This document shows positions 1 through 32,000 of a DNA stretch of 32,000 bases, piece after piece. Made by a program: the position numbers and the translations under genes. Below the pieces are notes generated by a model. The model was given only the letters and a program-made list of their open reading frames with translations. It did no database searches and was not told the DNA's origin. The stretch's first letter is position 1. The number at the start of each line of letters is the position of its first letter. Source of the stretch: Candidatus Hermodarchaeota archaeon (GTDB lineage Archaea; Asgardarchaeota; Heimdallarchaeia; Hodarchaeales; Hodarchaeaceae); assembly GCA_048886185.1 (NCBI GenBank), contig JBHLKY010000009.1, positions 183,130-215,129 of the forward strand, in the 5' to 3' direction.

Positions 1-29
1 AGGAAACTGAAAAAGCACTTAAAAAGTAA
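1..29 (+). CDS. 3' end of a gene entering from the left edge (...ETEKALKK*)
   Basis: Frame from position 3 reads GAA ACT GAA AAA GCA CTT AAA AAG TAA, followed by AT-rich intergenic DNA. Too short to identify. Confidence 0.3.
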
Positions 30-255
30 CAATTTATCCTCAGTTAGACTGGTGTTACTATTAGCTTAATACTTTTCTGAAATAAAGTTCATGACCCAAG
101 CCAATAATAAGATTACTTACTTAACCTAGCTCTGGCAATTTGTTTCAATAAAAAAACTCTAAAACCACTAGAAGTAAGGATAGTGCTTGTATTAGCACTA
201 AAACAGAGTAATACAGTGGTAAATAAAGTTCGATAATGGAATGGGTTAATTCTAA

Positions 256-471
256 TTAGAGTTCTAATTTATTCACCTGTTCTTTCATCTTTTTTTTCCT
301 ATCTGCTAAATTCTTTTTTACTTCTTTAACCTTCCTCTCTGCTTCGTCAAATTTAATTCTTGCTTCAAATTTCTTCTTTTCCGCCTGTTTCTCTAATTTT
401 TCCGCCTCCTTCCGTTTTTTTGTGGCCTCTTGCCTTTTCTTTTCCACCTCTTTCAACTTTTTTTCAGTCAT
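256..471 (-). CDS. Small Lys/Glu-rich coiled-coil protein (71 aa), unknown function
   Basis: ATG preceded by SD-like GGTGGT. Highly charged, all-helical-looking composition. Confidence 0.65.
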   Translation of the reverse strand: MTEKKLKEVEKKRQEATKKRKEAEKLEKQAEKKKFEARIKFDEAERKVKEVKKNLADRKKKMKEQVNKLEL

Positions 472-623
472 ACTACCACCTTTTGACCGATTTTTTCACT
501 TGTTTCAGATTAAATAATTATTAAAGACTTTTCATGATATCAGTTTGTTGATATAATATTTTTTGTCTCTAGCAAGTAATTTTAAATAATGTTGTCACAA
601 GGAAAAAGTAGCTATTTTGGATT

Positions 624-2972
624 TCATTGATCATAAATCTGTTCTTCAGAAAATTTATCTTTAAGCTTATTTGGCCTTAAAACTCTACCACAATGAGCAC
701 ATACTGGATATTTTGTTTTCCAATTGCTTCCACAGTAGTGACAAGTTTTTACTCTTCTTAGGAGGCGATTAAATATTCTAATATATAACCCCCAAACCAA
801 TGCAGTAATTGCTGCTATTGTTCCAATCCAAGCTCCCATATCACTTTCTAAAAATAGCCAAGCTAACCATTCAACTAAGAAATTTAATTTTGTTTGTACA
901 TAGATGGTTATATTGGTTTCTGCGGGGTAGTAACCATCCTTATGAGCTAAAAAGAAGCAATATAAATCGGTTTTTGTTTGCCTGGAATCTAAAATAATTG
1001 GATTTTCCCCTTTGAGAGTATAAAGAGATTTGTTATACCAAAGAGGTTCTTTCCATGAATCAGATTGGATTATAGCATAGTATTGAACATTTTTGCGGAG
1101 AATACCTACTTCATCACGAATTTCTAAATATATTTTGATTTGATCTTCCTGTATTGGTTTGGCTGGATTGACAAGAACATTCATTGTTAACGATCGTAAA
1201 ACCAAAAATGACGCTTCGAGTGTAAAAAATCCAACTTGTTTATGAAGAAGATGAATAGTAAATTTGATCGTCCCTCCTGTAGATACTGTGAAATTATAAC
1301 GAGTTGAATAATTCGATTCAACTGACAAAGTTGGATTGGCAATAATTGCGTTAATTGATTCTAATGGAGCAATGAGTACAAGCTGTGTATTGAAATATAA
1401 ACCTGAAGATTGTGTCCCATTATTCTCAGGAACAATTTGAATGAGTAAACTTTGTTCCTCACGAACTGTTATTGGATTATTAAACTCTAGAAGTAATTGG
1501 AAGGGGAAAATCGATCCTAGACCATTGAGGGCTTGGATATTGGCTTTTATCAATGATCCTTGTGTTGTATTATCAAATAAAAATAAACCAAGGGAAACAG
1601 AATAGAAAGCATAGAAGTATCCAGATGTAGAAGAATCATCAATATTGTTTGAAGCATGTCCACCAATGATGACAGTTTTATAGGCTTCTTCATTGAGATT
1701 GTCCCATAAAAGAATCAATAATCTCTGTAATTGCTCAAATGAAATTTTACCTATATCTGGTGAGGTAGTTAAAGAAAACCATTTAGTCATTTGAGAAAGT
1801 AGATTTATAAGAGCAAATTGATCACCTATGTATATCCGATCACTCGGATATATTGGTCCAGTCTTATCAAATTCATAAGTAACAATTCCGTTGAGATATA
1901 GGGTGTTTTCATGGCGAAAGAGTACTTGTATATCTGTTAAAAGACGAATTAACTTTTCTTGGTATAAATCAGCTAGAATTGGATCAAAAAAATCATAGAT
2001 TTCTCTATCAGCTTCAGTATTGAAGTCTTTTATCTGATTAAAATAATATTCTAACAGATATAAGCCATCTATGAAAAAAAACCAACTTATTTGGTTTCGA
2101 TAATGATACATTCCTAAAGATTGATCTCTTTCCGCGTGAAGGAACCCATAATCTAATCCTAAATTATACGATAGATTATAATCTAGGAATCCTTCAATCT
2201 TGTCCGTGGTCATATTCTCAAGATGTATTATTCGTTCGAGAAATCCGAGAACTTGTATCTCATCAAGAACCTTGTATGATAATTGCTGATAAATTATCAT
2301 AGCCATTAGCTGATCTTGGAGAGTCGCAATTGGGGAAATTGATCCTGGAATAGGATTCTCCGTGGCATCTAATAGAATAGAATGCCGAAAAAAAGCAGCA
2401 GGGGTTTCTTCATGTAAAAAAAGCTCAAGATTGTTCATGATGTTTTGTGCCATTTCAATCAAGGTTAAATTACGAGAAGGTTCAAGTGCTAACAAAGCTT
2501 TAGCTATCCAAAGGTTCATGCGTGTTGAGACATTTCGATCACCATCTTTTATAATGTAAAAGAGACCTTGATCTGTTTTATCCAATGACTCCTTGGAGTT
2601 GGCTAAATCGGCTGTGAGAACAAGGTCAAAATCTGAAAGTATCTTATCAACAAGATCCAAAGATGCCTTAATTGAATTTAATGCTGTAATAGCTTGACAG
2701 ATAATTTCTATTGTAGTTGTTAAATCATCATTAAGAAATTCACTGATATCCCAATTATCCGTCAAGTATCTAACAACTTCTTGTTGCTGTATTATTGATC
2801 TAGAAGAGATTTGAGTAGCCTGGGTGATAGGGCTAGGAAGTAAAAAATCTGGCTCAAATTCTCCTTGTTGAATAAATGAATAACATTTCGCTTTAGTTTC
2901 TAAAGATAAAGGTATACAAATTAGAAGTGTCATCAAGAGTATGAATCCAAGTTGTCTGTCTCTTTTTAGCAC
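624..2972 (-). CDS. Large membrane-anchored exported protein with C-terminal zinc ribbon (782 aa)
   Basis: GTG start with SD-like GAGG. N-terminal hydrophobic signal (LGFILLMTLLICIPLSL), long soluble region, C-terminal TM (WIGTIAAITALVWGLYIRIF), then CHYC-x10-CAHC. Confidence 0.8.
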   Translation of the reverse strand: MLKRDRQLGFILLMTLLICIPLSLETKAKCYSFIQQGEFEPDFLLPSPITQATQISSRSIIQQQEVVRYLTDNWDISEFLNDDLTTTIEIICQAITALNSIKASLDLVDKILSDFDLVLTADLANSKESLDKTDQGLFYIIKDGDRNVSTRMNLWIAKALLALEPSRNLTLIEMAQNIMNNLELFLHEETPAAFFRHSILLDATENPIPGSISPIATLQDQLMAMIIYQQLSYKVLDEIQVLGFLERIIHLENMTTDKIEGFLDYNLSYNLGLDYGFLHAERDQSLGMYHYRNQISWFFFIDGLYLLEYYFNQIKDFNTEADREIYDFFDPILADLYQEKLIRLLTDIQVLFRHENTLYLNGIVTYEFDKTGPIYPSDRIYIGDQFALINLLSQMTKWFSLTTSPDIGKISFEQLQRLLILLWDNLNEEAYKTVIIGGHASNNIDDSSTSGYFYAFYSVSLGLFLFDNTTQGSLIKANIQALNGLGSIFPFQLLLEFNNPITVREEQSLLIQIVPENNGTQSSGLYFNTQLVLIAPLESINAIIANPTLSVESNYSTRYNFTVSTGGTIKFTIHLLHKQVGFFTLEASFLVLRSLTMNVLVNPAKPIQEDQIKIYLEIRDEVGILRKNVQYYAIIQSDSWKEPLWYNKSLYTLKGENPIILDSRQTKTDLYCFFLAHKDGYYPAETNITIYVQTKLNFLVEWLAWLFLESDMGAWIGTIAAITALVWGLYIRIFNRLLRRVKTCHYCGSNWKTKYPVCAHCGRVLRPNKLKDKFSEEQIYDQ

Positions 2973-3056
2973 CTGATTAACCTCTTCTTATACGAATTCT
3001 TTCTGATTAATAGATAGAAAATCAAAATAAAAGGTTAAAAAAACAAGTAAATCTCA

Positions 3057-3989
3057 TTAACCTTCAGGAATGAGAGGAACTGATCGCGCATAATTTGAAC
3101 TTTGATAATAGAAGTGTACTTTTTTAATCGCTTCTAAAGAGAAATCAGTTTCTTGATGAATTTTTTGAATTGAAAAACCTGCTTCTAATCGTATTAAAAT
3201 ACGATCGACCTCTTCCGATTTTAACCCAAAAAAGAAGTTATATGCTGGAGGTTTCTTAAATTCTCTCATAGTTAAATATTCTTGAAGGTGAAGATGTTCA
3301 GCTAGTTGAATGACTTGTGTTCGATAAAGACCAGCTAGAGGCAGAAAATCACATGCATGATAAGTACCAAATTTAGTAAAGAATCCCAAAAGCCGTTCAG
3401 TTTTATTCGTGGAACCGATAACAGATTTATTTTCTGTCTCTGCTAATAAGAATGCTAATAGCATTCCTAAGCGGATTTGGGCTTTATGATAGGCTATGGT
3501 TCTCTGGATAAAGTGCTCTCGTGGTGATAATGGTTCTTCTGTGGGAGGCATAAAGGTTTTCTCTTCAATTTCATTAGCAGCCATACTTCTCAAAAGAAAA
3601 TAGCTTAAATTATAATTAAAAAGAGGACTAGCATCATAAAATATTACCTCCTTTTCATAAAAGCTTTTCCTAATCTCCTTAAGAGCTCCTTCTTTATTAA
3701 CAAACACGATATTCTCTGGAGGAAGGTTAATAAACTGATTTATTTCTTCTAAAGACATTCTTTCTTTTGGTGCTTTATAAATCAATCGTCCTCTCGTTAC
3801 GATTAGTTTAATATTCCTTTCTCCTACTATTTCTTTAGCAATGTGAACATTAATCAAGGATTCAACGCAATCACTAAATATAACGACAAGTCCCTTAATA
3901 TTTCTTTGATCTAACTTAGTACGAATAAATTCAACGATTTGTGCTTTTAAAGCAGACGAATTAATACTAAGACTATTATCAATTGTCAT
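3057..3989 (-). CDS. NAD+ synthetase (NadE)-like protein with degenerate PP-loop
   Basis: NadE-like segments KAQIRLGML, VIGSTNKTERLLGFFTKFG and DFLPLAGLYRTQVIQLAEHL. The SGGxDS motif is replaced by SDCVES. SD GGAG lies upstream of the ATG. Confidence 0.8.
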   Translation of the reverse strand: MTIDNSLSINSSALKAQIVEFIRTKLDQRNIKGLVVIFSDCVESLINVHIAKEIVGERNIKLIVTRGRLIYKAPKERMSLEEINQFINLPPENIVFVNKEGALKEIRKSFYEKEVIFYDASPLFNYNLSYFLLRSMAANEIEEKTFMPPTEEPLSPREHFIQRTIAYHKAQIRLGMLLAFLLAETENKSVIGSTNKTERLLGFFTKFGTYHACDFLPLAGLYRTQVIQLAEHLHLQEYLTMREFKKPPAYNFFFGLKSEEVDRILIRLEAGFSIQKIHQETDFSLEAIKKVHFYYQSSNYARSVPLIPEG

Positions 3990-4159
3990 AATTATTCTCC
4001 TTTACTAAATAATGAAAAATTTCTCATTTATATTTATTTCAATCTTGATCAGATTTCAGATTATATTCTTTCTCTATTACTTTAAATTGAAAGGGAATAA
4101 GGAGGCAAGTATTTTTTAGGAAAAGAATAAAAGTGATTTATTGAATATTCTAAGTAACA

Positions 4160-5578
4160 ATGATTTCATCGTGGTTACCCTCAAATCGGATGAAACACCT
4201 ACTCCTAATTTTCTTTTTTGTTATAATCCTAGGTCTTTTAATAATTTTTTATTTAATTAATCCACGCATTGGAAAAATGGTTATTTTTTCACTCGTTTTT
4301 ATTGTAACTTTTCTCCTAGTTGCAAAATATCATCTTGACCAACTAACTATCATCTTGGTTTCTTGCTTGATAGTGTTAATTTTAGCAATTTTTTTGTTAG
4401 AAGACTTTACTTGGTACAATGTAGTTGATCATTATATAGAATGGGAAGTACTTGCTGTAGTTTTTGGAATGTCACTTCTAGTTGAAACAATATCAGAAAC
4501 AGGATTGTTTGATTGGCTAATTATAAGAATTTTGAAAATTTCCAAAGGAGAAGTTTTTCCTTTGTTTGTTTTGACCTTTATCTTAACCATTTTATTATCA
4601 TCTGTGCTAGCAAATGTTACAGCAATGATCCTAGTTGGTTCAATGATTATCACCACTTGTAAAGGGCTTGATTATGATCCTACTCCCTTTATTGTTGGTG
4701 CTGTACTTGCTACTGACCTTGCTGGTATGGCAACAGTAGTATCTTCTTTACCAGCAATTCTAGTTGGAGCAAAGGCCGGGATTGGATTTGTTGAATTTCT
4801 TATAGTTTCATTCCCCTTCGTGATTTTATCGATTCCAATATGTATTTTTTACTTGAAAAAATACTTCCCTCCAGAGAAGATTCCCCTTAAGGAAGTATCA
4901 AGTGTCGATGCTCGAATGATTTTATCTTTGGATCCATGGGTAGTAGTAGAAGATATAACAAAATTTAGGTTAGCATTCGTATCACTATTTATAACAATTG
5001 TTGGATTTGCTCTTGCTCAGCCATTGAACATACCTATTGGGGTTATTGCCATCTCAGGAGGAATAATAGCAATTGTACTGACTAGGCCAAATGAGCAAGA
5101 ATTGATTGCCAAATTAAATTGGAGCGCTCTACTTCTGTTTGCAGGGCTCTTTATTTTAGTTGGGACATTAGAAGAGACTGAAGTTTTGGTTGATATTGCT
5201 CATTGGCTTAAGGAGATAAGCGGAGGCGATCTCTTTCTTTCTGGTTTTCTCATTCTTTTGATAACAGGTTTTTTCAGCGGACTTCTCGATAATATTCCTG
5301 TCACAGCTGCGCTTATTCCTGTAGTAGAAGATTTGAATACTTCTTTTGGCGATTCCAATCCGCATTTTCTTTGGTTTATCTTAGTTTTCTCTGGTGCGTT
5401 AGGTGGAGGATGGACACCTTTTGGTTCAGCGGCAGGTATCTTAGCGGTCTCCTTTCTTGCTAAAAAACGACCACTAGAATTTAAAACGTTTATCCTTTGT
5501 CTTCTACCCATATCGATTATCTTATTAATCCTTAGTGGTATTTATCTTTCACTCTTGGCACTGATAGGCCTAATTTGA
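4160..5578 (+). CDS. ArsB/NhaD/SLC13 (ion transporter superfamily) permease
   Basis: Polytopic hydrophobic 472-aa ORF with family-like motifs LSSVLANVTAMI, GLLDNIPVTAALIP and GALGGGWTPFGSAAG. The start could be the next ATG (MKHLL). Confidence 0.85.
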   Translation: MISSWLPSNRMKHLLLIFFFVIILGLLIIFYLINPRIGKMVIFSLVFIVTFLLVAKYHLDQLTIILVSCLIVLILAIFLLEDFTWYNVVDHYIEWEVLAVVFGMSLLVETISETGLFDWLIIRILKISKGEVFPLFVLTFILTILLSSVLANVTAMILVGSMIITTCKGLDYDPTPFIVGAVLATDLAGMATVVSSLPAILVGAKAGIGFVEFLIVSFPFVILSIPICIFYLKKYFPPEKIPLKEVSSVDARMILSLDPWVVVEDITKFRLAFVSLFITIVGFALAQPLNIPIGVIAISGGIIAIVLTRPNEQELIAKLNWSALLLFAGLFILVGTLEETEVLVDIAHWLKEISGGDLFLSGFLILLITGFFSGLLDNIPVTAALIPVVEDLNTSFGDSNPHFLWFILVFSGALGGGWTPFGSAAGILAVSFLAKKRPLEFKTFILCLLPISIILLILSGIYLSLLALIGLI

Positions 5579-5825
5579 ACTTAAAAAAGAATGTCTTGAT
5601 TCTTGATTAATCACAGTATTAGGGTTCATTAGTTATCCCGAGATTATCCTAAATCAAATAATTTATAGTTTATGTGCTGAAGCGTGGAACTTTTAGAATC
5701 AGATTTTTTCTTTTTGATTAATCATTTGGATCATGAACCAAGAACCTTAAAAAAGGATAAAAAATTGCTTGAATTCGTAAAAAATATGATTTATTTTGTC
5801 ATACGAAGAATTTTGAGGTTTTTAT

Positions 5826-6827
5826 ATGGATAAAATTGTAGAATGCGTACCTAATTTTTCAACTTCTGATTCTACAGTTATAAAAGCAATTACTGATGCG
5901 ATTGAAATGGTTGATAACGTAAAGTTGTTAAATGTGGATCCAGATGTTGATTATAATAGAGTTGTTGTCACATTTGTAGGAACCCCAGAATCTGTCGGGG
6001 AAGCTGCGTTCCAAGGCATCGTTAAAGCTACTGAACTCATCGATATGAGAAAACATAAAGGGGAACATCCCAGAGTAGGAGCAACCGATGTATGTCCTTT
6101 TGTTCCAGTTAGGGGAGTGAAAGATGATGATTGTATTAAAATAGCTAACAGGTTAGCTGAAAGAGTTGCCAAAGAATTGAAAATTCCAACTTATTTATAT
6201 GCTAAAGCTGCTCGTAACGAGGAAAGGGTGTCTTTACCAAATATTCGCAAAGGAGAATATGAGGGTTTACCAGAGAAAGTGATTGATCCAAATTGGAAAC
6301 CAGATTATGGCGACCCAATTTTTAATGAGCGTTCTGGAGCGACAGTCATCGGTGCGAGAGATTTTCTTATTGCTTATAATGTGAATATTGAATCTGAAGA
6401 TGTAGAGATTGCGATAGAAATTGGCCGAGCTGTTAGGGAATCAGGATGGTGGGTAGAAAAAGATGGGCAGAAAATACGAGAACCTGGAAAATTCAAAGGG
6501 ATTCAAGGCATGGGTGTAACTCTCGAAAGGCCAGATCGAAAATTAACCCAGGTATCAATGAATGTATTGAACTATAGGGAATTAACAAAACCACATGAAG
6601 TATTTGAAGAGATCAAAAGATTAGCCTCTGAAAAAGGAACGAAAGTAACAGGAAGCGAAATTGTTGGTTTGATTCCTTTAGAAGCTATCCTCATGGCTGG
6701 AAAAGACTATGCTCCAGAAGAAGAGGATCAAGAAAAATTGATCAACATTGCTATAGATAAGCTTGGATTAAGTGATCTTGACACTTTCAAACCTGAAGAG
6801 AAAATAATTGAGTTGATGATTAAATGA
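5826..6827 (+). CDS. ftcD: Glutamate formiminotransferase
   Basis: Signature N-terminus VECVPNFS, plus DYNRVVVTFVG, HKGEHPRVGATDVCPFVP, GARDFLIAYNVN, QVSMN and SEIVGLIP. SD GAGG. Confidence 0.95.
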   Translation: MDKIVECVPNFSTSDSTVIKAITDAIEMVDNVKLLNVDPDVDYNRVVVTFVGTPESVGEAAFQGIVKATELIDMRKHKGEHPRVGATDVCPFVPVRGVKDDDCIKIANRLAERVAKELKIPTYLYAKAARNEERVSLPNIRKGEYEGLPEKVIDPNWKPDYGDPIFNERSGATVIGARDFLIAYNVNIESEDVEIAIEIGRAVRESGWWVEKDGQKIREPGKFKGIQGMGVTLERPDRKLTQVSMNVLNYRELTKPHEVFEEIKRLASEKGTKVTGSEIVGLIPLEAILMAGKDYAPEEEDQEKLINIAIDKLGLSDLDTFKPEEKIIELMIK

Positions 6828-7453
6828 CAAAAGAGAATTTAATTGAACTTACTATATCAGAATTTGTAGAAGAAGTCGCGTCAGACAAACCAGCACCAGG
6901 AGGGGGAAGTGTAAGTGCTTTAGGCGGTGCTTTAGGATCTGCTTTGGCTGTGTTAGTAGGAAAAGCGACTGTTGGCAAGGAAAAATTCGCTGAAGTGCAG
7001 AAAGAGATGGAAACAGTAGTTTCGAGAGGAACCGAGCTATATAATTCACTAAATTTGTTAATAGATGAAGATACAAACGCTTTTAATCAAATTTTGAAGG
7101 CTTATAGGATGCCCAAGGAAAATCCAGAGACTCGTTCGAGAGCTATTCAAGAAGCCATGATTCATGCCGCTGAAGTTCCACTTAACACAGCAAAACTTAG
7201 TTTTGAAGCCTTAGACTTAGTTTTAGCTGTAGCTGAAAGGGGAAATAAAAATGCAATAACTGATGCAGGGGTTGCTGCTCTATTTGCTGATTCAGCTGTG
7301 AGAGGAGCACTATTTAATGTTAAAATTAACCTATTGAGCATTAAAGATGAAGAAGTGAAATCTAGATTTCGTCACGAAATGGATGAAATTACTGCGAAAC
7401 TTGATTCGAAAAGAGAAGCTATTTTGAAAGTTATTGAAGCAGAACTGGCTTGA
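6824..7453 (+). CDS. FTCD C-terminal family protein (formimino-THF cyclodeaminase / methenyl-THF cyclohydrolase FchA-like)
   Basis: ASDKPAPGGGSVSALGGALG, LIDEDTNAF, GNKNAITDAGVA and GALFNVKINL motifs. ATGA overlap with ftcD. Confidence 0.92.
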   Translation: MTKENLIELTISEFVEEVASDKPAPGGGSVSALGGALGSALAVLVGKATVGKEKFAEVQKEMETVVSRGTELYNSLNLLIDEDTNAFNQILKAYRMPKENPETRSRAIQEAMIHAAEVPLNTAKLSFEALDLVLAVAERGNKNAITDAGVAALFADSAVRGALFNVKINLLSIKDEEVKSRFRHEMDEITAKLDSKREAILKVIEAELA

Positions 7454-7480
7454 TTAATTACATTCCAGGAGTTATCAGAT

Positions 7481-8323
7481 GTGGTGACGATATTAGATGG
7501 AAAAAGAGTAGCAAAAACTTTAAGAAAAGAATTAAGTTCGAGAATAACTAAATTGGATCGTCATCCAACATTAGATATTATCTGTGTCGGAGAAGACCCA
7601 GCTTCAACAATTTATGCAAAGAATCAAGTAAAATATAGTTTAGAAATTGGAATTGAGGCTAAAATTCATCATTTTGAAAAAATAAGTGAGGAAGCACTGG
7701 TAGAATTCATTTCAACGGACTTGAAAGACAGAGATGCGATAATTGTACACTTTCCTCTTCCTGATAACCTGAATACAGAGAAAATTCTTGAGGCTATACG
7801 ACCAGATCAAGATGTTGACGGATTGCATTATGTTAATATCGGTCGTCGGTTATTCGATTATTTAAATGTTTTTTGGCCCAGTACACCCCTAGCATGTATA
7901 GAATTACTTGATCGCTATAATATTCCAATTGAAGGTAAACATGCCGTTGTTGTTGGCAGATCTCATTGGGTGGGACGACCAGTAGCCACATTGCTTGAAA
8001 AAAGGAATGCTACGGTCACTCAATGCCATTCATATAGCAAACCATTGTCTAACTACACACAGCTAGCTGATATACTGGTTATAGCAATTGGTAAGCCTAG
8101 AATAATTAGAGTAGATATGATTAAACAGGGTGCTATTGTCATAGATATTGGGATGAATCGAGATGAGGATGGTAAACTTTGTGGGGATGTTGATTTTGAC
8201 AAAGTCAAAGAGAAATGCAGTTATATTACTCCAGTGCCAGGCGGAATTGGTCCTATGACTGTTGCTGAACTATTAGCAAATACGGTCCTTGCCTCAGAAC
8301 GAAATCAATCGAAATTAACCTAA
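7481..8323 (+). CDS. folD: Methylene-THF dehydrogenase (FolD family), possibly monofunctional
   Basis: ILDGK, VGEDPAS, QDVDGLH, VVGRSHWVGRPVA, IDIGMNR and ITPVPGGIGPMTVA motifs. GTG start with SD GGAG. Confidence 0.95.
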   Translation: MVTILDGKRVAKTLRKELSSRITKLDRHPTLDIICVGEDPASTIYAKNQVKYSLEIGIEAKIHHFEKISEEALVEFISTDLKDRDAIIVHFPLPDNLNTEKILEAIRPDQDVDGLHYVNIGRRLFDYLNVFWPSTPLACIELLDRYNIPIEGKHAVVVGRSHWVGRPVATLLEKRNATVTQCHSYSKPLSNYTQLADILVIAIGKPRIIRVDMIKQGAIVIDIGMNRDEDGKLCGDVDFDKVKEKCSYITPVPGGIGPMTVAELLANTVLASERNQSKLT

Positions 8324-8478
8324 CTTGAGAGGTATAGTCTCACTCAACTTTTCAAAGAGTACCTTTATAATTAAGCCTGATTTGAAAAAAACTTAATAGG
8401 TTAAATTAGGTTATACTGTTCTCTCCTCGGAGTAAAATGTCTAATAATCCTAAATAAGATTCAAAATACTGATAGCAA

Positions 8479-9273
8479 ATGACTCTGTCTATAAATGATA
8501 TCTATAACCAGAATTGTCTTGAAGGAATGGATCAAATCGAACCGAAAACTGTAGATCTCTTATTGACCGATCCGCCATTTGGAATAGATTTTGACAAAGT
8601 TGGGTCCCAATATAATCGAAAACAAAAAGAATTGGGGCGATTTTACATCGAAATAAGTGGAAATTATTACGATTTTACCGTTCAGTGGCTTCAAGCCGCT
8701 TGGAAGGCGATGAAGCCTACTGCAAGTGGATTTATTTTTTCAGGGTGGAATCACTTAAGTGACATCCTTAATGCCCTCTCTAAAGTTGGATTTCGATTAG
8801 TGAATCACCTCATTTGGAAATATCAGTTTGGTGTTTTTACTAAAAAAAGATTTGTTGCAAGTCATTATCATATTCTCTATTTTACAAAGCTTCTTGAAAA
8901 AGAAGATAGCTTACGAACCTTTAATCGAATACCAGAATATTCTAGTTCTCCAGGAAAACTCTATTTTGAAGATGTCTGGAGAATCAACAGAGACTATCAA
9001 AAAGGAGGCGAAAAAACTCCTACTCGATTACCGCTAGCTGTAACTGACAAATGTGTTCGAATGGGGAGTAATGAGGGGGATTTGATATTGGAACCATTTT
9101 TAGGAAGTGGATCGGTAGTTCTCTCATGCATTAAGTTCAACAGACAGTATCTTGGTTTTGAAATATCAGAACCAATTTTCTTAATAGCCAAAAAAAGAAT
9201 AATTAAGATAAAAAAGCAGCTTGCTAGAAAAGACTCGAACCTAGATTCATGGCTAGTGACAACCAAAAAATAA
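8479..9273 (+). CDS. Site-specific DNA methyltransferase (N6-A/N4-C, beta class), orphan
   Basis: Catalytic motif IV DPPF near the N-terminus and SAM-binding motif I EPFLGSGS near the C-terminus. No restriction endonuclease gene adjacent. Confidence 0.9.
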   Translation: MTLSINDIYNQNCLEGMDQIEPKTVDLLLTDPPFGIDFDKVGSQYNRKQKELGRFYIEISGNYYDFTVQWLQAAWKAMKPTASGFIFSGWNHLSDILNALSKVGFRLVNHLIWKYQFGVFTKKRFVASHYHILYFTKLLEKEDSLRTFNRIPEYSSSPGKLYFEDVWRINRDYQKGGEKTPTRLPLAVTDKCVRMGSNEGDLILEPFLGSGSVVLSCIKFNRQYLGFEISEPIFLIAKKRIIKIKKQLARKDSNLDSWLVTTKK

Positions 9274-9336
9274 TTTTTTGAGATTAATTTTTCTCTGCCC
9301 AACCTTGCCTAAAACATGTTTATAAGGTGATGAATC

Positions 9337-10347
9337 TTGGTTTATTTAATTACTGGTGGTACAGGACTAGTGGGTAGTTTTCTACTAAAGAATTTAGCAA
9401 ATGATTTCCATTATGACAATGGAGAATGTCGCGTTATTGTTCGTTCACCAGAAAGTAAAGCCATCATTGAACACCAAGGATTTATCCCTATCAAAGCAGA
9501 CCTTACGGACTTAAAAAGTCTGAGAATCGCTTTAAAAGATGTTACAGTTGTTTTTAATCTTGCTGCTATAGCTAGTGATTGGGTAGGTCGAAAAGAACTG
9601 TATCGAGTGAATGCAACTGGAATGAGTAATTTATTAGAGGCTTGTCTTACAACCAATACAGATCCATTCTTAGTTCACACTAGTTCAACTGGAGTGTATG
9701 GACATTATCTTCCTAGTACACCAATTGATGAGAGTTACAAATTTAATCCCACTAGTATCTACCAAAAAAGCAAGTATTATCAAGAGAAGGCTATATGGGA
9801 TGTTCATACTGAAGAAGGATGGAATAACTTTGGTATTGTCCGTCCACCCAGTGTTATTGGCCCAAGAGACATGAAAACGATATATGGTATTTTTAAAGCT
9901 GTATATGAACATAAATTTCCCATCATGCGTAAAGGAAAAGGATATCTTACATTTATTCACCCTCAAGACTTATGTGATGCTATATTATTGGTAGAAGAGA
10001 AAAAAACTCATGCACGTGGTGAAGCATTCAATTTAAAGTCATTTGAGTGTACATTAAAGGATTTTTTAGATTATATTGTTAAGAAAATCAATCCTCCCAA
10101 ACCTCCACGACATCGGAACTATCGTATTATTTATACTATCGCTATTCTCTCAGAAATCTATGCAAAAATAACAGGACGGCAAACAACTCTAAATCGTTAT
10201 CGTGTGACAAAATTTGCGTTATCACGTAGATATATTGATCAAAAAATTAAGAATGAACTAGGATTTCAACCACGAAAAACTATGGAAGCAACTATAGATG
10301 AATCTTACGAATGGCTTGTTAAACGTAATTTATTTCCCCCCACTTAA
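9337..10347 (+). CDS. NAD-dependent epimerase/dehydratase (extended SDR, 3-beta-HSD-like)
   Basis: TGGTGLVG Rossmann motif, VFNLAA, HTSSTGVYG, catalytic YQKSK and RPPSVIGP. TTG start with SD AAGGTGA. Confidence 0.9.
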   Translation: MVYLITGGTGLVGSFLLKNLANDFHYDNGECRVIVRSPESKAIIEHQGFIPIKADLTDLKSLRIALKDVTVVFNLAAIASDWVGRKELYRVNATGMSNLLEACLTTNTDPFLVHTSSTGVYGHYLPSTPIDESYKFNPTSIYQKSKYYQEKAIWDVHTEEGWNNFGIVRPPSVIGPRDMKTIYGIFKAVYEHKFPIMRKGKGYLTFIHPQDLCDAILLVEEKKTHARGEAFNLKSFECTLKDFLDYIVKKINPPKPPRHRNYRIIYTIAILSEIYAKITGRQTTLNRYRVTKFALSRRYIDQKIKNELGFQPRKTMEATIDESYEWLVKRNLFPPT

Positions 10348-10500
10348 GAAACAAGAGGCTACTTTTATATTGTTTAGTAAGAATTTGAAAGAACTAGATT
10401 AACATTTTATTACTTGGACTAAAAAGATATTCTTTGAGCTTGAGTAACAATGATTAGATGCAATGAGGGAGAGGAAAAAAGTGATAAAATGTGAGAATTA

Positions 10501-10614
10501 TTATTTGCGTTTTCTAGAGGTTAATACTACAGTTATGAAAAGACCTAGTAATAATGGGATTATTTTAAATCCTGGAACCCCATAACCAGTACTGATCTCT
10601 TCATAGTCATAGAA
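10501..10614 (-). pseudogene. C-terminal remnant of an exported protein with a PGF-CTERM-like sorting signal
   Basis: My translation: FYDYEEISTGYGVPGFKIIPLLLGLFITVVLTSRKRK*. It is bounded upstream by in-frame TGA/TAG (10615-10620) and has no in-frame start. Confidence 0.55.
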
Positions 10615-11089
10615 TCACTAGCTTTGACTTACTAGTCAAGCTCCGCTTTAGCAAATTAAAAAGTGCCACTGATGGATATACAACAAGAAATAGTAAAATA
10701 CACTCACTATTTAGGTTCGTCTTTTTTAGGATTTTAACTCTCTATTCTTGAGATATTATGAAAAAAAGATTATCGTCAACCTTTTACTCTTTTGAAAACT
10801 TAACCATAATCGTTTAATTATATTAAATTATATAAAAAAAACAAGAAAATTAAAAACAACAAATGAGAAGAACGAGAAGGGGGCCACTGTCAATAACCAC
10901 AAATGACGAAAATACTCATTTACAATTCGTAATTATCATTTTGAATAGAAATTAAATAAATAGTAAATTCCCCAATTTTTTATAAGAAAAAAAATATTTT
11001 AAATCAGAATATACTGTTCTCATAAGTTAACTCTGATTATTGACAATGGTAAATGGTTGAAATACCAAATAATCGCAGTTGAAATAGAT

Positions 11090-12265
11090 ATGCCAATTAA
11101 TCTGAACCGAGAGGCTCAAGTTGAATGGGATAAATACTTAGAAGCCTCTTCTATTGATGATCAGATATTTCATCTAGAAAGGTTTCTGGGGGTATGTGTT
11201 AAACATAAAGGGGTCGAAAAACACCTAGCTATGGCCAAAACCAAGTTGAAAAAACTTAAGGCTCAAAAAGCGAAACTCACCCAATCACGTAAAGGGAGTG
11301 GTGAAAAATGGCTTGTGCCAAAAGGAGAAGACGCTCAAATAACAATAATTGGAATGGTTAATTCAGGTAAATCATCTGTTTTGAATGAATTAGCTCAATC
11401 AGAGGCCGCCAAGGTTGGAGCATATCCATTCACCACTGTAAAACCTGAAATAGGGTCAACTACTGCAAAAGGGGCGCGATTACAGCTTGTTGAGCTTCCA
11501 GCACTGGTAGAAGGAAGTGTGAGAGGAGAAATGTCAGGTAAATTAGTTTTAGCTGGAACAAGAAACGCTGACTGTGTTGTAATAACCCTAGATTTATCAC
11601 AAGAACCCATACAGCAACTTCAGTTAATTTTATCAGAGCTCCACAAAGGGAAAATTCGCTTAAATGTATCCAAACCCCCTGTGACGATTGAAAAGGTTGG
11701 ATCAGGGAATATTCAGGTCTTTAACGACCACTTTTTTGAAGGTGAGGGAAGGGAGGCTGTGATCGAAATTATGAGGGGGAATGGTTATTTAAACGCAATT
11801 GTTAGATTTCAAGCTTTTGTCACAGTAAATCAATTTCTTGATGCCCTTGATAAAACAATCACATATCTTCCTGCAATCATAGTAGCCACAAAAGGCGATT
11901 TAGAAGGTTCTAGGCAGAGTTATGAAAACCTTGTAAGGTATCTAGAAGAATCAAAGCTAAATTTTCATGTTATTCCTACATCTGCCTTACGAAAAGAAGG
12001 TTTTGAAGCAATTGGAGAGAAACTATTTAGTCAATTGGGTAAAATTCGAGTATTTACTCGTAATGCCAAAGGAGACATTGCTGATAGACCTATCATCTTA
12101 GAAAAGGGAAGTACGGTAGAAAATGCAATAGAAGTATTAAGTAAAAAAATGTTGAAATATTTTCGATTCACACGGATTTGGGGAGACTCTGCGAAGTTTG
12201 ATGGCGAAAAAGTGGGTCTCGATCGTCAGTTACATGATGGTGATGTGATTCAAGTTTTTGCCTAG
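11090..12265 (+). CDS. DRG/Rbg-like OBG-family GTPase with C-terminal TGS domain
   Basis: G1 GMVNSGKSS, G2 YPFTT, G4 TKGD and TGS tail RIWGDSAKFDGEKVGLDRQLHDGDVIQV. The ORF is open from TTG 11057, but ATG 11090 (MPINL) matches the usual archaeal N-terminus. Confidence 0.9.
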   Translation: MPINLNREAQVEWDKYLEASSIDDQIFHLERFLGVCVKHKGVEKHLAMAKTKLKKLKAQKAKLTQSRKGSGEKWLVPKGEDAQITIIGMVNSGKSSVLNELAQSEAAKVGAYPFTTVKPEIGSTTAKGARLQLVELPALVEGSVRGEMSGKLVLAGTRNADCVVITLDLSQEPIQQLQLILSELHKGKIRLNVSKPPVTIEKVGSGNIQVFNDHFFEGEGREAVIEIMRGNGYLNAIVRFQAFVTVNQFLDALDKTITYLPAIIVATKGDLEGSRQSYENLVRYLEESKLNFHVIPTSALRKEGFEAIGEKLFSQLGKIRVFTRNAKGDIADRPIILEKGSTVENAIEVLSKKMLKYFRFTRIWGDSAKFDGEKVGLDRQLHDGDVIQVFA

Positions 12266-12505
12266 AGTAAATTAATAAACCAATTAATTTTGTTAACAAC
12301 ACTTATTGAGTTATTATCTACCATGATTCTCAAGCTACTCAAAAATATGACTTTGATCTATCCCTCTCGACTGGTGATATCATGTTCTCTGAAGTTTAGG
12401 ATTTTTATTTTTAAACTAAGAGTTACAAACACTAGGTCTTCTTAATTGGAATTTTTATTTAATGAATAAGAAGATCCTCAGTTTTTTCAGAAAATCTCCC
12501 TGATT

Positions 12506-13039
12506 CTATTCTTGAAAACCAAAATATCTACTTACAAAGGTTTCAATGATCTTACTAAAGGCTTCCTCGTCATTTTCTCTTATTCCATAATAGATTACAT
12601 TTGGTGAACTACTTAATACCTCTGGTTCGTCAATTATGGGAATATTAATACTATCAATCACTTCTATAAAAGTTACTAGAACAGGGAGATTACCATTTAC
12701 TTTCCTAACTTGATGATAAAAAGTTCTTGCAGCTTTAAATGATTCCAAATTGTCATTTGAAAAAAGTATTATTGATCCTGCGATTTCGGTATAATAATGT
12801 GAGGGTAATTTATCTATGAGATATTGACTTACAGGTTGAACAAGGTAAATTGTTAAACGCCAATTTTCTATTTCAATTTGGAGAATGTAAATGTTCTCTG
12901 ATTCAGAAGATAAATTTAAAGTAACTTGACGTGGATATGTTTGTACCAATTTATGGATTAATGGATTTACTAATTCATCAGGGTGACCAAAAATAGATAT
13001 TTTTAATAGATATTCTTTCCATTTTTCATTGTTAACCAT
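12506..13039 (-). CDS. Degenerate Ras/Rab-like small GTPase-fold protein (pseudo-GTPase)
   Basis: Secondary-structure order and the segment HYYTEIAGSIILFSNDNLESF...LPVLV resemble Rab-like GTPases. G1, G3 and G4 are all lost. Confidence 0.6.
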   Translation of the reverse strand: MVNNEKWKEYLLKISIFGHPDELVNPLIHKLVQTYPRQVTLNLSSESENIYILQIEIENWRLTIYLVQPVSQYLIDKLPSHYYTEIAGSIILFSNDNLESFKAARTFYHQVRKVNGNLPVLVTFIEVIDSINIPIIDEPEVLSSSPNVIYYGIRENDEEAFSKIIETFVSRYFGFQE

Positions 13040-13190
13040 CGAACTTTCCGCATTCTCAATGGATGAGGTAGAATTAGTTTTTTTCGAATTCTCTATTAGT
13101 TCTGAACTTTGTGATCTCCATCAATAACTGTACCTAATACAAATTGATAAAGGTTTGTGAACCTATTTTTGAAAGAAATCTCAAAAAAAA

Positions 13191-14045
13191 TTAGTTTATC
13201 GGCCAATCTAATAAAGAACTTACCAAATTCTTTCTTGATAACTCCCCTCCAGTCATTATACTAATGAAATCATCCCCCTCGAAGATTTCTCTAACAATTT
13301 CTTCTTCACTTAATCCTTTCTTAAAGAGATCATGTGTAATTTGATGGAGGCTTTCAATTTCTTTCATTTTTTCTTCTAAAAAAGATCTTCCAGAAATTAT
13401 CCCTTTTCCAGCAAGGAAAAGCGTTAAATTATTCATATTTTTGGTGGAAATAAATAAACTTTGAATAGATCGAAATATCTCTGCAATATCTTCTTGAATG
13501 TCTGATGTTGCGCCAAAAATTCGCGTATATTTAGGTTGAACACCATCTGAGGCAAAGACCCATTGTTGCTTGTGTTCAATTAGTGCTATTTGATCAGGAG
13601 CATGACCAGGGATTGGTAACACTTCAAATGTATAATTACGAGTACTTGTTATTATAGGATTAGGTATCGGATTTACTTCAGCTGGAAGTAGTCCCGAGCC
13701 CCAAGTAATTTGTCGGTACTGTGGATACAAGTACCCCTTTTTAAGAATAGAAGTAGCTTTTTTACTAGCAAATAAAGGAATTCTAAATTCATCCTGTAAT
13801 AAAAACGCTCCCCCTACATGATCTTCATGTGAATGAGTCAGAACACATTTTTTAACATTTTCAGGCCCAATTGACAAAATAAACTCTCGGAATTCTTTCA
13901 CTCCTCCTGGTGCACCTGCATCAATGAGTAAACCATCAATAAAATAGCATGATGTCCAATATGGGGAGCGAATCAACACATTATCAGAGGCCCAACACCA
14001 TTCTAAAATCTCTTTATTTTGGTACCAATTTATTTTAGTAACCAT
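13191..14045 (-). CDS. MBL-fold metallo-hydrolase
   Basis: LIDAG, THSHEDHVGG (HxHxDH), PGHAPDQ and FASDG motifs. Confidence 0.9.
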   Translation of the reverse strand: MVTKINWYQNKEILEWCWASDNVLIRSPYWTSCYFIDGLLIDAGAPGGVKEFREFILSIGPENVKKCVLTHSHEDHVGGAFLLQDEFRIPLFASKKATSILKKGYLYPQYRQITWGSGLLPAEVNPIPNPIITSTRNYTFEVLPIPGHAPDQIALIEHKQQWVFASDGVQPKYTRIFGATSDIQEDIAEIFRSIQSLFISTKNMNNLTLFLAGKGIISGRSFLEEKMKEIESLHQITHDLFKKGLSEEEIVREIFEGDDFISIMTGGELSRKNLVSSLLDWPIN

Positions 14046-14139
14046 GTTAAATTCCCTTAAGATCGCTTTAGGAAGAATCAGTTTCTTTGTAACAAATAAT
14101 AATATCTATTAAATCTAGCTTTTATCTTCCCTTGATGTC

Positions 14140-14916
14140 GTGTTAACAATGATCATAAAGGATATAGTAGTACGTTATCAAGAATTAGCTAATAACGCAT
14201 GGCCGAGTAAAATACACTTCTTTGTTAATGGTTGGAATGTTAGAATATCTGAAGGCTATACACAAAGAGCCAATAGTGTACTTCCAATTTTATATTTTGG
14301 AACAAACCATGAAGAAGACATAGTGGTGGTTGAACAAATATATCGGAAAATGAATTTACCTAAAGTAATTTTCCAGATACCTGAATATACCCAACCATCT
14401 AATCTTGATATAATTTTAGCCTCCAAGGGGTATGATCAACGGTCTAAAACATCAGTTATGTCAGCTAAGCTTAAAAATCTACTTAAACAGCGAATTAATA
14501 ATGTTTATTCCTATAAGGTATCAGAAATTGATCAACAAGGTCAATGGTTTAATTTTAAAGAGTCTTACTCTCTATCAAAGAATAAGATGCATTTAAAAAG
14601 GATGATTATTAATAGGATAGAGATTCCTGCAAAATACTTTTTCTATCTTTTTTTGAATGAATTGTTGATTGGAGTCGCTTTAGGAGTGTGTGAAAGAGGA
14701 TATATTGGTGTCTATGACGTGGAAATTCATCCAGAATTTCGACGAAAAGGTGTTGGAGCAAATTTAATGTATTATATTATTAATTGGGGTATTGATAATG
14801 ATTTTTCTGATGTCTATCTTCAAGTTGAAACCCAAAATGACGCAGGGCAACGTCTGTATAAAAAATTGGGATTTCAAACTTTATTCCATTATCATTATCG
14901 TGAAAAGTTTTTGTAA
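14140..14916 (+). CDS. GNAT family N-acetyltransferase
   Basis: Acetyl-CoA motif VEIHPEFRRKGVG, YLQVETQNDAGQRLYKKLGF and N-terminal GYTQRANSV. Confidence 0.9.
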   Translation: MLTMIIKDIVVRYQELANNAWPSKIHFFVNGWNVRISEGYTQRANSVLPILYFGTNHEEDIVVVEQIYRKMNLPKVIFQIPEYTQPSNLDIILASKGYDQRSKTSVMSAKLKNLLKQRINNVYSYKVSEIDQQGQWFNFKESYSLSKNKMHLKRMIINRIEIPAKYFFYLFLNELLIGVALGVCERGYIGVYDVEIHPEFRRKGVGANLMYYIINWGIDNDFSDVYLQVETQNDAGQRLYKKLGFQTLFHYHYREKFL

Positions 14917-15209
14917 TGAAGTAATCAATCCAAAAACTATAGCATTTTTCAGGGGAAAGAAAATTAAGAGAGATTGATACCTTAAATATCAAGAATTGTA
15001 ATATTTTTCACAATCTATTATTATATTTTTAGATTAATTATTTCTCACTTCCGGTAAGAAAAAGCTAAATATAGACTCAAAAAAAGATTAAAATAGGATT
15101 AAAATTCTACTATTTCAACTCTCTTCAGAATAATACTATTGTAGTTAACTAAAAACATGTTCTTGAGCTGCAATATGAGACCTAGTTCAGATTTCATGAG
15201 TGATTTTTA

Positions 15210-17975
15210 ATGGGTACACAATGGCATGCAGAGGACATTAATTCACTGTTAAATCAATTGGGGGTGGATGATAATGGTTTGTCAGACAATGAAGCTGATA
15301 AAAGACTCACACAATATGGTTTTAATGAATTAGAGCATGCAAAAAAAAGACATCCAATTTTCCTCTTTTTTGAACAATTTAAAGATCCATTAGTTATCAT
15401 TCTGCTTGTTGCACTTATGATATCAATTTTAATTGGTCTTTTCTCAACTGATGAACACCAGAGAATGGAGTACTTTATCGATGCTTTAGCTATATCAGCC
15501 ATTGTTACTTTTAATGCATTCTTTGGTTTTATCCAAGAGTATAAAGCCGAAAAATCTATCGAAGCTCTAAAATCCATGGCTGCTCCCTTTTCCACAGTTA
15601 TTCGTGAAGGAAAAAAACGACGAATTGAAGCTCAACTTCTTGTTCCTGGAGACATTATTTTGATTGAAGAGGGGGACAAAATTCCTGCTGATGGGCGATT
15701 ACTGGAATCACATTCGTTAAGAATTGATGAATCAGCACTCACAGGTGAATCTTTCCCATCTGCAAAGGAAGCTCAGAGTCAATCCTCTCCCTATGCTTCC
15801 GTTGCTGATCGTGAAAACTCAGTATTTAGTGGAACTAGTGTTACAAGAGGCCGCGGCCAAGCTGTTATTGTTCAGACTGGAATGCAGACTGAATTTGGCA
15901 GGATAGCAAAGGGTTTATTGGAAGAAAAGACTGAAGAAACCCCTCTTCAGAAGCGACTGGTTACTTTAGGAAAGTGGATTGGATTTGCTAGTTTATCAAT
16001 CTGTAGCATGATTTTCTTCATTGGTGTCTTGTTACAACAAGAGGTGATAGAAATGTTTATTGTTGCAGTTGGACTAGCTGTAGCAGCTGTTCCAGAAGGA
16101 TTACCTGCTGTTGTTACTCTTGCGTTAGCACTTGGAGTTCAACGTATGAGTAGGAAGAATGCTATAATCAGAAGACTTCCCTCAGTTGAAACATTAGGTT
16201 CTACAACGGTAATTTGTTCTGATAAAACTGGAACACTCACTCAAAACAAAATGACAGTTCGGAAGATCCTCGCGGTTGATGAAGAATATCATCTTACTAA
16301 GAATATCCCCATTAATGATACGATTAATTTAATTATCACAATTGGTGAGGAATGTAATAACGCACAACTCTCAGAGTCTAAAGGGGGTATTGACATCGGT
16401 GATCCGACGGAAATTGCCCTGTTAAGAGTAGCACAGCGAATACATACTTCTGAGCGGGTAAAATACAAGAGATTATTCGAGATTCCTTTTGATTCCAATT
16501 CAAAGCGAATGAGTGTTTTAGTTCAGAATCTGCAAGGTGAATATTTTGTATTCACTAAAGGTGCTCCTGATGTTTTAATTAATCTATGTACATTTTACCT
16601 CTCGAAAGGAGAGATTCTACCACTTGATGACAAAATTCGTGTTCAGTTAGAAGAATCAGAACAGAATCTTGCGAAAACTGGTTATCGAATGCTTGGTATG
16701 GCTTTTAAATCAGTTGATCCTAATGAGGTTGCAGTTGAAAGGGTATTATTATCAGAAGATACCGAAGAGATCGAGTCACAATTAGTCTATGTTGGTGCAA
16801 TGGCTATCATGGATCCTCCTAGAGAGGGTACAAAAGATTCTATCGAAATTTGTAAGAAAGCAGGGATCCGCCCAATCATGATTACTGGTGATCATTTAAA
16901 AACAGCGCTAGCTGTTGCTACTGAGATTGGATTAGTATCTTCGGAAGAATTGGCGAAACCATTTCTTTTTCTTGAAGGAAATCAATTAGCGCAAATGAGT
17001 GATAAAGAATTTACTAATGCTGTTATGGATGTTAATGTGTATGCTCGTGTGTCTCCCGATCACAAACTGAAAATTGTTTCAGCTTTGAAGGCAAACAATG
17101 AAATTGTAGCTATGACTGGGGATGGTGTTAACGATGCTCCTGCCCTAAAACGTGCTGATATTGGTGTTGCTATGGGTATTGCAGGAACTGATGTGTCAAA
17201 AGAAGCCTCTGATATGATTTTAGCTGATGATGATTTTTCGACTATTGTAGGTGCTGTTCTCGAAGGAAGAACAATCTATGATAATATGAGGAAGTTCATT
17301 CTTTATCTGCTTTCTTGTAATGCAGGGGAAATAGCAGTTATGTTTTTTGGCATTTTATTGACTTCATTCATTTTCCAAACTCCTATCCTCCCCTTACTAG
17401 CTATTCAAATTCTCTGGGTTAATTTGGTGACCGATGGACTTCCTGCACTTGCAATGGGGGTCGATCCACCTGATCCTGACGTGATGATCAGACAACCCCG
17501 TAATCCAAAAGAACCAATTTTAACACGGAAGTCTGGTTTTTTTATTTTATACTCGGGGATAATAATCGCATTCGGGACTTTGTTGTTGTTTTTCATGTAT
17601 ATGTATTCTGATGTTATCACAGGTCAGGTACCTTCCGAAGATACTCGAATTCACGCTCAAACTATGGCTTTTACTATGCTGATCATGTTTCAAATGATTA
17701 TGGCTTTGAATATTCGAAAAGAAGAACACTCTTTACTTGGGAGAGAATTCTTTCGAAACCCATACCTTTTACTTGCTATTGGTAGTTCTGTCTTTCTTCA
17801 CATTATGATTGTGTATATTCCATTCTTCCAACCCTTTTTTAGTACCATTGGACTTAATTTGATAGATTGGATTGTGATCATTACTATTGGGAGTATTCTT
17901 GTGATAATAGATGAAGTACGAACATTTTTTGCACACAGGGTTCCTCGTTTTCGAAAACTAGCAGGTTATTGGTGA
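15210..17975 (+). CDS. P-type ATPase, type IIA (Ca2+-transporting, SERCA-like)
   Basis: TGES, VAAVPEGLP, DKTGTLT phosphorylation site, KGAP, MITGD and GDGVNDAPAL. M5 SCNAGE and M6 NLVTDGLP Ca-ligand motifs are present. Confidence 0.95.
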   Translation: MGTQWHAEDINSLLNQLGVDDNGLSDNEADKRLTQYGFNELEHAKKRHPIFLFFEQFKDPLVIILLVALMISILIGLFSTDEHQRMEYFIDALAISAIVTFNAFFGFIQEYKAEKSIEALKSMAAPFSTVIREGKKRRIEAQLLVPGDIILIEEGDKIPADGRLLESHSLRIDESALTGESFPSAKEAQSQSSPYASVADRENSVFSGTSVTRGRGQAVIVQTGMQTEFGRIAKGLLEEKTEETPLQKRLVTLGKWIGFASLSICSMIFFIGVLLQQEVIEMFIVAVGLAVAAVPEGLPAVVTLALALGVQRMSRKNAIIRRLPSVETLGSTTVICSDKTGTLTQNKMTVRKILAVDEEYHLTKNIPINDTINLIITIGEECNNAQLSESKGGIDIGDPTEIALLRVAQRIHTSERVKYKRLFEIPFDSNSKRMSVLVQNLQGEYFVFTKGAPDVLINLCTFYLSKGEILPLDDKIRVQLEESEQNLAKTGYRMLGMAFKSVDPNEVAVERVLLSEDTEEIESQLVYVGAMAIMDPPREGTKDSIEICKKAGIRPIMITGDHLKTALAVATEIGLVSSEELAKPFLFLEGNQLAQMSDKEFTNAVMDVNVYARVSPDHKLKIVSALKANNEIVAMTGDGVNDAPALKRADIGVAMGIAGTDVSKEASDMILADDDFSTIVGAVLEGRTIYDNMRKFILYLLSCNAGEIAVMFFGILLTSFIFQTPILPLLAIQILWVNLVTDGLPALAMGVDPPDPDVMIRQPRNPKEPILTRKSGFFILYSGIIIAFGTLLLFFMYMYSDVITGQVPSEDTRIHAQTMAFTMLIMFQMIMALNIRKEEHSLLGREFFRNPYLLLAIGSSVFLHIMIVYIPFFQPFFSTIGLNLIDWIVIITIGSILVIIDEVRTFFAHRVPRFRKLAGYW

Positions 17976-18083
17976 AATCTTTTCATTTGTATGTAAATGT
18001 GTGATAGTAAATACTTAAAGAGTAATCAGATTTTCTGAAATTTAAACTAAATTTATTACGTTCCAACATTTGAGAGTGTCAAA

Positions 18084-19583
18084 TTGGTCTCAATATTAAG
18101 AACCAGATTTTCTCGAATAGCTAATGTTGTAATATTCTTTGCTTTAGCTTTGTTTCAAATCATAGTTGTATCTTGGATAAGCATTAGTCAAGAGGCGAAA
18201 CCTGAATATCTCGATATCCAGTGGATTACTCAGTGGCACATCTTAGGATTTTATGTATCAATCAATCCAATGGCAGACCCACGTTTCACTGGATTATTAG
18301 TAGTATTGACCGCTGGATTGCAAATACTCTTATTAGGATTTTTAGTAAATGTAGTATTCTCAAACAAGAATATGGTTCAAATTTTCCCTGAACCGCTATA
18401 TGGCCCTTCTTATGCCCCTGAAGAGGCACCAATTGTTGATAAAACTGTTGCATTAGTAACAAGGGTCTCGCAAAAAGCAAAAATTAAAATAAAAAAGATT
18501 TTTGTTTATCGTAAAGCAGTACCTAATGCATTTTCACTCGATCTTATACCATTACCTATTTTTCGAAGACCATATCTAGTACTCAATACAAATGTTCTGG
18601 AGATACTTAATGACAATGAAATTGAAGCCGTTATTGCTCATGAACTTGCTCATGTGAAAAATAGCGATAGTCTTATCAGGTTGATTTTATCGGTTCCTCG
18701 CTTATACCTTAACCTCGTTTATTTATTTATCTACCTTCAAATCGTCACGGGTATATTAGATGCACTTTTTGATACCCTAAATCTCGGTATTGCGTTTGAA
18801 CGGATAATTTTTCTTGGACTTGTGTATTTCATATTAGCCATTTTCACTAAGATAACAGTTCATTTTCTCTCTTCTGCTAATCATCAGGCTGAATATTTAG
18901 CTGATTATTTTGCAGCCAAATTGATTGGACCAGATATACTAATTAACTCCTTGATTCATTTAGGTCAACGTAGTGAAACAATGCAAGTCCTATCAAGAGA
19001 GATTGAGTGGCTTTCCAGTCTCTCAGAGGAGCAAAAGACTTCTAGTAATTTTTTAAGGAGAATCTACCAGCGGTTTCCAAAAACCCAGTTAAATGAGGAT
19101 GTAGCTCGTGAAATCGCCCCTAGAATTTTTCTGGAGGAGAAATTTGAAGAATTAATAAGGGATTATGGGATTGAGCTGGATTCACCAATCAGATCACAGC
19201 TCATTAAGAGTGCTGTTCCTGGATTACTAGAAAAGAGAGCACAATATTTCAGTACATTAGAGAATGATGAAGCAAAAAAGGCAGATTTCACTCCGAGTGT
19301 TCTTAAGGCAAAGACCATTGACTGGCGTCATTTTGATTATAATGCAAGTCAGACACTAGAAGAGGAGGAAATTGCGAGCTTTATCCAAACAATTCTTGCT
19401 CAACCTGATAAAATGGTATTTGAGCATGAGCTTTTCCAAACTGCTGAGAGGGACAGTGACCATCCAAATTTTCGGGAAAGAATCCTAACAATTTATCGCA
19501 CATTCCATTTAAGTCAATATAAGGAAATTCTGGCTGAAGTAACCAAGAAGCAAGAAAACTCTTCCGAGATGGTTAATTCTTAG
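18084..19583 (+). CDS. M48 (HtpX/Ste24-like) membrane zinc metalloprotease with an extended insert
   Basis: N-terminal TMs, PNAFS, HELAH, EYLADYFA and a distant HPNFRERI motif. TTG start. The stop overlaps the convergent VWA stop by 4 bp. Confidence 0.88.
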   Translation: MVSILRTRFSRIANVVIFFALALFQIIVVSWISISQEAKPEYLDIQWITQWHILGFYVSINPMADPRFTGLLVVLTAGLQILLLGFLVNVVFSNKNMVQIFPEPLYGPSYAPEEAPIVDKTVALVTRVSQKAKIKIKKIFVYRKAVPNAFSLDLIPLPIFRRPYLVLNTNVLEILNDNEIEAVIAHELAHVKNSDSLIRLILSVPRLYLNLVYLFIYLQIVTGILDALFDTLNLGIAFERIIFLGLVYFILAIFTKITVHFLSSANHQAEYLADYFAAKLIGPDILINSLIHLGQRSETMQVLSREIEWLSSLSEEQKTSSNFLRRIYQRFPKTQLNEDVAREIAPRIFLEEKFEELIRDYGIELDSPIRSQLIKSAVPGLLEKRAQYFSTLENDEAKKADFTPSVLKAKTIDWRHFDYNASQTLEEEEIASFIQTILAQPDKMVFEHELFQTAERDSDHPNFRERILTIYRTFHLSQYKEILAEVTKKQENSSEMVNS

Positions 19584-20608
19584 TCATAGAGGACTTTTTC
19601 TAACATTTCGGGGATCGAACGTTCATCAATTGCCATTAAATAGAGTTTAACATTTGCCATTTTTCTTAATTTACCTAATATAGGAGCGGTGAGCTGGAGT
19701 GTCTGTCGTTTAGGAGTGAGGATGATGCGAACATCTTCCATGCGTTTGAGTATAGGCAAAAAATCGATGCCACTTGTGGCTAGGAGGTCGGAAATGATGA
19801 CAAGTGTCTTTTTATAACCAATTTGATGAGAGAACTCTTTCTGTGCTGCTTGTAAAGCAGAAGAGATGTTTGTTTTTCCTCCAGAGCGAATATTAACTAA
19901 TTCTCTAATTATATTTAGTGTGGTTATTTTAGAATCTCTAAATCTCTTGATGAACTCTGGATGACTATCAAATCCAATTAATGCGATGTCTTTGATGTTG
20001 AGCGATAGACTGAATAAAATTGCAGAGAGAATAATGAGTTTCAGATAAATCAACACTGAATGACTTTTATCGATCAATAACATAATAGATTGTAGTTTTC
20101 CTTCTCTTTTATTACAAACAACATGTTGATAAGTAAAGTTAGAGTCCCCTGATAGAAGAAAATTCAAAATTGTACTCTCTACATCCCACGAGTTTCCTGG
20201 AGAATAAGGAATTTTCTTTGGATATTTTGAGCGATCGATTGCATTATATATTCTTTCTGCATGTCTATAAAGCCTTGGAACGAGTTTTTGGAGTAATAAT
20301 TGCTTTTCTTCATAAGAAAGATGTTCCTTGATTTGAAAAAATAAGGAATTCGATTCTAATATAAATTCAGCATGCGTAAAATCCATTTGCAAGGATTCAG
20401 TAACCGCTTTAGGATATAATCCTGCTAAGATCTCAATTGCACGTAAATTCTGAGTATCCATTGCTTGTTGTGCGAATGTTAAGGCAGTTTCTGTGTTTAA
20501 TTTATCTTGTAACTGAAACTCATAGATTTGTTCAAGTAAATAGCTGGAATAATTTACATCATGACTTACTTGCAGCTGAAAGGCGGGATCAATGTCCCGC
20601 CCTAAGAT
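19580..20608 (-). CDS. VWA-domain protein (CoxE-like). Reading frame is open to 20656; proposed to be entered by -1 frameshift from the MoxR gene (the 293-aa ORF from ATG 20461 is the alternative)
   Basis: MIDAS DKSHS, GGKTNISSAL and IISD. I translated the frame upstream of ATG 20461 and found no stop until TAG at 20657-20659. There is no in-frame ATG/GTG/TTG in that stretch and no SD-like motif before ATG 20461. Confidence 0.85.
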   Translation of the reverse strand: MLGRDIDPAFQLQVSHDVNYSSYLLEQIYEFQLQDKLNTETALTFAQQAMDTQNLRAIEILAGLYPKAVTESLQMDFTHAEFILESNSLFFQIKEHLSYEEKQLLLQKLVPRLYRHAERIYNAIDRSKYPKKIPYSPGNSWDVESTILNFLLSGDSNFTYQHVVCNKREGKLQSIMLLIDKSHSVLIYLKLIILSAILFSLSLNIKDIALIGFDSHPEFIKRFRDSKITTLNIIRELVNIRSGGKTNISSALQAAQKEFSHQIGYKKTLVIISDLLATSGIDFLPILKRMEDVRIILTPKRQTLQLTAPILGKLRKMANVKLYLMAIDERSIPEMLEKVLYD

Positions 20609-20614
20609 TTTTTT
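20580..20614 (-). promoter_or_regulatory. Candidate programmed -1 ribosomal frameshift signal (A_AAA_AAA slippery site + 6-nt spacer + stem-loop)
   Basis: Minus strand reads TC[A AAA AAA] TCTTAG GGCGGGA-CATTGA-TCCCGCC TTT. The heptamer is at 20614-20608 in MoxR codon phase. The 7-bp core stem (6 G-C) is at 20601-20582 and extends to 9 bp with G-U/A-U pairs. The -1 frame is the VWA frame. Confidence 0.7.
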
Positions 20615-21456
20615 GAAAAAGAAGGGAAAAAGATTGGCTCCGCAATTTCTAGCAGACTATCCTCAAGAGAATTATTAATATCTGGATGTAACTTCACTTT
20701 ACCCGAGTAAACAGCATATATAGCAGGGAATACAACATCACGAACAAGTGGCCGATTTGACAAGAGTTGAGTCAGTTGGATTGCAGCCCGTACACTTGCA
20801 CCTGTTTCAAAATTAGCTGATGACCGTGTCTGATCTGTAAAGTGAACTATTTTTGTTATTAAATCCTCATCAGAGCAGTTTGTACGTAGTTGGACAATTT
20901 TTCTAGCTTCGTAACCAGATTTATGCTTAAGAGGGATTAAGATGCATCTGTCAAAAAAAGCTTCAGGTAACGGATTTGTACCTATATATTCGATAGGATT
21001 TCGTGCAAATAGAGAATAAAATTCTGCTTTTGCTTTAATATGTCCGAGCTGGGGAACTTCTATTTGTCTCTCATCTAGTGCAGATAAAACACCATTTATG
21101 GATTCACTTGGGGCACGATTGACCTCATTGAAGAAAAATAATCCTCCCTGTTTCATGGCATTTACTAGGGGGCCAGGGATATAGCTTTCTTCCCCAAAAC
21201 CTGTTTTCATGACCAAAGGAGGATCGAACCATCCTCTTAAATGAGTAATTGTAAGGTTCTCATCACCATCCACCCTAAAAAGGGGTCTATTGAGAGCTTT
21301 TGCAATCGTTTTGGCCAATTCAGTTTTCCCTGTCCCAGATTCCCCCTCAATTATTACAGCAATTTGACTATCAATTGCTGCTAAGATTAACTGAATCTCT
21401 TTATCAAGTCCAACCAAATTTTTTTGGCAAGTTCTTAGAAGATCTTCGAGATCCAT
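20602..21456 (-). CDS. MoxR-family AAA+ ATPase (CoxD-like)
   Basis: Walker A GESGTGKT, Walker B variant FFFNE, RNP sensor-1, LPEAFFDR arginine finger and SVRAA sensor-2. Confidence 0.9.
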   Translation of the reverse strand: MDLEDLLRTCQKNLVGLDKEIQLILAAIDSQIAVIIEGESGTGKTELAKTIAKALNRPLFRVDGDENLTITHLRGWFDPPLVMKTGFGEESYIPGPLVNAMKQGGLFFFNEVNRAPSESINGVLSALDERQIEVPQLGHIKAKAEFYSLFARNPIEYIGTNPLPEAFFDRCILIPLKHKSGYEARKIVQLRTNCSDEDLITKIVHFTDQTRSSANFETGASVRAAIQLTQLLSNRPLVRDVVFPAIYAVYSGKVKLHPDINNSLEDSLLEIAEPIFFPSFSKKS

Positions 21457-21486
21457 TATATCATCCCAAGATAAATGGTGAATAAT

Positions 21487-23460
21487 CTAGTCAAGCTCGA
21501 GAAGTGATTTTTTCAGTGTGACTTGTCCTGAATCTTCATTGAACTCGATCCACCCCTCAGTTTCGAGCTCCTTCAACAAGCGTGTAGCAAATACATTTTG
21601 AATTGCGACAGTTTTGGCAAGTTCTTTTAGAGTGGCTTGTTGGATATCCTGAAGTACGAAGAGTATTGCATATTTTGGATTCTTAGCAAGATTGATCCTT
21701 AATGTTTCAACGGCCGTCATCAGATTCGCTGACTTTTCTTCCAACTTCTTCTTTGTATTATTTAAAGTTGAAATTTCATCATCTTTCTCTTTTAACTCAG
21801 TTTCGTTACCTTTTATTCTTTTATCAAGTCTTTCCTTCTCTGCATTAGAATCGTTAAGTTGGGTTCTAAGATCCTTTATTATATCTTCAAACTTATCGTG
21901 TTCACGTAGATTCTCAGCCTGTTTAGATCGGAAATCATCAACTTTATGGGTAATTTCTTCATGCTTTTGTCTCAAAACATCTAGGTCTTTTTGTTTCTCT
22001 TCTAATTCACGATCTTTTGTACCTACTTGAGTCTTAAGATCTAATAGTGATGTTTGCTGCTTTTCGTACTCAATTTTAAGGTTTGCAAAGGATTCTCTTA
22101 ATTCATCTCTATCAGATTCTATTGCATAGATACGTTCTTTTTTACTTTTCAAATCTGTTTCTAAGTCTTTTATCTGAGCTTCTAAAGATCGATTAGTATT
22201 TAGAAGGCTTTCAGTTAAATCTTGAGAATTTTCTAATTTTTCTTGCGCTTCATTTATTTCAGTTAGTTTTTCATTGAATTCTTGTTTTTGGGTTGTAATT
22301 TCTAGAGTCAAAACCTCAAAATCTTGTTTTATCTGTTTATATTCTTGTTTAAGAATAATTAACTGCTCTGAGAGTTGTTTAGATTCTTTCTCGCTCCTTT
22401 CTACTCTAAGAAGTAGTTCTCTATTCTCATCTTCTCTTTTTTCTAGAGCTCGTTGTGTTTCATCTAATTTATTACGAACAACAATCGCTTCTTGGCTTGT
22501 TTCCCCTGAATCTAATAATAAATCCTCATTTTCTTGTTCTAATCTTGATATCTGTTCTCTTAACTGATTTAAGTTGATTTCCATATTCTGAATTTGTTTT
22601 GTCAATTGGTTTATTTTTTCTACCTGCGTCTGTATTTTACCCTCAAAAGCTGTCTTTTGCTCTTCCAACTTGAATCTATGATTATCTTTTAATGTATCAA
22701 TTTCATTTTGAAGGCCATCAATAGTTTCTTTTAGTTTGACATTTTGTTCTGAGTGAGAACTTAGAATTTTTACCTCTGATTTCAAGTTTTCGATTTCAAT
22801 ATTCTTCTCTGATGTTAATGTCTCAATTTCGTTATCCTTATTCCCTAATACTTCTTGAAGCTGCTCTATTTCAAGGCGTGCTGACATTAATGCATTACCA
22901 ACGGTTTCAAAATCAGTTTCCATCTTTTCACGCTCTTGAATAGCTTTTTTTGATTCACGTTGAGCTTCATCAACAGCTTCTTGGAGGCGATTTATGTCCT
23001 CAATTTGTGATGTAACTTTCCCTGAGTCAATTCCAGACTGGTTCTGCAATTCTGCAATTTGTGTTTCTTTCTCTTCCAGTAATATATGCAGATCATCAAT
23101 CTTCATTTCTAAGGCTTCTATTTCGGAGATTTTTTCTTTCAACAATTGATTTTCTTTCTGGAGTTGTTCAAACTCAGTATTTGTAATTAATGTAACCTCT
23201 GAATCAAGTAGCTCGAGGTTATCTACCCCTTTGAGCCCTATTTTCGAGAATTCCGTATGAGCTGCTTTGTTAATAATCTGCATCTTTTGTTTAAGTTTTT
23301 CAACTAAATCTTCTACATCAGCTATTGAATAATATGATTTGGGAAATTGTTGTAGTGTTTTAATCGCAGATTTTGCTTCTGATGATATTTCTTGACTCAG
23401 GCGACGCTCCTGTTGTGCAATATTTTGAATAAAGACAAGTTTGGGGTTCTTGCTTGACAA
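21487..23460 (-). CDS. Long coiled-coil protein with C-terminal winged helix-turn-helix (657 aa)
   Basis: About 500 aa of E/K/Q/L-rich heptad-like sequence with no Walker motifs, ending in PKYAILFVLQDIQQATLKELAKTV...LLKELETEGWIEF (wHTH pattern). Confidence 0.8.
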   Translation of the reverse strand: MSSKNPKLVFIQNIAQQERRLSQEISSEAKSAIKTLQQFPKSYYSIADVEDLVEKLKQKMQIINKAAHTEFSKIGLKGVDNLELLDSEVTLITNTEFEQLQKENQLLKEKISEIEALEMKIDDLHILLEEKETQIAELQNQSGIDSGKVTSQIEDINRLQEAVDEAQRESKKAIQEREKMETDFETVGNALMSARLEIEQLQEVLGNKDNEIETLTSEKNIEIENLKSEVKILSSHSEQNVKLKETIDGLQNEIDTLKDNHRFKLEEQKTAFEGKIQTQVEKINQLTKQIQNMEINLNQLREQISRLEQENEDLLLDSGETSQEAIVVRNKLDETQRALEKREDENRELLLRVERSEKESKQLSEQLIILKQEYKQIKQDFEVLTLEITTQKQEFNEKLTEINEAQEKLENSQDLTESLLNTNRSLEAQIKDLETDLKSKKERIYAIESDRDELRESFANLKIEYEKQQTSLLDLKTQVGTKDRELEEKQKDLDVLRQKHEEITHKVDDFRSKQAENLREHDKFEDIIKDLRTQLNDSNAEKERLDKRIKGNETELKEKDDEISTLNNTKKKLEEKSANLMTAVETLRINLAKNPKYAILFVLQDIQQATLKELAKTVAIQNVFATRLLKELETEGWIEFNEDSGQVTLKKSLLELD

Positions 23461-23583
23461 GCTCTACTACCTTCTTTTAATAATTGAAATATATTGAGGA
23501 TTGGTAATATTCTTGTAAAGTTTTCAACTAAATTGATTCTGGCTATTTGGGGAACAATTTGTATTTGATATATTTAATATGTT

Positions 23584-24186
23584 TTATATGGTAGTTTCCA
23601 TGTCTTTCTCTGAATCTTGGGGTTTTAAATTTTCATTCAGCGAATTTAGCTCCTTTTCGAATTCACGATAACGTCCTTGGTACAAATTTGCTAGAGCTAA
23701 ATCTAAAAGTGACGTTTTACTTTCAGGTTCATAACCTAATATGCTTAATAACTTAAAATTGATTTGTTGAAAGCGTTTCAGTAAATTTGGAAGTTGTTCC
23801 AAGTTCTTATTTACAGCATCAAGCATCTTGAGAGCACTTATCTCACAAGTAGTAAGATTCTGAGTAAATGATTCCACTTGAGGTTGAAGAACGACTCGTA
23901 ACCGATAACGGATCTCATCTTTACTTATCGTGGTTTCTTGAGCCAGAATTTCAGCCCATTCAAGAATTGTCTCAAAATTCCTTAATCCATTCTTCTCCAG
24001 TTTAATCCAGTTTAAAACTGTCTCCAATGCATCCTCAACTGTTGCTAATTGTTTATATAATTCATCACGATCGATTAAAGACTGGTCTTTAAGGAGATTT
24101 AATGAATTGTGTAATTCAGTTAAGTATTTTTGGTAATCCTTTTCTTTTTGTTCATGTGAAGCAGTCATTTTCATCTCTTCTCTCAT
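23584..24186 (-). CDS. Hypothetical helical protein (200 aa)
   Basis: Uninterrupted ORF with amphipathic helical character. No recognised motif. Confidence 0.7.
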   Translation of the reverse strand: MREEMKMTASHEQKEKDYQKYLTELHNSLNLLKDQSLIDRDELYKQLATVEDALETVLNWIKLEKNGLRNFETILEWAEILAQETTISKDEIRYRLRVVLQPQVESFTQNLTTCEISALKMLDAVNKNLEQLPNLLKRFQQINFKLLSILGYEPESKTSLLDLALANLYQGRYREFEKELNSLNENLKPQDSEKDMETTI

Positions 24187-24311
24187 AGAATGTTTAGGAA
24201 ACGGGATAGAGAAAGGCTTTTCTTTTCTAGAGTTAATACAGAGCTAGCAGTTTTAAAGGTATTCTTAAAGGGCCCTCTTCCAACTCATTTTATATTAGAC
24301 ATAAAAGCTTT

Positions 24312-26696
24312 TTAAAGGATTTGAGCTAAAATTAGTGGAATTTGACCAATTGCTATTCCTCCATCACCACAAGGAACTTTTTTGTGTGTAATAGGTTGGG
24401 TAGATCTCCCATATTTAGAAATATGTTGATAAAATTCTGTAAAAATCACACGGTTGTAACAAACTCCTCCTGACATCCCAATTTTCGTAACTCCATGTTT
24501 ATCAGCAAGATCTAAGGCAATTTCTGCAAATTTTCTAGCAATGGCTTTTTCAGCTGCTAACGCTAGCTTTGAAAGATTATTATTTCGTTGAATAGATTCC
24601 CAAAGTTCAAATATTAGATTTGAAGTACAAATCTCAATCATACCATCTGTTTTCAGTCTTGAAGGCAGGTCAAACTCAAAATCGTTTATTTTACCACTTG
24701 CTTTTTCAGCAAACGATTCAAGTTTGATTGCTGGTTCGCCCTCATATGATCGGTTTTTTGCTGCTCCTAAAAGAACGCTAATGGTATCTAAAAGTCGTCC
24801 ACAACTTGAAGTGAAATGAATCCTAGGAGAATCGATAAAATTAAGGTTTTTTTCCAATTGCTTACCTACAATTGGATAATCCGAGGATTGTGGAATCCAT
24901 GATAAAAATGGAATTTCTTGAAACTTTATTGTAATCTCATCAAGAGGGTATTTAGATAAGAGAATACTTAGAAGAATCCTATATGGAGAAGAAATCGCCT
25001 GATCTCCACCTAACATTCGTTGTTTTTCTAGATGAGCTAATCGTTTATACCCAGAAAAGTTACCAAATAGGATTTCTCCACCCCAAATTGTACTATCCTC
25101 ACCATATCCTGTTCCATCTAGCGCTACACAAATGATTTTTTCTTCTGGATCAATTCCAGCATCTAAACCCAACGCACCTAAATGAGCAAAATGGTGTTGA
25201 AACTGAAAAAAAGGAATATTCAGCTCTGATGATAGTTGTTGTCCTCTTTCTGTGGTTAAAAATTGCGGATGAAGGTCACTACCAACTGCATCAATATTGT
25301 TAATTCCTAATAATTCTTTCATATGCTCAATTGTTGAATCAAAGAAATCTAAATTTTCTAAGGTTGTCATATGGCCAATGTGTTGGGTAGGAAAACATCG
25401 GCTACCTATCCCCAAAGCTCCTATATTGTACATTTCTGCTCCTAGTGCTAATACTATTTGATTATTATGAGACCATGGCAATTGGAAGGGTTCAGGAACA
25501 TAACCTCGGCTTCTTCGAATGAGTAAAGGATATTCTGACTTATTTATCATATGAAGTCTCAACACACTATCATCAGCTCGTTGATAGATTTCTCTATCAT
25601 GGAGAAGAAAATAATCTGCAACTGAAGCAAGCTGATGCTGGATTTCATCATTATTAATTAGAATTGGGATATTACTTGGATTTCCTGATGTCATAATGAG
25701 AGCTGGATCGGTAACATTCTCTGTAAGTAAAAAGTGAATACCACTGTATGGGAGTAAAACACCAATATTATGTAAACCAGGTGAAATAAGTGAAGAAAGT
25801 GGAAAATCTTGTTTCTTCTTAAGGAGTAAGATTGGCCGCATAAAGGATTGGAGAAGCATTTCTTCTTTATGTGAAGAAATCGCGAATTCTTCTAGCCTTT
25901 TTATATTGGGAGACATTACTGCAAAAGGTTTGTCTCCACGAGCGCCTTTCCATTGACGTAATTTAAGAATCGGGTCATCATTAGTAGTACAACACGCAAG
26001 GTGAGTACCCCCAATGCCTTTAATAGCGATGATATGGCCTTCATCTATCATTTTTATCATGTCTAGCCAGTAATTTTTGAAATCATTTTGATCCAGAATT
26101 ATATCACCGAATTTATCAGTAAAGTAATAGCGGGGCCCACAGTTCCAACAACAAGTTGTTTGAGCGTGAAATCGTCTATCAGCAGGATTAGTGTATTCTT
26201 TTAAACAATCAGGACATAAGCGAAATTTATCCATCACAGTTCGAGGCCTATCATACGGGAGGGAAGTAATCACTGTATACCGAGGTCCGCAATCGACACA
26301 AGAAGTGAATGGATAATTTATTCGTCGTGGATCAGATTTCATTTCAGTGAGGCATTTTTCACATATTGGCAGATCTGGAGGGATATATGAACCCTCTGTA
26401 CTTCGTGTTAGAGAGCTTGGTGCAATTTCAAACGATTCATATTCGTCTAGACTTGTAATTGGAGGATTAAAATCAATTTTGAAGGTTTCATAATGAGCTA
26501 GTGTTGGTTTATTTGTTTTAAGAGATTTAATGAATTTTTTAATTTGGATTTTTTCTCCTCTGACTTGGATTTCAACACCAGCATCCCCTCGATTTAGAAC
26601 AAAGCCCTTCATTTTATATTTGTGTGCGATATTATAGACAAATGGTCGAAAACCAATTCCTTGAACAACACCACTAATCATTATTCGACAGTACAC
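24312..26696 (-). CDS. hypF: Carbamoyltransferase HypF ([NiFe]-hydrogenase maturation)
   Basis: Acylphosphatase domain GVVQGIGFRPFVY, two zinc fingers (CEKC/CVDCGPRY and CPDC/CWNCGP), KGIGGTHLAC, QHHFAH, DGTGYG and GDGGIAIGQ. Confidence 0.97.
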   Translation of the reverse strand: MYCRIMISGVVQGIGFRPFVYNIAHKYKMKGFVLNRGDAGVEIQVRGEKIQIKKFIKSLKTNKPTLAHYETFKIDFNPPITSLDEYESFEIAPSSLTRSTEGSYIPPDLPICEKCLTEMKSDPRRINYPFTSCVDCGPRYTVITSLPYDRPRTVMDKFRLCPDCLKEYTNPADRRFHAQTTCCWNCGPRYYFTDKFGDIILDQNDFKNYWLDMIKMIDEGHIIAIKGIGGTHLACCTTNDDPILKLRQWKGARGDKPFAVMSPNIKRLEEFAISSHKEEMLLQSFMRPILLLKKKQDFPLSSLISPGLHNIGVLLPYSGIHFLLTENVTDPALIMTSGNPSNIPILINNDEIQHQLASVADYFLLHDREIYQRADDSVLRLHMINKSEYPLLIRRSRGYVPEPFQLPWSHNNQIVLALGAEMYNIGALGIGSRCFPTQHIGHMTTLENLDFFDSTIEHMKELLGINNIDAVGSDLHPQFLTTERGQQLSSELNIPFFQFQHHFAHLGALGLDAGIDPEEKIICVALDGTGYGEDSTIWGGEILFGNFSGYKRLAHLEKQRMLGGDQAISSPYRILLSILLSKYPLDEITIKFQEIPFLSWIPQSSDYPIVGKQLEKNLNFIDSPRIHFTSSCGRLLDTISVLLGAAKNRSYEGEPAIKLESFAEKASGKINDFEFDLPSRLKTDGMIEICTSNLIFELWESIQRNNNLSKLALAAEKAIARKFAEIALDLADKHGVTKIGMSGGVCYNRVIFTEFYQHISKYGRSTQPITHKKVPCGDGGIAIGQIPLILAQIL

Positions 26697-26855
26697 TGAT
26701 TACCCACTTGTTTCAACAAAATGAATCCCTCTTCTTATGTTTAACTTCATTAAGTCTTATTTCCCAATGAGAGGGAAAATTCATACTTTAAGAGGAGTAA
26801 ATCATGAGACACTAAGACAAGGAATGTGATTACACATCCTTCAAAAGTCTTCCAT

Positions 26856-27020
26856 TTACTCCTTTAAGAATAACCAAGAAATGATCAATGAGGCAATAAA
26901 ATCGATAATGAAGACAATAGGATGAGATCCTCAATAGATGCAAATGGAAGAAAGAAAGGGATAGATTAAAACAAAAGTGGAAGAGAAAACAACAGGAACA
27001 TGGAAAGCATTAAGATAATG
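26856..27020 (-). pseudogene. Possible remnant of a membrane protein (EamA/DMT-like ending)
   Basis: One frame reads HYLNAFHVPVVFSSTFVLIYPFLSSICIY*GSHPIVFIIDFIASLIISWLFLKE*. It is hydrophobic, has an internal TGA and has no start. Confidence 0.25.
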
Positions 27021-27022
27021 GT

Positions 27023-27556
27023 TTATTCAAACATAAATTTCTTAGATGTAATGTCAGAGATTTTGATTTGAACAGTTCCATCTGTCACTGTTATAGGCAA
27101 ATAACTTGGCCAACAACCACCTTGAATATTGTCGGTTCCAATACTATTAATGTTGAACTGTTTTCCACAATTGTTACATACCATAACCGCATTATTTTGT
27201 CGATACCCCTTTTTCTCTGCAAAACACACATCGCAGGCATCGAAAGCAATATGAACATTATTGTCAGAGCCAATTACAGCAAAATAAGCAATTTTCACAC
27301 TTTCAGTTTGATAATTGTAAAATTTAGCATTATTATTTAAATTCGATATTGATAATACAACATTATCACCCTCTTTTTTTGGTAGTAAGAATTTAGTACT
27401 AGAGGTATTATTTTCCTGCAAAATTATAATAGCAGCAAAACCAACTATTGAGACAATTACAATTACCATAAGCATATTCCAGTTTTGATCTTCCCCTTTT
27501 CTCATAAGTTTTTTAGGTTTTGATCTATAAGATTTATTCTTCGTCTTTTTTATCAA
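27023..27556 (-). CDS. DUF2318-like membrane-anchored Fe-S/Cys-motif protein
   Basis: Single N-terminal TM, then AFDACDVC...GY.Q....VCNNCG...GGCWP. Confidence 0.85.
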   Translation of the reverse strand: MIKKTKNKSYRSKPKKLMRKGEDQNWNMLMVIVIVSIVGFAAIIILQENNTSSTKFLLPKKEGDNVVLSISNLNNNAKFYNYQTESVKIAYFAVIGSDNNVHIAFDACDVCFAEKKGYRQNNAVMVCNNCGKQFNINSIGTDNIQGGCWPSYLPITVTDGTVQIKISDITSKKFMFE

Positions 27557-27568
27557 TCTCTTTCACCT

Positions 27569-28255
27569 TTAGTTAACATTATTTTGTACAGAAACATCGT
27601 TGATTACTTTTCCATCGACCATTTGTAGGATCTGTTTGCCTTGTTTAGCTATATCCATGTTATGAGTTACTAAGAGAATTGTATGTCCCTCTTCGTTCAG
27701 ATTGTGAATTAGATCCATTATAATCTGACCATTTTTCTGATCTAGATTTCCAGTTGGTTCATCAGCTACAAGAATTCGTGGTTCATTAATCAAAGCACGG
27801 GCGATGCAAACACGTTGCTGTTCTCCACCAGACAATTTAGATGGTTTATGGGCTAAGCGGTCTTCTAAGCCGACTTTAGTTAATGTTTTGATCGCTTTAT
27901 CTTCGTCTACAATACTATTATGATAATACATAGCAATCATGACATTTTCTAAAGCAGTTAAGTATGGGATGAGATAATGTTGTTGGAAGATCAGTCCAAT
28001 CATCTCTCTTCTGAATCGGGTCAATTGGTTTTGGTCCAATGTTGTTATATTTATTCCGTTTATCATGACTGACCCCTCAGAAGGTTTATCTAGGCAACCG
28101 ATCATGTTCAGAAGAGTTGTTTTTCCAGAACCAGATGGTCCTACCAATGAAACCCACTCACCTTCCTCAATAGTGATGTTTACATTGTTTAGAGCACAAA
28201 TAATTCTATCATATACCTTGGTCAGATTATGTGTTTGGATGTATCCTGGTTGCAT
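27569..28255 (-). CDS. ABC transporter ATP-binding protein (MacB/LolD type)
   Basis: Walker A GPSGSGKT, signature LSGGEQQRV, Walker B LVADEPT and H-loop VTHN. Confidence 0.95.
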
Positions 28256-29508
28256 TACAATCCCCTTAATACTAGAACTGGTTCTATTTTTATAGCGTGT
28301 TTAACAGGCAACAATGAGGCCAATAATGCCACAAAAACTGAAATTCCAAGTATAACAGGTAACACCAACACCTGAGGTGTTACTGAAGAGTTAAATACAA
28401 GTAAACCTACAAATTGTGCACCAATAATTCCACACACAAATCCTAGAGTACCACCTAGAAGACCAATAATTGTTGATTCAGCTATAAATAGAGTGATAAT
28501 TCTACGATTTTCAGCACCAATACTTTTAACAAGGCCAATCTCTGTTCGTCTTTCTAGGATTGATGTTGTTAAGGTTGTACTCATTCCTAATGTTGTAGTT
28601 ATGAGAGCTACAATTGTGACGAAAGCCATCATCATCTCTATCTTTCCTAATACACTCATCTCAGTATTAGTCATTTGTAAAATCGTTTTCGCTTCAATAT
28701 AACTGATTTTTCCCTCAATTTCTTCTGCTATTGTCTCAATTGGACATGCAGTACACAACGCAGAGACTTGAACCGAATGGACCAAGTTTTCCCGTTGGGT
28801 TAGGTTTTGTGCCACAGGAAGAGAAACAAAAATGTGATTATCTTCAGTACCACCTGAAGTAATGATTCCAACAACCCTTAAACTTCTAGTGGTTTCTTGA
28901 CTAGTTTCCTTATAAGTAATTTCTATCTTGTCACCTAATTTAAGACTAATTTTTTCTGCAACAGTTTTTCCGATCATACAGTCAATTGTATTAGGAGTAT
29001 TGATCGTTTCAAGGTCTTTAATCCACTCTCCTTCGACTCTCCACCACCAACTATTGATTCTTCTAACTCCTGTTGTGAAAATTGTTTCTTTTTCCTCTAA
29101 AGTTGTGTTTTTCTCGAACCAAGTCCCAGTTAATACAACTCGTCGTTCCTCACTATTGAGTTCTCCCTTAACAGAAATCACTTGATATAAAAATGGAGCA
29201 TATCCTAAAACATTTCTAGACCAATTTATCGTTTTAATCTTGTAGATATCAGTTTCATTAATGTATTGCTGATCTGTTACTGAACTAAGACTGATATCAC
29301 CTATTCCCAACTGAATGGTGTCTGTTTTAGGAACAACAAGTAAATTTGCACCAAATTTCCTGAACTCAAGTCCAATTTTTTCATTGATGTCTAAAGATAC
29401 GTTAAGCATGGTAGAAGGTATACTTACACCCATGATTATAGCAATTGTGGATATAGTGACCTTTCCTTTCCGAGTGAGAATACTTTTCCTTAGAATTCTA
29501 AAAAACAT
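28255..29508 (-). CDS. ABC transporter permease (MacB/FtsX type)
   Basis: One N-terminal TM, a large extracytoplasmic domain, then three C-terminal TMs with ERRTEIGLVKSIGA and IEPVLVLR. 1-bp stop/start overlap with the ATPase. Confidence 0.92.
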   Translation of the reverse strand: MFFRILRKSILTRKGKVTISTIAIIMGVSIPSTMLNVSLDINEKIGLEFRKFGANLLVVPKTDTIQLGIGDISLSSVTDQQYINETDIYKIKTINWSRNVLGYAPFLYQVISVKGELNSEERRVVLTGTWFEKNTTLEEKETIFTTGVRRINSWWWRVEGEWIKDLETINTPNTIDCMIGKTVAEKISLKLGDKIEITYKETSQETTRSLRVVGIITSGGTEDNHIFVSLPVAQNLTQRENLVHSVQVSALCTACPIETIAEEIEGKISYIEAKTILQMTNTEMSVLGKIEMMMAFVTIVALITTTLGMSTTLTTSILERRTEIGLVKSIGAENRRIITLFIAESTIIGLLGGTLGFVCGIIGAQFVGLLVFNSSVTPQVLVLPVILGISVFVALLASLLPVKHAIKIEPVLVLRGL

Positions 29509-29671
29509 AACTAAAGCCTACCAGAAACGACCGAAATTTCTATTAGATTACTAAAAATATGTTCAAAATACAAAAGTTTACCAACTTATTACTATTATTA
29601 TTTATAAAATAGTTTTTATTCAAAAAATAAAATAGTTTACTATTTCATTTAAACTTCTAGGGAGGATAACT

Positions 29672-29872
29672 ATCATCAAAAATAGAATAGTTCGAATAAA
29701 ACAAGGCACTTCTTCTATACTTAAAGATGAGAGAATAATAGATACTTTCTTGAACGTTTTATTGAACGGAAAGCATGTAGTTTCTTACGTATGTTTACCT
29801 GGTAAATGAAGACCAGGCCACGATAGGTTATTATTCTCAACAAGAATCCTGAATTCTATAAACCAAATATAA
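29672..29872 (+). pseudogene. Decayed N-terminal fragment resembling FdhD (formate dehydrogenase accessory sulfurtransferase)
   Basis: SD GGGAGG (29660-29665), then ATC in place of ATG. Reads IIKNRIVRIKQG...DTFLNVLLNGKHVVSYVCLPGK*, with EDQATIG in a shifted frame and LLFSTRILNSINQI* further on. Similarity is by eye only. Confidence 0.4.
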
Positions 29873-29968
29873 AAATCTCTCGGTTGGGTTACAAGATCAA
29901 TACCTAAACTTAATAATATGAGAGACCTAATGAAGAGGTAAGTTCTCTTTCTTTTCTTAAATCCTGTT

Positions 29969-30643
29969 TTAATTCTTCTTTATTCTAAAAAAACAACACT
30001 CTGATCCCTCCATTATGCATTTTTCCTTAGTAAATCCTTTACCTACTAATTCAGCAATTAGTGTTTCAGTAATTTTACAGACTGAAGCTTCTTCTTTGAC
30101 AATATCAAAATACATGCAATTATAATTTTTCAAAATAAAGGAGTTTTCTTCCTCAATTAAGGCTGGAAAATTTCCATATTCTCGAAAAACTTCAATAATA
30201 GTCTCTAACTTTTGATGTTGAGATTTAAAATATTCTTCTCCTTTTAGATTAGTAATCATCTGCTGCATAAGTTTTTTGGCTTTTTTTCTACCTATTTCTT
30301 CAAGTATCTCAATAGTTATGTCCATTCCAAATCTATTCTTAATCTCATCAAGTAAATCTATACCAAATTCTGTATAGGCTTTAGGGAACGTATTTAATCC
30401 AGTTTCAGTGAGTGAATAAATCATAGCAGGTCGACCTGTTTTTCCCTGCTTTTCTGTATGAGTAATGAATTCCTCACTTTCTAGCATGTTTAAGTAGTGA
30501 CGCAGACCTGTAGTACTGAGTCCTAAAGCAATAGCAATTTCTTTTGAGCTACACCCTTCACCTGAAGATGAGCGATTAAGTAGTAAATATTGTAAAATTC
30601 TCTCACGTTTTGCAATGAAGCCTTTTTCCTCTGAATATGACAT
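29969..30643 (-). CDS. Winged-HTH transcriptional regulator with Cys-rich C-terminal domain (SufR/COG2345-like)
   Basis: HTH SSKEIAIALGLSTTGLRHYLNMLESE, GKTGRP and C-terminal NCMY...C...KCIMEGSECC. Start placed at ATG 30643 (SD GGAG); the ORF is open from 30709. Confidence 0.85.
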   Translation of the reverse strand: MSYSEEKGFIAKRERILQYLLLNRSSSGEGCSSKEIAIALGLSTTGLRHYLNMLESEEFITHTEKQGKTGRPAMIYSLTETGLNTFPKAYTEFGIDLLDEIKNRFGMDITIEILEEIGRKKAKKLMQQMITNLKGEEYFKSQHQKLETIIEVFREYGNFPALIEEENSFILKNYNCMYFDIVKEEASVCKITETLIAELVGKGFTKEKCIMEGSECCFFRIKKN

Positions 30644-30958
30644 TACTAATCTCCTATTAATAATAAAATCAGTTTTTATCTGTTGACATGTCAGATAATT
30701 AAGTTCCAAAATGTAGCTATATTTGTTTGTTATTCCAAAAAAAACTAATTTTATAAAAATAAGAGATTATAAAAAACATACCTTATCAATTAAATATATC
30801 TTTCAACTCAAATAAATTTGGCTGAGGATTAAATTAGGATCTAGGACTTCCATAGAAGTTCCAATTTCTTGTTGATGAAAGTGGATCATTGTAGGTATTA
30901 GGGATAAAAAGTGGATGGATTAAGAGAAAAAAAGGAAATAAAGGAGATATGAAGGAAC

Positions 30959-31354
30959 CTATCCTTCTTGAGAACAAAAATCATCATATTCTTCTGGTGT
31001 CATGAGCTTAGCTAATTCTGCATTGATATTGGATGGTTTAATTCGTAGTAACCATGTACCATATGGATCCTCATTAAGCATCTCTGGAGAATCTTCCACA
31101 TCCTCATTAACCTCAACGACCTCTCCAGAGATAGGGCTGTATATATCAGAAACAGCTTTTACACTCTCAACAGAACCATAAACTTCTCCAAATGTTACAG
31201 TATCACCGATTTCTGGAAGTTCCACAAAAACAATATCTTTAAGCGCCTTTTGGGCGTAATCAGTTATTCCAATTAAACATGTACCATCTTCCTCCACTCT
31301 AATCCAATCATGTTCCTTGAAATACTTTGCATTGCTATCCAATTCATAAGACAT
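30959..31354 (-). CDS. gcvH: Glycine cleavage system H protein
   Basis: HDWIR, GITDYAQKALKDIVFVELP, lipoyl-Lys motif VESVKAVSDIYSP and NEDPYGTWL. Start at ATG 31354 (SD AAGGAG). Confidence 0.96.
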   Translation of the reverse strand: MSYELDSNAKYFKEHDWIRVEEDGTCLIGITDYAQKALKDIVFVELPEIGDTVTFGEVYGSVESVKAVSDIYSPISGEVVEVNEDVEDSPEMLNEDPYGTWLLRIKPSNINAELAKLMTPEEYDDFCSQEG

Positions 31355-31830
31355 CTTGAGCGACTCCTTTATCAAGAATAAGCTTGCGTAGAAAGATTAT
31401 TTCTTTTTCCTTTAATGGATTATTACATCATGATTATTACATTAAAGAGATTCATGAATAAAATCATTGATTAAATCCTCATATATTCAGGTTTTAGCAG
31501 CGTTAATATCTTTGAAGGGTAATTCCAAGACTTATTATGGATTTTTCAGTAATTAATTTTGATTTTAATATTCTTCAGATTTTAGGACTTTTTTTTTTAG
31601 ATAAATAATGAAACGCAAGTTAATCAGCTTAATATAATTGATATATTTTTCTGCTTACTTTCTAAAAATTGGGGTGGAAGAAGAAAGAAAAGCATTAAAA
31701 ACCATTGATTTTGCAAGTTTTTCAGTGTCTCTTCTCAAAAATTCAATGTAAGAGATACTAAACACTATTACTACTCATAATACATTAACACGAGCTCAAA
31801 AACGAGAATAACAAAGGATGTATAAATAAC

Positions 31831-32000
31831 ATGGATATAATAGTATTTGTTAAGGCAACGATAGATCGAAATGCTCCCCTTTCCCCGGATACAACCTTCC
31901 CCGGGGATCGTGATGACAAAGCGGACGTTATGACGAATAATTATGATAAGCATGCCATTGAAGCCGCTCTTCAAATTGTAGAAAAGACGGGTGCTGGTAA
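31831..32000 (+). CDS. etfB: Electron transfer flavoprotein beta subunit (5' part, runs off the window)
   Basis: Not in the ORF track. My translation: MDIIVFVKATIDRNAPLSPDTTFPGDRDDKADVMTNNYDKHAIEAALQIVEKTGAG, matching the EtfB/FixA pattern M.IIV.VK...N.YD..A.E.AL. Confidence 0.8.
   Translation, partial: MDIIVFVKATIDRNAPLSPDTTFPGDRDDKADVMTNNYDKHAIEAALQIVEKTGAG

Follow-up and report, generated by a model that had tools for sequence, protein, structure and literature searches.

The MoxR and VWA reading frames on the reverse strand of the window (the whole 32,000-nucleotide stretch of Candidatus Hermodarchaeota DNA analyzed here, from an Asgard archaeon of the Hodarchaeales) most likely form one recoded gene, in which a -1 ribosomal frameshift would give both the ATPase alone and a longer product that joins it to VWA. 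Judging from the sequence, we assign this reading a probability of about 0.8. The junction between the two frames carries the elements of a canonical -1 site, namely an in-phase heptamer, a stable structure within 5-9 nt downstream, and a -1 frame that is open, coding and conserved and has no start of its own. We found no published description of a MoxR-VWA frameshift of the NorQ/CbbQ-like kind.

Anatomy of the MoxR/VWA junction

The zero-frame ORF (20602..21456, reverse strand, as are all features below) was identified from the ORF list and Pfam as a MoxR-type AAA+ ATPase, the predicted short product of 284 aa, with the Walker A motif GESGTGKT at residues 38-45 (21322..21345, counted from ATG 21456). 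It ends in F-S-K-K-S-stop, encoded by TCA AAA AAA TCT TAG, and the first A of the A7 run is the third base of TCA, which places the slippery heptamer A_AAA_AAA (20608..20614) in X_XXY_YYZ phase. A 6-nt spacer, TCTTAG (20602..20607), includes the zero-frame stop codon TAG (20604-20602) and leads into a putative stimulatory hairpin, GGCGGGA-CATTGA-TCCCGCC (20582..20601), which RNAfold extends to a 9-bp stem (20603-20580) with an energy of -15.8 kcal/mol. The fold z-score of this hairpin is modest (-1.75), a point against the recoding reading. From ATC 20608 to GCA 20462 the -1 frame runs through 49 codons without a stop and without ATG, GTG or TTG, forming a linker (20462..20608) between the AAA+ part and the VWA ORF. 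The first start codon in this frame is ATG 20461, from which a gene caller would annotate a VWA ORF of 293 aa (19580..20461) that carries the MIDAS motif D-K-S-H-S (DxSxS; 20057..20071). Linker and VWA together make up the 342-aa C-terminal part of the predicted 625-aa frameshift product. The heptamer, spacer, hairpin and start-free linker, as well as the two product lengths, had been proposed in a preliminary description of the locus and were confirmed on the sequence.

Based on this layout, we propose a single recoded gene on one transcript, along which most ribosomes would stay in the zero frame and terminate at the TAG, releasing the NorQ/CbbQ-like ATPase. A fraction would pause on the GC hairpin 6 nt downstream of the heptamer, and both tRNAs would slip back one base on A_AAA_AAA; reading on in the -1 frame, these ribosomes would traverse the linker and then the VWA/MIDAS domain, completing a MoxR-linker-VWA protein. 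We infer the slippage on the ribosome and its efficiency, and with them the production of two proteins from the locus, from sequence features. By analogy with ChlI/ChlD and NorQ/NorD, the two products probably co-assemble, giving a ring of short ATPase subunits with one or a few adaptor-bearing subunits, and recoding would set the subunit ratio in such a ring.

The elements of the site differ in how readily they arise by chance. A7 runs are unremarkable in number across the whole window (47 seen vs 55 expected), and each gene contains 4-14 in-phase heptamers by chance. The combination of A7, six nucleotides and GGCGGGA occurs once in the window and in none of 100 shuffles, and the junction heptamer is the only heptamer column kept in 18/18 aligned species, the runner-up being kept in 9/18.

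Because the A-run is a homopolymer and the genome was assembled from a metagenome, and because no form of the MoxR-VWA family is commoner elsewhere than the in-frame fusion, the offset might reflect an assembly error (a true A8) or a fusion gene freshly broken by a 1-nt deletion. However, the site occurs without an indel in Logan contigs of four metagenome runs at a depth of 12-58, two of these runs being other samples with strain SNPs, and the same offset is present in 20 independent assemblies, which excludes an A8 assembly error and upholds the A7 of the preliminary description. As the offset is shared by 20 species of the genus and by a second family, and as both halves are under purifying selection and the site itself under synonymous constraint, artefact or decay is an exceedingly improbable explanation.

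The linker behaves as protein-coding sequence. It is conserved as protein in 18 species, as a check suggested in the preliminary description revealed, and its divergence by codon position (0.41/0.21/0.54) resembles that of the VWA core. Helices 20-33 and 39-51 of a predicted model with a pLDDT of 83 fall within the linker, which is part of a confidently predicted helical domain that the annotated start would cut. Moreover, residues 6-606 of the -1 product align in one HSP with residues 1-593 of the 611-residue in-frame fusion P0061 (34% identity, E 5e-114), which is one of at least 172 natural in-frame MoxR-VWA fusions of ~600 aa. In public records the VWA part is a separate gene of 193-361 aa with inconsistent starts; these records miss about 50 codons and the fusion, and the present analysis corrects the annotation.

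Conservation of the site within the genus

The -1 offset between MoxR and VWA is the same in all 20 congeneric genomes, at a VWA identity of 51-71%, and an in-phase A_AAA_AAN with A, C or T as the last base is found at the MoxR end of every one of these 20 loci. In four species the two open frames overlap by only 13-16 nt, leaving room for little besides the heptamer.

Alternatively, the locus could be two ordinary genes, with the VWA frame initiated independently and the hairpin and A-run left to some other role; translation of VWA would then begin at a non-canonical codon within the overlap or linker, or ribosomes that terminate at the MoxR stop would reinitiate. The common 4-nt stop/start overlaps also give a -1 offset, TTG or ATG overlaps the stop in some relatives (L012, L045, and L048), and the paralogous pair of one family (f4) does comprise two separate genes, an ATG lying 10-13 nt past the stop. 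Yet the loci compared share no start position, whether for a canonical or for a near-cognate codon; the first 110 codons of one relative (L007) contain no ATG, GTG or TTG, and the codon following the heptamer varies (ATC, ATT, ACC, ACT, ATA, CTC and others). The preliminary description had doubted that the VWA protein starts at Met 20461, and the alignment favours this doubt, as other species have L, I or V at this position. Two separate genes would also leave unexplained both the collinearity with in-frame fusions and the in-phase slippery motif, which is present in 62 of 62 loci with a -1 offset, whereas the two-gene loci of f4 have a +1 offset and a T-run out of heptamer phase. Separate initiation is thus unlikely.

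The hairpin is conserved at the nucleotide level. A GCGGGA/TCCCGC stem lies in one register 6-7 nt 3' of the heptamer in 16 of 20 species, the distance between heptamer and stem is identical in the 16 sequences of an ungapped alignment (A1), and GCGGGA and CCCGC are invariant in 16 species, with variable flanks and loop. At the hairpin register 92.9% of cells are paired, compared to 45-51% when the register is slid. Because the core stem is invariant there is almost no covariation signal, the outermost pair being the sole one that varies (GC in 5, AU in 3, GU in 2 and unpaired in 6). Synonymous-codon identity averages 0.46 overall and peaks at 0.89 at the junction, and the top 15 windows of the 625-codon alignment all fall at residues 274-295. 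The stem Arg is CGG in 16/16 and the stem Pro is CCC in 16/16, codons that account for only 7% of Arg and 15% of Pro codons in the genome, while all other conserved Arg or Pro columns use 2-6 codons each. As a conserved R-D..P-A peptide is read from the same stem codons, the protein and RNA constraints are entangled. The orthologue comparison that had been called for thus recovered a conserved offset, heptamer and stem, synonymous-site constraint, and in-frame fusions in relatives.

The GC-rich stem directly follows the stop codon and is itself followed by TTT in the window, as might be expected if it were a terminator, attenuator or processing site that sets the ratio of MoxR to VWA mRNA without recoding. 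Archaeal transcription termination, however, uses oligo-T rather than hairpins, and the U-tract is not conserved after the stem, the 3' flank being TTCTCG, CTTACA, ATCTAT, AATTCT and others. Furthermore, the stem is embedded in a stretch whose -1 frame shows coding conservation, and the VWA ORF would remain without a start, making a mainly transcript-level role highly improbable.

In three congeneric loci (L008, L015, and L018) the stem is absent or halved and an A10-A11 run is found instead; hence the hairpin can be dispensed with, and these loci may owe part of their shift to transcriptional slippage. Could RNA polymerase, by adding one A in the A-run so that a share of the mRNAs encodes an in-frame fusion, then account for the family without any ribosomal shift? 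Run length does vary among the relatives, from A6 to A13, and the loci with A10-A13 (the above three and L011) have a lost or weakened hairpin, as expected if long runs need no ribosomal stimulator. Runs of A6-A7 are, however, short for polymerase slippage, and this is what is found in the window (A7) and in seven relatives (A6 followed by C or T). Transcriptional slippage takes ~9 or more A or T, with phase and downstream structure irrelevant, and runs of this length occur only in L007, L008, L011, L015, and L018 (A9-A13). Polymerase needs neither the X_XXY_YYZ phase seen in 20/20 loci nor a hairpin at a fixed 6-7 nt, and a paralogue has U_UUU_UUA together with a hairpin. Although the yield of chelatase genes grows with A-run length (PMC3711429), transcriptional slippage as the general explanation is therefore quite unlikely, and marginally more so than separate initiation.

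Protein families and comparison with known systems

The MoxR part matches Pfam AAA_5 at 80.6 bits (cutoff 22) and AAA_3 at 53 bits, and its translation contains GESGTGKT, FFFNE, ARNP, and FFDR as the set of Walker A, Walker B Glu, sensor and Arg finger, with N-E in place of D-E in Walker B. Its nearest solved single-domain relatives by sequence are NorQ and CbbQ (E 1e-7). The VWA part matches VWA_2 at 48 bits, MIDAS residues D180, S182, and S184 are invariant in a 20-sequence alignment (A3), and Foldseek places the NorD VWA domain in NorQD complexes and the MIDAS domain of MDN1/Rea1 among its top matches. The CoxD/CoxE-like label of the preliminary description holds only at the borderline, as VWA_CoxE scores 26.5 bits (cutoff 26.4); NorQ/NorD are the nearer solved relatives. 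Of the two flanking genes, one encodes a coiled-coil/MarR protein and the other an M48 peptidase; neither is a cox gene or encodes a chelatase large subunit (CobN/ChlH). The ChlI/ChlD (BchI/BchD, CobS/CobT) families were considered and rejected, as TIGR02031 (BchD-ChlD) scores 29 bits against a cutoff of 499.6 and the MoxR of the window matches neither TIGR02030 nor PF01078 (Mg_chelatase). By sequence, the proteins are NorQ/CbbQ-like and not chelatase.

The closest precedent is found in the chelatases, where, as the preliminary description correctly stated, frameshifting of chlD yields AAA+-only and AAA+-VWA subunits (PMC3711429). In chelatase AAA+/VWA genes -1 frameshifting on A-runs was measured at 10-63% (PMC3711429), and archaeal fs-chlD genes of Methanocaldococcus and Methanococcus were predicted from sequence, cassettes from three cluster genes being tested in E. 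coli (Antonov et al., 2013, PMC3711429; PMC9227772). As is proposed for the MoxR-VWA locus, the zero frame of fs-chlD yields an AAA+-only subunit and a -1 shift yields AAA+-linker-VWA (PMC3711429; PMC9227772). Both loci also have an A-rich site, in fs-chlD often followed by a downstream structure, have fused single-ORF relatives, and are annotated as two genes. In contrast, the locus described here combines an AAA_5 ATPase of the NorQ-CbbQ-GvpN-like kind with a CoxE/NorD-like VWA, resides in an Asgard host, and has a hairpin fixed at the nucleotide level across the genus. E. coli dnaX (tau/gamma; A_AAA_AAG and a stem-loop) shares the A-rich heptamer with a hairpin after a short spacer, and is likewise an AAA+ gene with long and short products in a fixed ratio in one complex, as is predicted here; the dnaX shift leads to the short product, whereas that of MoxR-VWA would lead to the long one, on an archaeal ribosome.

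So far, the fucA1 alpha-L-fucosidase gene of Saccharolobus solfataricus is the only -1 frameshift shown experimentally in Archaea (PMC8211752, PMC8037382). It is also an archaeal cellular gene with two ORFs, a -1 offset and a putative downstream stem-loop (PMC8211752, PMC8037382), and its heptamer, A_AAA_AAT, is identical to that of relative L012. However, a function is known only for the full-length fucA1 product, and its site does not extend beyond one species group, while both predicted MoxR-VWA products have obvious roles and the site is kept across the genus and beyond.

NorQ-NorD and CbbQ-CbbO, each a MoxR AAA+ hexamer with a VWA/MIDAS adaptor, are the nearest solved relatives of both halves, and the MIDAS motif is intact here. 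They are encoded by two separate genes with their own starts, the adaptor lacking an AAA+ domain, and no target such as Rubisco or NOR is evident beside the MoxR-VWA locus. Midasin (Rea1/MDN1) similarly carries AAA_5 modules in the same chain as a C-terminal MIDAS domain, but this eukaryotic protein is of giant size and has six AAA modules; its E of 1e-32 sums six repeats of about 29 bits each, and the match is therefore no closer than NorQ.

Paralogous families and implications

The same in-phase A_AAA_AAA is found at the MoxR end of a second family of the class (f3), at five loci in four further genomes (two of the five, L022 and L023, being copies of one locus in genome G036), where the A7 is kept and the hairpins are different. 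A paralogous pair in the genome of the window has U_UUU_UUA and a different hairpin, and across the phylum this pair carries an in-phase U_UUU_UUN, or U_UUU beside the stop, with many hairpin arm sequences. We speculate that the MoxR/VWA frameshift is an ancient signal common to at least three paralogous families across the Asgard phylum, with interchangeable motifs (A_AAA_AAN, U_UUU_UUN, A_AAU_UUU, and U_UUU beside the stop) and a hairpin that lies, in homologous position, immediately upstream of conserved D-(D/E)-P codons, a view we hold tentatively and at slightly less than even odds. If true, no other cellular -1 frameshift in Archaea would be as widely conserved. One lineage (G122) instead has tandem genes for a MoxR of 277 aa and a MoxR-VWA of 638 aa, the equivalents of the two predicted products. 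If the wider reading holds, the state of one gene with two proteins would be the source of two-gene AAA+/AAA+-VWA systems by duplication, as in this lineage, and ChlI/ChlD shows the same pattern as this proposed route.

In summary, the locus and its paralogues appear to offer an archaeal recoding site that is deeply conserved and clearly functional, in the prokaryotes most closely related to eukaryotes. Its anatomy is simple and testable, consisting of a heptamer, a 6-nt spacer and a GC hairpin. The logic of making an AAA+ protein alone and an AAA+-VWA protein from one gene would be widened from chelatases to NorQ/CbbQ-like MoxR chaperones, suggesting that AAA+ rings may in general have the stoichiometry of their adaptor-bearing subunits set by recoding. 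For studies of how such systems evolve, the family offers a natural series made up of fused, frameshifted, tandem and separate genes.

Anatomy of the MoxR/VWA junction

On the minus strand of the window, the 284-aa ORF of a MoxR-type AAA+ ATPase (21456..20602; Pfam AAA_5 80.6 bits, AAA_3 53 bits) reads TTT TCA AAA AAA TCT TAG at its 3' end and carries there an A7 run (20614-20608) phased as A_AAA_AAA, the first A being the third base of TCA. The run is followed by a 6-nt spacer, TCTTAG, and by the hairpin GGCGGGA-CATTGA-TCCCGCC (20601-20582, minus strand), the stem of which RNAfold lengthened to 9 bp, with a folding energy of -15.8 kcal/mol (z = -1.75). From ATC at 20608 to ATG at 20461 the -1 frame holds 49 codons without a stop and without ATG, GTG or TTG, and it runs onwards on the minus strand to 19580 through a VWA domain (VWA_2 48 bits, VWA_CoxE 26.5 bits) with an intact DxSxS MIDAS motif. 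The preliminary description had interpreted this layout as a programmed -1 frameshift that makes the plain ATPase and a 625-aa MoxR-linker-VWA protein from one locus, and all its coordinates and counts were correct when the sequence was read again. By itself, the A7 run is uninformative in a genome of 35% GC, where the window contains 47 such runs with 55 expected. The combination A7-N6-GGCGGGA occurs a single time in the window and had no match in 100 shuffles. At gathering thresholds, no Rfam family had a match in the window.

A second in-phase heptamer, A_AAA_AAT, is found within an A8 run at 21418-21425 (minus strand, MoxR codons 10-12), from which a -1 shift would reach a stop within a few codons. 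It is probably a product of chance, its column being common to only 4 of 18 species, and it illustrates the frequency of such heptamers in an AT-rich genome. Upstream of MoxR (21487-23460, minus strand) lies an ORF for a 657-aa protein of unusual architecture, which is coiled coil over nearly its whole length and has a MarR-type winged helix (34 bits) at its C-terminus; since it ends 30 nt before the MoxR start on the same strand, the two genes may be co-transcribed. Downstream, a 499-aa membrane peptidase of the M48 family (18084-19583, plus strand) is convergent with the VWA gene, and their stop regions overlap by 4 nt (19580-19583).

The linker upstream of the annotated VWA start is coding. 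Divergence at the three codon positions was 0.41/0.21/0.54 for residues 306-332, immediately before the annotated Met, and 0.36/0.20/0.58 for the VWA core. An AlphaFold2 model built on an alignment of 20 sequences (mean pLDDT 83) has residues 1-18 disordered and a helical domain at residues 20-123, the first two helices of which (20-33 and 39-51) are located before or across the annotated start. Independent initiation of VWA is unlikely, and nothing conserved favors it: the Met of the window (ATG 20461) is aligned with L, I or V in other species, and the VWA frame of the genus locus L007 opens with 110 codons free of ATG, GTG and TTG. Public gene calls for the VWA protein have inconsistent starts, giving lengths of 193-361 aa.

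Conservation of the junction within the genus

By the names of its homologs, the organism belongs to the Hodarchaeales (Asgard, Heimdallarchaeia). A search of 40 relatives with the VWA ORF and its linker found both in 20 further genomes of the genus, the match to the query beginning at residues 1-5 in roughly half of them and at residues 11-24 in those that diverge most. We analyzed 20 loci, comprising the window's own and those of 19 of these genomes, the twentieth (G014) being left out because its ORF was split over two contigs. In none of these genomes is VWA joined to MoxR in one frame, since the open VWA frame spans only 345-368 aa. MoxR occupies frame +2 and VWA frame +1 in all 20 loci, an identical -1 offset that holds at VWA identities of 51-71%, and each locus has at the MoxR end an A-run with an in-phase heptamer (A_AAA_AAA in eight, A_AAA_AAC or A_AAA_AAT in seven, and runs of A9 to A13 in five). 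The shift site is pinned by L005, L007, L016 and L017, whose MoxR and VWA frames share just 13-16 nt, with little there besides the heptamer. The stem was kept in the 16 loci that aligned without a gap, in which columns A13-A18, GCGGGA and CCCGC were invariant while the flanks and the loop varied freely. As a control for chance, each fused coding sequence contained 4-14 in-phase heptamers, and the junction column was shared by 18 of 18 species compared to 9 of 18 for the next best. The offset, the slip site and, in 16 of the 20 loci, the stem noted in the window are retained among its orthologs.

Five of the seven main-stem pairs never vary, and covariation consequently gave no informative signal for this stem, so that synonymous-site tests were used in its place. 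Between species pairs with the same amino acid, codon identity was 0.46 across the 625-codon alignment, and the 15 highest windows of nine codons, reaching 0.89, were all confined to residues 274-295. The Arg of the 5' arm is CGG and the Pro of the 3' arm CCC in 16 of 16 species, whereas the other conserved columns (16 Arg, 17 Pro) use 2-6 codons each and CGG and CCC make up 7% of Arg and 15% of Pro codons in the genome. These patterns indicate selection on the RNA besides the protein at the junction.

Since a fixed phase, a spacer of 6-7 nt and a frozen hairpin together are characteristic of tandem tRNA slippage, we propose that tRNAs would slip in tandem on the ribosome at the heptamer. Judged from the sequences, recoding of some kind at the window's junction is very likely, and ribosomal -1 frameshifting in particular is likely, with a probability of roughly 0.8. 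Slippage of the RNA polymerase on the A-run is a minor alternative in the window, where the run is only A7, and a real possibility in the relatives with A10-A13. Exactly these relatives (L008, L011, L015 and L018) have the hairpin lost, halved or mismatched, suggesting a trade-off between run length and structural stimulator, or a shift towards transcriptional slippage; longer runs gave higher yields in chelatase genes, from 10% to 63% (PMC3711429).

An eighth A missed by the assembly would turn the locus into a simple fusion gene. Logan contigs, not raw reads, span the region 19500-21500 at depths of 12-58 and contain no indel. They stem from four sediment-metagenome runs in a single study; two of the runs represent other samples, with strain SNPs, and two may be the source of the assembly itself. 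No run listed as containing this DNA is recorded as RNA. The comparative evidence is a stronger argument against assembly error than these contigs.

Paralogous pairs and two-gene forms in Asgard archaea

An in-phase A_AAA_AAA also closes MoxR in the orthologous pair of family f3, which belongs to the same class and whose proteins are 43-51% (MoxR) and 31-35% (VWA) identical; the hairpins there, one of 8 bp in L021 (z = -3.5) and one of 7 bp in L022, differ from the genus stem. The window's genome also encodes a paralogous pair outside the window (MoxR2/VWA2, contig C3, locus L024:1936-3872). MoxR2, of 289 aa with a GTG start, ends in CGT TTT TTA TAG, placing U_UUU_UUA in phase, and after 6 nt there is a 9-bp stem (-14.1 kcal/mol, z = -3.2). 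VWA2 is open for 367 aa in the -1 frame, and only one ATG, GTG or TTG occurs near the junction, a TTG that follows the MoxR2 stop by 125 nt. This arrangement was present in every sampled genome of the genus, with invariant stem arms, a hypervariable loop and one pair that is AU in 13, GU in 2 and GC in 1. Covariation of this stem within the genus is weak, as two pairs change on both sides and 49 of 500 shuffles did as well. The variety of arm sequences across families would be the stronger signal, as judged by inspection rather than by a score.

Across the phylum, where the sample consisted of Asgard loci, all 62 sampled loci with a -1-frame VWA ORF had an in-phase slippery motif no more than 13 nt from the MoxR stop (47 heptamers and 15 with U_UUU only), and 33 of the 62 had no start codon between the frame opening and +60 nt. 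In many loci a hairpin directly precedes a conserved GAT GA(N), with arms as dissimilar as GAGGAGG/CCTCC, GGGAATTC/GAATTCCC, GGTGA/TCACT and GGCTC/GAGCC, and the simpler form, U_UUU adjoining the stop plus a hairpin, is kept across the sampled phylum. Two loci of a third paralog type (L097, G017:C52; L098, G169:C131) combine a -1-frame VWA of about 316-319 aa with an A10 run or A_AAA_AAA that lies in phase where MoxR ends. In L079 (G043:C41:8562-9374), two in-frame TGA codons were reported inside the MoxR2 match, possibly reflecting alignment past the stop, a broken gene or another reading of TGA. The other MoxR-like genes of the window's genome (C4, C5, C8 and C9:29.6 kb) were rejected as recoding candidates, their downstream genes being ordinary.

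Family f4 (L050, L054-L058 and L061) is a useful natural control. Here two ordinary genes, offset by +1, make up the paralogous pair, and the T6 run is out of heptamer phase. Six of the seven loci have an ATG 10-13 nt beyond the MoxR stop; L056 is the exception, with none there. Since these two-gene loci also hold TTT TTT, an in-phase U_UUU tetramer alone is weak evidence. In genome G122 (family f6, L066:896-3654), a 277-aa MoxR is followed after 8 nt by a 638-aa MoxR-VWA fusion. The AAA part of the fusion shares 36% identity with the first gene, and its P-loop is altered (GSGKR for GTGKT). This tandem looks like a post-duplication equivalent of the frameshift arrangement, with both predicted products fixed as two genes, as is likewise the case for ChlI and ChlD.

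Protein relationships and known recoding systems

A search for longer MoxR relatives returned at least 172 MoxR-VWA proteins, mostly of about 600 aa, combining AAA_5 with VWA or VWA_CoxE. Residues 6-606 of the window's -1 product align with residues 1-593 of the 611-aa in-frame fusion P0061 in a single HSP (34% identity, E 5e-114), and five further fusions align likewise. Judging by these alignments, the in-frame fusion is the normal form of the family. The frameshift reading of the locus is thus supported by the conserved site, the synonymous constraint, the coding linker and the in-frame fusions, all at the level of sequence comparison.

The proteins are not chelatase subunits, as the AAA+ part scored 29 bits against BchD-ChlD compared to a cutoff of 500, and the profile search found no Mg_chelatase domain in the window's proteins. 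The nearest NCBIfam model is GvpN. Among solved structures, the ATPase is closest to NorQ/CbbQ, and the model of the C-terminal VWA part is closest, in a Foldseek comparison, to the VWA of NorD and the MIDAS domain of MDN1/Rea1. When the VWA part was compared with solved structures by sequence, nothing matched at E < 0.01. A special kinship with Midasin (E 1e-32) was rejected, since this E-value adds up six AAA repeats, each of which is matched at about 29 bits by both MoxR paralogs (window 20605-21456, minus strand; L024:1936-2802). The likeness is consistent with a shared AAA_5/MIDAS lineage and is no closer than the NorQ/NorD match.

The closest precedent is fs-chlD, in which a -1 shift occurs on A-rich sites, fused relatives exist and the gene is annotated as two (PMC3711429, PMC9227772), and which has archaeal members in Methanocaldococcus and Methanococcus (PMC3711429, PMC9227772). 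A 2021 review counts a single established -1 frameshift for Archaea (PMC8211752). Our full-text literature search found no paper linking MoxR with frameshifting and none on frameshifting in Asgard cellular genes. Unlike fs-chlD, the window's proteins are NorQ/CbbQ-like MoxR-VWA proteins, and the locus would hence extend chlD-like recoding, in which one gene gives two products, to the NorQ/CbbQ-like MoxR-VWA family of Asgard archaea.
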